From positions 45,141-109,140 of IMG/VR virus record IMGVR_UViG_3300008108_002889: a DNA stretch of 64,000 nucleotides, one strand, 5' to 3'. Within the stretch, counting starts at the first letter, position 1; every line of letters starts with the position of its first letter. The position numbers and the translations under genes are program-made. Source of the stretch: a virus. The notes under the pieces are model-generated. The model was not told the origin of the DNA. It did not search any database and was given only the letters and a program-made list of their open reading frames with translations. Below are positions 1 through 64,000 of this stretch, one piece after another.

Positions 1-1
1 A

Positions 2-910
2 CCTTCCGTCGATATTAGTTTAAGAACTGTTAATTATGCAGATGTAAAAGATGTCAACGAAATTCCAGTAGGACCTTATCCACAACAAGTTATTGATGAA
101 GCCAATGAAGATTTAGAAAAATTTGTTGTTTTTTTAAAATCCTGCGGAGTAACTGTATTAAGACCAAACAAAAATGTTGTTCCTAATTACTATAACTATT
201 GTCCTAGAGACGGAGTGTTAGTACATGATAAATTAATTTTATCAACACCTCAACCATTAAAAGCAAGACACAATGAATATTTTGCCCTGCAAGAACATTT
301 TGAAAACAACTATGTTGTAACGATTGCTAGATGTTCGCATGACGAAGATTTATATAATTTAAAATGTCTTGGAGATCCTAACACACTAGCACTTAACGAG
401 ACTGAGCCAGCTTTTGATGCAGCTAACATTTTAAGAGACAATGATAATTTATACTATCTAGTCAGTAACAGTGGCAACAAGCAAGGCGCTGAGTATCTAC
501 AAGAGTTACTGCCTAATAACAAAGTTTGGACTATCGAAGGTGTGTATAGTTATATGCATTTAGACAGTACTATCGGGTTACTTCGCGAAGGCCTAATGTT
601 GTTAAATCCTGCTAGGATTAAAAGTATTGATCAGTTACCTAAACCATTACAGTCATGGGACTACATATGGTGTCCTGAACCTATTGATATTGGACATTAT
701 CCTGGTTACTGTAATGCTAGCACATGGATTAATATGAATTTGTTCAGTGTTAATCCTAATCTAGTTGCATTAGAAGAAAATCAACACAACCTACGTAAAG
801 AATTAGAAAAATATGGTATTGAATGTGCAATGCTACCAATGAGGCAACAGCGTACATTAGGTGGAGGCTTTCATTGTGTCACCCTTGACATACAAAGGAA
901 GCATACATGA
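2..910 (+). CDS. Amidinotransferase (glycine/inosamine-phosphate amidinotransferase family), 5'-truncated by window edge
   Basis: Frame is open from position 2 (PSVDISLRTVNY...YNYCPRDG), upstream of the ORF-track start at 215. Motifs CPRD, FDAAN, HLDST and C-terminal GGGFHC (catalytic Cys). Confidence 0.85.
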   Translation, partial: PSVDISLRTVNYADVKDVNEIPVGPYPQQVIDEANEDLEKFVVFLKSCGVTVLRPNKNVVPNYYNYCPRDGVLVHDKLILSTPQPLKARHNEYFALQEHFENNYVVTIARCSHDEDLYNLKCLGDPNTLALNETEPAFDAANILRDNDNLYYLVSNSGNKQGAEYLQELLPNNKVWTIEGVYSYMHLDSTIGLLREGLMLLNPARIKSIDQLPKPLQSWDYIWCPEPIDIGHYPGYCNASTWINMNLFSVNPNLVALEENQHNLRKELEKYGIECAMLPMRQQRTLGGGFHCVTLDIQRKHT

Positions 911-1407
911 ACTTTTATACTGGACATGTTAATCCTTTTTGGGATAAAAGTTATAGGACTTTTTCTTACGTTAAACAACCAGTAACTGAACAAGAAATTG
1001 CCCAGTGGAAAGAAAAAGGTTATGACTGTATAAAAAGTTTTACAGGATCAATGTATGACAGTAAAAACCCATTGCCAAGTTGGGTAGAAAAGTTTAACAA
1101 TATATTTGGTTTAAAAAATCAAACATATAATTTTTATAAAATGAGTACCCTAGAAATAATGCCTACTCATACTGACCATTTTAGAACTTATACTAAATTG
1201 TTTAATGCAGTTCCAACAAATGTCTGTAGAGTTTTAATTATGTTAGAAGATTGGCAACCCGGACATTATTTAGAAATAGCAGATGTTGGCTATGTAAATT
1301 GGAAAGCAGGCGACTATTTTTTCTGGCAATATGATGTTCCTCATGCAGCTAGTAATATAGGAGTAGAAGATAGATATACACTTCAGATTACAGGAGAACT
1401 GCTTTGA
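907..1407 (+). CDS. 2OG-Fe(II) oxygenase / cupin-fold protein
   Basis: HxD (PTHTD) and distal H (VPHAASN), ending RYTLQITG. Confidence 0.6.
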   Translation: MNFYTGHVNPFWDKSYRTFSYVKQPVTEQEIAQWKEKGYDCIKSFTGSMYDSKNPLPSWVEKFNNIFGLKNQTYNFYKMSTLEIMPTHTDHFRTYTKLFNAVPTNVCRVLIMLEDWQPGHYLEIADVGYVNWKAGDYFFWQYDVPHAASNIGVEDRYTLQITGELL

Positions 1408-2660
1408 TTACTAGCCCCCCTGAGCACGAATTAACACAACTACATTGGTTTAATATTCCGGGCATGTCAAACCGCGCTGAAACAGATGCAAATCTTTTTA
1501 TGAAGCAGGTTAGAAATTCTTCAGGCCTGGCTCCTCATGTGCCTGTGTTTGTTTACATGGGTAACGGAGAATTAACGGGATTAAAAAATATCAGTCATAG
1601 TATTGACGACATATCAATTATGAATAATTTAGGTTTGCATTTTTTCTTATACGAACCTATTTGTTCTCGTAAAGAACAGTATCATCACAACAGAGGATTT
1701 TACAGTGAATTTCCTTTTGAAACAAATGTACAAGAAATGCGAGCTGATGAGTTAGAAAGTATTAAAGAATATATTACACGTAATGGTTTAAAAAAAGTAA
1801 TAGTAAATACCTGTGATTACAAAGCAGCTCACTATCATCCACATTATACAAAGATGATGAAGTTAGTAACAAATGATCTATTTTTAAAAAATTATTCTTT
1901 ATTTGAGAGTTTTCCTAATAACAAATTTACTAAAAAATTTATTTGTGTAAATTGGCGATACACAAAACATCGTCATCTAATTACTGCATTCTTATCAACA
2001 GTTTCTTCTAACTACAGTTGGTATTTTAATTGTAATAACCAAGCATTTTCACATGATTTATTTTTTCCTCTACATCAATGGAAAAAAACAAATAAAGAAC
2101 TATATGATCAACTTAACTCTGGATTAGAAATTTTAAATTATCATTCTCCAGTATGTTTAGATATCAAAGCTAAAGCTTTAGTAGAAATAACTGATAATAC
2201 AGCATCTCATTATCCAGTGACAGATGATTATACTATCTATGAAACTCCTGCAATTAATAATCCTAGATTAAATCCATTAGAAAATTTTTACAATGATAGT
2301 TTTTGTGATGTAATTAATGAAACAAGATTTGCACAGCATTGTGGTAATTACAGCGAAAAATTATATCAAGCCATAAGATATAAGCGTCCTTTTATATTAG
2401 TAGCACCTCCTCATACTATAGAATATGCTAAAAGAATGGGCTTTAAAACATTTTCAGATTTTTGGGACGAAAGTTATGATCAAGAAACAAATCATGAAAA
2501 GCGTATTATAAAAATTTTAAATTTAATTAATTACATAAATTCAAAAAGTATTAATGAGTTAAGAGAAATTTATAATCAAATGCAGGAAGTATTAGATCAT
2601 AACTATCACTGTTTGTTAGAAAAAACAACTTTTAAAACAGTACAGAGGTTAGAGAAATGA
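1404..2660 (+). CDS. Glycosyltransferase-like (GT-B-like C-terminus) phage protein
   Basis: C-terminal INET...SEK...RPFIL...GFKTFSDFWDESYD pattern typical of phage GT-like proteins in modification operons. Confidence 0.45.
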   Translation: MITSPPEHELTQLHWFNIPGMSNRAETDANLFMKQVRNSSGLAPHVPVFVYMGNGELTGLKNISHSIDDISIMNNLGLHFFLYEPICSRKEQYHHNRGFYSEFPFETNVQEMRADELESIKEYITRNGLKKVIVNTCDYKAAHYHPHYTKMMKLVTNDLFLKNYSLFESFPNNKFTKKFICVNWRYTKHRHLITAFLSTVSSNYSWYFNCNNQAFSHDLFFPLHQWKKTNKELYDQLNSGLEILNYHSPVCLDIKAKALVEITDNTASHYPVTDDYTIYETPAINNPRLNPLENFYNDSFCDVINETRFAQHCGNYSEKLYQAIRYKRPFILVAPPHTIEYAKRMGFKTFSDFWDESYDQETNHEKRIIKILNLINYINSKSINELREIYNQMQEVLDHNYHCLLEKTTFKTVQRLEK

Positions 2661-3388
2661 AAGAAAAAGTTATGCTCATCTCTGGATGTAGTCATGCAGC
2701 CGGCTCAGAAATAGATGGAAAATTAGATTCTGATTTTAACAGAAATAACTCATTCGGGAACTTATTAGCAAGTATGTTGGGTCGTAGACCTATTAATATT
2801 TCGTCTCCGGGATCGGCTAATCCTACTATAGCTAGGTCTGTACTAGAATGGTTGCATAAAGAATATGACGTATCAACTATGGATTTGTTTATATGCGTTG
2901 CATGGACTGAAAGTATACGTATGGAAATACCTTCAGAGCTAGGAACAAAATACATTATATCTGAAACTAACTCTTGGTTTGGAAACACTAATAATGTATT
3001 CTATAGATTAAATCCTGGATTTAACGGAAACGCTGATTGGGAAAAACGTATAATACCATTCTATCAAAAGTTCATGGCATCAAATCAATCATATTTAGAA
3101 ATACAAAGTTTAAATCTTGCTCACCAAATGCAATCTTATTTTAAGTCAATGGACATTCCTTATGTCATGTGTAATACTATGCACTTTGCTAAAAGAGATC
3201 GATGGACTGACTTTTACTTAAAATTAATAGACGGATCCCGTTACATGGACTTTGATAATTCTTACAATGCCTTTTATCCCAAGTATGTGAGAGAAGGACA
3301 TCAAAACTCACTGGCGCAGTATTGGCATCATGGAGGAAAACCTCACGAGCTCTACGCAAAAGAGCTATATAAGTTTATTACCTGGTAG
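2657..3388 (+). CDS. SGNH/GDSL hydrolase-like (acyl esterase/transferase)
   Basis: N-terminal GCSHAAG block, G-S-A-N block, C-terminal WHHG..PH. Confidence 0.55.
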   Translation: MKEKVMLISGCSHAAGSEIDGKLDSDFNRNNSFGNLLASMLGRRPINISSPGSANPTIARSVLEWLHKEYDVSTMDLFICVAWTESIRMEIPSELGTKYIISETNSWFGNTNNVFYRLNPGFNGNADWEKRIIPFYQKFMASNQSYLEIQSLNLAHQMQSYFKSMDIPYVMCNTMHFAKRDRWTDFYLKLIDGSRYMDFDNSYNAFYPKYVREGHQNSLAQYWHHGGKPHELYAKELYKFITW

Positions 3389-3394
3389 AATGAT

Positions 3395-6300
3395 ATGTAC
3401 GATATTTTTGTTATTGGAAACAATCCAAACTGGAAAACTATCAAATCAAAATATCCGTTTGCTAAAAAAGCCAAAAATTTTGACGAAGCTAAATCAAAAG
3501 CCCTTACTGCTATGTTCTGGACAGTATGGGACGATATAGAATTAAAAGAAGATTTTGATTTTTCTTCGTATTCAATTCCTAAATGGGATGAAGAATATGT
3601 GCATATTTTTAAAAATAACGAATATTTTGATGGATTGTCTTTGATCCCTCGTCACAAGTATATTAGTGACAGAGAATTAAAATATAGATTTTTCACTGAT
3701 AAAAAAGAAATTGATTTAGTAGCAAGTTGTCCTAAACGCTACGATATTTTTTATGTAGACACATATGAAGAATATTGCGAAGCATTAGAAAATTCAACTA
3801 CTGATTTGTTTTGGTTAGTGCCTAGCGATGTTGATGTTGTTGACGAGTTTAAGTTTGATCTGTATTTCAGTCACCATAACAGTTACGAGAGACAAGAAAA
3901 TCATATGTTTCTCAACGGTGACACCTATGATGGTATTATACTAGCGTCGAAATTTAAACCAATAAGCGAACGAGAGTTCAAATATAGATTTTTAAGCGAT
4001 CGAAAAGAGTGGGAAATTCTTGCCAGTCGACCTAAAGAATTTGAAAAGTTTAATATTAAGACCTACGAAGATTATCTATCTGCCTGTGATCAATCAACAA
4101 CAGATATGTTCTGGGGTGTTTGGTATGATATAGAAATTGTAGAAGATTTTACCTTTGATTATTATGCACCTCGTTATAATCAACACATTACGCACATTTT
4201 TAAGAACGGTGATCACTACGATGGACTTTGCCTGTTCAGCAAGCATAATAAAGTAAGTGATAAAGAATTTAAGTATAGGTTCTTTAATGAAAAGAAAGAA
4301 GTTGACTACGTAGCCAGTTATCCTAAACCCTACGATAAGTTCAACATAGATACCTACGAAGAATATCTAGAAGCTATAGATAACTCAACAACTGACATGT
4401 TCTGGATAGTACCATCCAGTCTAAAAATATTAGACAATTTTAAACTTGACCTATACTACACACATCATGACACATATAATAGAACTATCAATCATGTGTT
4501 TAGAAACGGTGATTTTTATGACGGCATTATGCTAACTCCTAGAGAACAGGAAATTAGCAAAAAAGAATTCAATTCATGGTTTGTTATCAATAGAAAAGAA
4601 CACGATGAATTAGCCAGTATGCCAACAGCGTTTGATAAATTTGAAATTACTACATACAATGATTATCTAACAGCAGTGGAGAAATCTACAACAGGTATGT
4701 TCTGGGCTATATGGACTGATGTTAATGTAGTTGAAGATTTTGAATTTGATTATTATGTTCCTCGTTATAATCAACATATAACTCATGTGTTTAAAAACGG
4801 CGAGTATCTAGATGGCGTATGTTTGTTCAGCAAGCATTATCAAATTAGCAAAAAAGAATTTAAGTATAGATTCTTCAATGAAAAGAAAGAAGTAGATTAC
4901 ATAGCAAGTTATCCTAAACCATATGATAAATTTATTGTAGACACATACGAGCAATATTTAGAAGCTAAAACACAGACAACAACAGACATGTTTTATATGA
5001 TTCCAAGCGATGTTAACGTATTGGAAGATTTTAAATTTAATGTACAATGTACACGATATGAAAATCATGCGTTGTTAAATGGCGATTACTATGATGGTAT
5101 TTTTTTAGTAAGCAAATATATAGAAATTTCACAGAAAGAAATTACTAATAAGTTTATCATAGATAGAAAAGAAGAAGAGATACTTGCCAGTTCTCCAGTT
5201 AAGTTTGAAGTATGGTATATTAATTCTTTTGAAGAATATCTCACAGCCTGTGAACAATCTAAAACAAGTATGTTTTGGTGTGTATGGCCGGATGTTAATG
5301 TAGTTGAAGACTTTGACTTTGACTACTACGTTCCACGTTACAATCAACATATCACTCATGTATTTAAAAATGGCGAGCACTGGGACGGTGTCTGCCTGTT
5401 TAGCAAGTATAATAAAGTAAGCGAACGAGAATTCAAATATAGATTCTTTACTGATAAAAAAGAAGTTGATTATACTATTAGCTATCCTAAAAATTATGAC
5501 ATATTCTATGTTAACACATACGAAGAATACGTAGATGCTGCACAATCTGCGACTACAGATCTATTCTGGTTAATACCAAATGATGTTGTAGTGGTCAATG
5601 ACTACAAATTTGATTTATATTTTAGTCATCATGATACATACAGCCGCCAAGAAAATCATATGTTTCTCAACGGTGACACATATGATGGTGTTATTTTAGC
5701 CAGCAAGTCTACACCAATAAGTGAACGAGAATTTACTTACAGATTTTTAAATGAAAGAAAAGAGTGGGATATACTTGTAAGTAGACCTCAACTCTTTGAT
5801 AAATTTTACATTAAAACATACGAACAATATCTTAATGCCTGTAAGGAATCTAACAGCAACATGTTCTGGTGCGTATGGCATGATGTTGATGTAGTTGAAG
5901 ACTTTGATTTTAATTACTATGTGCCTAAATATAATCAACACATTACGCACATTTTTAAGAACGGTGATCATTTTGATGGTATCTGTTTATTCAGTAAACA
6001 TTTACCTGTAAGTGAACGAGAATTCAAATATAGATTCTTTACTGAAAAGAAAGAAATTGACTACGTAGCAAGTTATCCTAAACAGTATGATATATTTTAT
6101 ATTGACAGTTATGATGAATATTTAAATGCAGTAGACGAATCTCTTACAGATTTATTTTATATAGTTCCTAGCGATGTTATTACAGTTGACGAATTTAAAT
6201 TTGATCTTTATTTTAGCTATCATAACAGTTACGATAGAGAAGAAAATCATATGTTCCTCAATGGCGACACCTATGACGGTATTATACTTGCTAGCAAGTT

Positions 6301-8263
6301 TAAATCAATAAGTGAACGAGAATTTAAACATAGATTTTTACCAGATAAAAAAGAATGGGAAATACTTGCAAGCAGACCAAAAGAATTTAATAGATTCGTT
6401 AACATCAAAACCTACGATGATTATCTCAATGCAGTAAAACAATCGACTACAGATATGTTTTGGTGTGTTTGGTATGATATAGATTTAGTTGAAGACTTTG
6501 ACTTTGACTACTATGTTCCACGTTACAATCAACACATCACTCACGTATTTAAAAATGACGAGCACTGGGACGGTATATGCTTGATGTCAAAACATGAGTT
6601 AGTTACTGAACGAGAATTTAATTATAGATTCTTTAGTGAAAAGAAAGAAATAGAATTAGTAGCTAGTACTCCTAAACCGTATGACATATTCTATATTAAC
6701 AAGTATTCAGAATATCTCAATGCTGTTGAAACTTCAAATACTGATTTGTTCTGGATAGTACCTAACGATGTTGAAATTGTCAATGGGTTTAACTTTGATC
6801 TTTATTTTAGCTATCATAACAGTTACGATAGAGAAGAAAATCACGTATTTAAAAACGGTGATACCTATGACGGAGTTATACTTGCTAGTAAGAAAAAACT
6901 TATTTCAGAAAAAGAATTTAATTTTAGATATCTAACTGATCGCAAAGAATGGATGGAGTTGGCTAGTAGACCTAAAATGTTCGATAAGTTCAATATTTCT
7001 ACATACAAAGATTATGTTCAAGCATGTGATTTATCTGAATCTAATATGTTCTGGGGTATATGGACTGACGTTGACGTAGTTGAAGACTTTGACTTCGACT
7101 ACTATGTTCCACGATATAATCAACACATCACTCACATATTTAAAAACGGAGAACATTGGGATGGTATCTGTTTGTTCAGCAAGGATGTACTAGTATCTGA
7201 AAAAGAATTTAAGTATAGATTCTTTAGTGAAAAGAAAGAAATAGAATTAGTAGCTAGCTATCCAAAGAAATATGATACATTTACAGTAACTACATATAGA
7301 GATTATCTAACAGCATTAGAAAAATCAACTACTGACTTGTTCTGGATGGTACCTAGTGAAGTAGAGCCTCTTGATACATTTGCCTTTGATACATATTTTA
7401 GTCATCACAATACCTATGACAGAAATATGAATCACAGTTTTAAACACCTATTTAGAGGTGAAGAAAACTATAATGGTATTAACTTAATGAGCAAGCATGT
7501 TCCAATTACTGAAAAAGAAATCACATTCCGTTATATTGTAGAAAAGAAAGAATGGGATATCACAGCCAGTAAAGTTAAACCCTATGACATTGTGTTTATC
7601 AGTTATAACGAAAGTAATGCTGACGAAAACTTTGATAGAGTTAAAACACTATATCCAAGAGTCAAACGTGTACATGGAGTTAAAGGCATTCACCAGGCAC
7701 ACATCAAAGCAGCCGAACAGGCAGGTACAGATAACTTCTGGGTAGTTGACGGTGACGCAGTTGTAGTTGATGACTTCAAGTTTGACTATGAAATACCTGT
7801 ATGGGAACATGATACTGTACATGTATGGCGCAGTCAAAACCCAGTTAATAATCTAGTCTACGGTTACGGTGGTGTTAAACTATTGCCTAGACAACTTACA
7901 TTAGATATGGATGTAACTCGTCCCGATATGACAACCAGTATCAGTGACAAGTTTAAACCTGTTCAAGTGGTCAGTAACATAACTTCTTTTAACACAGATG
8001 AGTTTTCAACTTGGAAGTCAGCATTCCGTGAATGTGCTAAACTAGCAGGTAAAACAATTGATCGTCAGGTAGATGCAGAAACTGAAGAACGTTTGAATGT
8101 ATGGTGTACAGAAGGTGCAGACAAGCCCTATGGTGAATTTGCCATAAAAGGCGCACTCGCCGGACGTAAGTTTGCTACAGAACATCCAGAGAACTTATTT
8201 AAGATTAATGACTTTGATTGGTTATACGAGCAATTTTTAAATGAGAAAAATAACAGTAAGTGA
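3395..8263 (+). CDS. Giant repeat protein: 14 degenerate ~97-aa GT-A-like modules plus one intact C-terminal GT-A-like domain
   Basis: Repeats visible in the translation. The terminal domain (YDIVFISYNE...RVHGVKGIHQAH...VVDGD...YGYGGVKL) has a DxD motif. Confidence 0.75.
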   Translation: MYDIFVIGNNPNWKTIKSKYPFAKKAKNFDEAKSKALTAMFWTVWDDIELKEDFDFSSYSIPKWDEEYVHIFKNNEYFDGLSLIPRHKYISDRELKYRFFTDKKEIDLVASCPKRYDIFYVDTYEEYCEALENSTTDLFWLVPSDVDVVDEFKFDLYFSHHNSYERQENHMFLNGDTYDGIILASKFKPISEREFKYRFLSDRKEWEILASRPKEFEKFNIKTYEDYLSACDQSTTDMFWGVWYDIEIVEDFTFDYYAPRYNQHITHIFKNGDHYDGLCLFSKHNKVSDKEFKYRFFNEKKEVDYVASYPKPYDKFNIDTYEEYLEAIDNSTTDMFWIVPSSLKILDNFKLDLYYTHHDTYNRTINHVFRNGDFYDGIMLTPREQEISKKEFNSWFVINRKEHDELASMPTAFDKFEITTYNDYLTAVEKSTTGMFWAIWTDVNVVEDFEFDYYVPRYNQHITHVFKNGEYLDGVCLFSKHYQISKKEFKYRFFNEKKEVDYIASYPKPYDKFIVDTYEQYLEAKTQTTTDMFYMIPSDVNVLEDFKFNVQCTRYENHALLNGDYYDGIFLVSKYIEISQKEITNKFIIDRKEEEILASSPVKFEVWYINSFEEYLTACEQSKTSMFWCVWPDVNVVEDFDFDYYVPRYNQHITHVFKNGEHWDGVCLFSKYNKVSEREFKYRFFTDKKEVDYTISYPKNYDIFYVNTYEEYVDAAQSATTDLFWLIPNDVVVVNDYKFDLYFSHHDTYSRQENHMFLNGDTYDGVILASKSTPISEREFTYRFLNERKEWDILVSRPQLFDKFYIKTYEQYLNACKESNSNMFWCVWHDVDVVEDFDFNYYVPKYNQHITHIFKNGDHFDGICLFSKHLPVSEREFKYRFFTEKKEIDYVASYPKQYDIFYIDSYDEYLNAVDESLTDLFYIVPSDVITVDEFKFDLYFSYHNSYDREENHMFLNGDTYDGIILASKFKSISEREFKHRFLPDKKEWEILASRPKEFNRFVNIKTYDDYLNAVKQSTTDMFWCVWYDIDLVEDFDFDYYVPRYNQHITHVFKNDEHWDGICLMSKHELVTEREFNYRFFSEKKEIELVASTPKPYDIFYINKYSEYLNAVETSNTDLFWIVPNDVEIVNGFNFDLYFSYHNSYDREENHVFKNGDTYDGVILASKKKLISEKEFNFRYLTDRKEWMELASRPKMFDKFNISTYKDYVQACDLSESNMFWGIWTDVDVVEDFDFDYYVPRYNQHITHIFKNGEHWDGICLFSKDVLVSEKEFKYRFFSEKKEIELVASYPKKYDTFTVTTYRDYLTALEKSTTDLFWMVPSEVEPLDTFAFDTYFSHHNTYDRNMNHSFKHLFRGEENYNGINLMSKHVPITEKEITFRYIVEKKEWDITASKVKPYDIVFISYNESNADENFDRVKTLYPRVKRVHGVKGIHQAHIKAAEQAGTDNFWVVDGDAVVVDDFKFDYEIPVWEHDTVHVWRSQNPVNNLVYGYGGVKLLPRQLTLDMDVTRPDMTTSISDKFKPVQVVSNITSFNTDEFSTWKSAFRECAKLAGKTIDRQVDAETEERLNVWCTEGADKPYGEFAIKGALAGRKFATEHPENLFKINDFDWLYEQFLNEKNNSK

Positions 8264-9170
8264 ATACGATGTAATCTATATTAGTTACGATGAGCCTAAC
8301 GCTGATCGTAACTATGCTGCCTTGTGTAATAAAATACCTTGGGCCAAAAGAGTACATGGAGTTAAGGGTTCAGATGCCGCACACAAAGCCGCGGCAAAGT
8401 TATCCACAACTGATAGATTTATTACTATAGACGGAGACAATGTACTTACAGGAAAGTTTCTTAATCAAGTAATAGAAGTTCCTAACGATATTAATTTTGA
8501 AAATTGTGTAATCAGTTGGCCTAGTTATAATGTTATCAACGGACTCATGTACGGCAATGGTGGCATTAAATGTTGGCCAAGACATGTAGTAGAAGGTATG
8601 CGTACACACGAACTTGCTGACGCTGACAATGTTAAAAGTCAAATAGACTTTTGTTGGGATTTAGAATATTTGCCACTGGATAAAAGTTTCAGTGAGATAC
8701 ACAATAACGGCAGTGCCCTACAAGCATGGAGAGCAGGATTCCGTGAAGGTGTAAAAATGAGTCTAGAGCAAGGCCAACGAGTCAAACATTTAAAAGATGT
8801 ATGGCCGGGTAATTATCAAAGGTTAGGTATTTGGTCAATGGTAGGTGCAGATGTAGAACACGGTATTTGGAGTATACTAGGAGCTCGCCAAGGCTGCTAC
8901 ATGACACACTTTACTGATTGGAATTTTATCAATGTTCGAAACTTTGATTATCTCAATGCATTCTTCTATGATAGAGTTAAAGGTGAAGATCCTTTAGAAC
9001 TAGCCAAAAAAATTGGGAACCTCATTAAACACGAGCTTCCCATAGATGATCCGTTAACAGCTATTCAAAGTAAATGGTTTAAAACATTTAATTTTAATAT
9101 AACTAGAAAATCAGATAATGTGCAACATTACAGTGATTTAGACAACGGAAATATTTCTGCAATTACTTGA
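8241..9170 (+). CDS. GT-A-like glycosyltransferase, paralog of the terminal domain of the preceding gene
   Basis: ISYDEPNAD...RVHGVKGSDAAH...TIDGDN...YGNGGIKCW...AWRAGFREG. Confidence 0.65.
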   Translation: MRKITVSEYDVIYISYDEPNADRNYAALCNKIPWAKRVHGVKGSDAAHKAAAKLSTTDRFITIDGDNVLTGKFLNQVIEVPNDINFENCVISWPSYNVINGLMYGNGGIKCWPRHVVEGMRTHELADADNVKSQIDFCWDLEYLPLDKSFSEIHNNGSALQAWRAGFREGVKMSLEQGQRVKHLKDVWPGNYQRLGIWSMVGADVEHGIWSILGARQGCYMTHFTDWNFINVRNFDYLNAFFYDRVKGEDPLELAKKIGNLIKHELPIDDPLTAIQSKWFKTFNFNITRKSDNVQHYSDLDNGNISAIT

Positions 9171-9808
9171 CCGCAAATTTGAGCAATTTCCATATGTTCT
9201 TTTTGCGTACCATTAGCACTACGTAATTCAATGTAGTGCATCCAGCTACGCAGAGTACCATTCATATACATACGACTCATTGTAAGACCTTCGGGCAATA
9301 ATGCACGGGCTTGTTCTTTAGCAATGCCGTTAGCAATAGCCCATTTGTATTCTTTTTCTACAGCATATAAAACACGCTTCTGAGCACGTTCCCATTCGTA
9401 GGCCAATAATTTTTGTTGTTCGTCTTGCATGTCAAACTCAACAGAGTTTTGACGATTTTTACTATCTTGAAAACGTGCTTCACGCAGAGTAAATGCTTCG
9501 CCAATTTCTTTAGTTGGATCCGCATATCGTTGACTAAACTCTTGGAAGCTAAAACTTCTATGACGCAGAACTTGTCGGGCAATATCTCTAGTGGTTTCAA
9601 TTTCAATACAAACTGAAACCATTTCGAGTGGCGACCAATGTTGGTGTTTGATCAAATATTTGATGAGTTTTTCGCTAGTCTCTGTGTTAAATTGATTACT
9701 AGGATTACTTACTCTCGCACAAAATGCTACTAGATCTAGTGCATCGTTGATGTTTTGATTGCGAAATTCTTCTGTAGGTTGACTATATGAAACGAGTCTG
9801 ACTTTCAT
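9128..9808 (-). CDS. thyX: FAD-dependent thymidylate synthase
   Basis: ThyX motif RHRSFSFQEFSQRY, HWSPLE, KEQARALLP. Confidence 0.95.
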   Translation of the reverse strand: MKVRLVSYSQPTEEFRNQNINDALDLVAFCARVSNPSNQFNTETSEKLIKYLIKHQHWSPLEMVSVCIEIETTRDIARQVLRHRSFSFQEFSQRYADPTKEIGEAFTLREARFQDSKNRQNSVEFDMQDEQQKLLAYEWERAQKRVLYAVEKEYKWAIANGIAKEQARALLPEGLTMSRMYMNGTLRSWMHYIELRSANGTQKEHMEIAQICGQVIAEIFPLSKSL

Positions 9809-10122
9809 TTTAACTTTCTTTTATTTAAAAAACGTTTAGTATGTCTAGTAATGTCTTTTTTAATTCTGTCTGTGTCGAGCCGAAAATCTATATTTTCAAT
9901 ATTTGATTCGTATTCTTTAATTATTTCTTTGATGTGGGATTCAAAGGAATCCCAATCGTCAGTCATAATTTTATTAGCTCTTATTTCCCAAACTTTTGCA
10001 TTTTTAAATGTAATAGTTATAGTATGCAAGTATGTCAGTGGAAGTACATTACATGTAATCTCACCAAACACTTCTGGCCATATATCTATTACATCTTTGG
10101 GCAGTGGTTTCCCATTACGCAC
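9805..10122 (-). CDS. Hypothetical protein
   Basis: Likely GTG start at 10122 overlapping the upstream stop; the ORF track extends further 5'. Confidence 0.6.
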   Translation of the reverse strand: MRNGKPLPKDVIDIWPEVFGEITCNVLPLTYLHTITITFKNAKVWEIRANKIMTDDWDSFESHIKEIIKEYESNIENIDFRLDTDRIKKDITRHTKRFLNKRKLK

Positions 10123-10765
10123 TTTTCTTTTTAGTGGGGACAAGTTCTTCGGCCATTCGTCTAAATTGAGCTGCTTCTTTGGCCAATTTATCCGCCTTGC
10201 CTCGATAGAATTTTGCCTTTTCTTCGGCTGGTGCATTTTCGTTTAGAGCATTTACTGCTGGTTGTTCATCTTGGGTAACGCTAGCAGATGTTGTTCTTGC
10301 GACATTGTCATTACTAGTGTTGTTGGATATATCCTTGACTGTGGCAATCTCAGACACTTCGACCTTATTACTGTTAAGCTCTTTAACTGCTAAATCATCA
10401 ATAGCCACGCCTCGTTGTTGAGCAATAACTGCGTTCAACTCGTCTAATCCAATCTTTGCTTGGAAGTTAGGTGTCATTTCGATTGCATCAGTTGGTAGTC
10501 GAACTAGACGACCTTGCGTGTGTAACGCAGGCAGCATAGTACTACCGTCTGAGAATTTGGCTCGAGAAAGTACTTCAGCAAATTCGTTAGAACTTTGCCC
10601 GGATGCAGATTCAACTAATTGAATAAGTGCATCGTGATAATCATCAGGTAAGTTTTCTGTTGGTACTACTAGGCAGTGATATGCATCACCGGGTAAAGTT
10701 CTAAAAGCTACAAGACATTTTCTTCCTGTGGCTTTTATTCTACCTACGTGTTTAAGATCTACCAT
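10115..10765 (-). CDS. Hypothetical protein
   Basis: Long ORF with AGGAG RBS. Confidence 0.75.
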   Translation of the reverse strand: MVDLKHVGRIKATGRKCLVAFRTLPGDAYHCLVVPTENLPDDYHDALIQLVESASGQSSNEFAEVLSRAKFSDGSTMLPALHTQGRLVRLPTDAIEMTPNFQAKIGLDELNAVIAQQRGVAIDDLAVKELNSNKVEVSEIATVKDISNNTSNDNVARTTSASVTQDEQPAVNALNENAPAEEKAKFYRGKADKLAKEAAQFRRMAEELVPTKKKSA

Positions 10766-10774
10766 AATATCTCC

Positions 10775-11011
10775 TTAATTTGACTCAGCAGTTTGTTGCT
10801 GTGCCTGTGCTTGAACGGCAGTTAAAAACTTGTTGAGCTTGTCGTATAAAACGCCTACGCTGGAAAGTTCTTCACCTTTAAATGCACCTCGTGTAGTGAC
10901 TACATCGATTAAATTTTTAATAGCGGCTAAATCAGAGATTGTTAATTCTGGATTAGCAGCCGGTGCTTGTGGTACTTCAGTTTGATCTACTGCTTGAGCT
11001 TCGTCAGTCAT
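10775..11011 (-). CDS. Small hypothetical protein (paralog of next gene)
   Basis: LTISDLAAIKNLIDVVTTRGAFK. Confidence 0.75.
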   Translation of the reverse strand: MTDEAQAVDQTEVPQAPAANPELTISDLAAIKNLIDVVTTRGAFKGEELSSVGVLYDKLNKFLTAVQAQAQQQTAESN

Positions 11012-11223
11012 TATTTGACTCCTTGTGGTTGTTTAGAAATTGTATCTAAAAAGCTGGTTAGCTTATTGTATGCTTGTCCAACTGCAACCATTTCATTTGG
11101 CTTAAATGCGCCTCTAGACGAAGCAACATCAATAATACTTTTAAGTGCTGCCAAATCATTGAGTGTCAGTTGTGCAGACTCAGCTGGTGTATTGTTTTCT
11201 ACATTAGTAACTTCTTCAGTCAT
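11011..11223 (-). CDS. Small hypothetical protein (paralog of previous gene)
   Basis: LTLNDLAALKSIIDVASSRGAFK; AAGGAG RBS. Confidence 0.75.
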   Translation of the reverse strand: MTEEVTNVENNTPAESAQLTLNDLAALKSIIDVASSRGAFKPNEMVAVGQAYNKLTSFLDTISKQPQGVK

Positions 11224-11265
11224 GATATCTCCTTACATCAATTATATATGCTTATAATTTATCTA

Positions 11266-11544
11266 TTAAGTTAAATGTGGACAGGCAAGTCTGAAAAAAC
11301 TGAGTTCTTTTTCTTGCTCAAATCCAACTTTAGTAGTGAATACTATTGTATTGTCAATCAAGTCAATTGATTGCCCTACATAGTATCTTCCGTTAAGATT
11401 ATGATATATCCACGTGTCTAGCATCTTCACAACAGTTGGTGTATATCTATTGTGTGCAGTATAGTGAAAATGATGGGCTGGGAAGTTAACCTTCCGCAAG
11501 CCCAGAGCATTAAGTGGATTTACTTTACCGTTTTTTAGTGCCAT
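11266..11544 (-). CDS. Hypothetical protein
   Basis: Translationally coupled to the vWA gene (TAATG). Confidence 0.65.
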   Translation of the reverse strand: MALKNGKVNPLNALGLRKVNFPAHHFHYTAHNRYTPTVVKMLDTWIYHNLNGRYYVGQSIDLIDNTIVFTTKVGFEQEKELSFFRLACPHLT

Positions 11545-12713
11545 TAATTTTTTGACTCGTAGTAGGCATAAGCGCCAAATGGCGGTACAATTTTATCATT
11601 GCCATGGATAATGAATACAGTATCACAGTAATTTTCATCACCCCAGCTACCCCAAGGATAACCGTCTGTAAACATGATAAACTTTTTAGGACTGATATCG
11701 TGCTCTTTCATATAGTCCCAGTTTGCATCAAATTCAGTACCACCACCGCCCATTACTTCATATTCCATAATGTCGTCGCCGTAGCCGTCAAAGTCTTGTT
11801 CATTGTAGACTTTGGTATCAAAGCACCACAGTTTAATCTTATAGTCTTTGTACTCGTCCATAATGCCTTTGATTTCTGAAATAAAATCTTTAGCTTGGTC
11901 ATCGCCGATTGATCCACTCATATCAATAGCAATACAAATGTCAATAGTTTCATCGTAGTTAGTGCCTGGCAAAATAGCATTCATGTGCCATGCTTTACGA
12001 TTAGGACGCATAAAGGTATAGTCATTCTTGATAGTACTTTGAATTTGCTGGCGAAGAATTTCACGCCAATTCATTTTAGGCTCAGTCAATTCGCGGATCA
12101 TGCGTTGGATCTCTGCAGGAGTATTTCCTGCACCCGCTGCCTGAGCAGCCTGCATCATCTGCTCTTTAATTTCGTCACGGATCTTTTTAAGTTCATCTTT
12201 GCTGTATTGTGGGCGACCATCCTTGCCGTCTTTTTCCCAATCAATGTGTTCGTCTAACAGTTGACCCAGTGCGGCAAGTTCTTGCTCGTCCAAGTCGTTA
12301 TAGATCTCGTCATAGATCTGTTCTGTACTTTTACCATAGTGTTTAGGATCATGGAAAATTTTAATACCTTTAGGACTGTCGCCAATGCGATCACGAACAA
12401 GGGTACCGTTAACACTATAATCTGCGGCCGCATTCCAAATGCGAGGATCGCGTCCTTCAACTCGCATCATATGCTCAAATACATTGTGAAGAATTTCATG
12501 AGCTACTACGAACTCAACTTCTTTAACGCTCATCTTTTCAAAAAACTCGCGATTAAAATACAAGTGGCGTCCGTCTGTAGCGGCAGTCATACACCAATCA
12601 CTGGCTTCCTCAATTTTAAGACGAGTAGCCATGTTGCCAAAGAACGGATGACGAAGTAGCAGTCCTACACGGGCTACTACAATTTTGTCAATAACTGGAT
12701 CTAGTTGAGTCAT
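11544..12713 (-). CDS. Metallopeptidase-like (HExxH) plus vWA domain protein (DUF2201-type)
   Basis: AATDG, AHEILH, MIDAS DMSGS, GGGT.F, FTDG. Confidence 0.85.
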   Translation of the reverse strand: MTQLDPVIDKIVVARVGLLLRHPFFGNMATRLKIEEASDWCMTAATDGRHLYFNREFFEKMSVKEVEFVVAHEILHNVFEHMMRVEGRDPRIWNAAADYSVNGTLVRDRIGDSPKGIKIFHDPKHYGKSTEQIYDEIYNDLDEQELAALGQLLDEHIDWEKDGKDGRPQYSKDELKKIRDEIKEQMMQAAQAAGAGNTPAEIQRMIRELTEPKMNWREILRQQIQSTIKNDYTFMRPNRKAWHMNAILPGTNYDETIDICIAIDMSGSIGDDQAKDFISEIKGIMDEYKDYKIKLWCFDTKVYNEQDFDGYGDDIMEYEVMGGGGTEFDANWDYMKEHDISPKKFIMFTDGYPWGSWGDENYCDTVFIIHGNDKIVPPFGAYAYYESKN

Positions 12714-12739
12714 AATTTGCTCCTGTTTATACAGTATAT

Positions 12740-12768
12740 ATTATAACAGGACCCGAAGGTCCTGTCAA
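12740..12768 (-). promoter_or_regulatory. Consensus sigma70-type promoter overlapping a UUCG hairpin
   Basis: TTGACA-N17-TATAAT on - strand; inverted repeat ACAGGACC-TTCG-GGTCCTGT at 12746-12765. Confidence 0.8.
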
Positions 12769-12785
12769 ATGGTACCACAACCAAA

Positions 12786-13877
12786 TTAACGCTTTTCAGT
12801 AGCGGCAGCAATGAAGCGACCGTATTTGGCATGGAAGTCATCAAAGCATTTGATCTCATCTGGATCCAAAGGCAATTGATATTGAGTAAGTGCAAGTTTA
12901 GTACCCATAACAACCAATTCAGTTTCAAAGTTATTCATCATAAATTCGAAGAAGTAGTTAACTTGGTCATTCCAATCTTTGGCATTCTTATCTGCAGAAT
13001 CTTTCAATTCGTAGCATAGGCTAACAGTCAAAGAGTACATGGCACTAATTTCTTTAGTGTCCATCTTCTTTACCTTGCCTTTTAAGATGTGAGTAGGATC
13101 AGGCAGCTTACTTGCAATCTTGCGGTGAGCCATGAACTTAACAGCAAGACCTTCACCAACTGCACCTGCTACCAAGTCAGTCAAAGTGCCTTCGTCTTCA
13201 TCGTCATCAAACAACAGCTCGGATACAAAGGTCCATGAACGGGGAGTAGCAAAGGCACGTGAAGCAGCCTTTGGGTCAAAGTCGTAGAGGTCTTTCTTGC
13301 TGAAAGTAAGGAAGCCAACAACATCCTTGTGGATACGATTGTCAGTAGCCCACTGGAAGTAATCTTCCCAGTCTACTTTCATTTCCAAGTGAACAAAGCG
13401 GTTAGCCAACGGAGCAGGCATACGATAAGTAACACCTTTGTCAGTTTCACGGTTACCTGCGGCAACGATGAGCACGTTGTCAGGCAAGCGGTAAGTACCA
13501 ACACGACGATTCAACACTAACTGATAGGCCGCCGCCTGCACAGCAGGAGCCGCAGAGTTCATTTCGTCCATGAACAAAATGATCTTGTCATGTTTTGCTG
13601 CCAACTCTGCATCTGGCAATTCGATAGGAGGAGCCCATTCCATACGATTGGACTCAGAATTAAAATAGGGGATACCTTTAATGTCAGTGGGTTCCCAAAG
13701 ACTCAAACGGATATCAATTACATGAGCGTCGAGTTCCTCGCCCATTTGTTTGACAATATCAGACTTGCCAATACCCGGGGGGCCCCAAAGGAACAACGGA
13801 CGATTGGCTTTAAAGGCACGACGCAGACTCTTTTTTGCGGCCTTTGGGCCAACGGTACGTGAACTAATCTCGCTCAT
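12786..13877 (-). CDS. MoxR-like AAA+ ATPase
   Basis: Walker A GPPGIGKS, Walker B LFMDE, AAGNR, PLANRF. Confidence 0.9.
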   Translation of the reverse strand: MSEISSRTVGPKAAKKSLRRAFKANRPLFLWGPPGIGKSDIVKQMGEELDAHVIDIRLSLWEPTDIKGIPYFNSESNRMEWAPPIELPDAELAAKHDKIILFMDEMNSAAPAVQAAAYQLVLNRRVGTYRLPDNVLIVAAGNRETDKGVTYRMPAPLANRFVHLEMKVDWEDYFQWATDNRIHKDVVGFLTFSKKDLYDFDPKAASRAFATPRSWTFVSELLFDDDEDEGTLTDLVAGAVGEGLAVKFMAHRKIASKLPDPTHILKGKVKKMDTKEISAMYSLTVSLCYELKDSADKNAKDWNDQVNYFFEFMMNNFETELVVMGTKLALTQYQLPLDPDEIKCFDDFHAKYGRFIAAATEKR

Positions 13878-13930
13878 AAAAACTCCTAGTTAGGTTAAAA
13901 ACTTTATAGAACTAACTGTTCTATGTATCT

Positions 13931-13959
13931 ATTATACTGCCGTTGCATCTAGTTGTCAA
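13931..13959 (-). promoter_or_regulatory. Consensus sigma70-type (early) promoter
   Basis: TTGACA-N17-TATAAT upstream of the AAA gene. Confidence 0.85.
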
Positions 13960-13975
13960 CGCCTTTTTGGAGTTT

Positions 13976-14374
13976 TTAGTCAGTTTGGGCGATATCTTTT
14001 TGATTGTTTATAGCTTTGATTAGCCCGTATTTTCGAATGTCGTCCGAAAACATATATAGCTCAAATGCCTTTTTCTCGTTGAAAACGGTAAGACTTTGAT
14101 TGGTTAAAAAATAAGGACTGTCCAAAAACTGATCAAAAAATATTATAGTTTGAGGACTCAGTTCAATTTTTTCGTTAAATGGAATTTCGTATTCTTTTAG
14201 ATTTAGTTCGCTCACTATGAATTCGTAGCCTTCTAAACTTAAACGTAACCCGCCACCCTCTTTGGTTCGTTTACTTTGCCACCATTTGTGAAGATGCAGC
14301 CGTACATTTGCTTCGTCCGTACTACGACTCATCTCCTTAAGGAAAATTTTAGTAAATGTTTCTCTAGATATCAT
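13976..14374 (-). CDS. Hypothetical protein
   Basis: ORF coupled to the upstream gene (ATGA). Confidence 0.65.
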   Translation of the reverse strand: MISRETFTKIFLKEMSRSTDEANVRLHLHKWWQSKRTKEGGGLRLSLEGYEFIVSELNLKEYEIPFNEKIELSPQTIIFFDQFLDSPYFLTNQSLTVFNEKKAFELYMFSDDIRKYGLIKAINNQKDIAQTD

Positions 14375-14655
14375 TTAAGTATTTCACCAGCAGTCAGTTT
14401 GACCACTTGGAAATCGTCACTGTTAAACATTCTATTCAGCTTCTTGGCTAGATTAATAGCATGTCCAGGATTGGAGAAACTTACTTTTTTGTATTTTGGT
14501 CCAGGATAGCTGGTGAGGCTATTAAAGCTTTTGAGATTAAATGGCTGATTTTTGTAAAACACAGCCCATATAGCTTCTGAATCTAATACTTGTTCTGTCT
14601 TATACGTTTTTTTATTTGTATATTCGAGCAAAACTTTTGGTTTTGGCCTACTCAT
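14371..14655 (-). CDS. Hypothetical protein
   Basis: ORF with RBS, downstream of a TAAATA motif. Confidence 0.7.
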   Translation of the reverse strand: MSRPKPKVLLEYTNKKTYKTEQVLDSEAIWAVFYKNQPFNLKSFNSLTSYPGPKYKKVSFSNPGHAINLAKKLNRMFNSDDFQVVKLTAGEILK

Positions 14656-14657
14656 GT

Positions 14658-14689
14658 TATATGCGTCCTTTTAACTACGCATATATTTA
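14658..14689 (-). promoter_or_regulatory. TAAATA late-type promoter with RBS-overlapping hairpin
   Basis: - strand TAAATATATGCGT-AGTTAAAAGG-ACGCATATA-AC-ATG. Confidence 0.6.
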
Positions 14690-14700
14690 TCCGTTTTTAG

Positions 14701-14934
14701 TTATAGACCGCCACCGTCTAGCTTAATTACAATTTCCTCGGATTGAGCAGCCTGCATTTTATTCAGTAATCCGTCGTAATTTTCTAGTAGTTTAGCACTT
14801 ACTTCTGCCAGACAAAGTGCCAATAGTTTAGCATTTTTAATATCTAGCTTTATTTCACGTTGCTGTCCTAGTTCAGCGGCCTTTACCTGCTGTATAAACT
14901 GCTGAATAGGAATAGTATTAATCGGATCTGGCAT
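14701..14934 (-). CDS. Hypothetical protein
   Basis: ORF in operon. Confidence 0.6.
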   Translation of the reverse strand: MPDPINTIPIQQFIQQVKAAELGQQREIKLDIKNAKLLALCLAEVSAKLLENYDGLLNKMQAAQSEEIVIKLDGGGL

Positions 14935-15397
14935 TTGATAGCACCTGTTTCATTTCTAATTCTGTTTTAAACGGACCTTTGTTTTCGTAACGTTCAATAG
15001 TAATTAGCTTTGGACAGAAGCTCTTAACCCAGCCTTTATCAAATCTAATTACATAGTATCCTGCACAGTAAAGACTTTTACTATCCGGACTCTTTGTAAA
15101 CAACGGTAACTTCTTTTGAACATTAAACATTGGATTGTAAGGATGGCAGCTAGTCGGATAACTGTAAACATCTCTTACTACCTCGTTACTCATGGTAGTT
15201 TTAATCTTTGCTTGAAAAAAATCCTTACCAAATGCTTTGATAATTTCTTCCTTTTTACCAAAGAAACTTGAACCATCTTTGCTACTCAAAACAAATCTAT
15301 TATTTTCTTTTTTAGATAGCGTACCGATCTTTTCACCGTTTTGTTCAACGATCCAAAATTTTCCATCTACAATAGGTTTAGCTTGAAATTCTGTCAT
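14918..15397 (-). CDS. Hypothetical protein
   Basis: Start re-called at MTEFQAK behind AAGGA. Confidence 0.65.
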   Translation of the reverse strand: MTEFQAKPIVDGKFWIVEQNGEKIGTLSKKENNRFVLSSKDGSSFFGKKEEIIKAFGKDFFQAKIKTTMSNEVVRDVYSYPTSCHPYNPMFNVQKKLPLFTKSPDSKSLYCAGYYVIRFDKGWVKSFCPKLITIERYENKGPFKTELEMKQVLSNARSD

Positions 15398-15401
15398 TGT
15401 G

Positions 15402-16367
15402 TTATTCCTTGTATTTTGCCTGTAGGGGTTCTGCATATTGCTGAATACTATCCATCATTCTTTTCATATCATATAGCTGACAGAACTTAAGAAGACGTAT
15501 GCCTACTTGATCAACGGTTTTAGTTTTACTATTTTCAGTAATAGTCTCTTTAATAATAGATTTAATATGATCCGGTTGATGCTTTAAATCAATTAGTCGA
15601 CGATTGCGTTCATAGTCGTCGAGCACACGGTGTTCTTCACCTTCGTGGTCGACCCAACGTTGCAACATCATGTTGTTCCACGCGAAGCCTTTATTGGTTC
15701 TATCGTTAAATGCTTCTTGTAATTTATTTTTACGTACTTTAGGGTATGCTGAAAAGACGTTATCACTGCTATCGCCTCGCATACATTTTTCAAATAAGAT
15801 CCATTCTGGATTAGGAATGTCTTTAGGCTCTTTAGTTTTTGTATCAACTACTAGTTTGCCTTTCTTATCAAATATGCCTTCAATAGTAGTAAGTGTCTCT
15901 GCTACACCGTTGTACTGCTTAACATTAGGTGCGATCAGCTGATGAAAGTCGCTGTCTGTTGAGATAATCACATGATCATCATTGGGATGATCGGCAATCC
16001 AACCAGCAATAAGATCATCTGCTTCTAACACTGAATTTTGAAGTACAGTAGAGTTAGTCTTATTGATAACAAAATCTTTGAACGCATCAAACGTTTCCCA
16101 GAATAATTTATCTTCTTCTTGTTCCTTAACCGTCATTGCCGCACGAGTTTCTGCTCGATTAGCTTTGTAAGGCTTGTAGTAGTCTTTGCGCCACGACCGA
16201 CCTTCAAGACAGAACACAACATGACTACCATTAAAGTCTTGCCAAGCTTTCTTAATACTGTTGAATGTAATATGTAAGGCCATGCCTAACTTAATGTCAG
16301 CATCACCACGAATAACGTGACGAGCACGAAAGAATGTATTAGCTGTGTCTACTAAAATATATGTCAT
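15402..16367 (-). CDS. rnh: T4 RNase H-like 5'-3' exonuclease/flap nuclease
   Basis: LVDTAN, YKANR, EADDLI, STDSDFHQL, GDSSDNV. Confidence 0.85.
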   Translation of the reverse strand: MTYILVDTANTFFRARHVIRGDADIKLGMALHITFNSIKKAWQDFNGSHVVFCLEGRSWRKDYYKPYKANRAETRAAMTVKEQEEDKLFWETFDAFKDFVINKTNSTVLQNSVLEADDLIAGWIADHPNDDHVIISTDSDFHQLIAPNVKQYNGVAETLTTIEGIFDKKGKLVVDTKTKEPKDIPNPEWILFEKCMRGDSSDNVFSAYPKVRKNKLQEAFNDRTNKGFAWNNMMLQRWVDHEGEEHRVLDDYERNRRLIDLKHQPDHIKSIIKETITENSKTKTVDQVGIRLLKFCQLYDMKRMMDSIQQYAEPLQAKYKE

Positions 16368-16813
16368 GAAACCTCTGATTTGCCTTTTGAAATTGGAATA
16401 ACATTTATAAATCCTGCGCCACGAGTAGTGTCTTGACCTTCCTCACCTAAAATGTTTCTAGCCAAATCTCTAAACCAACGATCTACAATTTCTTCATCCG
16501 GATCACCGTCAAAGCCGTATCCAGCCTGTTTCAATTGTAACACAAACTCTGCATTCCAGTCAAGCTCAAAAAAGCCGTTGCGAATATTGTCTTTGTTTAC
16601 ATGGGTGTCTAACACCGCCACCCAAGGTTCGCCTTTGGCAGTAGCACGTTCTTTAGGTGTAAGTTTAGCCAGTTCTTCTTCTTTAAGAGCTTTCTGAAGC
16701 GATGCTTCTACTTCTTGTTTAGATTTTTCTGCCTCTTCAAGTTTTTGACGAGCAACGACAACAGCTTCTTCTAATTGGTCAAGACCAAATATTTTTCTTA
16801 ATAAGTTTTTCAT
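16364..16813 (-). CDS. Hypothetical protein
   Basis: Coiled-coil N-terminus, FFELDWN core; start re-called at MKNLL. Confidence 0.65.
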   Translation of the reverse strand: MKNLLRKIFGLDQLEEAVVVARQKLEEAEKSKQEVEASLQKALKEEELAKLTPKERATAKGEPWVAVLDTHVNKDNIRNGFFELDWNAEFVLQLKQAGYGFDGDPDEEIVDRWFRDLARNILGEEGQDTTRGAGFINVIPISKGKSEVS

Positions 16814-17685
16814 TATTTCCCCCATCCGTTACCCCATAAGTCAACGTGTAAACGTGGACTATAGTAGTAACCTCTTTTTAATGCTTCATCTGCAATGTGT
16901 ATTCTATTGTTGTCATAAACACTGACAACTCCGCCTACTGGCATAAGATACACAGGCCCTCTAAATCCTGCACGTCTATAAACCCCAACTGCACGATCTA
17001 CTTCTTCTAAATCTTCTAGTGTAGACACTACAAATTTAAGATACACAAAACCCACTTCCTGATAGTCAATAATTACTTCAGGCTTAATAGTATCATTCCA
17101 GTCTTCACCACTGGCACTTAATTTTGGACTTACACTAAAGGTAACTTCTCTACCTGTATGCTCATTCCAATTCCATGCAATGAATACCTTTAACTGCTCA
17201 TAGAGCTTTTGAGTGCCATTAGTTTCAAAAGTTACATTCCATAGATCCTGCATAAGAGGATTCTTTAATAATGGAGTATATAACTGTTGCCATCCTAGCA
17301 ACGGCTCTCCGCCAGTGATAACTAAATGAACATCATTACCGTTGTCCTGTGTCCAGCGTTTGTTAGGTGTAAGATCTAACATTTTGCCTATACATTCATC
17401 TAATGAATAGTAAGGACTTAAATCCTTAAATGCTGGATGCCAGCTGGCATAGCTGTCACAGCCTGTAGTTACCAACGGCAGCTCTTCAAAAGTTTTCCAT
17501 TTGTTAAAAGAAATCTGTTGCTCTGCTACAGCATCTGCTTCAGTAGTTAACTGGCCTTTAGGCATGCCAAATCCAGCACACTTAAAGTTACATCCAAATG
17601 TACGCAAGAAAACAGAAGGGACACCTACAAAGCGTCCTTCTCCTTGCGCCGAATAAAACATTTCACTTACTTTGATCTTTTCCAT
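16813..17685 (-). CDS. queE: 7-carboxy-7-deazaguanine synthase (radical SAM)
   Basis: E.FYSAQGEG, FLRTFGCNFKC...(insertion)...GCDS, ITGGEPL, ETNGT, SVSPKL, PRLHV.LWG. Confidence 0.85.
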   Translation of the reverse strand: MEKIKVSEMFYSAQGEGRFVGVPSVFLRTFGCNFKCAGFGMPKGQLTTEADAVAEQQISFNKWKTFEELPLVTTGCDSYASWHPAFKDLSPYYSLDECIGKMLDLTPNKRWTQDNGNDVHLVITGGEPLLGWQQLYTPLLKNPLMQDLWNVTFETNGTQKLYEQLKVFIAWNWNEHTGREVTFSVSPKLSASGEDWNDTIKPEVIIDYQEVGFVYLKFVVSTLEDLEEVDRAVGVYRRAGFRGPVYLMPVGGVVSVYDNNRIHIADEALKRGYYYSPRLHVDLWGNGWGK

Positions 17686-18013
17686 GTTTGTTCCTCAATT
17701 CTTCTACGTCCTTTACTGCTAATTGTAACACATTTGCATAGTTAAGAGCAACCTGTTTACGCATAATAATACAAGTTTCGAGCTCAGTATATCCTTTGGT
17801 TAATAGATTCCAAATGTGCCGCCATCGAGATTTGGACCAAAAGTTTGTTCTAGTTTTTGTGTAAATGGTTACATTAACACCTGTGTCTTCTGCTTCAATG
17901 TCAATTGTATGTGTACAGTCGTCGTTGGCACACTCACATACTGCTTTATACATCTTTGATGTGCCCCAGTCGGTGACCAGTAGCACACCCTGTGCTGGGG
18001 TCTGTGGATTCAT
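17663..18013 (-). CDS. Hypothetical protein (CxC...H, possible metal binding)
   Basis: VCECANDDCTH. Confidence 0.6.
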   Translation of the reverse strand: MNPQTPAQGVLLVTDWGTSKMYKAVCECANDDCTHTIDIEAEDTGVNVTIYTKTRTNFWSKSRWRHIWNLLTKGYTELETCIIMRKQVALNYANVLQLAVKDVEELRNKHGKDQSK

Positions 18014-18300
18014 AATTTTAATTGTTCCATTGTTGCAATTTTACTAATTCTATCACCAAAGTCTTGATCGTTAGTAATAATGTAAGTAGTAGAATCATTG
18101 CGATCACTCCTGCGATCATAACGTCTAAACTCTACAACTTTCCCGCCTACAGCACTAAACACCTTAAAGTGTAAGATAGGGTCGTCACAGACTACGTCAC
18201 ATTCGTCTCTACCGATTAATCGAGGAACTTTAGATTGAACTTCTACATAATCTTGACCTTGATGTGCCCACTTGGCTATCAATCTTTTAAACCATTTCAT
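18010..18300 (-). CDS. Hypothetical protein
   Basis: Coupled ORF. Confidence 0.6.
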   Translation of the reverse strand: MKWFKRLIAKWAHQGQDYVEVQSKVPRLIGRDECDVVCDDPILHFKVFSAVGGKVVEFRRYDRRSDRNDSTTYIITNDQDFGDRISKIATMEQLKL

Positions 18301-18536
18301 GCTAACCTTTCACTTAATAATATACGACATAAATTGGCATCTTTTTTTGTTTTAAAAGTAAATGTCATATAGTCTGGATAAGGTTTGTAATAAAACCTTC
18401 CACCGGGCAATCCAAATACTTCTAGTACACTGGCACACGTTTCATTCCACCAATGACTGTTTTGATTGTGCCACTTGACAGTAATTACTTGATCACTAGG
18501 TATATCATTTTGATACCACTCTGGTTTAGTAGGCAT
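18297..18536 (-). CDS. Hypothetical protein
   Basis: Start re-called at MPTKPEWY. Confidence 0.55.
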   Translation of the reverse strand: MPTKPEWYQNDIPSDQVITVKWHNQNSHWWNETCASVLEVFGLPGGRFYYKPYPDYMTFTFKTKKDANLCRILLSERLA

Positions 18537-18546
18537 ATCTATTTTT

Positions 18547-18945
18547 TTATGTTTCTTTTTTGTAGTTACCACGTTCTGGAATAACATGTCTTACGCCTCC
18601 TCTAGGATCTTCCATATCGCCATTGCGTCTAGGAATCATATGTACATGAGGCCACATAACTGTTTGACCACTTGCTTCACCGTAGTTAATACCTACATTA
18701 AAACCGTCCCACTCGCCTAGTTCAACACCTCTACGACCTTCGCGTAGTGCATCATCCATAGCCTGCATTACAATAGTCACTGTATTGTATTTGGGGACAA
18801 ACAATAGATGTCCTTCTGTTACAGGATATTTGTCTCTGTACACAGCAATATGGAAGTCTTCTCGGACAATATCATCCCAAGGTGCTTCGCTGTCGTCTTT
18901 ATCGTCAGGACCGTCAAAAAATTTATCTGTCATTTTTTTATTCAC
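18547..18945 (-). CDS. HIT family nucleotide hydrolase
   Basis: PVTEGHLLFVP, GFNVGIN.GEASGQTV.WPHVHMIPRR.GD. Confidence 0.9.
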   Translation of the reverse strand: MNKKMTDKFFDGPDDKDDSEAPWDDIVREDFHIAVYRDKYPVTEGHLLFVPKYNTVTIVMQAMDDALREGRRGVELGEWDGFNVGINYGEASGQTVMWPHVHMIPRRNGDMEDPRGGVRHVIPERGNYKKET

Positions 18946-19160
18946 TTACATGTTTCTAAAAAATCATCTAACTTTTTAGCGGCTTCATCAAATTCTACAG
19001 CCCATACTTTAGCATAGATAGTATCGTCTTCAATTCGCATATCAAATGGTACGACTCCGTTAAATCTAAAATTATCCGGTACATTGGTGCAAATAGTAAA
19101 CTCTTGCAAGTTCTTTGCACGACTGATAAACTGATCCATTATATCTTTAGCAGTATTCAT
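18942..19160 (-). CDS. Hypothetical protein
   Basis: Coupled ORF. Confidence 0.6.
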   Translation of the reverse strand: MNTAKDIMDQFISRAKNLQEFTICTNVPDNFRFNGVVPFDMRIEDDTIYAKVWAVEFDEAAKKLDDFLETCK

Positions 19161-19669
19161 TATTCTTCCTCAGGTTTTGGAAATGCTGGACTAAATGGCC
19201 ATGATGTACTTGGATTTGGTCTAGGTTTTAATTTAACATTTTCTTCAATAACTTCGCCTGTTAGCTCATCACATAAACTAACTTGGTACGGTGCAATAAT
19301 ATGAACAGCACAGTCTTCTTCTTGCCAATCGTGTTCACCATCGTAGAGCCAACCGGCACCACCTTCATAGTAAAGTTCTTTGAGTTCTTGTTGTTCTAAT
19401 TCTTTAATATCGTCGCTGAATTCCCATTCAACACTGATGCTGTCGTCAAACTCACAGCCCCAACCTACATCTGGTTTGGCATAGGCAACATTGTCACCAT
19501 CCCAGGGAAGATTACAGTCAAGATCCGCTTCAATAAAGCCCTGACCCCAACGATAAGTTTCGTCAATGTTAAACCAACTTACTGTACCATCTGGGTTCTC
19601 ACGAAACATTTCTACATGATAGACAATGCTTTTCTTTTCAAGTGGTTTAATTAAATAAACTTGACTCAT
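19160..19669 (-). CDS. Hypothetical acidic protein
   Basis: Coupled ORF. Confidence 0.7.
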   Translation of the reverse strand: MSQVYLIKPLEKKSIVYHVEMFRENPDGTVSWFNIDETYRWGQGFIEADLDCNLPWDGDNVAYAKPDVGWGCEFDDSISVEWEFSDDIKELEQQELKELYYEGGAGWLYDGEHDWQEEDCAVHIIAPYQVSLCDELTGEVIEENVKLKPRPNPSTSWPFSPAFPKPEEE

Positions 19670-19846
19670 TTAAATTCCCCGGTAAGCATCAAAAATAAGA
19701 GCACCGCCAATTGTAAATCCTACTATAGCAAGTCCATAGTTACCGCTTACTAATGCACTGATTCCAGACAGTATGTTTAGCCCACCAATTGTAAGGCTAA
19801 TTTCTTTTCTGTTACGTCCAACCCATATAAAAAATTTATCCATCAT
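19670..19846 (-). CDS. Small membrane protein (58 aa), absent from ORF track
   Basis: AAGGAG RBS; MMDKFFIWVGRNRKEISLTIGGLNILSGISALVSGNYGLAIVGFTIGGALIFDAYRGI fills the gap exactly. Confidence 0.7.
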   Translation of the reverse strand: MMDKFFIWVGRNRKEISLTIGGLNILSGISALVSGNYGLAIVGFTIGGALIFDAYRGI

Positions 19847-19855
19847 ATTATCTCC

Positions 19856-20680
19856 TTAACGTGGTGCAAACTCTTGTTGCAGTTTAATATTATCAAAGAA
19901 CTCTTTCTTTGTATGAGGATCATCTTTAAATGTTCCTTTTAATACAGTAGTTTGAGTCAATGACGAGTGTGCCATAATGCCGCGGTTCTCGCAACAACCA
20001 TGCACAGCTTGTACATAGACTGCTACGTTCTCTGAGTCAGTAGCTTTACTAATCTCGCGGGCGATGTCGTTACAAAGTTCCTCCTGGAGAGTACCTCGTC
20101 TAGCACACCACTGTGCGATACGTGTATATTTCGATAAGCCAATAAGTTTATTAGCGGCAATAATACCAATATAGGCAACACCACTAACAGGCTGATGATG
20201 ATGACTACACATACTACGAAGCTCGCTACGTACAACCAGCATACCCTCATAGCGGTCTGCCGAATCGTTTGGAAATGCGGTTGCATCTGGTCCTGGTTCA
20301 TATCGTCCTGCCATTATTTCGTTGAAGTACATCTTGGCAAGTCTACGTGCTGTGCCTTTTGAATTAGGATCGTTTTCACGATCGATCAGCAATCGATCAA
20401 GCACTAGTTCAAATGCTTCGGTTGCTTCGTCAATGAGTTGATTTTTCTTTTCTTCGTCAACATAGTCACTGATATTGTCACCTGCCCAGAATCTCTTTTT
20501 ATCACGTTTCATCTTAAAGCGAAGTGTGTCTGCTAGATATGCTTCTTCGTAGCCCTTGTCGCTCATGTCCTCGCCGGCTTTAATATAGACTTTTTTGTCC
20601 AGTGGCAAATATTCGTCAGCTTTAAATTTTCGATCAATGGGTGTATTCATTACAGGATCTGGGGTAAAATCATTTGTCAA
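19856..20680 (-). CDS. folE: GTP cyclohydrolase I
   Basis: SMCSHHHQP, GLSKYTRI, LQEEL, HGCCENRG. Confidence 0.95.
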   Translation of the reverse strand: MTNDFTPDPVMNTPIDRKFKADEYLPLDKKVYIKAGEDMSDKGYEEAYLADTLRFKMKRDKKRFWAGDNISDYVDEEKKNQLIDEATEAFELVLDRLLIDRENDPNSKGTARRLAKMYFNEIMAGRYEPGPDATAFPNDSADRYEGMLVVRSELRSMCSHHHQPVSGVAYIGIIAANKLIGLSKYTRIAQWCARRGTLQEELCNDIAREISKATDSENVAVYVQAVHGCCENRGIMAHSSLTQTTVLKGTFKDDPHTKKEFFDNIKLQQEFAPR

Positions 20681-20732
20681 TTTATTGTTCTCCGAGTTAT
20701 TGTCGTGGATGACTATTGTACATTGTACACGA

Positions 20733-21548
20733 TTATTTAGGTTTTTGCAACCTCAAAAGATCGTTTTTCTTTACTGCTGCCTTCAAAGTATTTAGGTTTA
20801 CATTCTTTTTAGCGGCAAATTTAATAAGAGCTTCTGTGTCTTTGGGAAAACATGCTCCACCAAATCCAAATTGGCCATCTGGACCTGGTACAATCATATG
20901 GCTACCTCCTAGTCTAGAATCACTCATAAGGAGTATAGACAGTTTCCGCCAATCGAATCCTAAACTATCTGCTAATTCATACATTTCATTCATAAACACT
21001 ACTTTGGTAGCAAGAAATGAGTTTATTATGTATTTTGTTAGTGCAGCCTCGCCAATTGAAGTATATGCAGCCGCTTTAATTGGCTGTACAAATTTCAGTA
21101 TTCTTTCTGCTTCTCTTTGATAGGCCAATACAGATCCACCAATTATAACATATTCTTGTGTGAGAAAGTCGTGTAATGCATTAGCCGCAGTTAGGAATTC
21201 TGGAACATGTACTAGATTAGGATATATTTCTTGTGATCTTTGGTAAAAGTCTGGAGTAGCAGTAGTTTTACTGATAATAAGATTTTTATAATCTTTGAGC
21301 AGATATAATACTGAATTGAGTATGCTAGTATCACATTCTCCGCTGGGCTTACTAGGACTAGGAACACAGACAAACACAGCTTCACAGTCCATAAGATCTT
21401 GATATGTGCCAGTAGATTTGCTAGGGTCTGCATCTACGCAGATTATTTGCGCCATAGTATCGCTATAAGCTCGAGCAATAGCACCGCCTACATATCCTGC
21501 GCCTACAATACCAATTTTGGGACCAGGAAATAAAGTCATTGTAGTCAT
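20733..21548 (-). CDS. UDP-glucose/GDP-mannose dehydrogenase family protein lacking the C-terminal domain
   Basis: GAGYVG Rossmann motif, CVPSP, PEFL, K..N.FLATK, FGGACFPKD; only 271 aa. Confidence 0.85.
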   Translation of the reverse strand: MTTMTLFPGPKIGIVGAGYVGGAIARAYSDTMAQIICVDADPSKSTGTYQDLMDCEAVFVCVPSPSKPSGECDTSILNSVLYLLKDYKNLIISKTTATPDFYQRSQEIYPNLVHVPEFLTAANALHDFLTQEYVIIGGSVLAYQREAERILKFVQPIKAAAYTSIGEAALTKYIINSFLATKVVFMNEMYELADSLGFDWRKLSILLMSDSRLGGSHMIVPGPDGQFGFGGACFPKDTEALIKFAAKKNVNLNTLKAAVKKNDLLRLQKPK

Positions 21549-21811
21549 TGGTAGTGTCCCTTATTAAAATCCCAGTGACGACTGTCGTAAAAATTAAAAT
21601 CAAAACAGTAACTTAAAAAACCAATGTCAATGTTTAGTCCCGAATGATCTTGTCTAAATGTCCAATTAATATTAATAGATATTATACTATTATCCTTATA
21701 CAGTTGAAACTCAACAAATTTATGTGCGAATGGTGTGCTACGAGCACACCCCCACAAACGTTTAAAGTTTCTATTGAAAGGATTCCTAATATTCAGATTA
21801 ATATTGATCAT
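21545..21811 (-). CDS. Hypothetical protein
   Basis: Coupled ORF. Confidence 0.55.
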   Translation of the reverse strand: MININLNIRNPFNRNFKRLWGCARSTPFAHKFVEFQLYKDNSIISININWTFRQDHSGLNIDIGFLSYCFDFNFYDSRHWDFNKGHYQ

Positions 21812-21999
21812 GTTATTGGACCTGGTTGTACATTTTTAAATCGTTTCCTACAGGCATTTTTTACATCTTCTGGAATATCAGGATGCCATTCGGCCATTCC
21901 GCAATCGTAGATACGAACCCGTTCTTCCGGCATAGGAATAGCCGCTAGAACTACTATCCATATTACAGTAGCTATTAAAAAGCCAAGAAAAAATTTCAT
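21808..21999 (-). CDS. Small membrane-anchored protein
   Basis: Start re-called at MKFFLG; hydrophobic N-terminus, YDC..AEWHPD.P..VK.AC. Confidence 0.6.
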   Translation of the reverse strand: MKFFLGFLIATVIWIVVLAAIPMPEERVRIYDCGMAEWHPDIPEDVKNACRKRFKNVQPGPIT

Positions 22000-22583
22000 T
22001 TTAGCCAATACTCTTCCCAGGGATAGACCAGCCAGCAATCATCCTCTGCTTTGTTAACTTCCCAAACAGAATAATCTACTGTTTCATTGCTGGCTAGATT
22101 ATTAGTTAGTGTAGCAAATCTTACGTTATTACTCCAAACATGTTGCCAATCTGGATCTTCAGGCAAACAACTAGATTGCCAGTCCTTTTTAATCCATGCA
22201 ATAGTAGTGCCTTGATCATTAATATCATCTACAACAAGAATATTTTTATATCCCGTTGCTTCGGGCATTTCTAACAAACTTGATGCGGCATCTAAAACAG
22301 CCCCAATGTCGGTTTCATCTGCAATATGAATTTCTTGTCTGGGATATCCAAATGCATCTTCAGCCATACTGCAATCGCTAACACACTCGCCACCGTCTCG
22401 CAGACTAACCTGCAAAGGTTTCATTGGCACATTAATATAGTGACTCAATAATGTAGCAGGTATTAATCCGCCTCGACTAATACCTACTATATAATCTGGA
22501 CGCCAGTTGTCTTTAGATAGTTGTCGAGCAATGTCTAAACATGCTCCTTCTATCTGTGCCCAACTGTAATGTATTTTTTTCAT
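21996..22583 (-). CDS. Type I phosphoribosyltransferase (Gpt/Hpt-like)
   Basis: IVGISRGGLIPA, PRPP-binding ILVVDDINDQGTT, C-terminal VYPWE. Confidence 0.85.
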   Translation of the reverse strand: MKKIHYSWAQIEGACLDIARQLSKDNWRPDYIVGISRGGLIPATLLSHYINVPMKPLQVSLRDGGECVSDCSMAEDAFGYPRQEIHIADETDIGAVLDAASSLLEMPEATGYKNILVVDDINDQGTTIAWIKKDWQSSCLPEDPDWQHVWSNNVRFATLTNNLASNETVDYSVWEVNKAEDDCWLVYPWEEYWLK

Positions 22584-22975
22584 TTTTTAAGTTCTTCCCA
22601 CATTCTATATTTAGAAAGTGTATTAATGTAATCATCGTACTTTTGTTTAAGTAACGGATAATTTTTTTCAAGTATAACATCACGTTCAGGAATCTGCAAG
22701 ACTTTTTCGATTGTGTCTAACCGTTCTTCCAAGTCCCGTCCGTTAAGCACCATTTTACCTTTGACTTCTAGCGTAGCAGGGTCTCCGCTTACCTTCATTA
22801 CTCCGTCGCTTATGTTATAGTTAGGTGACACAGTAGCCCAATTAGTTGCTCCTGAACCGTTGGTAGTTAAAAACGGTCCTGCGGTAGTATTGGTAGTATA
22901 TCCGACTGTTAGTGGCGGTACAGCGCCGTAGCCTGGACTAACCGCGGAGTTTACGTTCTTGTAAATAGTCGCCAT
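22580..22975 (-). CDS. Hypothetical protein
   Basis: ORF in operon. Confidence 0.6.
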   Translation of the reverse strand: MATIYKNVNSAVSPGYGAVPPLTVGYTTNTTAGPFLTTNGSGATNWATVSPNYNISDGVMKVSGDPATLEVKGKMVLNGRDLEERLDTIEKVLQIPERDVILEKNYPLLKQKYDDYINTLSKYRMWEELKK

Positions 22976-23417
22976 TTGGAATCCATTTATTGTTTACGAG
23001 AAATCCCCATTCTCTTTTTTGCGGACCAGGCATAAACAAAGTCCAACAATCTACACTAGGGTCAAGCTCGATACGATGATAACTAGTAGCACCACATATA
23101 CGAAAACTTCCAGGCCCTCTCCATACACACATTTCGGCGATCTTGTTACCTCCACTGTCAAACTGTGGAAGCCATTCATAGTACCCTCCTTTAAGAATTA
23201 GAGTAGCGTAAGGCCATGGATGGTCATGCACATCATCGGGATCTGACTTAAGAAATTTGTGTAGAAACACGTTAAATGGAAACCATGTTCTGTCTTTAAG
23301 AAAAACATAGTACCGTTCAAGATACGGTTCTTCACTGACACGATCCATAATGATTCTTTTGCGATCATTACGTTCTAAAAATCTAAAGAATTTATTTTTT
23401 AGGAGTCGGATTATCAT
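22938..23417 (-). CDS. Cupin-fold metalloprotein
   Basis: HDHPW...ILKGGYYE...HRIEL. Confidence 0.7.
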   Translation of the reverse strand: MIIRLLKNKFFRFLERNDRKRIIMDRVSEEPYLERYYVFLKDRTWFPFNVFLHKFLKSDPDDVHDHPWPYATLILKGGYYEWLPQFDSGGNKIAEMCVWRGPGSFRICGATSYHRIELDPSVDCWTLFMPGPQKREWGFLVNNKWIPNGDYLQERKLRG

Positions 23418-23784
23418 AGTCGTCCTTTACTAGTTTATAGATAGTTTCAAAATTTCGTAATGCAATTTCTAAACTAGGATATTGTTTACACATATCTTTA
23501 ATTCTATCCCATTCTGGGAATTTATCTACCCATTCATTCTGTTCATTTGTCCAGATGTTAGTAAAACCGTCTGTTAAAGTTATTGTATCAGTGGTGTTAA
23601 TAGTATAAACAGAACCTGCACCACTACCTGTTAATGTAACAATGCCCCCACTGTAAGATGACATTGTATCACTGGGCAATGTAATAGTGACACTGTCTGT
23701 ATCTACACCAGTGCCACCGGCACTGATCATTACTTCGTTAAGTAAATCGTCTGTATAATTCTTTGGCTGAGAAGAATTGCTCAT
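23392..23784 (-). CDS. Hypothetical protein
   Basis: T/S/G-rich N-terminus, CKQYPSL C-terminus. Confidence 0.6.
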   Translation of the reverse strand: MSNSSQPKNYTDDLLNEVMISAGGTGVDTDSVTITLPSDTMSSYSGGIVTLTGSGAGSVYTINTTDTITLTDGFTNIWTNEQNEWVDKFPEWDRIKDMCKQYPSLEIALRNFETIYKLVKDDYDNPTPKK

Positions 23785-24808
23785 GTAAATCCCCCGTTTG
23801 TTTACGAAGCATAGGTAATCTAGTTTTATAATTATCCATATGGATCATAATAGCACGACAGAGATCCGGACGGTACACGGTGTATGCATCGTAGTTTTCT
23901 GTCCACTTGCTAGGATACTTAAATGTATCGTAATACATTTCTTTGTATGATAGTCTATCGGGCACCATAGGAATAGCATCAACGATAGCACCCTCGTAAC
24001 AGCTAATACCTAGTGTTTCTTGTAAGTTGGCACTGAACACTAACTTTGCTTCACCTAGTAAATTGTGATATTCATTTTTTGTCAGCTGTTGATCCTGACA
24101 AACTACGAATTCATATTGCGGCAAATGATGTTTTAAATCTCTAAAGATTTCTACTTGCTTCTCAGGTGCAATACGATGCGGGAACAAGATAAGATCTCTC
24201 TTGGGCATATTCTTATATGGAGTAAGTGTATCTTCCATATATTCCATAGGCCATCCTGTGCGTACAATTTTATTTTTATCGATATATGAAAGTTTTGCTG
24301 TGTCAAAATCTATGCTTAATAGATTGTGTGCAAACATATCAATATGGAAGTCAGTGGCAAAGTAGTTGTGATCAAATGCATGAAAGAAACTCTTCTCTGC
24401 ATTTCTAACCCAAGGCTTATCTCCAACAAGACGTCCTAGGAAGTCTTGAGGATCATAACTGCCAGCATGCCATAATCCATGAGTAACTACCGGAATACCC
24501 AACAGTTCACTCATGTATTTTAAGTTTATGATGCCAGGGTGCCAAGCATCAGTAAACAAAAAATGATCCCCTGGCTTAACTGATCCGGATGTAAATAAGC
24601 GACTAAATTCTTCAACTTGGCAAGACTTATAGATATTAGTGCCGCCAAAATTGAGAAAGGCACCAGGAGTAGTGGCACGAGGAACATCTTCAGGACCAGA
24701 GATAACTTGAATCTGATGTCCAGATTTTTTAAGAAGTTTAGGTACATGTTCTTTCCATTGCGCTGTGTAGCGAGTTTCAACAGCTTCTAAATCAACAATA
24801 TAGATCAT
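23738..24808 (-). CDS. GT-B (family 1/4-like) glycosyltransferase
   Basis: FPHRIAPEKQ, QETLGIS.YEG, P.RLSY.EM. Confidence 0.75.
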   Translation of the reverse strand: MIYIVDLEAVETRYTAQWKEHVPKLLKKSGHQIQVISGPEDVPRATTPGAFLNFGGTNIYKSCQVEEFSRLFTSGSVKPGDHFLFTDAWHPGIINLKYMSELLGIPVVTHGLWHAGSYDPQDFLGRLVGDKPWVRNAEKSFFHAFDHNYFATDFHIDMFAHNLLSIDFDTAKLSYIDKNKIVRTGWPMEYMEDTLTPYKNMPKRDLILFPHRIAPEKQVEIFRDLKHHLPQYEFVVCQDQQLTKNEYHNLLGEAKLVFSANLQETLGISCYEGAIVDAIPMVPDRLSYKEMYYDTFKYPSKWTENYDAYTVYRPDLCRAIMIHMDNYKTRLPMLRKQTGDLHEQFFSAKELYRRFT

Positions 24809-25080
24809 TGACGGTTAAAGTTTCTATTGTTGTTGTAATTGTTACCACCACTGCGATTGTATTCGCCACGTGGTTTGCGCTCACCGTTCCAGGGTTTCTT
24901 TGGACGAGTACTGTAGTAGTAGTTGTTCCAGATCTGACTATTCCTATTGTAGAGATTAGCCTCGTTAAAGTCGCACATTTCAAATTTACAGAAATTGTGG
25001 AACGCTTCTAGATCATCAAAGATCTTTACAATGTCAGGGCGGGTTTCAAAGTAAGAAACGTTTTTATAATTAATAGCCAT
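24805..25080 (-). CDS. Hypothetical protein with N/R-rich tail
   Basis: ORF with GAGG RBS. Confidence 0.65.
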   Translation of the reverse strand: MAINYKNVSYFETRPDIVKIFDDLEAFHNFCKFEMCDFNEANLYNRNSQIWNNYYYSTRPKKPWNGERKPRGEYNRSGGNNYNNNRNFNRQ

Positions 25081-25096
25081 GATAGCCTCTTTCTAG

Positions 25097-25486
25097 TTAG
25101 TACTTAATAAATGAACCATTTTCTCCGTCTTCGGAGACCTCAATCCAAATCTCACGACCTGGATACTTATTGGAAATGCTGTCGTATAAATCGCCTGACA
25201 TCATTTCGCAACTCTTGTAGTCTAGTTGGAGTGTACCTGAACTGTACAGATTTTCCAACCAGCGTTTAAACTGAATAAACTCAATATCACGATCATCGTG
25301 TGTAACACCAATCCACACTTTAAAGTGGAAGATGTGACGATGCGGATATCCTAGAAAACTTACATCATATTCATCACCTGTAGCAAGTGCTGGATCTGTA
25401 AGTGCGGCTGGATACTTGTGCATACCTTCTTTGCGGAAGGTGACCCAAATCATTTTGTTAGGACGAACGTCTTGCCGAATAATCAT
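25097..25486 (-). CDS. T-fold QueD/6-pyruvoyl-tetrahydropterin synthase-like protein
   Basis: H...HRHIFH metal-site pattern, SCEM, IEVSED C-terminus; context with folE/queE. Confidence 0.55.
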   Translation of the reverse strand: MIIRQDVRPNKMIWVTFRKEGMHKYPAALTDPALATGDEYDVSFLGYPHRHIFHFKVWIGVTHDDRDIEFIQFKRWLENLYSSGTLQLDYKSCEMMSGDLYDSISNKYPGREIWIEVSEDGENGSFIKY

Positions 25487-25686
25487 TTAATTAATGCCTC
25501 GGATACTAATTTAAGATCGGATTCTTCCATGAAGAATTCGTATGTTGATTCACTATCGACGTTACCATCTTTGTCTTTAGTTGCTTGAATAAAATGAACA
25601 GCAAACAAACCTTTAGGGTTAGCACACTCCCATTTTTTAATCCGAAGTTGAAATCCGGGACTATCTTTGACAATGATTTCTTTCAT
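25483..25686 (-). CDS. Hypothetical protein
   Basis: Coupled ORF. Confidence 0.6.
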   Translation of the reverse strand: MKEIIVKDSPGFQLRIKKWECANPKGLFAVHFIQATKDKDGNVDSESTYEFFMEESDLKLVSEALIK

Positions 25687-26201
25687 TTTAATACCTTGTC
25701 ATTTTTGTATTGTAACCAGTCTGTGAACTTACTGCGATCCATTAGTGTATGTAGACTGTGGGACCATACACCGGGATTAGTTGCCTTAAAATCTTTATCA
25801 TCGATTTTAAGCATTGTATTATAATTCCATAATTTAATATAGGGAATTGGCACACGAATTTGCGGAATAAAATTATCATACTCACAGTATCCGCTTTCGT
25901 GGAATTCTTCAACTTGACTCATAGGAATATCTAATGAGCAAAGATATTCTGCATCTAGAAAATGGAAAATCATCTCTTCCCATTCTTTGTGCTCAATAAA
26001 ATTACTAGGGTTAAAACTGTGATTAGCACCAAAGAAAATATGTTTAATATTTTGATTAGACAATGCACCTTCAATAGCATCAATTGGTTGAACACCTACT
26101 ACAAACAATGTGTTCATATTATATGCTGGGGTATGTTCTACTTCTTGTCCAAAGAAGAATACAGCATTGTCTAACTCTCCGTCTGTATAATCACGCTTCA
26201 T
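25683..26201 (-). CDS. Hypothetical protein in the deazaguanine cluster
   Basis: EVEHTP, HIFFGANHSF, KIDD.DF.ATNPGVW. Confidence 0.7.
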   Translation of the reverse strand: MKRDYTDGELDNAVFFFGQEVEHTPAYNMNTLFVVGVQPIDAIEGALSNQNIKHIFFGANHSFNPSNFIEHKEWEEMIFHFLDAEYLCSLDIPMSQVEEFHESGYCEYDNFIPQIRVPIPYIKLWNYNTMLKIDDKDFKATNPGVWSHSLHTLMDRSKFTDWLQYKNDKVLK

Positions 26202-26451
26202 TCTTTTCAGCCTTTGAGTTTTCGTACTGTTTCATAAGTCTTGTTACTGCTTCCATACGTTCTTGGAACACATCTGGAGCACCTTCTGCGGCACGAGTCA
26301 TATCCCAGTCACTTGGGTAATGACGCAACATAGCTCGTGCATGTTCTCTTATAATTTTTGGAACTCGTGGAGTGTGCTGTGGATTACAAAGATCCAACAA
26401 AAATCTTCTAGTTTGTACTACGGAACGATACCGTTCATCGGGCAATGTCAT
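26191..26451 (-). CDS. Hypothetical protein
   Basis: MTLPDERYR...PRVP...LRHYP. Confidence 0.65.
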   Translation of the reverse strand: MTLPDERYRSVVQTRRFLLDLCNPQHTPRVPKIIREHARAMLRHYPSDWDMTRAAEGAPDVFQERMEAVTRLMKQYENSKAEKNEA

Positions 26452-27898
26452 TCTTTTACCTGTGATTCTAGCTGGTTTAATTTTGATTCTTCCTCGTCAG
26501 TGAATTCATCACTGTGTTCAGATTGTACAGTCTCTGTATCTACTTCGTCAAAGAATTTGGTATAATTAGCCGACGAATTAGTCATTTTCTTACCAGTATT
26601 GCCCCGAGTACCAATAATGGTATCAAAATATCTTCGGAACTCTTCGATAATAGCCAACGCTTCACCTTTATTACTTGTGGCAAAAATGGCTTCGACTACA
26701 TCCTTAAAGAAGATTCGATCAAATTTTTCTTGAACTAACATACTAGGTATTTTACCAGAATCGTATTGACGATTGGCTTCTTGTACTGCATTAACGTGCA
26801 TCCAAACATTATAACCCATCATAATAGCATAGCTAAATGAATCCCAAGATGTCTTGCCTTCTTTGCCAATCTTATTTAGGTCGCCTGGTGCGTAGATACA
26901 AATATCCTTTATTTCAATTTGATCAATAATTGGGCTTGATTCAAATGCACTAAAAATTTTATCTTGTATTACTGCATCTTTGAAGAGTCTTGTGTCTTGG
27001 GCATATTTTTTGTCGTCTGCCGAAGCCTGCATACGGTAAACCCATTTCTTTCTGTCTTCTATCGTTGAATATCGGTTAATAAAGTTGCCCATTCTAATTT
27101 AGAAGTGCCCAGGAAGTGCATCCAATCCTGCTGACCCTTTTCAAGGAGTCCGTCGAATCGTAATTCCACTAGTCTACGTAGAACCAAGTGTACATCGCAC
27201 ATATTTTGTCCACCCATTGACCATCCGTTGAACGCACGATCGCCATAGATTTTAGTATCGCAGTACTTCTTCATACGATCGTACCAATCATCAGCATCTG
27301 GGTGATTTTCGCCTTGTAGAACATTAAGGAACTTGCAGTTACCATTACGATTGTTAATAAACCAATCATTATTAATATAAGTTCCCTGTACTGCTTCTGG
27401 GTAACTAGTAATTCCTGTTGCAGCCTTTCCTACAGGACTACGAGCAACCCATGCTGGAATATCCAGCACCATACCATAGTCCATTAGCGTGTCCATCCAA
27501 GTTAAAACTTGTTCACGTTTCTTTTGTGCTTTAGGACAGTTAGGATCTTTCCAATCAGCAGGCCAAACACCTTTACCAATCTGGAATCCACCTGAGTCAC
27601 CTAGCACCCAACTTGTAGCGCGATTACGATTGCGGAACATATCTTCGCTTTCGTCTTGCTTGTTAAGATCTAAATTAGCATGACCTGCTGAATACAAACA
27701 ATGGTCGTAGTAAAATTGACCTTTATCTGGGTCTAAATAGTTTAAACTCTCAACACCATTTTTAAACGATTTAGGAATACGAGCAGGGTCTACATAATTG
27801 CTGTATCTCTGCTTGCCTATAAATGTACTATAAAATCCTGACGTTGCTGGCAGGAAGTATGCATAGTCATTTTGAGTTGCTGTTAAATTTTTATTCAA
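26448..27898 (-). pseudogene. TGT/DpdA-like guanine transglycosylase, split by an apparent deletion and frameshift near 27060
   Basis: The 5' ORF has GDSGGFQ, LDIP, LQG and HFLG (TGT barrel motifs), then stops at TAG. The sequence continues in another frame (IEDRKKWVYRM...). Confidence 0.7.
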
Positions 27899-28070
27899 CT
27901 TTGCCCCACTTTATTTTTAACCAAACTCTTTCGTGGATATAATGAGCTACAGTGAGTATAACATGTATCAAAATAGCTGTAGATAATCCAGTAAACGGTA
28001 TAGTCATTATAGTCGCAATGATGCGCCAACCTACCGTCCTTGCCAGTGTTCTTGAATGTGTTTCACTCAT
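27891..28070 (-). CDS. DUF2061-like small membrane protein (59 aa), absent from ORF track
   Basis: MSETHSRTLARTVGWRIIAT...HYIHERVWLKIKWGKVE; TAATG coupling to upstream gene. Confidence 0.7.
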   Translation of the reverse strand: MSETHSRTLARTVGWRIIATIMTIPFTGLSTAILIHVILTVAHYIHERVWLKIKWGKVE

Positions 28071-28801
28071 TACTTGCTCTGTGCTGGCAGAATGTAGTTG
28101 TACTCTGCTAGACCGCTGTTAACAGTAATCTGCATTGCACCTGCGTCGGCAATACGCATAGTCTTGTCACCGTCAAGATTAAGAATGCTCATTACCTGTG
28201 TAACCGGCCATGCCCACGATTGTTTAAGTTTAGATTTAACATCTGCATGGAAAGTAAATGAACCTGCGTGTGTTGAAGCATCACCGAAGAAGAATACCAA
28301 GTTGCCGCCTTCTGTTTTAACTTGGAAAACAGTTTCTTCTGTATGTGCCTGCGCCTGTAGCTTAAGACGTTGAATACTAGTAACTGTAGGTTCAAACTCA
28401 ATATCCCAAGTAGCACCTTTGAACTTAACTGTCTTAAGCTTTTCATTGATAATTTCAGCGTTCATAAAGCGATAGTCGTTGACAAAGTCGCCTGACTGAT
28501 TTTCAAAGTGTAGACTTACTGGCACAGTTTTGCCATTGCGTTCTGCCTGCATAACTTCAATAGTGGCGTTATCTTTGTACTCGGGATTCTTAAGGTGTAG
28601 ATTAAGTTTGTCCAAGTTTGGCATACCAAACACTCCGTCGAACTCACCAATTACGGCATGTGTCTTTCCGTTAAGAATAACTGAACGGTCTTCTGCCATA
28701 GATTCAATTATTGTAGTATCATCTTCGCCTGTAATTTTAATCAGAGGAAGAATTCCTAGGCTGTGTGTATGTGCTACGATGTCTGTTAAAATGTCTTTCA
28801 T
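28070..28801 (-). CDS. Putative DNA polymerase sliding clamp (gp45/PCNA-like)
   Basis: 243 aa, predicted two-domain beta-rich, ends YILPAQ; directly downstream of polB; a clamp loader is in the window. Confidence 0.55.
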   Translation of the reverse strand: MKDILTDIVAHTHSLGILPLIKITGEDDTTIIESMAEDRSVILNGKTHAVIGEFDGVFGMPNLDKLNLHLKNPEYKDNATIEVMQAERNGKTVPVSLHFENQSGDFVNDYRFMNAEIINEKLKTVKFKGATWDIEFEPTVTSIQRLKLQAQAHTEETVFQVKTEGGNLVFFFGDASTHAGSFTFHADVKSKLKQSWAWPVTQVMSILNLDGDKTMRIADAGAMQITVNSGLAEYNYILPAQSK

Positions 28802-28819
28802 GATAGTTTCCTTTGTAAT

Positions 28820-28848
28820 AGTATATAGGTTTTTTTGTTAAAAGTCAA
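28820..28848 (-). promoter_or_regulatory. sigma70-type promoter embedded in the polB 3' end
   Basis: TTGACT-N17-TATACT. Confidence 0.6.
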
Positions 28849-31501
28849 ACAATTTATTGAAGGTATTGGTCTGTTCGGTTGACCTAATGTCCCAATTAAG
28901 TACACCAATTAGGTTACCCAATTTATTATCAATAATTGTAGCTTCCATTTCTTCGTGATCAAACGGTAAGTCTTTGAACCACTGTGGTAGCCGTAGTTCA
29001 TCTACCGGATAAGCTACCGAAGTAAATCCCAACGGATTATCTTTGATCTTACAGACAATTACTTTGGCACCGTCTGTGATCTGCATTGAGTACTTGTCGC
29101 CATACATACGTTTGAGCGTATTCCAGTTAATGCTGGCTCGAACGTGTCCAGGCATATTAGTCTTGCCGTTCTTTTCTTCTTTGCCCTGATAGGCAGTGAT
29201 ATTGTTAGCACGTTTAGGGCTACCCTTTTCCCATCCTGGACGAGCTTTGAAGTTAGTACGGAATTCAGTAATATGATCTAATACCTGTTCTTCTGTGGCA
29301 CCAGTTAAGACTTTCTCCAAAATATCACTTAAGAAGTTTTGAATAAATTCTGGCGTATCACTACGTTTCAGATCCAAGCCCATGGCCTTGATCTTACCCG
29401 GCTTACCTTCAATGTCTTGACGCTTGCCTTCTTTGTCATAGTACAAGACAGCATAACGTTTCTTGGTAATGAACAAACTCTTTGAACCAACAATCTCACG
29501 ACCAGCTTTGATAACTTCACCACGAGATTTAGGACAGTGGAAAGCATCTAACATAAACTGTGGGAATGTATTGTTGACTTCATCTCCAATTTGATCATAG
29601 AGTTGGATCACAGTTTCTTTAGTCCAAGGAATGTGTCCTGCTTCAATTTCTTTCTTTAGTGTTTTGTATGCACTAAAATAACATGAGTCAGTGTCGCCGT
29701 AGATAATTGCTTTGCCTACGTGATTGTATTCCCCAGTGATAATCTCATTGACCTTTGATGCCATATGCTTGGCAATCTGTCTTCCTGTTAAAGTAGTGCT
29801 CTGACCAATACGCTTATCAAAAAAACGACAACCGGGGTTAAGAATAGCACCATATAAGGAATTGAGGTTAATCTTCTTAACCAACTGACGTTTGTCCCAA
29901 TATTCTTCTTCAACTTTATTACCTGCTTGAATACATTCTTTGAGTTTGGCCTGCATCTCTTTACGTTCAGCATACCAGCGTTTTAACAACCCGGGAATAA
30001 TACCTTCTTTTTCATAGGTAAAGATTGTTCCGTTAGCACTCAACATAAATGATTGACCGCTGTCAAAGATTAATCTATTAACTTCGGCAGCACTTAATAC
30101 ATCAACTGCACCGTCTTGCCAGTCGATAGTAATCTCAGAGCCAATCTCTTTGTTCATCACTGCGGTATACTCTAATGAACCAAAGATACCTTCCCAAGCA
30201 GCCGCAAAGCTTTTACCTTTGGCAGTTAATCCGTCAATGTACTCTTTGGTCATTGTAGGACGTAGTTGACCTACAATAGTTTCTGGTCCCATGTTCAATG
30301 CACGAATAGCACTTGGATACAAGGAGTTAATGTCTAATGAGCCAACCCAGTCTTGCAGACCTTCTTTGGGATAGGCAACATAAGCACCAGCGGCAGCAGT
30401 ATCTTCGCTTTCATCACGCTTGGGTCGATTAGGAACTTGAAAACCTCTACGATGGCATTCGTTGATAATAGCCTGTTCAGTAACAGCCACAGCACCCATT
30501 GTGGTCTGTAGTAGCACAGTACATTCGTGTGCCAGTTTGTTGCTTAAATCGATGAACTTGAGCTTTTGATCCAGTTTGTTGAGCAAGGCACAGTCTTGCC
30601 TGTTGTATTCGACAAACTTGCGGAAGTCATTGTTGTAGAGTTGATCCAGTGTACCTTCGTAGACTGTTTTTGATTCTCCAATCTCCATCTCTCCGATGGC
30701 ATCCAATCGATAGGTGTGTCGTTCTTCATAGGTGTATTTTCTGTAAAGTTCTAGACTGTCAAGATGCACACGACCATGTAGATCATATGTAGTGGCAGTT
30801 TTACCATACTTTTCATATTCACGTTTTTTAGGATATTGATCCCACAAGCAAAGTCTGCGTGTGTCGTCTTTGCTCAATACTTTGGTAATGCGGTTAACAG
30901 TATAGGGCATATCAAAGCCCTCGCTGTTCCAACCACTTAAAATATCCGCATCTTGAATAAGATTCAAGAACGTGTCCAGCATGTCTGCTTCATTGTCAAA
31001 GATATGTGTGTTGGGAAAATCTCTGACTAGTTCTTCTGCTTGGGCAATAGTCATGCCTTTTGGAGGCACAGCAAGACAAACTAATGTATCTAACCATTGT
31101 AGGTGGACAGCAATGGCAGTAATTGGCATGAATGCATCATCTGGCGATGCATAGCCACGTTCTGGATCGAAGTCCACCTCAATATCCCAAAAAGCTACAT
31201 TGAGTTTTGGTGCGTCTTGATTAAGATAGTTTTCACTCAAGCATACAAATATTGGATTAATATCTGCTTCGTAGAGTGTTTTGTTGTTGTGAATCGCAAG
31301 TTCTTTGCGAAAGTCTTTGGTGTTTTTACAAACGATGCGACTTAAAGGGTCTCCATGAATACTTTGGAATTTACCTCTAGCATCTGGATAATAAAACGTA
31401 TAACGAACTGGAAATTCTTTAAAGACTCGATTTCCATCTTTATCACGTTCCACTACTTTAATAATATCAGCATCACGCTGAAAGAGTGCGTCTACGTACA
31501 A
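28838..31501 (-). CDS. Family B DNA polymerase (gp43-like)
   Basis: Exonuclease DIE, WNSEGFD, YNRQD; polymerase DINSLYPS, KINLNSLYG, YGDTDS, KKRY; TTG start behind AGGAG. Confidence 0.97.
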   Translation of the reverse strand: MYVDALFQRDADIIKVVERDKDGNRVFKEFPVRYTFYYPDARGKFQSIHGDPLSRIVCKNTKDFRKELAIHNNKTLYEADINPIFVCLSENYLNQDAPKLNVAFWDIEVDFDPERGYASPDDAFMPITAIAVHLQWLDTLVCLAVPPKGMTIAQAEELVRDFPNTHIFDNEADMLDTFLNLIQDADILSGWNSEGFDMPYTVNRITKVLSKDDTRRLCLWDQYPKKREYEKYGKTATTYDLHGRVHLDSLELYRKYTYEERHTYRLDAIGEMEIGESKTVYEGTLDQLYNNDFRKFVEYNRQDCALLNKLDQKLKFIDLSNKLAHECTVLLQTTMGAVAVTEQAIINECHRRGFQVPNRPKRDESEDTAAAGAYVAYPKEGLQDWVGSLDINSLYPSAIRALNMGPETIVGQLRPTMTKEYIDGLTAKGKSFAAAWEGIFGSLEYTAVMNKEIGSEITIDWQDGAVDVLSAAEVNRLIFDSGQSFMLSANGTIFTYEKEGIIPGLLKRWYAERKEMQAKLKECIQAGNKVEEEYWDKRQLVKKINLNSLYGAILNPGCRFFDKRIGQSTTLTGRQIAKHMASKVNEIITGEYNHVGKAIIYGDTDSCYFSAYKTLKKEIEAGHIPWTKETVIQLYDQIGDEVNNTFPQFMLDAFHCPKSRGEVIKAGREIVGSKSLFITKKRYAVLYYDKEGKRQDIEGKPGKIKAMGLDLKRSDTPEFIQNFLSDILEKVLTGATEEQVLDHITEFRTNFKARPGWEKGSPKRANNITAYQGKEEKNGKTNMPGHVRASINWNTLKRMYGDKYSMQITDGAKVIVCKIKDNPLGFTSVAYPVDELRLPQWFKDLPFDHEEMEATIIDNKLGNLIGVLNWDIRSTEQTNTFNKLFDF

Positions 31502-31570
31502 ATTTTTCTCCTATGCAATTTACGGCTTGCAAATACCAACTATGCGGATTATGGCCCGCCTGCCCTTCTA

Positions 31571-31858
31571 TTATATATTTAATAATCTAACATATCCAAT
31601 GACATCAATAGTGACTAACAATAAGTAGTTAGCTACCATGCCTGTGCTTCTGCGAGTCCATGATGCCCAAGCAAAAATTGCACATTGTAGAATGAATATT
31701 GGATAGAGATAAAAGAACAAGGGATCAGTTGCCCCGGCTGCTAGTGTAAGTGAACAGCCAAGGCTCATAAACCATGCTGTAATCTCTAGTGTAAATCGGG
31801 TAGGCCATTCTCGATAGTCTGTCCTTGCCCAATTGTAAATGCCTTTTATAAATTCCAT
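31571..31858 (-). CDS. Small membrane protein
   Basis: About three hydrophobic segments. Confidence 0.65.
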   Translation of the reverse strand: MEFIKGIYNWARTDYREWPTRFTLEITAWFMSLGCSLTLAAGATDPLFFYLYPIFILQCAIFAWASWTRRSTGMVANYLLLVTIDVIGYVRLLNI

Positions 31859-32124
31859 TAGTCCTTGGGCAATCTGTTAGTGACACCTAGAATCATTTCG
31901 ATTTCGTTCCAATCGTTTTCGTGATCCTTCCAATTGTCTTTGTGGGCAATGGTAATGGCTTTGTTAATAATTGAAGGTTTAATTTCTAATTCTTCGGCTA
32001 CAGCTTTAACCGTTTCTTTAAGACCTTCTTTGAGATCTTCAATTTCTCGTAAGACGGTTGAACCTTCGTTGATTAATCTTTCTAATTTGGCTTTCTCTTC
32101 TGGCCCATACATACGTGATGACAT
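31858..32124 (-). CDS. Putative dsDNA-binding protein (T4 DsbA-like)
   Basis: Helical 88-aa protein, LKETVKAVAEELEIKPSIINKAI.IAHK; downstream of a sigma70 promoter. Confidence 0.5.
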   Translation of the reverse strand: MSSRMYGPEEKAKLERLINEGSTVLREIEDLKEGLKETVKAVAEELEIKPSIINKAITIAHKDNWKDHENDWNEIEMILGVTNRLPKD

Positions 32125-32147
32125 AGGTTCTCCTTTTGTGTCCTATA

Positions 32148-32176
32148 ATTATATACTAGTTATCTGTGTATGTCAA
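32148..32176 (-). promoter_or_regulatory. Consensus sigma70-type promoter for the dsbA-like/polB operon
   Basis: TTGACA-N17-TATAAT. Confidence 0.85.
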
Positions 32177-32186
32177 CAGGAAAAAG

Positions 32187-32214
32187 AAAAAGGCAAGCCA
32201 AAGCTTGCCTTTTT
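32187..32214. terminator. Bidirectional intrinsic terminator
   Basis: AAAAAGGCAAGC-CAAA-GCTTGCCTTTTT. Confidence 0.8.
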
Positions 32215-32229
32215 ATGGACTTCTTATTA

Positions 32230-34716
32230 TCAGCGTAGGCCGGCAATGGATAGTATTCTATCAAGTTCCTCTGCTACAGGCTGAAGTTGCGGATAGTTTT
32301 TAATTTTTCCATTCTGTATCTCTGCTTTATAAAACATATCTGCTTTTCTTTCATCGCTTGGAGATAACTTGCCATCCTTGTCTTGTTTGTATCCTTTGGC
32401 TTTTACTATGGCTAGATACTCTTGAGTACTTCTTGCCTTGATAATATCTAATCTTTCAATTCTTACTTGACCACTTGATGCTGCCGCTGGATTAGCTGGC
32501 GCTGCCTGCTGTTGTCCACCTGCTGCCTGCTGTTGTCCACCTGCTGCTGGTGCAGCCGGGGCATCTGGTTTCTTCCAATTACTAGGGGGGTTAGCTAAAA
32601 CTTTATCAACTTCTGCTCTGAGCTCTTTTGGAACATTGTCAATTGTTTGCACTTTTCCGGCTTTATCTTTAGCACCAGTAAACACACTAAAAGCCCAGTC
32701 ATTAGCTGCTTTGGTAGGGCTTACATAGGGCTGTGCTTTTGCTTGTTGAGTATTTGTTGCCGCTGGATTAGCTGGATTAGCTGCCGCTGGATTAGCTGGA
32801 TTAGCTGCCGCAGCATTTGGTTTACCAATCCTGTCCATACCACCGGGAGGAGTACCTTTGTACTTGCCTGCGGCAATACCATCTAAAGTATCTCCTTTGG
32901 CTACAACATACTCTTTGTCACCGGGTAGTTTGATTGTTTGGCCGACGCGAATCTTATTAACGTCTTTGATTTCAGGATTTAACTTTTGAATTTCTTGACT
33001 GCCTGCGCTGCCTTTGTATCCTGAAGCTGTTTTTGTAGCATCTGCTGGGTTGTTTATCTGCGTAGGAGATGCAGATGCTTGGAATTCTTTCACTGCTGCT
33101 AAAACTTCTGGAGGGATGCCTTCTGCACCACTGTTAACAGTATTGATAACTTCTTGACTTATTGCTTGTAATTCTTTTTCTTCGGCTGGATCAAGTGCTT
33201 CAGACAATACTGATTCTTCTAGCATTTTGAGTCGAGACATTAAATTAGCTAGAGATTCTTGCGTTCCAACAGCCGTTTGACTAGCCTGTGCTGGGTTAGT
33301 CACTGTTGTTGGTCCACCAGCACTTGCTTTCTTTTTATTCATAAGGAAAACAAATCGATCCATCTTTTCTTGTGCAGTAGATTGTGGTGTTGTTGGCTTA
33401 CTGCCTTTTTCACCACCCGCTGTTGTAGTATTACCACCCGCTGTTGTAGTATTACCACCCGCTGTTGTAGTATTACCACCCGCTGTTGTAGTATTACCAC
33501 CTGGCTGCTGTGATAAATCAACAGTTGATCCGCCTGCGGGCGTAGCCTGCCATCGATTTTCTCCGTCGTAGGTCCCAACTACTTTGCCGTCTTTGTCAAC
33601 AGCAACAACTTTGCCGCCTTCCATTTTTAATTCTGTAGCGTTTCTGAATGCAGGAAGCGTTTTACTGAACGGAACATTTAACGGTACTCCGGGTCCGTAT
33701 TTTACACCAGCTTGATGCTCTATTTTTGCTCTTTTAGCAGCATCGTCATCACCTGCTTGTGCTGTACCTGCTTGTGCTGTACCTGCTTGTGCTGTTGTTG
33801 CTTTTTTAGCGTCAGCAGCCTTTTTAGCATCTAATACTTTCTGAGCTGCGTTAAGGGCCGCGACTACTTCGGGATCGTCACCCATGTCGCCAAGTTCTTT
33901 CATAATGGCATTGATTTGAGAAACTAAATCTCCTCCACCGCCTGGCAAAGCAGGAGTAAAAGGAGTCCCACCAGCCGGCCCAGCGTTTGCAGGTACGGGA
34001 TCGTTAGTGTAAATATTCATCCCGTTGACGGTTTTCATGCTGGCTGGTCTTGAAGGATCTGCTTTTTCTGATAGCCCAAATTCTTTTAATAGTGATTCTG
34101 CAATTTTATAGTCAACTTTACCAACACCTGGATCTGTGTTGCCGCCTTGAACTTCTGCATTTAATTTTGCCACTAGATCATTTAACTGCTTGAGTTTGTC
34201 TGCTTTAAATTTGGCACTAGTTTGATCTGCCCCAACTTTAGCACTAGTTGCTTTTTCTGCATCAAAACCTTGTTGAGCTTTCCCGCCAGACAAAACATTA
34301 ACTAAACCACTTGGCCCGCTGGCATTGCCGGGAATTAACCCTAATGCTGCTAATGCTTTAGTAGCTTCTGAATTAGGAGGTGCTATTTGTACGGCAGTTG
34401 TTGGTTTCTGTGTGTAAGAATTTATGTCTCCGCGTTTGTCATCAGCAACTACAAATTCACCTTTGCTGTTAAACAGGCCTGGAAGTTTATGCTGTGCAGC
34501 CAGTTTAGCTAGGGCAACATTACCTGCGGTTCTCGGATCTAGTTTAAATATTCCACCAAACCTGCCAGTTTTTTTGTCAGCTTCTGCCTTGGCCATAGCA
34601 TCCTTCTCAACAGCCTGTACCTGTTGAAGTGTAAGCTGTTCCATGAGAGTTTGCTCCATAAGAGTCTTCTTCTTATCTATTTTTTCTAATTTAGCAAGTA
34701 GATCATTAAAGTTCAT
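32230..34716 (-). CDS. Large low-complexity putative virion protein with LysM-like module
   Basis: LNPEIKDVNKIRVGQTIKLP and YVVAKGDTLDGIA (LysM halves); A/G/P/T-rich repeats. Confidence 0.7.
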   Translation of the reverse strand: MNFNDLLAKLEKIDKKKTLMEQTLMEQLTLQQVQAVEKDAMAKAEADKKTGRFGGIFKLDPRTAGNVALAKLAAQHKLPGLFNSKGEFVVADDKRGDINSYTQKPTTAVQIAPPNSEATKALAALGLIPGNASGPSGLVNVLSGGKAQQGFDAEKATSAKVGADQTSAKFKADKLKQLNDLVAKLNAEVQGGNTDPGVGKVDYKIAESLLKEFGLSEKADPSRPASMKTVNGMNIYTNDPVPANAGPAGGTPFTPALPGGGGDLVSQINAIMKELGDMGDDPEVVAALNAAQKVLDAKKAADAKKATTAQAGTAQAGTAQAGDDDAAKRAKIEHQAGVKYGPGVPLNVPFSKTLPAFRNATELKMEGGKVVAVDKDGKVVGTYDGENRWQATPAGGSTVDLSQQPGGNTTTAGGNTTTAGGNTTTAGGNTTTAGGEKGSKPTTPQSTAQEKMDRFVFLMNKKKASAGGPTTVTNPAQASQTAVGTQESLANLMSRLKMLEESVLSEALDPAEEKELQAISQEVINTVNSGAEGIPPEVLAAVKEFQASASPTQINNPADATKTASGYKGSAGSQEIQKLNPEIKDVNKIRVGQTIKLPGDKEYVVAKGDTLDGIAAGKYKGTPPGGMDRIGKPNAAAANPANPAAANPANPAATNTQQAKAQPYVSPTKAANDWAFSVFTGAKDKAGKVQTIDNVPKELRAEVDKVLANPPSNWKKPDAPAAPAAGGQQQAAGGQQQAAPANPAAASSGQVRIERLDIIKARSTQEYLAIVKAKGYKQDKDGKLSPSDERKADMFYKAEIQNGKIKNYPQLQPVAEELDRILSIAGLR
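33412..33501. repeat. 4 x 21-bp perfect coding tandem repeat (GGNTTTA)
   Basis: Unit ACCACCCGCTGTTGTAGTATT. Confidence 0.95.
33751..33795. repeat. 3 x 15-bp coding tandem repeat (TAQAG)
   Basis: Unit ACCTGCTTGTGCTGT. Confidence 0.9.
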
Positions 34717-34739
34717 AGTCTGTTTCCAATTTTATCAAA

Positions 34740-34745
34740 TATTTA
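34740..34745 (-). promoter_or_regulatory. TAAATA late-type promoter motif
   Basis: The same motif precedes several presumed late genes (36741, 40001, 46332, 48461, 58389). Confidence 0.55.
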
Positions 34746-34746
34746 T

Positions 34747-34839
34747 CAGTGCTCACTTTACATTACACGGTAGCGAATCGCTTCTTGTAGGCAGCAGCCG
34801 CCTGACACCTCCGTAGAGTAACGGTCCCAAGGTAGGTGT
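34747..34839 (-). ncRNA. Candidate structured ncRNA complementary to conserved rRNA sites
   Basis: GC-richer intergenic island with three hairpins; 16/17-nt, 10-nt and 9-nt matches to 23S/16S rRNA (see findings). Confidence 0.65.
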
Positions 34840-35580
34840 TTATCCAATATTCTTATCAATTCCTCTGCTAGCTACGCCTCCACGCTTACGCTTATTGGCT
34901 AATTCGTCTATTCCGTGACGAATCTGTTCTAAATTTTGTTCTAATCCCATAAACATGCCACCCTTTGACAGTTTACATATTTGTTCCCACACAGCTAACT
35001 CATCAGAGTCTGACATTTTAGCCAGCTCTTGTAGCTGACGTCTAGCCTGTACAATTCTACTCTTAAGAGTCATTGGGTTGGCTTTTTCATGACTGTGTAT
35101 CATAGGATCGTTGGGATCGTCTGTGGCTGCTAATGGTGCTTCTCTTACACTTAATCTTTTAGCAGCTTGATTTTTAGCTCTGCGATTTAATGCTTCTGGA
35201 GGCAGTTGACTTTGACTTATATGTTTACTTAAACGAGGAACACCTTCGTTGATCTTATTAGCTACAATCTCGGCCAGTTGACGACTGCGTTCTTTTGATC
35301 TTACAGCTGATTCTTCAAATTCTTGTTCAACTTTTTTAAAGTATTTGCCTACCATGCTAGGTTTGGCATCTTTAGCAACATTGAGCACAGGACTAGTAAT
35401 ACTTTTACGAGGTTCTGGATCAATGTAAGTCTGTACTGCCATTGCTTCGGCAGTGGTCAAACGATTAAGAGGACCTTTGCCCTCCATGACCTGCAAGAAA
35501 CGTTTCATGTCATTAGAACCTTCCACAGGCTTCTTGGCAGAAGCACCATCAAAAGCCTGTAGAATTTTCTTCATGTTCAT
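34840..35580 (-). CDS. Hypothetical protein (putative head cargo)
   Basis: ORF in TAAATA-driven block. Confidence 0.7.
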   Translation of the reverse strand: MNMKKILQAFDGASAKKPVEGSNDMKRFLQVMEGKGPLNRLTTAEAMAVQTYIDPEPRKSITSPVLNVAKDAKPSMVGKYFKKVEQEFEESAVRSKERSRQLAEIVANKINEGVPRLSKHISQSQLPPEALNRRAKNQAAKRLSVREAPLAATDDPNDPMIHSHEKANPMTLKSRIVQARRQLQELAKMSDSDELAVWEQICKLSKGGMFMGLEQNLEQIRHGIDELANKRKRGGVASRGIDKNIG

Positions 35581-35582
35581 AG

Positions 35583-36719
35583 TTATGCTGCTTTCTTTTT
35601 AGCAATGGCAATCGCTGCCTGCTGTTTAAGATTTTTAGACTTACCAGCTTCCATCATGCTACCACATTCTTTTAGGCCGTGTACTGGACAGCTTTTACCT
35701 TTTGGTGTGTGATTGCATTTGTTTTCTTTTACTGGTCTTGTTGGTTGAGCTTGATTTGCAAGATCATTTGCAGCACCGGCTCTGGCAGTTCTTGCAGCCT
35801 GTGGATCAGGCATAGTATTTTCCATCTTCTTACCAAACTTCTCACCGCCTTTCATACCCCAGGTGTTGCCCTTGTGTTTAGGTAACTTAATTTCACGGGC
35901 TTTGTCAGCTTTCTTTTCAGCAGCAGATTTTTGTTTTACTTTGCTGGTTGGTTCGCCGTGTTCTTCATCTGAGTGACTGGTATTAACGTGCTTAACACCT
36001 GTAGCAGTTTTAGTCAATACTCCAGTGCGTGTTTTTTTAGAATCGCCTGTCTTCTTAAGCTCACTTGACTCTTCTTTGACAGCCTTGCCACCTTTTTCGT
36101 CTTTGCCTAAACGTCCAGCAACAACATCACCACGTGTTACTTTGTCGTAGGGTTTAGCGTTGTTAGCTAGGTTGCCGTCACCCTTTTTAGATTTAGCAGC
36201 TTCTCTAACAGGTTTGGCCAATGCAGGGTTTGTAGGACCCATGGCTTTCTGACCAGTCTTGGGATTAATATCTCCCCAGCGGATACCTTTGTTTGGACCA
36301 GCAACAATTACAGGATACTTTCCGTCTTTGCCTTTTGGAGGAGGAGCACTTTCACCATCTGGATCATAAGGCAGTTGCAAGCCTGACTCGTCCATGTTTT
36401 GTGCAGCTTTTTTAAGTTTATTTAATTTTTGTTTTGCTTCAACTAGCTTCTGACGGAACTCAGCTTTAACAGATTCTGAGTACATGTCGCTGTTTTCAAT
36501 TTTGTTACCGTATTCGCTAAACTTCATTTCGTACTCCATGTAATGATATACGCTGGCTACATAGTCAGCGGCTTTGGTAATTTTAGCCTGTACCCATCCT
36601 TCTAGTTGATCACCGTCTCTGATCATTTTAAAAAGTTTAAAGCTATAATTAGCCATCTTATAAAGATCAGCTCTAGCCATAGCAGCTTCGTGATCATCTG
36701 GACGCATATTTAAATCCAT
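35583..36719 (-). CDS. Lys-rich hypothetical protein (putative head cargo)
   Basis: LEGWVQAKITKA.DY N-terminal domain, CPVHG.KEC motif; TAAATA at 36741-36746 and GGAG RBS. Confidence 0.75.
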   Translation of the reverse strand: MDLNMRPDDHEAAMARADLYKMANYSFKLFKMIRDGDQLEGWVQAKITKAADYVASVYHYMEYEMKFSEYGNKIENSDMYSESVKAEFRQKLVEAKQKLNKLKKAAQNMDESGLQLPYDPDGESAPPPKGKDGKYPVIVAGPNKGIRWGDINPKTGQKAMGPTNPALAKPVREAAKSKKGDGNLANNAKPYDKVTRGDVVAGRLGKDEKGGKAVKEESSELKKTGDSKKTRTGVLTKTATGVKHVNTSHSDEEHGEPTSKVKQKSAAEKKADKAREIKLPKHKGNTWGMKGGEKFGKKMENTMPDPQAARTARAGAANDLANQAQPTRPVKENKCNHTPKGKSCPVHGLKECGSMMEAGKSKNLKQQAAIAIAKKKAA

Positions 36720-36743
36720 GTTGAATTCTCCAATTTTTAATAT

Positions 36744-37007
36744 TTATCGTTTAATGGGCGGCCCGCCAAATAAGCTAACACCTTTTACATTGTGTGCTCC
36801 TTTAGCTGTACCGTCGGAATTTTTAGGTTGTATAATTTTAGGCTGTGGCGGACTTTTCTTTCCGCTGCCTGTACTTGGGCTACCTGTATAACTCTTTTTG
36901 CCACGAGCTTTGCCCGGGCTAATATGTGGGTTAACAACAGTGCCTATATTTGCTGTGCTAGTAGCACCAGCTGATGCAAATTCATTAATAAGTTCTCGTA
37001 TTTTCAT
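36744..37007 (-). CDS. Small basic hypothetical protein (putative head cargo)
   Basis: MKIRELINE N-terminus. Confidence 0.65.
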   Translation of the reverse strand: MKIRELINEFASAGATSTANIGTVVNPHISPGKARGKKSYTGSPSTGSGKKSPPQPKIIQPKNSDGTAKGAHNVKGVSLFGGPPIKR

Positions 37008-37017
37008 AGTTTAGTCC

Positions 37018-37236
37018 TTAAATTGGTTTTTCACCTGTTAGTTTTGGCAGACTAAACCAAAGTTTAAACCATTCGGGGGTTCCGGGTTTAATATCGTGTT
37101 TCTTTTGTAATTCGCCTTTTTCGTTACCTGTTAGGCTTATATTACTGCCACCGTAAGGATCTATAGGATCATATTTTAAATAACCCTTAAATTCATTTAT
37201 TCCAGCAAGACGTTTTAACTGTTTTAGTTCATCCAT
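37018..37236 (-). CDS. Hypothetical protein
   Basis: Start re-called at MDELKQLKRLAGI; IKPGTPEWFKLWF. Confidence 0.65.
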   Translation of the reverse strand: MDELKQLKRLAGINEFKGYLKYDPIDPYGGSNISLTGNEKGELQKKHDIKPGTPEWFKLWFSLPKLTGEKPI

Positions 37237-37670
37237 TATTTTAATGTAGCTTTCAACATCCATCCGTGTTTCTTATGTGCATCTATTCGACCAGCAACAA
37301 AGTCACTGAATCCAAATTGCTTATATTTTTCACTGATTTCAAATAAAACCTGTAACATTGCAATCATTTTTTCGTTATCTTGCAATAGTTCAACAACCAT
37401 CTGCTTGCTGTCAAGCATTTCAGTTTCATCGTCTATCTGTGACAGCATAGTAAATCTTTGAAAACTAGCAGGAGTGTAAGTACCCATGGCGCGAATCTCT
37501 TCGGCAAAGGTATCGATACTGCCATAGGCTTCTTCGTAGATTTTACCAAATAAATTATGTAGAGGTTCAAAGAACATACCTTCTACATTCCAATGAAAGT
37601 TCTGTGCTTTAATAACAAAACTATATGTGCTGGCAAAAGCAATTTTAGCAGCTTTATGTAACTCTTCCAT
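37236..37670 (-). CDS. dps: Dps/ferritin-like protein
   Basis: NFHWNVEG.FF..LH..F, D..AE.IR..G, KK.GWML. Confidence 0.9.
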   Translation of the reverse strand: MEELHKAAKIAFASTYSFVIKAQNFHWNVEGMFFEPLHNLFGKIYEEAYGSIDTFAEEIRAMGTYTPASFQRFTMLSQIDDETEMLDSKQMVVELLQDNEKMIAMLQVLFEISEKYKQFGFSDFVAGRIDAHKKHGWMLKATLK

Positions 37671-37672
37671 TT

Positions 37673-38563
37673 TTATTCCTTGACTCTTCTTTCTGCTACC
37701 TTAACCGGCATTTCTTTTTCTGATTTCTTACTATTAAACGGTATTTCTTTTTCTGCGTTCTTTTCAAATCCACTAGGCGATGATTTGTTTGCTGAGATAT
37801 CGCTAGGTGCTTCTGGCTTCACTGGTTTTTTTACAGGAGTAATAGGTTTTTCTTTTTCAGCTTTGGATTTTTCAGCTTTGGATTTTTCAGCTTTGGCTTT
37901 TTCAGATTTAGATTTTTCAGCTTTGGCTTTTTCTTTTTCAGCTTTGGCTTTTTCTCTTTCGTCTTTTTTCCTAGATTCTTCTTCTTCTGCGTCCATGTAC
38001 GGTAACAGGTATTGTCTTACTAGTTCAAAATAAGATCGTCCCGCAACTATAATATCTGGTTGACCATCTAGAGCATATTTTTCAAAGTCGTCTTTATTAT
38101 TTTCTCTTACAGCTTTACGAACTAAAGATGCTTCGCTCTTACGTTTTGCTTCAGCCCAGACAATATTTTTAAATTTATAATAACCATGCGGTCCTTCAAC
38201 ACCGTTTTGTTTCTGAATCATTGGTAGATATATTTTCATATCTTTGTCATCAGTGACTACACGTAGAGTTGTTCCTTCACCGTGTTGCTTGTAGGCCATT
38301 ACAGCAAGAGTAAACCAAGTTTGAGTAGCAACAAGATGCTCAACAATTTCTGGATAGAGTTTTTTCATTGCTTCTACTTTGATGCTAAATGGTAATGGAT
38401 CTTTAGGACCTTGTGTACTTTGATTTGTACCAATATACCAAGCTGGAAACTTTGATGCTTCTACCCATGCAGCCACGTGGCCGAAGTGTGGAGGATTAAA
38501 TCTTCCAAACATAATAGCTACAGATCTGTCTGTGCCAACTTCAAATAGTTCTCTTAAAAGCAT
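37673..38563 (-). CDS. HxGH cytidylyltransferase-like protein with KAEKS low-complexity tail
   Basis: FGRFNPPHFGH, KDPL.F..K; 15-bp repeats at about 37850-37955. Confidence 0.7.
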   Translation of the reverse strand: MLLRELFEVGTDRSVAIMFGRFNPPHFGHVAAWVEASKFPAWYIGTNQSTQGPKDPLPFSIKVEAMKKLYPEIVEHLVATQTWFTLAVMAYKQHGEGTTLRVVTDDKDMKIYLPMIQKQNGVEGPHGYYKFKNIVWAEAKRKSEASLVRKAVRENNKDDFEKYALDGQPDIIVAGRSYFELVRQYLLPYMDAEEEESRKKDEREKAKAEKEKAKAEKSKSEKAKAEKSKAEKSKAEKEKPITPVKKPVKPEAPSDISANKSSPSGFEKNAEKEIPFNSKKSEKEMPVKVAERRVKE

Positions 38564-38566
38564 ATT

Positions 38567-38926
38567 TTATTTCCGAAATTTTCCGTAATGGCCTTCTTTA
38601 ACATTTGTACTTTCTAATTTATGTATTGCAGCACAGACTTCTTCGCACATCTCTTCAGAAAGTGAATCTTTTAATCCCTCTACTTGAAATTTATTTTGAT
38701 ATTGTTCAAATGCTTTACTAACTAATTTCTTAAAAGCTCTGGGGTGAATTTGTTTGCCTTCTTCGCAATATTTTTTAAATTTAAGCATTGCTGGAAAATA
38801 TTCTTTTCTATAAAACGAAGGTTCGTTATTCATGTAAAAAATAAGATCGTCGGTGAGATCAAATTCCAATTCCTTTTCAGGATTAGATTCGCTAGTAGCG
38901 GGAAAAAACATTTCATTAATACGCAT
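38567..38926 (-). CDS. Hypothetical protein
   Basis: MRINEMF N-terminus. Confidence 0.65.
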   Translation of the reverse strand: MRINEMFFPATSESNPEKELEFDLTDDLIFYMNNEPSFYRKEYFPAMLKFKKYCEEGKQIHPRAFKKLVSKAFEQYQNKFQVEGLKDSLSEEMCEEVCAAIHKLESTNVKEGHYGKFRK

Positions 38927-38929
38927 ATA

Positions 38930-39979
38930 TTACCAAGCCCTACATGACCAATAACGTGCCTTCCAACGTGGACCAGGATTGTCGCAGTTGTGACGGGCAC
39001 GGAAGTTTTTGCGGCGACCAGGAATATGCTTTTTAATGCTTAATTTCTTGTCACCAAAATTTACTTTAACTACTTTACCATTGGGTTTACGCACATAAAC
39101 TTTAGACTTTTTAACATCACCCTTCATAGGCTTGCCTAAAGGCACAGTACGCCCTTGATAGTCAGCTTCAGTAATTAGCTCAACACTTGATTCTCCAAGC
39201 ATTTTTATGGCTTCGCTATCTAATGCAATAAGAATACTGTCTTCCCAGCTTTCTAATACAGTGGTTTCGATAACTGTATCTTCACTGATCTCTATTTCAA
39301 ATCCATCTCCGGGATGAACATCGCCTTCTAATTCTATTTGTTCAATATATTCAACTAATTTTTTACTTTTTATGTTTGTTGATTCTTGTGTAGGAGACGG
39401 TATTGGTGTAGACGGAGTTTGAGCAGCTGGCTGTGCAGGACTTAAACTAAAATCTTTAGGTATAAATTTTAAAACTTCTTCTGGAGACATGCCTGTGTTT
39501 AATGCAATTTTTGCCGTGCCCTGCGGATCATCAAAATGTGTAATCATCGGCAGTAGGTTCTTTGTCACTTCGTCTTGGCTCATAGGTGCTTGTCCAAACT
39601 CTTGTTCTTGTTTTTTAAAACGTGCTATAGCTTGCGGGTCTACAAGAGTTTTCAATATTTCCAAATTACTAACAGTAAAATCTTGTCCTGGTACTCGGCC
39701 TTGAACCTCTACTTTAGGTTTGTTCAGATCAGCTGGACTAACTGTATTGTTGGCCTTAAAGTCTGCCATGGCCTTTTCGTATTCAGCTCTAGATTTGCTG
39801 CCAATCTTTTGATACCGTGTCCAGCCCTTTTGTGGGCCATCTGGTATAATAGTTTTAGTATATCCAGGGCGATCAGGTGCAGGTCCAGGCGGTATCGGTG
39901 CATTAGGCCCAATGCCTGGTGGCGGCCCTTCATTTAGAATGTCTAAATAGCTACGTAGTATATGTGAATGCACCGACAT
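38930..39979 (-). CDS. Hypothetical protein with basic C-terminal domain
   Basis: C-terminal KVNFGD...RRKNFRARHNC...KARYWSC..W. Confidence 0.7.
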   Translation of the reverse strand: MSVHSHILRSYLDILNEGPPPGIGPNAPIPPGPAPDRPGYTKTIIPDGPQKGWTRYQKIGSKSRAEYEKAMADFKANNTVSPADLNKPKVEVQGRVPGQDFTVSNLEILKTLVDPQAIARFKKQEQEFGQAPMSQDEVTKNLLPMITHFDDPQGTAKIALNTGMSPEEVLKFIPKDFSLSPAQPAAQTPSTPIPSPTQESTNIKSKKLVEYIEQIELEGDVHPGDGFEIEISEDTVIETTVLESWEDSILIALDSEAIKMLGESSVELITEADYQGRTVPLGKPMKGDVKKSKVYVRKPNGKVVKVNFGDKKLSIKKHIPGRRKNFRARHNCDNPGPRWKARYWSCRAW

Positions 39980-39983
39980 AAGA

Positions 39984-40021
39984 AGTCCCTTATTTCTTTA
40001 TATTTATCGAAATAAGGGACT
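39984..40021 (-). promoter_or_regulatory. RBS-sequestering 13-bp hairpin with TAAATA promoter in its loop
   Basis: AGTCCCTTATTTC-GATAAATATAAA-GAAATAAGGGACT, 4 nt before ATG. Confidence 0.75.
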
Positions 40022-40025
40022 AGTG

Positions 40026-40664
40026 TTACGCTTTAATTACTGATTCTATTTTGCTTACATACGTGCCTACAAACATCCTAACCATGGTCATAGCCTTATC
40101 AGTACGTACATAGAAGTAGCTACCGCCATAACTACGTGTTTTACACAGGTCTTTTTCAGCTCTTTTTGTAAGACGTATATTCTTATTTTGTCTAGCCCAT
40201 GTTACAAATGTACTGTTATCCTGTGTAGTTTTACCTAGGAAAACTTTATAATCATAGTCTAATTTTTTAACAATTACTGCTCCTTCTTTTAATGAAGGAT
40301 TAGTCTTGTTAGGCATACAAACATAGCTTACTCGAGCTGGATCCAACCCAGCTAACGCTTCGATAGATTTGCTGTTGTTGCTGTAAAAGTTAAGATAAGG
40401 ATGCTCAACTCTTACATTGTAATCACTAGAATTCACCAAAGCTTTTTGTAGATTAAAGCAATACTCAATGTCTTCGTTAGATTTAATTTTGAGCCATAAC
40501 GGTCGCTGCCCTGTTTTTAGTAGCTTGAGTCTTGCCTCAACAAAATCTAAATCGTTTCCTCTAAACCAATTCGCGGCAGGACACACAAGTACTATTTTGT
40601 ATTGGTACTTGTTTGAAAATAGACTTACTGTGTCCTTGATTAGAATTGATTTATCAAGCCTCAA
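40026..40664 (-). CDS. Hypothetical protein
   Basis: Long ORF downstream of clpA. Confidence 0.65.
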   Translation of the reverse strand: MRLDKSILIKDTVSLFSNKYQYKIVLVCPAANWFRGNDLDFVEARLKLLKTGQRPLWLKIKSNEDIEYCFNLQKALVNSSDYNVRVEHPYLNFYSNNSKSIEALAGLDPARVSYVCMPNKTNPSLKEGAVIVKKLDYDYKVFLGKTTQDNSTFVTWARQNKNIRLTKRAEKDLCKTRSYGGSYFYVRTDKAMTMVRMFVGTYVSKIESVIKA

Positions 40665-42897
40665 TTGCTAACATCCTTGGGAGTTTAGGTTTAGAAGTTA
40701 GTAAAAGTTCACCGTTCTTCTCTGCAATTACCAATGTACCGCCGTCTTTTAACTCTCCGAACAGCATCATACGAGCTAACGGACGTTTAATTTCTTTGTC
40801 AATGACACGTTGTAATGGTCTTGCACCCATCTTACTATCAAAGCCTTTTTCGATTAACCAATCAATTGCTTCATCAGTGACTTTAACTTTGACATTCTTT
40901 TCTTTGATCTGATCGCGAAGTTCAATAATAAACTTACCAACAATTTTAATCATTGTTTCTTTAGTCAGCTTACCAAATGTAACCACAGCGTCTAAACGAT
41001 TGCGGAATTCAGGGGCAAAGAATTTCTTCAAAGCTTTGTCTTCATATGTGCGCTCTTGACTGCCAAAGCCAATTTGATTCTTTTCAGATTCGGCTGCACC
41101 AGCATTTGTAGTAATGATAAGAATTAAATTGCGGCAGTCTGCTTGTTTGCCATTTGACCCTGTGATAAAACCATTGTCCATCATCTGCAATAAAATAGTT
41201 GAAACATCAGGATGTGATTTTTCAATTTCGTCTAATAGCAGTACGCAGTTAGGTGATTCTTGAATCTTGGTAATAAGTAGACCTGCGTTCTCTTCAAAGC
41301 CAACGTAGCCTGGCGGTGAGCCGATCAATTTACTTACAGAGTGTTTCTCTTGATATTCACTCATGTCAAAACGCACAAGTTTAACGCCAAGATTTTTTGC
41401 CAGTACTTTGGCTGTTTCAGTTTTACCTGTACCTGTTGGGCCCATGAACACAAAACTACCAACTGGCTTGTTTTCAGGTTTAAGTCCTGCACGGCTAACA
41501 AGAATCTTATCTACAATTTCTATAATTGCGTTGTCTTGTCCGTAGACTTCTTGTTTGAGATTACCTTCAAGCGATGCTAGGTTTCCAGTTTCTTGTTCTG
41601 CAATCTGCTCAACTGGCATTTGAATCATTCTTGCAATTTCAAATTGAATAGAATCTTCGTTGACAATTCTTTCATCTGCAAGTTTAAGATTAAATCTACT
41701 GCAAGCACAGTCAATTAGATCAATTGCTTTGTCTGGTAGCTTTTTGTCGCTTTGATATTTCACGCTTAATTTAATAGATGCACGGATAGCATCATCTTTG
41801 ATCTTAACATTGTGAAACTGTTCGTAGTACTTTTTAACACCCTTGAGAATCTGTAGTGTCATTTCCTGCGTAGGCTCGTCAACAGTAATGCGTTGGAATC
41901 GACGCATCAGCGCACGATCCTTTTCAAAGTGCTTGCGGTATTCTTCCCAAGTAGTTGACGCAACAACTTTAACATTACCTTTGGCCAATGCTGGCTTCAT
42001 CATGTTAGCAAGGTCGTTGGCATTGTTATTAGCAGATCCTGCACCGCTGATCATGTGTGCTTCGTCGATGAACAACACAGTCTTGCCTTTTTTGCTCAAA
42101 CCTTTTAGTACTGCTTTAAATCTTTCCTCAAAGTCACCGCGATATTTACTGCCTGCAAGCATGGCACTTACGTCTAAACTAAAAACTGTATAGCCTTTGA
42201 GAAACTCAGGTACAGCACCACTGACAATATTATAGGCCAAGCCTTCTGCAATGGCAGTTTTACCAACGCCTGGGTCACCTACTAGAATACAATTATTCTT
42301 ACTGCGACGGCCTAATGCCAAGGCAATGTTTTCTAGTTCTTCAACACGACCAATGACAGGATCAATTTTGCCTTTTCTTACCAGCTCATTAAGGTTGCTG
42401 GTAAAAGATTTAATAGCTCGTTCTCCAGCGTTGTCACGAGGATCTTCTTCTTCAACAGGCTCAACTTCGTTGTTTAGATAATCTGCAAACTTTTCTTTAT
42501 CGATATCAGCTTGTTGAATATAGTAACTAGCCCAGCTACGTTTTTCACTCATCATGGCAAGGAAAACGTCTGTGCTTTCGATACGTTGACGACCGTTAAA
42601 CAACACCTGTGTAAAAGCACGGTTAAGAACACGCTCAACTGTTTGAGTTTTACGAGGCTTAATGTCTGTGGTTGTATTGTTAATGATCTCGTCACATTTA
42701 TTTTTAAGATAGTGTTCGAGATTCTTTTTAATGTATTCTGGATCGGCACCATAACCCTGCACACAATTAAAAAAGCTATCTTCACAGAGCATTGAGAATA
42801 ATAAATGCTCTATAGTAAGATAATCGTGCTTTAACTGTTTGGCAACATTAATTGCTTTTTCAAATACTAGCTGAAGCTCGCTGCTGGGTTCTACCAT
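40654..42897 (-). CDS. clpA: ATP-dependent Clp protease ATP-binding subunit
   Basis: Clp-N domain (EHLL), GDPGVGKT, KYRGDFEER, GPTGTGKT, DMSEYQEKHSVSKLIGSPPGYVG, GARPL; no ClpB coiled-coil. Confidence 0.92.
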   Translation of the reverse strand: MVEPSSELQLVFEKAINVAKQLKHDYLTIEHLLFSMLCEDSFFNCVQGYGADPEYIKKNLEHYLKNKCDEIINNTTTDIKPRKTQTVERVLNRAFTQVLFNGRQRIESTDVFLAMMSEKRSWASYYIQQADIDKEKFADYLNNEVEPVEEEDPRDNAGERAIKSFTSNLNELVRKGKIDPVIGRVEELENIALALGRRSKNNCILVGDPGVGKTAIAEGLAYNIVSGAVPEFLKGYTVFSLDVSAMLAGSKYRGDFEERFKAVLKGLSKKGKTVLFIDEAHMISGAGSANNNANDLANMMKPALAKGNVKVVASTTWEEYRKHFEKDRALMRRFQRITVDEPTQEMTLQILKGVKKYYEQFHNVKIKDDAIRASIKLSVKYQSDKKLPDKAIDLIDCACSRFNLKLADERIVNEDSIQFEIARMIQMPVEQIAEQETGNLASLEGNLKQEVYGQDNAIIEIVDKILVSRAGLKPENKPVGSFVFMGPTGTGKTETAKVLAKNLGVKLVRFDMSEYQEKHSVSKLIGSPPGYVGFEENAGLLITKIQESPNCVLLLDEIEKSHPDVSTILLQMMDNGFITGSNGKQADCRNLILIITTNAGAAESEKNQIGFGSQERTYEDKALKKFFAPEFRNRLDAVVTFGKLTKETMIKIVGKFIIELRDQIKEKNVKVKVTDEAIDWLIEKGFDSKMGARPLQRVIDKEIKRPLARMMLFGELKDGGTLVIAEKNGELLLTSKPKLPRMLAIEA

Positions 42898-43393
42898 TAC
42901 GTTTCCTTTGTTTTTTAATAGCTAAATCTAATTTAAATTTGCTTACTTTAGAAATAAAGCATACGCCATTCAAATGATCTAATTCGTGTAAAAAGCATCT
43001 TGCATCGATGCCGTCAAGTCTTATTATAACAGGATTTTTATCTCTGTCAAAAAATTCGACTACAATGTTTTCTGGACGTCTTACTGCTAACAGCAGATTT
43101 GGAAAACTCAGACAGCCTTCGTAGTCTTGAGTTTCGTCATCGCTGGTAGCAATAACTTTAGGATTGAATACTGCAAAGGGTTCTGTTACGCCCTGCAGAT
43201 TTCTTGTGTACATTGTAAACACTCGAGCTTCTATTCCGCATTGTGGTGCGGCAAGCCCAATACCGTTTTCAGCATACATAAGTTTGACCATTTCTTCTTC
43301 TAGGTCTTTAGGATCCATTACCGGATTATCAAAATCAAATTCCGGCATAGTTCTGTTTAATATATCATTTGGATGTGAGACTAATTTCAGCAT
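42860..43393 (-). CDS. def: Peptide deformylase
   Basis: GIGLAAPQ, EGCLS, HELDH. Confidence 0.95.
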   Translation of the reverse strand: MLKLVSHPNDILNRTMPEFDFDNPVMDPKDLEEEMVKLMYAENGIGLAAPQCGIEARVFTMYTRNLQGVTEPFAVFNPKVIATSDDETQDYEGCLSFPNLLLAVRRPENIVVEFFDRDKNPVIIRLDGIDARCFLHELDHLNGVCFISKVSKFKLDLAIKKQRKRNGRTQQRASASI

Positions 43394-44216
43394 ATAATTT
43401 TTCTAGCTTATCTTTAAGGTCCGGATCTTTTACTGCCGGGATTTGCATTTTAATTTTAATAATAAGGTCTCCGTGAAAGTTACTGTTTATGTTTTTGAAA
43501 CCTAACCCTGCAGATGCAAAATCGCTGTGCGGATCAACACCCGGGGGCAGGTTAAATCTTATATTTTTACCACCCGGAACTTCTACTAGTTTAGTACATC
43601 CTAGCATGGCTTCAAATGGATCAACTGCAACATAGGCAATAAGGTGATCGCCTAATCGTTCGTATATTTGACTTGGTTCAACAACCACAGTGACTAGTAA
43701 ATCACCACGGGGCAACTGGAGTATGCTATCGTCACCCATGCCAGTGTATCGAATAGTCTGACCACTTTGTATACCCGGCGGTACTTTAATCAGTACATTT
43801 TGATTTTTACCGGATGGCAATTTGTAATTGGCTTCTAACTCTGTGCCGGTATAACTTTTATCAAAGGCAATTCGTATGTTGATATTTAAATCACGATTTT
43901 TAGCTCGACGCTGACCTTGCCTAAAGATTTCTTCAAAAGGATGTCCTCTTCCAAATCCCTGCCCAAACATAGCACCAACATCAAACCATCCCGGCCCTGC
44001 GCCAGCATGTCCAAACCCCTGTCCGTTCTTTTCTGCATCGTAGATAGATTTTTTATCAGGGTCGCTTAACGTATCGTAGGCCTGTGATATTTCTTGGAAC
44101 TTTTTCGTATCACCACCTTTATCGGGATGATGTTTGGCTGCAAGCTTCCTGTAAGATCGCTTTATTTCATCCAAAGATGCGTTTTCGTTAACTTCTAAAA
44201 TTTTATAGTAATCCAT
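43365..44216 (-). CDS. dnaJ: DnaJ/CbpA-type co-chaperone (no Zn finger)
   Basis: MDYY.ILEV, HPDKGG, G/F region, C-terminal domain; start re-called at 44216. Confidence 0.88.
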   Translation of the reverse strand: MDYYKILEVNENASLDEIKRSYRKLAAKHHPDKGGDTKKFQEISQAYDTLSDPDKKSIYDAEKNGQGFGHAGAGPGWFDVGAMFGQGFGRGHPFEEIFRQGQRRAKNRDLNINIRIAFDKSYTGTELEANYKLPSGKNQNVLIKVPPGIQSGQTIRYTGMGDDSILQLPRGDLLVTVVVEPSQIYERLGDHLIAYVAVDPFEAMLGCTKLVEVPGGKNIRFNLPPGVDPHSDFASAGLGFKNINSNFHGDLIIKIKMQIPAVKDPDLKDKLEKLYAEISLTSK

Positions 44217-44222
44217 AGCACT

Positions 44223-44251
44223 ATTATATATTAAAAAACTGACAATGTCAA
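44223..44251 (-). promoter_or_regulatory. Consensus sigma70-type promoter, leaderless geometry
   Basis: TTGACA-N17-TATAAT-N6-ATG. Confidence 0.8.
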
Positions 44252-44261
44252 CATACAAATG

Positions 44262-44289
44262 ACAAAAGGCATATCTCTATGCCTTTTGT
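44262..44289. terminator. Intrinsic terminator after the lysis block
   Basis: ACAAAAGGCATA-TCTC-TATGCCTTTTGT. Confidence 0.7.
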
Positions 44290-44306
44290 TTGAAGTCAAA
44301 AATATT

Positions 44307-44537
44307 TTACTTTTTTGCTGGTGGAATTTCAGTTCCTTCGAGCTTTTTACGCACTTTGACCTGTTTACATTCTTCAACAACCTTGCCGTCCTTGCCTTTG
44401 ACTTCTTTTCCGTCTTTGTCTTTCTTTGGATGACAAACAGTCTTCATTTCGCCTTTTCCTGGACCTTCTTTGTCATCGGCGGCATAAGCACCGCCAATTA
44501 ATGCTAGACTTGTTACTAATGCTAAAATAAATTTCAT
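44307..44537 (-). CDS. Small secreted protein
   Basis: Signal peptide (..GGAYA/ADD), two Cys. Confidence 0.65.
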   Translation of the reverse strand: MKFILALVTSLALIGGAYAADDKEGPGKGEMKTVCHPKKDKDGKEVKGKDGKVVEECKQVKVRKKLEGTEIPPAKK

Positions 44538-44547
44538 AATCTACTCC

Positions 44548-45144
44548 TTAAATTTCTGGATCATATTGTGGTGGAGGTGCTTTCTTTCCTCCCCATCCTG
44601 TAGTTACTCCGGCTGCTGGTGCTGCTCCGAACCCGCTAGCCGCTGGCGCTCCAAATCCTGAACCGCCACCAAAGCCGCCTGATGACGCTGATGTAGGTGC
44701 GCCTCCAAAGCCGCCTGTACCACCCAGGGGTTGGGATCCCCAGGAATTTGTAACTGGTGCTGGTGAACCAAATCCACCGGCTGCGGACTGTCCGACTGGC
44801 GCAGGTGGTTGATATGTTGTTCCGACATTCGATGGTAATTGGACTCCGCCATTATTTGCTCCTCCTAGTTTTTCCTGTGTACGACCGTAGGCCGCAATAC
44901 CTAGAACAGCACCCATGGCAATGTGATATAATCCAGCACCTTGTAGGGTAATAGGTTGCCATTGTACGTTTACCTGTCCCTTACTTACACTTTGTAAAAT
45001 TGACCATAGTACTGGAAAAATAACAAAGTCTGCAATGCAGGTCAACATGTATGACCATCCCATCATAGGACGCCATTTACTGTTCATCCAATCTTCTTTC
45101 TTCTTTTCAGAAGCACTCATTTTTTCATATTCTTTATCGCTCAT
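44548..45144 (-). CDS. Putative holin (WRP..GW type) with G/S/A-rich tail
   Basis: WRPMMGW.Y, transmembrane segments, LGIAAYGRTQEK; near the endolysin. Confidence 0.6.
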   Translation of the reverse strand: MSDKEYEKMSASEKKKEDWMNSKWRPMMGWSYMLTCIADFVIFPVLWSILQSVSKGQVNVQWQPITLQGAGLYHIAMGAVLGIAAYGRTQEKLGGANNGGVQLPSNVGTTYQPPAPVGQSAAGGFGSPAPVTNSWGSQPLGGTGGFGGAPTSASSGGFGGGSGFGAPAASGFGAAPAAGVTTGWGGKKAPPPQYDPEI

Positions 45145-45154
45145 CGCTCACCTC

Positions 45155-45673
45155 TTATAAACTAAATGGAAGCCAAAGCCATAGTGCTTGACTTACAAAC
45201 AAACTACCAGCTGTTCCTACAACTAGACTTATCCAAAACATTGGCATACTCACAGCAAGAATACTGGCTGTAAGTAGAACAATGGCAATCTGTAGAACAC
45301 TACCACCCCACGTAAACCAAGGAGATTTTTGTCTAGCCTGCTCTCTTTCAGTTTCTAATGCTTTAGCCTTCTGCATAATTTCTTTTTTGTCTGCCTCCAT
45401 ACGAGCAGCTTCTGCTAGAAACTTTTCTCTGTTAGCAGGAATTTTTGATTCAACCGCAGCAGTTTCATACAACACCTGACGTACATTCTTTGCCTGATAC
45501 CATGCCCATTGATTGTTAGCGGCAATAGTGTTATTCATAATTTTACTGCTATTCTGTCCGCCAATCATTGTGCTGATTGCTAAAATAGCAGCTAAAAATA
45601 CAATGACAAATCCTGCTTTGTCTTTGATCTTTGCTTCACGCTCTGATCGTGATAATGGTTTAACTTCGCTCAT
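45155..45673 (-). CDS. DUF4337-like membrane protein
   Basis: NQWAWYQAK, LQIAIVL..ASIL. Confidence 0.6.
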   Translation of the reverse strand: MSEVKPLSRSEREAKIKDKAGFVIVFLAAILAISTMIGGQNSSKIMNNTIAANNQWAWYQAKNVRQVLYETAAVESKIPANREKFLAEAARMEADKKEIMQKAKALETEREQARQKSPWFTWGGSVLQIAIVLLTASILAVSMPMFWISLVVGTAGSLFVSQALWLWLPFSL

Positions 45674-46305
45674 TAGTGTGCTCCTAAAACATGCAGGGCG
45701 TGATTATAGTGTTTGATACGATCGTCCAAACCAATAGTACCACCGTTAATGCGTTTAGTCAATGTAAGAATGTCGTCTTTATCTGCCCATTGATTAAGTT
45801 TATTTGTTTCCCAGAACCAGCAAGCTGATTGTACAGCACCTTCAAACGTTGCTAGATATTCTGGTATTTCTTCAACGGGTGTCTCAATACTGTCAGCAAA
45901 CGCTTGATAGTTATTTTTACCAGTAAGTTGAATAAGCCCGCGACCTAGATAACGGAAACCGTCTCCCGTTTCTTCTGGCCCATTGCCCATACGTCCTCCG
46001 TAGACTCTGTTGGCAATGGCTTCTTGCTTGTTTGGCAATGCTGCAAATTGTGCAGCCATTGCATCTGTTGGGAAGTATTTAGGAAAAATTTTACGTAGAG
46101 TTGCTGCCTTGTAATTTAAATTTTCCTTTAGCATTCTAAAGCCCCCGCTTTCGTGGGCGCATTGTGCTACAAACGCTGCTACTCTTCGTGGTGTATTAAT
46201 GTCATAGTCTGGCAAACAAATTGCCAATGCTTCGTACCAATGATCCACGTAGGGATTACCCGGAATAAGCTGTGCTAGCTGTTCCTGACTTAATATAAAA
46301 CTCAT
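45673..46305 (-). CDS. Glycoside hydrolase family 19 endolysin
   Basis: AAFVAQCAHESGGF, ENLNY, GRGLIQLTGK.NY, TKRINGG..GL.DR. Confidence 0.92.
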   Translation of the reverse strand: MSFILSQEQLAQLIPGNPYVDHWYEALAICLPDYDINTPRRVAAFVAQCAHESGGFRMLKENLNYKAATLRKIFPKYFPTDAMAAQFAALPNKQEAIANRVYGGRMGNGPEETGDGFRYLGRGLIQLTGKNNYQAFADSIETPVEEIPEYLATFEGAVQSACWFWETNKLNQWADKDDILTLTKRINGGTIGLDDRIKHYNHALHVLGAH

Positions 46306-46330
46306 TGTCGCTCCTAATTATAATGTATAG

Positions 46331-46597
46331 TTATTTAACTGAATCGAACACCTTTTTCTGTTCGTCGTACCATTCTTTCCAACCATCAACTTTATTTGAA
46401 CATTGATAATAAAGTGTATAGTTGTTAACTACTACTTTTAACAAGTCGGTAATCGCTACCTTATCACCGACTATTTGTTGCAGTTCCGGGCATTGTTCCA
46501 TAAAAGTTTTAGGAACTTCCGGAAAGTTTCTTTTAACAGGAGTTACTGTAGAGCATCCTGCTAAAAATATTGCAAAGATTACTGCAAGATGTTTCAT
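46331..46597 (-). CDS. Outer-membrane lipoprotein spanin (Rz1-like)
   Basis: Lipobox LAGC; adjacent to i-spanin and endolysin. Confidence 0.75.
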   Translation of the reverse strand: MKHLAVIFAIFLAGCSTVTPVKRNFPEVPKTFMEQCPELQQIVGDKVAITDLLKVVVNNYTLYYQCSNKVDGWKEWYDEQKKVFDSVK

Positions 46598-47139
46598 TTC
46601 TTGTTATCCTTTACAATTTGATTTAACTCTTTAATTGCAGCCTTATTGTGTTCATCAACTATAATTTGAGGAACAGGACAGCTTTTAAGAGCGTGCTCAA
46701 GTTCTTTTTGTCTAGCTGCAAATTTATCACGTTCAGCTTGACTCATATCTTTAGTGATCTCTATAGTATCGCCTTTTACTAGCCTGTCGATGTATTGTAT
46801 CTGTGCCTGTGCTTTTTCTTTAACTATTCGATCTTTGTAAACAATTTTTTCTTCAATCTTTACATTAGTCTCTTTAGATTTATCTTCAGCTACTCGAACT
46901 TTTTCTTCTAATTCTTTTACCCTAGCCTGCCATTTTTCTTCATTGGCAATTACGCCTTGGAAGTATACACCTACTAGTAAAAGTATTATAGAAATTACTT
47001 TAATAGGTAATGCATTGTTTGAAATAAACGGAATCTTTTTAAGAATCCAAGATGCAATTAAACCAATGACGCCTGCAATTAAAACAAGAGACCAAAACCA
47101 ATCAGGTAGAAGGCTCAACATCCAAGTTAGTTGCCACAT
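46594..47139 (-). CDS. Inner-membrane spanin (Rz-like)
   Basis: N-terminal TM segments, coiled coil, C-terminal Cys. Confidence 0.65.
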   Translation of the reverse strand: MWQLTWMLSLLPDWFWSLVLIAGVIGLIASWILKKIPFISNNALPIKVISIILLLVGVYFQGVIANEEKWQARVKELEEKVRVAEDKSKETNVKIEEKIVYKDRIVKEKAQAQIQYIDRLVKGDTIEITKDMSQAERDKFAARQKELEHALKSCPVPQIIVDEHNKAAIKELNQIVKDNKK

Positions 47140-47852
47140 TATAATTTCTCCAGTGCTACTGCAAAGTTCCCATTTTCAAATACAAATGTTTGGTTAATTT
47201 TAGTTATGTTATAGCTTCCAATATACTTGGTTAGATAAAGAGTCTCAGCTATGTCTTTGCTTTCAATCATTATTCTACCTGGAAGACTTTCATAGACTTC
47301 AGCTCTAGGCCCAGCGCCTTTAATACGCATACGTAAGGGTTCTGCATATTTCTTTTGAAATACTAGATCGTCATTGTCTACACTTATGCTTTCAAGATAG
47401 CTTTTGTTAAAGAAGTTACTGAAATTATTCAAAGTATTTTCTTTGATTTTTATTTCGTAGTCGTTGGGACTAGTTGGAATCATTTCGTTGAGATTGTCTA
47501 ATGATAACGAGTTAAAACTTTTATAATATCTAAATTTAAAATCTTTATTGCCAGTTAAGTTAGTAACACCGTACATAATTTCTTGAATTTGTTCGGCAAC
47601 TCTTTTATTTCTTTCTAATTCAACAAACACTTTATACTTGCCATCATTGAGTTCGCCTGGACTTGCGTCAGCATCTAATACAAAATCATAGCCGCGTTCA
47701 ACAAAATTCACAAGGTCTTCTGCTGGCTCTTTATCTTCAACGGTAAAACTTAACACTACAATGTCTTTGTCATTGCCCATTTTTGAAGCATAGCTATCGA
47801 TCTCAAATATGTTTTCAATTAGATCGCGCAAATCGTTTTCTTTTAAACTCAT
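47139..47852 (-). CDS. Hypothetical protein
   Basis: Start re-called at MSLKEND behind AGGAG. Confidence 0.7.
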   Translation of the reverse strand: MSLKENDLRDLIENIFEIDSYASKMGNDKDIVVLSFTVEDKEPAEDLVNFVERGYDFVLDADASPGELNDGKYKVFVELERNKRVAEQIQEIMYGVTNLTGNKDFKFRYYKSFNSLSLDNLNEMIPTSPNDYEIKIKENTLNNFSNFFNKSYLESISVDNDDLVFQKKYAEPLRMRIKGAGPRAEVYESLPGRIMIESKDIAETLYLTKYIGSYNITKINQTFVFENGNFAVALEKL

Positions 47853-47853
47853 A

Positions 47854-48435
47854 TTAAACTCCTGCACCCGGTACTGGAGCCGCAGGCATTCCACCTGCCG
47901 GGGCCCCGCCTGCTACAGCAGCACCCATTCCGGACTGTGCTGTCATTTCGTCAGCTTGTTCAGCTGGTGCAGCCTGTTTCCCTTCAGTGCTACCGATACC
48001 AATGCTTTCTCTCATTTTTGTCATGTGACCTTCAAAGATATCTGAAACAAGTTTGCGCGGCATCGTAATTTCTACTACCCACACAGGATTGCGATCTAGT
48101 TTGCCCTTTTGAGTACCTGGACGTAGATCTTCGTGTGTCTTTACTTCACGTGGCTCTAACAGGTGTGTGCGCTCGTAACGTACTTTACACCCGTAGTCTA
48201 GCAGGCGCTTTGCAGCCATAGGATCGGGCATTTTTTCCATAGGCCACATAAAGCTGGCTTTGATCCAATGACGTTCTACAATAGGACCTTCGGCAAGCTC
48301 ACCGTCTAGCCAATTTTTATATACGTACATATCCATTTCGTCTAGCACACGTTCAAAGTCTTTAAGTGTGCTTAAACTAGAATTGGCACTGTAGATTGAT
48401 TCTACATTTTTAATAACATCTAAAATATCTCTCAT
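47854..48435 (-). CDS. Hypothetical protein
   Basis: Downstream of TAAATA (48461-48466). Confidence 0.7.
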   Translation of the reverse strand: MRDILDVIKNVESIYSANSSLSTLKDFERVLDEMDMYVYKNWLDGELAEGPIVERHWIKASFMWPMEKMPDPMAAKRLLDYGCKVRYERTHLLEPREVKTHEDLRPGTQKGKLDRNPVWVVEITMPRKLVSDIFEGHMTKMRESIGIGSTEGKQAAPAEQADEMTAQSGMGAAVAGGAPAGGMPAAPVPGAGV

Positions 48436-48597
48436 TTTCAGTCCTAGAAATTTCTATACTTATTTAGCTGGCTTTAAATCATATCTTATCATATTACTTT
48501 TGGGTTTATTTGTTAAATAAAAATGTAGGACCTCTGTAGTTATCAAGGGCGGTCGCTACAAGTCCTGCTTTTAACTTTTAAAAAGTGGGAGAACTGA

Positions 48598-49323
48598 ATG
48601 AGTAAAAACCGCGTAAAAAAACGTTTTACTTCAAATGTTAATGTGATTGACTTCCAATCGCACCAAACTGTGCCTCAAAAGAAGCGTAGAGTTGCACTAC
48701 TACCTCGCAATAAGAACCAAGAAACATACCTACAGAAGCTACAAGATGATCATAAGAACATCGTGTTTGCTATCGGCCCAGCAGGCACGGGTAAAACTCT
48801 GTTGGCAGTCTTAAACGGGATTAAGTTATTGCAAGAAGGTGTAATTGATAAAATCATAGTAACAAGACCCGCCGTTTCCGTAGATGAAGATATTGGGTTC
48901 TTACCAGGTACGCTTAATGAAAAGATGGCTCCGTGGACAAGACCTATTTTTGATGTTTTAGGAGAATACTATCAGACTAAAGAGATAGCCGCCATGCTTG
49001 AAGATGGCACAATTGAAATCAGCCCACTTGCTTATATGCGTGGACGCACATTTAAGAATGCTTATATCATAGCAGACGAAATGCAAAATGCCACGCAAAA
49101 TCAAATGAAAATGTTACTAACTAGACTAGGTGAAAACAGCACCATGGTCGTTACAGGAGATTTAGCCCAAGCAGATAGATTAAAAGATAATGGACTTATC
49201 GATTTTATCGGAAAGATTGAAGGACGCAAAACCCAACACATTGATGTTGTGCGCTTTGATCAACGAGATATCGAAAGACACCGAGCAGTCGCAGAAGTTC
49301 TAAACTTATACGGTGACGAATAA
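48598..49323 (+). CDS. phoH: PhoH-like ATPase
   Basis: GPAGTGKT, RPAV, GFLPG, LAYMRGRTF, DEMQN, GDLAQAD. Confidence 0.95.
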   Translation: MSKNRVKKRFTSNVNVIDFQSHQTVPQKKRRVALLPRNKNQETYLQKLQDDHKNIVFAIGPAGTGKTLLAVLNGIKLLQEGVIDKIIVTRPAVSVDEDIGFLPGTLNEKMAPWTRPIFDVLGEYYQTKEIAAMLEDGTIEISPLAYMRGRTFKNAYIIADEMQNATQNQMKMLLTRLGENSTMVVTGDLAQADRLKDNGLIDFIGKIEGRKTQHIDVVRFDQRDIERHRAVAEVLNLYGDE

Positions 49324-49347
49324 AAAAGGGCTCTTCGGAGCCCTTTT
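49322..49347. terminator. Bidirectional terminator with cUUCGg tetraloop between convergent genes
   Basis: AAAAGGGCTC-TTCG-GAGCCCTTTT. Confidence 0.9.
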
Positions 49348-49852
49348 ATGTTTGCGTTATTTCAATTCCTGATGCTTCGAGGAATTTGATGCCTGCGTCA
49401 TCTCTATAGTTTTGATTAAAATAAACACGGCGAATACCTGACTGATAAATCAGTTTGGCACAGTCTAGGCAAGGAGCGTGAGTAATAAAAATATCAGCAT
49501 CCAAGCCACTGTTACTCGATCGTGCAAGTTTAGCGATTGCATTAGTTTCCGCATGTAGTACCTCTGGTTTAGTTTTTAAGCCGTAACGAACATTTCGTTG
49601 AGCACCTTCGTGCCAGCCTTCGTAAGGATACTGTTCCACAATCTCTTCAGGACTCAGCCAACCACCTGCACCTGAATCCCATTTAATATCTTCACAGTTA
49701 TTGTCCCAGCCTGCAGGCATACCGTTATAGCCGTAGCTGATAACTGTATCGTCTTTAACAATCACGGCACCAACATGTAGACGACGTGCATGACTTAACT
49801 CTGATGCACGTTTTGCCCAGTCCATGTATAGGTCTATATACTTTTGTTTCAT
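49346..49852 (-). CDS. dCMP deaminase
   Basis: VGAVIV, GYNG, HAE.NAI, PCLDC. Confidence 0.92.
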
Positions 49853-50172
49853 TCTTCTAGGAGATCGATCTTATTAGGCTTGTCTTTCCACTCGGCAGCA
49901 TCAGGCAGCGCATCTTTTCTTTTAGTAATTGAAGGCCACTGTTTGCTTAACCTAGTGTTAAGTTCATTCCAAAATACAACGTCAACAGTAACATCATTGT
50001 CTTGAACAATAGCATCAATAGGGCATTCTGGAATACAAACACCACAGTCAATACATTCGTCGGGATCAATAACAAGAAAGTTTGGCCCTTCTTTAAAACA
50101 GTCAACGGGGCACACTTCAACACAGTCAGTGTGTTTACACTTAATGCAATTTTCAGTTACTAAATGTGTCAT
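49849..50172 (-). CDS. fdxA: 7Fe ferredoxin (FdxA type)
   Basis: [30 protein letters not shown]. Confidence 0.92.
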
Positions 50173-51092
50173 TGTGATAGTCTCGCAAGTCTAATAAGTG
50201 TAGCAGCCAAATTGATTTCAGGATCAATAACCAGTGTATGATCAACTAATCCTTGTTTGATAGTAAGGATAGCAGAGTCTTGTGTTTGTTCATCTTTGCC
50301 AAACAATTCAATATTATCATACATCCAACGATAGATATCGTCCATCTCTTCTGGTCTAGCCTTACCGCACAGCAGTTTTCTAGCTTCGTTTATCTTACCT
50401 TTCTTAAACAACTCAACCATTTCAATACGATAATCTAATGTGCCAATATCATTGGTATTAGGTTTTATCAGTTTATCTTCTTGGGTGTTTTGCTGTACAA
50501 GATTGATACATTTGCGTAGATCTGGGTAGGTTACTTTAACAAAAGTATCTAGTGTATCTAAATCAAACTCTACACCTTCTTCAACTAGGATAGTAGCTAC
50601 ACGAGCTGTAAATTCAGTAGCGTCAATTTTCTCAAAGTGGAACTGCTGGCAACGACTATGAATAGCTGGTATAATTTTATTTTGATGATTACAGGTTAAA
50701 ATAAATCTGCTGGTGCTAGCGTACTCTTCCATTACTCCACGCATTGCTGCCTGGGCATCTGGAGTAAGTTCGTCAGCTTCGTCTAACAACACTACTTTAA
50801 ATGGACCAAAAGGCATCATCTGAATAAAGTTTGTAATTCGATGTCGTACTTCACCAATACCACGTTCACGACTAGCGTTAATTTCTAAAATGTCATATTC
50901 TGGTATCTCCATTTCGTGGAGAACCATTTTAGCCATAGTAGTTTTACCAATGCCTGGACTACCACTTAACAGTAAATGCGGTATGCTTTTATCTTTGATC
51001 CAAGACAGTACTGTTTTCTTTTGAAATTCATCACGCCATACATAACCATCAACGGTCTTTGGCCGATACTTTTCCACCCATAGTTCTTTCAT
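50169..51092 (-). CDS. Clamp loader ATPase subunit (gp44/RFC-like)
   Basis: [27 protein letters not shown]. Confidence 0.92.
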
Positions 51093-51327
51093 TTGAAGTC
51101 CTTTGCCTCTGTTTTAAGTTAAATTTTTCAGTTATTGTATCTAAACTTTTCTGTATTGTACACTCTACTGTGCCTAGATCGTAAGTGGTAAAGGCACAAT
51201 GCGCAGGAGTATTACTCACTGCGTCTAAACATTCTTCTACTACTAAATCAATTAGTTTGTTCAAACGGTCTCTTTCATAGGTACTGCTAAATCCCGCCTT
51301 CCCAATTAATTCCTCTTTCATAATCAC
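51049..51327 (-). CDS. Hypothetical protein
   Basis: ORF in operon. Confidence 0.5.
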   Translation of the reverse strand: MIMKEELIGKAGFSSTYERDRLNKLIDLVVEECLDAVSNTPAHCAFTTYDLGTVECTIQKSLDTITEKFNLKQRQRTSNERTMGGKVSAKDR

Positions 51328-51493
51328 TCCTTGTTTTTTTCTCTACATTTTTTTGATGCTTATATTCTCGTTTAAGCCACCATTTATATCTGGCAAAATA
51401 TTCGCCCATGGTGTATCTGGGCTCGTTATAAATGTCGTGCTCGTTACAATTTTCCAGCCAAAGTTCTCGAAGCCATGTACGAAAAGATTGCAT
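51287..51493 (-). CDS. Hypothetical protein
   Basis: Coupled ORF. Confidence 0.55.
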   Translation of the reverse strand: MQSFRTWLRELWLENCNEHDIYNEPRYTMGEYFARYKWWLKREYKHQKNVEKKTRSDYERGINWEGGI

Positions 51494-51738
51494 TATTTGT
51501 CACCTTTAAGAGTTTGCCACATTCTTTTTTGATCCTGTTCTTTAAGCCATTGCTCTTCGTCTTGGCCAAAGTCTGTGGAACGGTTTACTGCATCATCAAC
51601 TAGCCATTTGATCTGCCACAGGTCTTGCTTCGAATACCATGCAGTAAATCCGTCATTATGCCTTGAATTAATTTCAATGACCAGCGAGTTTATTTGAGAA
51701 GCAATGTCTCCAATGTCCCAATTTTTTTTGAATCCCAT
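51493..51738 (-). CDS. Hypothetical protein (leaderless)
   Basis: ATG separated from TATAAT by 6 nt. Confidence 0.65.
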   Translation of the reverse strand: MGFKKNWDIGDIASQINSLVIEINSRHNDGFTAWYSKQDLWQIKWLVDDAVNRSTDFGQDEEQWLKEQDQKRMWQTLKGDK

Positions 51739-51744
51739 GTGAAC

Positions 51745-51781
51745 ATTATAACGAAAAAGAAAGGGTCTGTCAAGACCCTTT
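51745..51781 (-). promoter_or_regulatory. sigma70-type promoter whose -35 lies in a terminator hairpin loop
   Basis: AAAGGGTCT-TGAC-AGACCCTTT-CTTTTT overlapping TTGACA-N17-TATAAT. Confidence 0.75.
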
Positions 51782-51784
51782 GAG

Positions 51785-52153
51785 TTATTTAGACAAATAC
51801 TGTCTTAACTCCGGGGGCACCCACCCTACGGGTTTCAATACCTTACCGTCTTCACGCTTACGAACTTTACCAGTTTCTTTATTGATCTTGGCAAAATTTG
51901 TTTTCATGACTTCTTTCCAAGCGCCTTCGCCGTCTGCACCCATGCTGTGTATAGCACCAACAGTAACTACTAGAATGTCTATAAGTGCATCTAGCTGTTC
52001 TATTTGATCGCCTTGACTATGGGCCTGCATGAGTTCTGCAACTTCTTCTTTGATTAGCCCATAATACATTGTATATTGACTAATGTTTTTTTCGCCTACT
52101 GTTTGATCGCAGGCTCGCATAAACTTCTCTTGATCTCTAAATGGATTAGTCAT
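51785..52153 (-). CDS. MazG-like/all-alpha NTP pyrophosphohydrolase
   Basis: LIKEEVAEL, LDALID, N..K...KREDGKVLKP.GW.PP; start re-called at MTNPF. Confidence 0.8.
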   Translation of the reverse strand: MTNPFRDQEKFMRACDQTVGEKNISQYTMYYGLIKEEVAELMQAHSQGDQIEQLDALIDILVVTVGAIHSMGADGEGAWKEVMKTNFAKINKETGKVRKREDGKVLKPVGWVPPELRQYLSK

Positions 52154-52154
52154 G

Positions 52155-52529
52155 TTATACCCTGTAAGCTTCAACTGGCGGAGCAGTTCCGCTGTCCATG
52201 CCCAGGTACGCATCAGATGGGCGTTCATCAGCTCGGAGTAAAATTGCGTTTGTATCAACTCTTCGAATTATAATCTCGTTGCCATTGTCATCAACTTTGA
52301 TGCCTCGTGTCCAACGGCCGTGTTCAATGTAAATCCATTCTCCAACTTTTACATCGTGTTGGTCAGGACCAATAGCCCACACTCGACACCATCTGGGTTT
52401 AACTCCGTGGCTTTTACCATCATCGCTTTGAATTATAATTCCGCTGGCAGTAGTTTGCTCTTCGAAATTCATGTCAGCGACTAATATATTATCCCGAAGT
52501 GGGACGATATTTCCTTTAACTACGTTCAT
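52155..52529 (-). CDS. groES: GroES-like co-chaperonin
   Basis: PLRDNILV, TTASGIII, V.AIGP..DVKVGE. Confidence 0.8.
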   Translation of the reverse strand: MNVVKGNIVPLRDNILVADMNFEEQTTASGIIIQSDDGKSHGVKPRWCRVWAIGPDQHDVKVGEWIYIEHGRWTRGIKVDDNGNEIIIRRVDTNAILLRADERPSDAYLGMDSGTAPPVEAYRV

Positions 52530-52536
52530 AAAAGCC

Positions 52537-52752
52537 TCAATTGCTGTTTGATTTGCCTACATAATAATCATTGACAATTTCTTCACGCTTGCGAATAATT
52601 TTGCCGCCAGGTCCAATTTCGTCACCACGGGCATTCACTCTAGCATTACCAACTGCTAGTGTAGATTCGTTGCGGCTACGAAGCTTGTCTAAATCAACTT
52701 CTTTGCCCTGCATGGTGCGATAAACTTGTTTTGGTGCTTCTTTTTGTGCCAT
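52537..52752 (-). CDS. Hypothetical protein
   Basis: AVGNARVNARGDEIGPGG; AAGGAG RBS. Confidence 0.65.
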   Translation of the reverse strand: MAQKEAPKQVYRTMQGKEVDLDKLRSRNESTLAVGNARVNARGDEIGPGGKIIRKREEIVNDYYVGKSNSN

Positions 52753-52778
52753 GATAGGTCTCCTTGTTATATATGTAC

Positions 52779-53279
52779 TTATCTTAAAAATTCACGCCAG
52801 TCTAAATTATATTTCAAACTGTCTATTTTATGTACTTCTAGCAGATATAGCGTATAACTGGCTACACTACTACCCCTACCAACTCCCCATACTATGTTGT
52901 TTTTTCGGCAGGTATCAACAAAATACTTGAGCCAGCGTAATAGATTTAACATATTTCTTGCTCTGTATTCTTGAAGTTCGTCTATAAGTCTTTGATAATT
53001 TTCTTTTGGACACTGATTTACAAGAAATCCTTCGATGTCCATGTTTTTATATTCATCGGGCATTAACCAATTTTGTTGAAGTGCTTGATCAAAATCTTCA
53101 ACAGGATATTCTCTGTCAATGTTGTTAGTTAACAGTATATCTTCAAATTGGGAAAGTTTTTTGATATCATCAGTGTCATCACAGATAAGACCTTGCAGTT
53201 TATCAAACTGATTTTGATATATCAGATTGATTAGGTCCCTTTCTTCAAAGATCGGATTTTTGTATTTGTCAAATTTCAT
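52779..53279 (-). CDS. Stand-alone fragment of DNA polymerase III alpha (DnaE)
   Basis: GVGRGSSVAS..LYLL.VH.ID.LKY.L.W.EFL. Confidence 0.75.
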   Translation of the reverse strand: MKFDKYKNPIFEERDLINLIYQNQFDKLQGLICDDTDDIKKLSQFEDILLTNNIDREYPVEDFDQALQQNWLMPDEYKNMDIEGFLVNQCPKENYQRLIDELQEYRARNMLNLLRWLKYFVDTCRKNNIVWGVGRGSSVASYTLYLLEVHKIDSLKYNLDWREFLR

Positions 53280-53285
53280 TGTGTA

Positions 53286-53314
53286 AGTTTAACTTACATT
53301 TATTAATTTGTCAA
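53286..53314 (-). promoter_or_regulatory. sigma70-type promoter, leaderless geometry
   Basis: TTGACA-N17-TAAACT-N6-ATG. Confidence 0.65.
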
Positions 53315-53522
53315 GTCCTTGATCTCTATTTTGGTATTGTTGCTCGAGAAGTTTTGATCTTCTTGTCGAAAGCTCTTCTCTGTATAAACCTATAAAGGTA
53401 GAAATTTGTTGTTTGACTGCAGGATTTTGAGCGATCCAATATTTTTTAGTCAGATCCTGCAATCTATTTTCAATCTCTGTTTCTTTAAGCTGGCTAAAAT
53501 CTTCAGACAAAGGGTGTATCAT
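53289..53522 (-). CDS. Hypothetical protein
   Basis: Coupled ORF. Confidence 0.6.
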   Translation of the reverse strand: MIHPLSEDFSQLKETEIENRLQDLTKKYWIAQNPAVKQQISTFIGLYREELSTRRSKLLEQQYQNRDQGLDKLINVS

Positions 53523-54841
53523 GCAAACTCGCCAATAAATTTAATATAAACAACATTGTCGTATGGATCTTTCCATGCTTCAATTACTTTTCTTCTTGAT
53601 GTATCTGCACTAACAGTAAATGGTGCTACTATAGACTGTGCATTTCTAGTAACAGTAAGATTGGAACCAAATGCTACTGCCTGTCCAGAATCCCATGTAA
53701 CAGTAAGGATTGTTCTAGGAACTTGAGTAAGTGTACCAGATGCTGTTGAAAAAGTTTGAATTGCTGTGCCACCGTGATTCGTAGCTATTCTAATTCTTGT
53801 TCCGCTGATAATTGCAGAAACAAAATAGTCAGTTAACGATAATAGACCACCGAACCCTGTACCAGTGAAGCTAATTGGCATACCAACATACATGTTTGTT
53901 GAATCAATTGTCACAGTATTTGCATCGCCTGATAATGGAAAAGAAGCATTTTGAGACCCACCGGTATATGCACCAGTGGTTGCTATTGCAACATAACTTA
54001 CTGGGCTACTAGATAGTTTTATATCTCCGCCAACTTTATAAGCATAGTATGTTTGCGTAATACTTAATTCTGGTACTCCGGTGATGCTTGCTAATTTAAC
54101 TGGATCACCATCTGTAACAGATGCAATGCTACTACTCATAGTTACAAAAGTATCAGCCCCAACTACAATATTAGAGTATCCAATGGTTAATGTAGCTGTA
54201 GTACCGGTTGCATTACCGGTCATTGGTGTTACTGCTGAAACTGTTACAGTTCCAGTAATGCCTGTTCCGTATACAGTGTTACCAACTTCAAATATTCCTG
54301 ATGTAAGGTTAGAATTAATATAGGTAAGTCTAGTTGTATTTGATAGTACGGATTTTAATTCTCGTACTGCACCAGTAGCAACTGCTAGGTTTTGACCAAT
54401 TTCATATTTAACTGTGCCGCCACCGGTAGTAGCAAATGTAATAGTTCTTTGCGTACCGTCACTTCTTAATTCTAGGCGGATACGTCCGTATTTGTCGTTA
54501 CCGGGCCAACCTTCAAAAGTAATAAGTCTATCAGCACCTGCTACTTCAATAAGCTGATATTCACCGTTGGTAAGACTTACTGCTAGGTTTGAAGTAGCAG
54601 TAGTTTGATACGCACCTCCCCACGCACGACTTAATACTAGATTATCTAATATATTTCCGTTAAAGTTATTAGTACCGTTTATTTTGGCTGTGGTATCTTG
54701 TAATGTTGTAATTTCGCTAGCCGCAGTAGACAAGCCGGTTTTAATAACATTAAAGTTATCTCTAAATCCTTGACTGTCGTTGTCAACTCCTGCTACTGGA
54801 AAATTAGCATCTATAGTGTTTGCTACTATTGCACTGGTCAT
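53519..54841 (-). CDS. Putative tail/baseplate structural protein
   Basis: FPVAGVDNDSQGFRDNF N-terminus; T/G/S-rich beta-type body. Confidence 0.6.
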   Translation of the reverse strand: MTSAIVANTIDANFPVAGVDNDSQGFRDNFNVIKTGLSTAASEITTLQDTTAKINGTNNFNGNILDNLVLSRAWGGAYQTTATSNLAVSLTNGEYQLIEVAGADRLITFEGWPGNDKYGRIRLELRSDGTQRTITFATTGGGTVKYEIGQNLAVATGAVRELKSVLSNTTRLTYINSNLTSGIFEVGNTVYGTGITGTVTVSAVTPMTGNATGTTATLTIGYSNIVVGADTFVTMSSSIASVTDGDPVKLASITGVPELSITQTYYAYKVGGDIKLSSSPVSYVAIATTGAYTGGSQNASFPLSGDANTVTIDSTNMYVGMPISFTGTGFGGLLSLTDYFVSAIISGTRIRIATNHGGTAIQTFSTASGTLTQVPRTILTVTWDSGQAVAFGSNLTVTRNAQSIVAPFTVSADTSRRKVIEAWKDPYDNVVYIKFIGEFA

Positions 54842-57800
54842 GTTAATGTGGTCCTATCGTTTCTAAATACAAGATATTTATCCGTGTCGTAGGCACCGTC
54901 TACAGAATCAATTATGTAGCGATCTACGGTGTAATCTAGTATTTTTGGGTCAAAATTACTGTTCTTAATGTTTAACAGTATTTCAGCAGACTTACCTGGT
55001 AAGCAAAAGCACAACGGTACCGCAGCAGTATAATTTAATTCTGTTGCTGATCCGGGCTGAATACTACGCATCCATAACGGTAAGTAATTTCTTTCAGATT
55101 TAGTATTTGGCATATTACGTATTCTATAACGCCACAAGCTTATACTGCTTGGGAATCTAAATGTTGTTTCAGGATCTCCAACATAAACATCAGTTCTATC
55201 AATGGTAGAATTGAATGGTATTGGCCTATTCCAAAATTGTGTATCTAGTTCCTGCGGTCCATCATAAAATTGATTATTTTGATCTACTGTTACTAGTCTA
55301 TTGTTGTCTTGTAACTTTAATAACAACGGTAATGTTTTACCGTTTTTCTCTAACGTGTCTATCATTTCTATGTAAACTACTTCGTAGACAATGTCGTTAG
55401 TGCCAGTCGTTTTAGCCACCGCAGATTTAATCTCACCAAATCTGAATCTTTTTGCCTTGTGATTTTTGCCCATGGCACTGATATATTCTGCAGCCAGTCT
55501 TGTTTCTATACCTGCATAGACTAACATACGCAGATCTTTTTGTATACCATAACTTTTATCGTAGGGTCTGTAGATATATTTCTGATCAAATATATTAACA
55601 TTATTCATGAATGATTTAAAAAGTTCTCGCTGATTTGGTTTTAAGAAAGGCTTAACTGTAATATTGCTGTAGTTTACATCGTTTGGTGTTTCTACTGTTA
55701 ATGTAAATGTTTTTTCTACTGCACTAAATCTCAAAGGATCAGCAGCTTCAACAGTGAATGTGTATTCTCTGTCAAACGTAGTAGTGTTTTTTGCACCATC
55801 TAAAATAAAAGTATTTCCGTCAATGGCAGTAAGACTTAAATCAGTAACAGGGAATTCATAAAGGTCCCATTTAATTGGATCAAAAGATAATCCGCTATTG
55901 TGAGCTTCATTTGATTTATAATAACTAGGGCTAGCTGTTGCTGATCCAATGGCTTTGGCCATTGTTGTAGTTCTGCCTTTGTTTTCGTAGCTGAAATAAT
56001 TTAATGGAAGAACCTGCGTTTGTCCTTCAAATGATGCTATACCAACGCTTACACCAATAATACCAGAACCAAAGAATCCTGGATCATTGGGGTAGCCTAG
56101 TGTAAGGCTATCGATAGTACTTGACAATGCCAGCCATCTTCCGTTATAGGTACTGGTACTTTGTCCACGTATTTCATAGTAAAATTCTAACCCCGATGAA
56201 GTAACAAATGTTAAATCGTGAAGCCCGTCAACTCCGCCAAGTTGGCTACCACTGACAGTAATAGAATCTCCAGGCTTATATCCTACACCTGGATCAATTA
56301 ATTTAATTGTAGTAACACCTCTGTATATAGGATTTATTAAATTAGAAACTTTTTCAACTCTAAATACTGCTCCAGTTCCAGTTCCGGATGTAGAAGATGC
56401 AGAAACAACTGGCCAAACAAAACTGCTAGTTGATATAGCATTGCCTTCTGCTAGAGTAAACACTGGAGCCAATGGCATTAAATTTTGATCAACAATATCA
56501 AATTTTACTCTCCAAATTGATCCGGTTTGTTCTTTATCTATTACTGACAACACTTTGACAGGATCTAAATTTATTTTTACTGAATCGTAAAAATTAAAAC
56601 TGTCAGTGTCAGTTATAACTTTAGTCAATGCTCCGTTTTTAAAATTATGATCTGTAGTAGTTACAACTGTAGCTATGTTTTTTCTTCTTATTATAGATCT
56701 AATTTCAGCAGTATTGTCTTGCTTTACTACATCTCCTACAGCATAATTTTTGCTAGGTTTCCAGTAGCTTTTATATATTACTTGATCGTTAACCTCGTTT
56801 ACTTTACCAACTATTTCACCATCAAAGTTTAAACTTAAACCAGCTGGCAGTTTACCGCTAGTTACTCGATATAAAATCTGCGGACTAAATGTGCTAGTTG
56901 CATGGACAAATAAATCACTGACATATCCAGCATTAATACTGCCGAGGCTGCTAGGACTGTTCCATGTCATTACACTTTCAACTTCGCCTAATATTTTGAC
57001 AGTAAACAGTCTTCGACTAGATGCAGTTTCGCTGCTTTGACCAAACCTAGTTGCTTTAATAGTAAAATTAAACTCTCTAGTCACTGCTGATTGGTAAGGT
57101 ACAACACCAAATACTTCTCCAGTGTTTCCATCGAAACTCATACCGGGAGGTAGTTTACTCTTATCACCAATGTAGATTGCTGTACTATCTGGAATAGACA
57201 TGTCAAGGTTAGGAATAACAGTAATCCTGTAAGTGTCCCCACCTACGGTATCTACGCCTATGATATCATAGGTTTTTCCAGTCGCGCCTGGAAAGTCGCC
57301 AGCAAAGCTTACAAATTGTCCTATTTTTGGAACATCGGAAGCTCTTTCAAACCTTATAAAATTTAAACCTTGTCTATTATCAGATGCAGATTCTTTTCTT
57401 ACAATACCGCTGATCCTTGCATTAACATCACAATAACTAAAATTAATTGGGCCTAAATCTGTAAATCCTTCAAAAATATCTATTTTAAAAGTTTGATAGT
57501 TGTTAGCTCTTCTAATTCCCAAGTTAGCCGGTGTGGTAAAGATAGGCGTTCTTACATAAGTAACGTCAGCGGTAAAAGTTCCGCTACCTGAGCTAGTAAT
57601 AGTATTGTCTGCTCTAAAGAAATCATCTCCTACTACAAATATTCTATACTTGCGTTTGTTAACAGTATCACCGTCAGTGATAGTGGCTATAAATTCGTAG
57701 TTTCTGTTTAGCTTTCTAGGTTTAGTTGTAGGTACAAAAAAGTCAAAAACAGTTGAATCGTAGACAAACGAGTCGTATCCGTTTGACGGTCTAAATCCAA

Positions 57801-58374
57801 AGTCATAGGCTACGCTGTCGTAGAGATCTGTATCAAAAGGACCGTTACCTGATTTAGCAGGAATCTGTAGCAACGGCTGTATAAAACCTGTTATTCTGCC
57901 ACTGCTGGTCATTAATAGACCTGGAGGAAGTTCTCCTTCTCCGCTGGCTATAAAATAATTTAATTTTTGTCCAACAGCAGTATCGGTATCAGACGCACCT
58001 AATTGAAAATCAATATAACTTGTTTCTAGAACAAAATATGCGTTATTTGAGCCGACTGGTAATGGGCCCGACGGTGATATCCATTGAGGCTCATCTGCTC
58101 CTGCAACCGTCATGTAAAAAGTTCTATCGCTTATTCCGGATGTAGCAGTGGCTCTTATTACAAATTTAAATTCAGTAGTACGAGGAACTTCGTAGGGTGT
58201 TCCTACTATTTTATATCCAGAGATTCTTAACCCGGGGGGAAGTTTGCCCGCAATTACAGAAAATGTAACTCCGGGCGTATTATTAGTGGGTAAATTTATG
58301 TCTACAGTTTCGCGTTCTTGTCGAATACCAAAACTGTAGCCAGAATCTTGAATCCAAATAGATAATGCCATCAT
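54838..58374 (-). CDS. Putative baseplate/structural protein with Ig-like (G.LPPGL) repeats
   Basis: Four G.LP.G(L/M) Ig-like motifs; late-type promoter. Confidence 0.6.
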   Translation of the reverse strand: MMALSIWIQDSGYSFGIRQERETVDINLPTNNTPGVTFSVIAGKLPPGLRISGYKIVGTPYEVPRTTEFKFVIRATATSGISDRTFYMTVAGADEPQWISPSGPLPVGSNNAYFVLETSYIDFQLGASDTDTAVGQKLNYFIASGEGELPPGLLMTSSGRITGFIQPLLQIPAKSGNGPFDTDLYDSVAYDFGFRPSNGYDSFVYDSTVFDFFVPTTKPRKLNRNYEFIATITDGDTVNKRKYRIFVVGDDFFRADNTITSSGSGTFTADVTYVRTPIFTTPANLGIRRANNYQTFKIDIFEGFTDLGPINFSYCDVNARISGIVRKESASDNRQGLNFIRFERASDVPKIGQFVSFAGDFPGATGKTYDIIGVDTVGGDTYRITVIPNLDMSIPDSTAIYIGDKSKLPPGMSFDGNTGEVFGVVPYQSAVTREFNFTIKATRFGQSSETASSRRLFTVKILGEVESVMTWNSPSSLGSINAGYVSDLFVHATSTFSPQILYRVTSGKLPAGLSLNFDGEIVGKVNEVNDQVIYKSYWKPSKNYAVGDVVKQDNTAEIRSIIRRKNIATVVTTTDHNFKNGALTKVITDTDSFNFYDSVKINLDPVKVLSVIDKEQTGSIWRVKFDIVDQNLMPLAPVFTLAEGNAISTSSFVWPVVSASSTSGTGTGAVFRVEKVSNLINPIYRGVTTIKLIDPGVGYKPGDSITVSGSQLGGVDGLHDLTFVTSSGLEFYYEIRGQSTSTYNGRWLALSSTIDSLTLGYPNDPGFFGSGIIGVSVGIASFEGQTQVLPLNYFSYENKGRTTTMAKAIGSATASPSYYKSNEAHNSGLSFDPIKWDLYEFPVTDLSLTAIDGNTFILDGAKNTTTFDREYTFTVEAADPLRFSAVEKTFTLTVETPNDVNYSNITVKPFLKPNQRELFKSFMNNVNIFDQKYIYRPYDKSYGIQKDLRMLVYAGIETRLAAEYISAMGKNHKAKRFRFGEIKSAVAKTTGTNDIVYEVVYIEMIDTLEKNGKTLPLLLKLQDNNRLVTVDQNNQFYDGPQELDTQFWNRPIPFNSTIDRTDVYVGDPETTFRFPSSISLWRYRIRNMPNTKSERNYLPLWMRSIQPGSATELNYTAAVPLCFCLPGKSAEILLNIKNSNFDPKILDYTVDRYIIDSVDGAYDTDKYLVFRNDRTTLT

Positions 58375-58411
58375 AGCTCCGTTTTATGTATTTACCTAAA
58401 AATGGAACTAT
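58373..58411 (-). promoter_or_regulatory. RBS-sequestering hairpin with TAAATA promoter in its loop
   Basis: ATAGTTCCATTTT-TAGGTAAATACAT-AAAACGGAGCTAT(G). Confidence 0.65.
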
Positions 58412-58414
58412 AAT

Positions 58415-61249
58415 TTATCGGAACCTACGTATTCGACTCCTTGGCCATGCAGCTCCTGTAGTAGGTCTAGCGCCCACCGCCTGTTTAGGTACCATTGTTC
58501 CTGTGTCTAAACGTTCTCTTTTATAATACAAGAACTTATTAGGTGCACCTTGTAAATCTGTAGTATCTGCAGGGCCACCATTAGTAGCAGTAATCTGACC
58601 ATTTTTAGCTACACTTAATATATACTCTTTGGCTTGTGTTTGATTCCAAAAAGGATTGTTTTCCAGAGCACAGGCTAACACACCGCAGACCTGCGGGCTG
58701 GCCATACTAGTTCCACTAAATTTTCCTAGATAGTAAGTAGTACCCGAACTTCTAGAATCACTTACTCCGCTGGTCAGTGAGCTGATAATATTAGTGCCCG
58801 GTGCCCATATGTCTACACCAGGACCACAATCACTGTAAGATGCTTTGTAATCACCTGAGGTTACATCTATAGAACCAACACAGATATTTGGTATGTTATA
58901 ACCCTGGTCGCCAACTGGCCTTTGCGGATCAAATACGTCATTGGCTGTTGGACTAGTTCCTCTCATGTAATAGTAAGGTTCTGCAACACTACCTGGATAT
59001 CTAGTAGCCATTTCAAAAGTATTGTCCCAATCGGGATCACCAGGTAGGCAATGTTTCCAACGACCGTTACCGGCAGCACCGACATACATAATTCCTTCTT
59101 GGATAGCGTCTTCTATATCACTGTCTAGTGCAGCAACACGTTTAGGAATTCGTTGACCAGAAATAAATCCCCAAGTGTTCAACTGTTCTGTACTAAATCC
59201 TGTACCTGAACTCTTTGCTGCATTGCTGCCAATTTGTAGATCAATCTGATCTGGTGTAGCTTCGTAGAATACATATTCACAGACCATAGTAGGGCTACCG
59301 AGTGTTCCAGTAGTACCAGTTGATCCTTCCATACGTACTCTGTAAGTTCTTGATCCTGCTACTACATTTATAACACCAGTCATAACGTTATGGACTTGAC
59401 AAATGTAGTAAAGTGTAGAAGGAGCATCATTAGGCACTGTAAATGTTATAGTACCAGATTGAGTTCCGTTGTTAGTTACTCCCGTGCTATATGCGCTGCC
59501 AGTTCCGGTGACTTGGGCAGTTTTAATCCAAAAAGGATGACCGCTGGCGCTGACATTAAATGTATAGGTTCCGCCTCTTTCTAATGTCAATGTAGGATTA
59601 GCTGATGAGTTAATAGTATAAGAACTTGCTCCTGAATTAGTAACTGTGTACGTTGCTGTTTCAGCTCCTTCTACACCGTAGTAAATTCTCTGAACAGATC
59701 TATCGCCGCAGCACAACATTATTTTTGGTAAGTTTGGAGAAGATACACTGATACCAGAATATATAGTAGACCCGTCAGTAAATGTAAGATAAATAGTAGT
59801 TACACTAGCAGTTGCTGGAGTTGTTTCTGTAATAACTGTTACACTCATTGAAGTAGCATATGTTGGATTACTAGCGTCTTCTAGAACTATAGCTGACGTA
59901 AACTTTATAATATACTGCTCAAAGTTTGGCAACGAAATATTGAATTCTTCAATTAACGCTTCAACAGTTCCACCATTAGTTGTACTATAAGGACCGTCAC
60001 TGAATGTTGCTATAGGAACAGGATTAGCACCTTCATAAATTTCAATTCCGCTGGTTAGACTCATTGCTCCTGAAACTACGTCAATGGCAGTATTGTTGAG
60101 AATATTGATATCAGCTGGACCTTGAACAAACACTTGATACTCTGGATCAGGGCCAGTGGCTCCGACGAGCGTAATATATGCCTGCTGACCTTGCTGTAAC
60201 CAGGTTTCTGGAATTGAAAGGATACTACCGCCCGGTGGAGTATATGGACCAGTAGTGGTAATTCTATTACCATGATTTTCAAATCCGTTGAGCTGTGCTA
60301 GTCTAGCATTAGAAGTACAAACGCCGCTGACACCTAAAAAAGTCACAGCACCACTTGGCGTATATCGAGTTCCTCTATATGTTACGGCAGTTATGTCACC
60401 AAAAGACCACTCACTGGGGAAGATACTCATTCCCCAACTATTATTTGTTATTGTAGGATTTTTACGCCCTGTGGCAGGATTTATAGATTTAGTTTTGTGA
60501 AACTCTCTTACATAATCCATGACATAGGGAAAATTATTATTGCCTACTGCACCAGCATAATAATAAATGTTATAGATATTTGCTTCTCTAGCCCAACCTT
60601 GTGTGTTACCGGCAATTGTTCCAGAGACGTGTGTGGCATGATCCGAAATGCTGTATGAATAGTTACTAGCTGCCGATCCTTTTACAACAGGGTCATGCTG
60701 AAACCAGTTATATTGATTTGATCTATAACTACCAGTGCCGTCTGCGTTTACAGTATATTCTGGGTGACCAAAAATTATACCGTCACCGTCTACAACAACA
60801 ACATCAACATTTTTTCCTGTTGCAGGTAATTTAATTGTGCCAGTTTGATTGTTAGTACCATTACTACCCCAACCACCCCTGTCCTCGCCCTCGTAGCAAC
60901 GAAGGAGTCCCCAGTTAAGCATAGTGTTACCTGTACTAGAACTTTTATTCCAGTTGCTAGATGTTTGCTCTCGCAACACAGTTAAACCTGCACTAATACC
61001 TAGATATCTTGGATGAAGACAAACATTTCTTACTCGAGAATCTTTTCTTAATTCTAACGATTCCCATTCAGTAAGCCAATAGTGTGTATTTCTACTAGTG
61101 TCTCTTCTTTCTATAACTGCAACTGCTCGCTCGGGAACATATCCCTTGCCCCCTTGGTTTTCCATTTCATTGTAAAACTGATCTAAATCTTCGTGCTTAA
61201 AAAGAGTTACAATGTATTCTTTTTTAGCTGCATATTCTTTCATTGACAT
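58415..61249 (-). CDS. S8 subtilisin-like serine protease with inserted domains (including cupredoxin-like)
   Basis: VDVVVVD, HATHVSGTIAG, NNSWG, AAGN, VDIWAPG, GTSMASPQV. Confidence 0.88.
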   Translation of the reverse strand: MSMKEYAAKKEYIVTLFKHEDLDQFYNEMENQGGKGYVPERAVAVIERRDTSRNTHYWLTEWESLELRKDSRVRNVCLHPRYLGISAGLTVLREQTSSNWNKSSSTGNTMLNWGLLRCYEGEDRGGWGSNGTNNQTGTIKLPATGKNVDVVVVDGDGIIFGHPEYTVNADGTGSYRSNQYNWFQHDPVVKGSAASNYSYSISDHATHVSGTIAGNTQGWAREANIYNIYYYAGAVGNNNFPYVMDYVREFHKTKSINPATGRKNPTITNNSWGMSIFPSEWSFGDITAVTYRGTRYTPSGAVTFLGVSGVCTSNARLAQLNGFENHGNRITTTGPYTPPGGSILSIPETWLQQGQQAYITLVGATGPDPEYQVFVQGPADINILNNTAIDVVSGAMSLTSGIEIYEGANPVPIATFSDGPYSTTNGGTVEALIEEFNISLPNFEQYIIKFTSAIVLEDASNPTYATSMSVTVITETTPATASVTTIYLTFTDGSTIYSGISVSSPNLPKIMLCCGDRSVQRIYYGVEGAETATYTVTNSGASSYTINSSANPTLTLERGGTYTFNVSASGHPFWIKTAQVTGTGSAYSTGVTNNGTQSGTITFTVPNDAPSTLYYICQVHNVMTGVINVVAGSRTYRVRMEGSTGTTGTLGSPTMVCEYVFYEATPDQIDLQIGSNAAKSSGTGFSTEQLNTWGFISGQRIPKRVAALDSDIEDAIQEGIMYVGAAGNGRWKHCLPGDPDWDNTFEMATRYPGSVAEPYYYMRGTSPTANDVFDPQRPVGDQGYNIPNICVGSIDVTSGDYKASYSDCGPGVDIWAPGTNIISSLTSGVSDSRSSGTTYYLGKFSGTSMASPQVCGVLACALENNPFWNQTQAKEYILSVAKNGQITATNGGPADTTDLQGAPNKFLYYKRERLDTGTMVPKQAVGARPTTGAAWPRSRIRRFR

Positions 61250-61260
61250 ACTGCTAATCC

Positions 61261-63801
61261 TTATGTTCTTCTTATTTTAACTCTAGGGTAAGTTTGCCCG
61301 TCAGTAGGTCTTGCGCCTAATGCATAAGAAGGAAATACTGTTCCCTGTTCTGCCCTGTCCTTAAAATAATAAAGTATAAGGTTGTTTCCGTCCTGCAGTG
61401 ATGTTACATCATTGTAGCCATCATAGGTTTCAAACATTTTTCCAAAAGTTGCATGTGACAGCAGATATGTGTTAATTTGACTTTGAGTAAATGCAGGATA
61501 TTTTTCTAATACTAGTGCAAGATATCCAGTGACCTGTGCAGTGGCCATACTTGAACCATTGTACTTTTGATATGTAGAACCGTTCTCAACAACAGTCGTC
61601 GCTGAACTTGTGGGACCTGAATCACCAGATCCGTCATATACTCCGGAAATAACATTCATACCTGGAGCATAGATATCTACTCTGGGACCAGTATTACTGG
61701 CCTGCATCTTATATTCTGCACTTGAGCTAGATAGCGCACCTACGCATATAACATCAGGATGTGCTCCGGGTGTTGAACCTCTGTGATAATAATAAGGTAT
61801 TCCGTTATCTACAAAATAGTTGTCGTAGTCTTGTCCACCAGGTAGATCTATTTTGTGAGCATCGTTGCCTGCAGAACAGACAAATATAATTCCGTCAAGG
61901 ATAGCATCATCCATGTCTGCTTCAAAGGCAGCATTGCGCTGTGGAGAATTATTATAATTGATATTAACACCGTAGGATAATAATTGCTGAGTAGTGAATT
62001 CACCTCTATAGTTTGAATTTTGATCTATATGTAGGTCAACCGTAGCATTAGTTACACCACTGCCGCTGCCTGAGGATTCGTAGAACGTCATTTCCCAAAC
62101 TACTGTAGGAGCATCGTCTACACCACCATTGGCTGCATCGTGTCCTTCCCAACGCACTCTAAATGTTCTGTTTGGAGTTGTTCCGCTGGTTTGTGTGTAT
62201 ATTCTCTGGCAGCTTCTATCTCCAGCTGAAACATGTATTTTTCTAGCAGCAGGACCTTCTGCACCCACTGTTACAGTATAGCAGCCGGCAGCACTACCAC
62301 CAAATAGTACAAAACTGTTTGAACTAATCCATATAGTACCTAGGTTAGGATCAGCACCAATTTGAGATGGGCCGTATGTAGTACCTAAATAGGAAATGTC
62401 AAACGGCAACGAAATTTGCCAAGCAGCATCGTCGTATTCGTCTACGCCAGTTGGGCTTGATCCAGTAGGAGCTCCTACTAAAGTCATGCCTGTTCTACCT
62501 AGTATATTCTTTGCTAATGTGTCCACTGTAGCACTTCCTGACACAGTGGCAATTCTATTACCGCCATTTACTATTGATTGAAGTGTAGCTAATCTTGCAG
62601 TAGCACTACATACTCCAGAATACCCTGTGTCAACTTCTGGGTTTCCGAGGCTTTGTGGAGTTATTGTCTGACCTTGGTATCTAATTTCACTAAATCTAGA
62701 TTTTATGTTACCTGTGTAAGGATTATTTTTTCCAATAATTCTAGTACCTAACCCCCAGCTACAATTTACTATTGTAGGATTGCTGTTGCCTTTGTTGTTA
62801 TGCCATGCACGAAGGTAGTCAATAACATAACCTAGGGGAGTATATTGATTAGCTGATGAAGGATTTAAGTCATAGTTTGCAGTATCATGTCTTAAATTAA
62901 ATAGGTTAGCATCTTTGGCCCATCCTTGATTTTCACCTGCTATGATACCGGCCACGTGAGTAGCATGATTATTTGCGCCAGTGTAGCTGTCTCCGGGTGT
63001 GGTTGTATAATATTTGTACTTACCAACCCATGTACCTGTAGCAGATTTAGTATTTTCTTGTGATCCAGTATTGGCATATCTAAACTTATCAACAATACCA
63101 CCGTTGATACTAGCTGACACAGCAGTTATTGCAACATCTGTGGCATTATAAGTTGCGTCACTGGTACAGGTAACGGTGACAATCATTCCAACTGCAAGAC
63201 TGTGTGCTCCGTTGGTAGTTACTGTGGCTCTATTGCTACTGTCTCTTTCAACGTTAGTAATGCTAACTGCTGCACCACGAACCGCAGCATCATGATTGGC
63301 ATACCAATCATACTGTGTAAGTTTTCCATTGATTTCAAAATGTGTTGGATATGCAATGTCGTCTAATACAACAACATCAACATCAAGTCCAGTTTCGGTA
63401 AAATTAACACTGGCTGTTTTTTCTGTTAGTGAAGTTTCAGAACCCCAGTTTTCTGGATTAGTTCTTAAAACAGATCTATATAAACCCCAGTTACGTTGTC
63501 CAATAGTAGGTTCAGTTGCTCGACTAAATGTACCTGTTTGCACAGCATGGAGTTCGTTGACTAGATTAGTTTCTTGTATATCTAGCTCAACACCCTGTAC
63601 TCGAGGGTCTTGTCTTAATATTTCTGCTTCAGCATTAGTTAAACGATAGTGAGTGTTTCGACTTATATTTCTTTTATGAACGCATTCAACAGATCTAGAA
63701 GGGGCAAATTCAAATTGCCCTTCTGTTTCCATGTCTTGGTAGAATTGTTCTAAATCACTCTTATTTTTAAGAGTGACCACATAATGTCTGTAAATTGCCA
63801 T
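61261..63801 (-). CDS. S8 subtilisin-like serine protease (paralog)
   Basis: VDVVVLD, HATHVAGIIAG, NCSWG, SAGN, VDIYAPG, GSSMATAQV. Confidence 0.88.
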   Translation of the reverse strand: MAIYRHYVVTLKNKSDLEQFYQDMETEGQFEFAPSRSVECVHKRNISRNTHYRLTNAEAEILRQDPRVQGVELDIQETNLVNELHAVQTGTFSRATEPTIGQRNWGLYRSVLRTNPENWGSETSLTEKTASVNFTETGLDVDVVVLDDIAYPTHFEINGKLTQYDWYANHDAAVRGAAVSITNVERDSSNRATVTTNGAHSLAVGMIVTVTCTSDATYNATDVAITAVSASINGGIVDKFRYANTGSQENTKSATGTWVGKYKYYTTTPGDSYTGANNHATHVAGIIAGENQGWAKDANLFNLRHDTANYDLNPSSANQYTPLGYVIDYLRAWHNNKGNSNPTIVNCSWGLGTRIIGKNNPYTGNIKSRFSEIRYQGQTITPQSLGNPEVDTGYSGVCSATARLATLQSIVNGGNRIATVSGSATVDTLAKNILGRTGMTLVGAPTGSSPTGVDEYDDAAWQISLPFDISYLGTTYGPSQIGADPNLGTIWISSNSFVLFGGSAAGCYTVTVGAEGPAARKIHVSAGDRSCQRIYTQTSGTTPNRTFRVRWEGHDAANGGVDDAPTVVWEMTFYESSGSGSGVTNATVDLHIDQNSNYRGEFTTQQLLSYGVNINYNNSPQRNAAFEADMDDAILDGIIFVCSAGNDAHKIDLPGGQDYDNYFVDNGIPYYYHRGSTPGAHPDVICVGALSSSSAEYKMQASNTGPRVDIYAPGMNVISGVYDGSGDSGPTSSATTVVENGSTYQKYNGSSMATAQVTGYLALVLEKYPAFTQSQINTYLLSHATFGKMFETYDGYNDVTSLQDGNNLILYYFKDRAEQGTVFPSYALGARPTDGQTYPRVKIRRT

Positions 63802-63802
63802 A

Positions 63803-64000
63803 TCATACTTCTAATTGTAATAATGTAAGTGTTACAGTAATAGTTGCAGTTGATCCACTCTTATTAGTTACTCTTACAGGAATATCTGTTGTTACTGGAT
63901 CATCGTCGTTAAATCCTATTGTTGCAGGACTAATTAAAATAGTTTCAGCACCTGTGGTAATAATTTCTGCAATAACACCAGCACCAGGACTTGGATCAAC
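63803..64000 (-). CDS. C-terminus of a probable structural protein (5' end outside window)
   Basis: Open frame ...DPSPGAGVIAEIIT...TITVTLTLLQLEV*. Confidence 0.7.
   Translation of the reverse strand, partial: VDPSPGAGVIAEIITTGAETILISPATIGFNDDDPVTTDIPVRVTNKSGSTATITVTLTLLQLEV

Follow-up and report, generated by a model that had tools for sequence, protein, structure and literature searches.

We uncovered a structured RNA of about 90 nt in a clade of uncultured, aquatic, T4-related jumbo phages. The exposed bases with the highest conservation in this RNA are antisense to a segment of the 23S rRNA interface that is among the most invariant. It is near certain that the element is real, conserved and uncatalogued, and it behaves like a core, independent small-RNA gene present about once per genome. 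Our leading reading of its sequences, which we advance tentatively, is that the RNA may dock at the foot of helix 69 in 23S rRNA. With slightly more reserve still, it can be proposed that this core phage small RNA would pair with the helix 69-70 segment (1920-1937), thereby capturing or reprogramming large subunits.

The element was recognized in a window of viral DNA, i.e., the whole 64,000-nt stretch analyzed here, as part of a 123-nt gap between two minus-strand ORFs; this gap constitutes the entire non-coding island and is the only sizeable one within a run of minus-strand genes (Table 1). Members of the family are defined by a hairpin P1 with CCUUAGGACC, a hairpin P2 with a GGCUGCU loop, a hairpin P3 closing a 7-9-nt loop and a 3′ tail, AAGUGAGC. 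All four blocks are present in the window copy, with a single A-to-G change in the loop of P1.

Table 1. Coordinates of the RNA element, its parts and its flanking features in the window
Feature	Position	Strand	Evidence
RNA element, ~90 nt (P1, P2, P3 and conserved 3′ tail)	34750-34839	-	model R1
Hairpin P1, outer stem ACACCU/AGGUGU (34834-34839 with 34805-34810)	34805-34839	-	stem covaries
Loop L1, CCUUGGGACC in the window, CCUUAGGACC in most members	34823-34832	-	BLAST and free-loop scan
Hairpin P2 (AGGC/GCCU), loop L2 GGCUGCU at 34793-34799	34789-34803	-	covariation
Hairpin P3, two tiers, 9-nt loop L3 AUUCGCUAC at 34770-34778	34763-34789	-	covariation
Conserved 3′ tail AAAGUGAGCA	34750-34759	-	RNAalifold pairing with L3, near-invariance
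Upstream ORF, 246 aa, no known family; stop codon abuts P1	34840-35580	-	ORF list, 61 related loci
Downstream ORF, 828 aa, LysM domain	32230-34716	-	Pfam
GATAAATA, T4-late-type promoter-like box for the downstream gene, outside the RNA	34740-34747	-	recurrence
Other GATAAATA sites	upstream of 35583-36719, 38930-39979, 14371-14655 and 53519-54841	-	

Homologues were gathered via a flanking 20/21-mer and then via loop patterns. The 21-mer from the gap recurs exactly in other contigs, and scanning with it recovered 17 viral and 24 metagenome loci with about 20 distinct variants. A three-loop pattern yielded at least 120 matches in the viral collection, and the blocks that this search had not forced, namely CCUU..C and AAGUGAGC, are present in about 98 of 100 distinct viral matches among the matches listed. 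The same pattern found at least 120 matches in bacterial genomes; here the other invariant blocks occur in none of the 120 matches listed, and these were accordingly rejected as random. In all, at least 167 distinct family members from viral and metagenome contigs were obtained, and the element is contained in DNA runs of more than 10 studies; the assembly artefact that an earlier note on this DNA had considered as an alternative can thus be set aside. Among the 61 viral loci related to the upstream 246-aa protein, the closest, L002, shows two changes over the first 95 nt of the gap (98% identity) versus a protein that is only 85% identical.

A covariance model of the family, R1, retrieves the window copy with 80 bits (E 2e-17) as its sole match in the 109-kb record. 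The window copy aligns with 110 family members. The RNA was detected with this model in seven of the seven near-complete genomes tested (270-356 kb, 71-100% complete), as a single match in six of them and as a strong match accompanied by a weaker one of 42 bits in G001, a complete relative of 352,754 bp with terminal repeats. The second copy of G001 (76935-77016) is decayed: it keeps P2 with L2, the core of L3 and the tail but is devoid of L1. The map position of the RNA differs between genomes, also relative to the genome ends and PolB, and in two of the seven it is missing beside the 246-aa gene and present elsewhere. By PolB, the carrier phages group with Atu_ph07, Phosso and the Asteriusvirus jumbo phages, with the window PolB, a family B DNA polymerase (28838-31501), being closest to that of Sinorhizobium phage Phosso (50%), followed by Agrobacterium phage Atu_ph07 (47%) and the Asteriusvirus jumbo phages (43%). 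The Atu_ph07 PolB is annotated as two CDS. In the cultured Phosso, Atu_ph07 and vB_Eco_slurp01 the covariance model returned only noise (15.5 bits or less). Likewise, blastn against 50,697 phage records gave no match with the locus or with a consensus-like member as query (E up to 1), which is weak evidence of absence with conserved blocks of 10 nt or shorter. The covariance models of Rfam 15 found no match in the element within the window at E up to 10, nor, at E up to 1, in seven loci whose members resemble the consensus, and hence a known Rfam family, another identity that had been allowed for at the outset, was not recovered. Our literature search found nothing relevant on such an RNA.

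The fold of the RNA is defined by comparison across the family. Already in the early set of about 20 variants the three stems change by compensating substitutions with the loops remaining constant. In the 111 aligned members, the 4-6-bp stem of P2 is paired in 99.8% of cells and displays 34-45 double-sided changes at three of its pairs, whereas the two closing pairs of P3 are paired in 100% and show 55 and 23 double-sided changes, with nine pair combinations. The covariation score amounts to 0.599; shuffles score 0.204 and slid controls at most 0.149. For P1, where the MAFFT alignment is structurally inconsistent, covariation rests on individually listed stems rather than on counts: ACAUA/UAUGU, CACAC/GUGUG, ACUC/GAGU and CCUUAG/CUAAGG occur across the relatives. 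Many members (long forms) additionally have a variable inner hairpin in P1, once with a UUCG tetraloop, and in these the CUUA part of L1 is paired inside P1. Of three hairpins proposed from the single sequence, ACACCU/AGGUGU and AGGCGG/CUGCCU correspond to P1 and P2, respectively; the third, AGCG/CGCU, is not conserved, and in its place the family closes the 9-nt loop AUUCGCUAC with covarying pairs.

These observations bear on the null interpretation that the island is a chance GC-rich gap with an accidental likeness to rRNA. The single-sequence folding energy is indeed no better than that of shuffles on either strand (z 0.15 and 0.21), as would be expected under it; but the compensatory changes in at least 167 distinct homologues, and a gap that is better conserved than the neighboring protein in the comparison with L002, refute it, and we accord it practically no probability. 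The strand can also be read from the family: the stems contain G-U pairs, one of them invariant in P2, that would turn into A-C on the opposite strand, which assigns the fold to the gene-sense (window minus) strand. This upholds the earlier proposal of a minus-strand non-coding RNA and disfavors the alternative of a plus-strand decoy.

The G-U pairs likewise weigh on the idea that the element acts as DNA, as a single-copy replication origin, priming signal or packaging site that operates via single-strand hairpins. G-T pairs are tolerated in DNA hairpins, and the element is single copy, strand-specific, hairpin-rich and adjoins AT-rich promoter DNA. However, an invariant G-U pair along with many G-U variants fits RNA better, the position relative to the genome ends and PolB varies, and in G001 neither the GC skew nor the gene orientation switches at the element (266 kb), such switches being located near 155 and 200 kb. 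We consider this explanation highly improbable.

The P3 loop appears to be engaged by the 3′ tail. In the RNAalifold consensus AGUGAG of the tail pairs with UUCGCU of L3, with six pairs in 111 of 111 sequences. This prediction supports, without proving, a pseudoknot between the P3 loop and the tail; covariation is uninformative on it because both partners are nearly invariant. Barring L2, the tail is the most invariant block of the family. It is invariant in 109 of 111 members when not forced and L2 in 106 of 109 when left free, with the qualification that loop invariance is partly an effect of how the members were collected. Immediately past the tail, AAGUGAGC(A), the sequence becomes variable and unrelated among members.

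What drew attention to the island was a set of rRNA-like strings, and BLAST against the rRNA of E. coli rrnB (L080) reproduced them as reported. On the plus strand, TAACGGTCCCAAGGTAG (34819-34835) matches 23S 1917-1933 at 16 of 17 positions, GGTAGCGAA (34769-34777) matches 23S 1929-1937 (9/9), CAGCAGCCGC (34792-34801) matches 16S 519-528 (10/10) and AGGCAGCAG matches 16S 349-357 (9/9); CACCTCC is likewise found on that strand, at 34806-34812. Taken alone, these raw strings are weak and would not carry a claim. A 16/17 match to rRNA arises in 33 of 20,000 shuffles of the island, and the 64-kb window has exactly one such site, which is about the chance expectation per window; 9-mers and 10-mers found in rRNA make up 3.4% and 0.9% of all such words, respectively, i.e., chance level. 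What lifts the strings above chance is the location of the 17-mer and the 9-mer in loops that a conserved RNA family has kept. CACCTCC, taken to be the anti-SD core, lies in a covarying stem, is not conserved and represents a chance occurrence specific to the window. AGGCAGCAG is spelled in the window only by L2 together with part of the P2 stem, is not conserved in the family and is likewise a chance match specific to the window. The longer 16S match, which had been listed as a further segment, shrinks to the 7-nt loop and one closing pair, a length at chance level.

To test each loop, we scanned with one loop at a time unconstrained. The prediction that the rRNA-matching segments are conserved holds for L1 and L2, which are conserved across the family, but not throughout for L3, whose match some 30% of members lack. 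The 23S segment to which L1, CCUUAGGACC, is antisense is 1921-1930, extending to 1917-1933 for L1 with its flanks (34819-34835) in the window. Its core is nearly invariant when left free, and the new variants that emerged are A-to-G changes that keep a G-U pair with the rRNA. The window copy is itself one of these variants: its single mismatch is an A-to-G change yielding the G-U wobble that had been noted from the sequence, and in most relatives the complement is perfect. The exact stretch antisense to 23S usually spans 11-13 nt and reaches up to 17, having been extended by different lineages in different directions, to 1933 or to 1916. In a clade with CCCUAGG, there is one C-A mismatch to the rRNA, with a matching change in the RNA's own stem; this clade still has 10 contiguous rRNA pairs by means of a GUU flank. 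Among the L1 variants of the family, changes that break rRNA pairing (U-to-C and C-to-A) are about as frequent as those that keep it (A-to-G and C-to-U).

The remaining conserved blocks relate differently to rRNA. L2, GGCUGCU, is antisense to 16S 520-526, and 7-9 nt are at chance level on their own. For L3, AUUCGCUAC, the antisense segment is 23S 1930-1937, but 41 of 137 members (~30%) have another loop instead, namely AGUCGUG, CUCGCUAY, CGCCAUUC and others. With these replacements the loop can still pair with the tail, equally well or better, but no longer matches rRNA; in the U-to-C variant CUCGCUAY tail pairing is improved and the rRNA is mismatched. Accordingly, the conservation of L3 is explained better by the pseudoknot than by rRNA. 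The tail, AAGUGAGC, has no rRNA complement by BLAST against E. coli rRNA.

This pattern lends itself to the main alternative, which we regard as a real if somewhat doubtful possibility, namely that the RNA is a trans-acting structured RNA in which the invariant loops and tail constitute a tertiary core or serve as the binding site of a conserved protein or a small ligand. It would then be a scaffold, ribozyme or aptamer, with the antisense likeness to rRNA being a coincidence or a relic. Consistent with this, the most invariant blocks, the tail and L2, have no meaningful rRNA match, the variation of L3 follows the tail with which it is predicted to pair rather than the rRNA, and the second copy of G001 kept L2, the core of L3 and the tail after losing L1. 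Moreover, the raw match of the window is what one 64-kb window gives by chance, and the near-palindrome CCUUAGG within L1 could mediate dimer kissing or protein binding. On the other hand, no conserved neighboring protein gene hints at a partner and no known ribozyme or riboswitch model of Rfam matches. The antisense relationship itself also speaks against it: a 12-mer is expected in rRNA by chance at 5.4e-4 and a second loop abutting it within 3 nt at 4.3e-4; the joint chance of a 12-nt and an abutting 8-nt match on two conserved loops is about 1e-6 to 1e-5, a figure that allows for several blocks and several forms of L3.

We tentatively favor docking on 23S rRNA because two conserved loops are complementary to abutting segments of one universal target and because no rival target was found in a complete phage genome: there is no other site complementary to L1 or L3 in the complete 352-kb genome. 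The window's own record (109 kb, about one third complete) likewise has no site complementary to the loops. As we conceive it, a trans-acting small RNA would use its exposed P1 loop, CCUUAGGACC, with flanks (typically 11-13 nt) to pair with 23S 1920-1931, and in the approximately 70% of members with a AUUCGCUAC loop the pairing could extend across the adjoining 1930-1937. Two loops would thereby be placed on one continuous target, an arrangement comparable to the recognition of IBS2-IBS1 by EBS2 and EBS1 in group II introns. Docking of this kind would be possible only on free or immature 50S subunits, and the docked RNA would cover the surface that forms bridges B2a, B2b and B3; it might thus hold back, mark or re-route large subunits during infection. 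The consequence might be inhibition, tethering or the guiding of an enzyme; the translation shut-off and the guide or splint role suggested in the earlier note are likewise hypothetical. Several points speak against docking. In mature ribosomes, most of the region is structured, with 1920-1924 making up the 3′ strand of helix 69, and a blockage of the 50S subunit would also hurt the phage. To these must be added the variation of L3, the tail without an rRNA complement, the chance-level match of L2, the L1 variants that break pairing, the pairing of part of L1 inside P1 in long forms and the collection effect on loop invariance. As context in favor of docking, the carriers invest in translation, as they encode about 29 tRNAs and a tmRNA; in G001 a 29-tRNA cluster and a permuted tmRNA with the tag ANDEQFALAA are located at 120386-137133.

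Several known systems provide partial parallels to the element. As in the EBS2/EBS1-IBS2/IBS1 interaction of group II introns, two loops of one RNA are complementary to adjoining stretches of one target in the same topology, with the 5′ part of that target facing the 5′ loop (L1 23S 1920-1931; L3 1930-1937 in ~70% of members). Unlike these introns, the element is only about 90 nt long, lies between two unrelated ORFs, lacks domain V and other ribozyme domains, has no adjacent reverse transcriptase or maturase ORF and matches no Rfam intron model, and its second loop is missing in about 30% of members. A second parallel is offered by the TURBS of caliciviruses and influenza B, an mRNA motif near a stop codon that is complementary to rRNA and is proposed to hold the ribosome. 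The element resembles it in being a segment next to a stop codon with a short rRNA-complementary motif. However, TURBS pairs with small-subunit rRNA (18S helix 26) and lies upstream of an overlapping stop and start, whereas the element complements 23S, with the next start 123 nt away behind its own putative promoter and no fixed gene pair.

The C/D and H/ACA guide RNAs of archaea and eukaryotes are similarly small RNAs with conserved single-stranded parts antisense to conserved rRNA. In contrast to them, no such boxes were detected in the element by Rfam models; furthermore, its duplexes abut and overlap by one base, whereas the H/ACA pocket needs an unpaired target base. To our knowledge, there is no C/D or H/ACA guide system in bacteria or phages. 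With pseudoknotted riboswitches and ribozymes, such as SAM/SAH and pistol, the element shares a hairpin loop (P3) that is predicted to pair with a 3′ tail and invariant bases concentrated in loops and tail, but it matches no such model, has no constant downstream gene family and is separated from the next gene by a putative promoter. Finally, the pRNA of phi29 is comparable in being a single-copy phage RNA of about 100 nt whose loops make intermolecular base pairs. There is no sequence or model similarity between the two; the carriers of the element are T4-related jumbo myoviruses rather than phi29-like podoviruses, and the element has no complementary loop pair within itself.

Phages take over translation with proteins, tRNAs and tmRNA; we know of no phage RNA that pairs with ribosomal RNA. 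If the pairing is true, the element would represent a new route of ribosome control and, among bacterial viruses, the first case of a natural antisense RNA directed against rRNA, furnishing a natural 12-17-nt antisense design against a site that is identical in nearly all bacteria. If it is false, there would still be a widespread, uncatalogued class of pseudoknotted RNA.

The genomic context of the element shows no link to a particular gene: across the members, its neighbors fall into 41 upstream and 33 downstream gene families. In the window, its neighbors include PolB, a ClpB-like ATPase, DnaJ and a ferritin, and this, with the diversity of flanking families, contradicts the placement of the RNA at the end of a head-cargo operon; the corollary that it is packaged finds no support in the same evidence. 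The three nearest ORFs have no match in PHROGs, and Pfam recognizes only the LysM domain among them. A search with the 828-aa protein found no loci. Homologues of the downstream protein carry PG_binding_1 and a conserved N-terminus, MD[IL][RK]x[IL][LI]xKL[DE]. This protein ranges from 383 to 854 aa with the 11-residue N-terminus being kept (e.g., L083:6098-7876 and L069:5921-8329), and its peptidoglycan-binding domain is LysM in the window and PG_binding_1 elsewhere. In distant relatives the next gene follows directly after the 246-aa homologue with no RNA between them. At L008, L014, L015, L017 and L019, which are without the RNA, the homologue is extended or followed by a short Cys-rich tail of the pattern ...DPCWK.YK..G.KKKGGK.VPNCVPK.

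No conserved promoter was found upstream of the RNA, and a promoter-like box recurs behind it. GATAAATA is present 27-39 nt upstream of five minus-strand ORFs in the window and is likely a variant of the T4-type late promoter (TATAAATA-like) of this phage. Where relatives lack the RNA, the same downstream gene is still preceded by an ATAAATA box. In 92 of 113 members, only a few bases separate the tail from the start of a TAAATA box, a TTGAC box or a U-run; 49 family members have TAAATA behind the tail, and a U-run stands right after it in 20 of 113. In the window, there is no U-run after either P3 or the tail. In many members, the RNA precedes a sigma70-like promoter and leader of near-identical sequence, with TTGACA, a 17-nt spacer, TATACT and then GUGUUUUAGGAG (L107, L123, L142, L156, L172, L177, L179, L185, L188 and L210), which suggests a shared early-gene leader in these phages.

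In light of this arrangement, the element might alternatively be a cis signal that ends a transcription unit, acting in 3′-end protection, as a processing site or as a factor-dependent terminator or insulator before the next promoter. The RNA always comes after the end of an ORF without an upstream promoter, and the boxes or U-runs set close behind its tail, including the 20 directly adjoining U-runs, would suit such a role. Yet there is one copy per 300-350-kb genome despite dozens of operons, end protection does not need invariant loops, most members, the window copy among them, are without a U-tract, and the same locus works without the RNA in relatives. Hence, we deem a cis signal of this type unlikely. 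Certain narrower assignments were rejected outright. An intrinsic (rho-independent) terminator is incompatible with the absence of a U-tract in the window and a U-run in only 20 of 113 members. A cis leader or riboswitch of the downstream gene is contradicted by the intervening GATAAATA box, the 33 downstream families and the presence of the gene without the RNA in relatives. The 21-mer has no general promoter role, as it occurs once in 64 kb and only its 3′ part, GATAAATA, recurs. A tRNA or tmRNA was also looked for at the island, and none was detected.

Lacking a promoter of its own, the RNA is most likely made as the 3′ end of the upstream transcript. Three metatranscriptome runs cover only small parts of the locus. 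In one of them, X18, two 151-nt records (34508-34658 and 34652-34802) span the ORF start and most of the element at a depth of 2; being contigs, they give neither strand nor ends, and they may reflect DNA carry-over. Among the DNA data, the freshwater run X3 has a contig variant with seven other letters in place of 97 bases (window 35722-35820) within a 378-aa ORF, which looks like strain-level indel variation.
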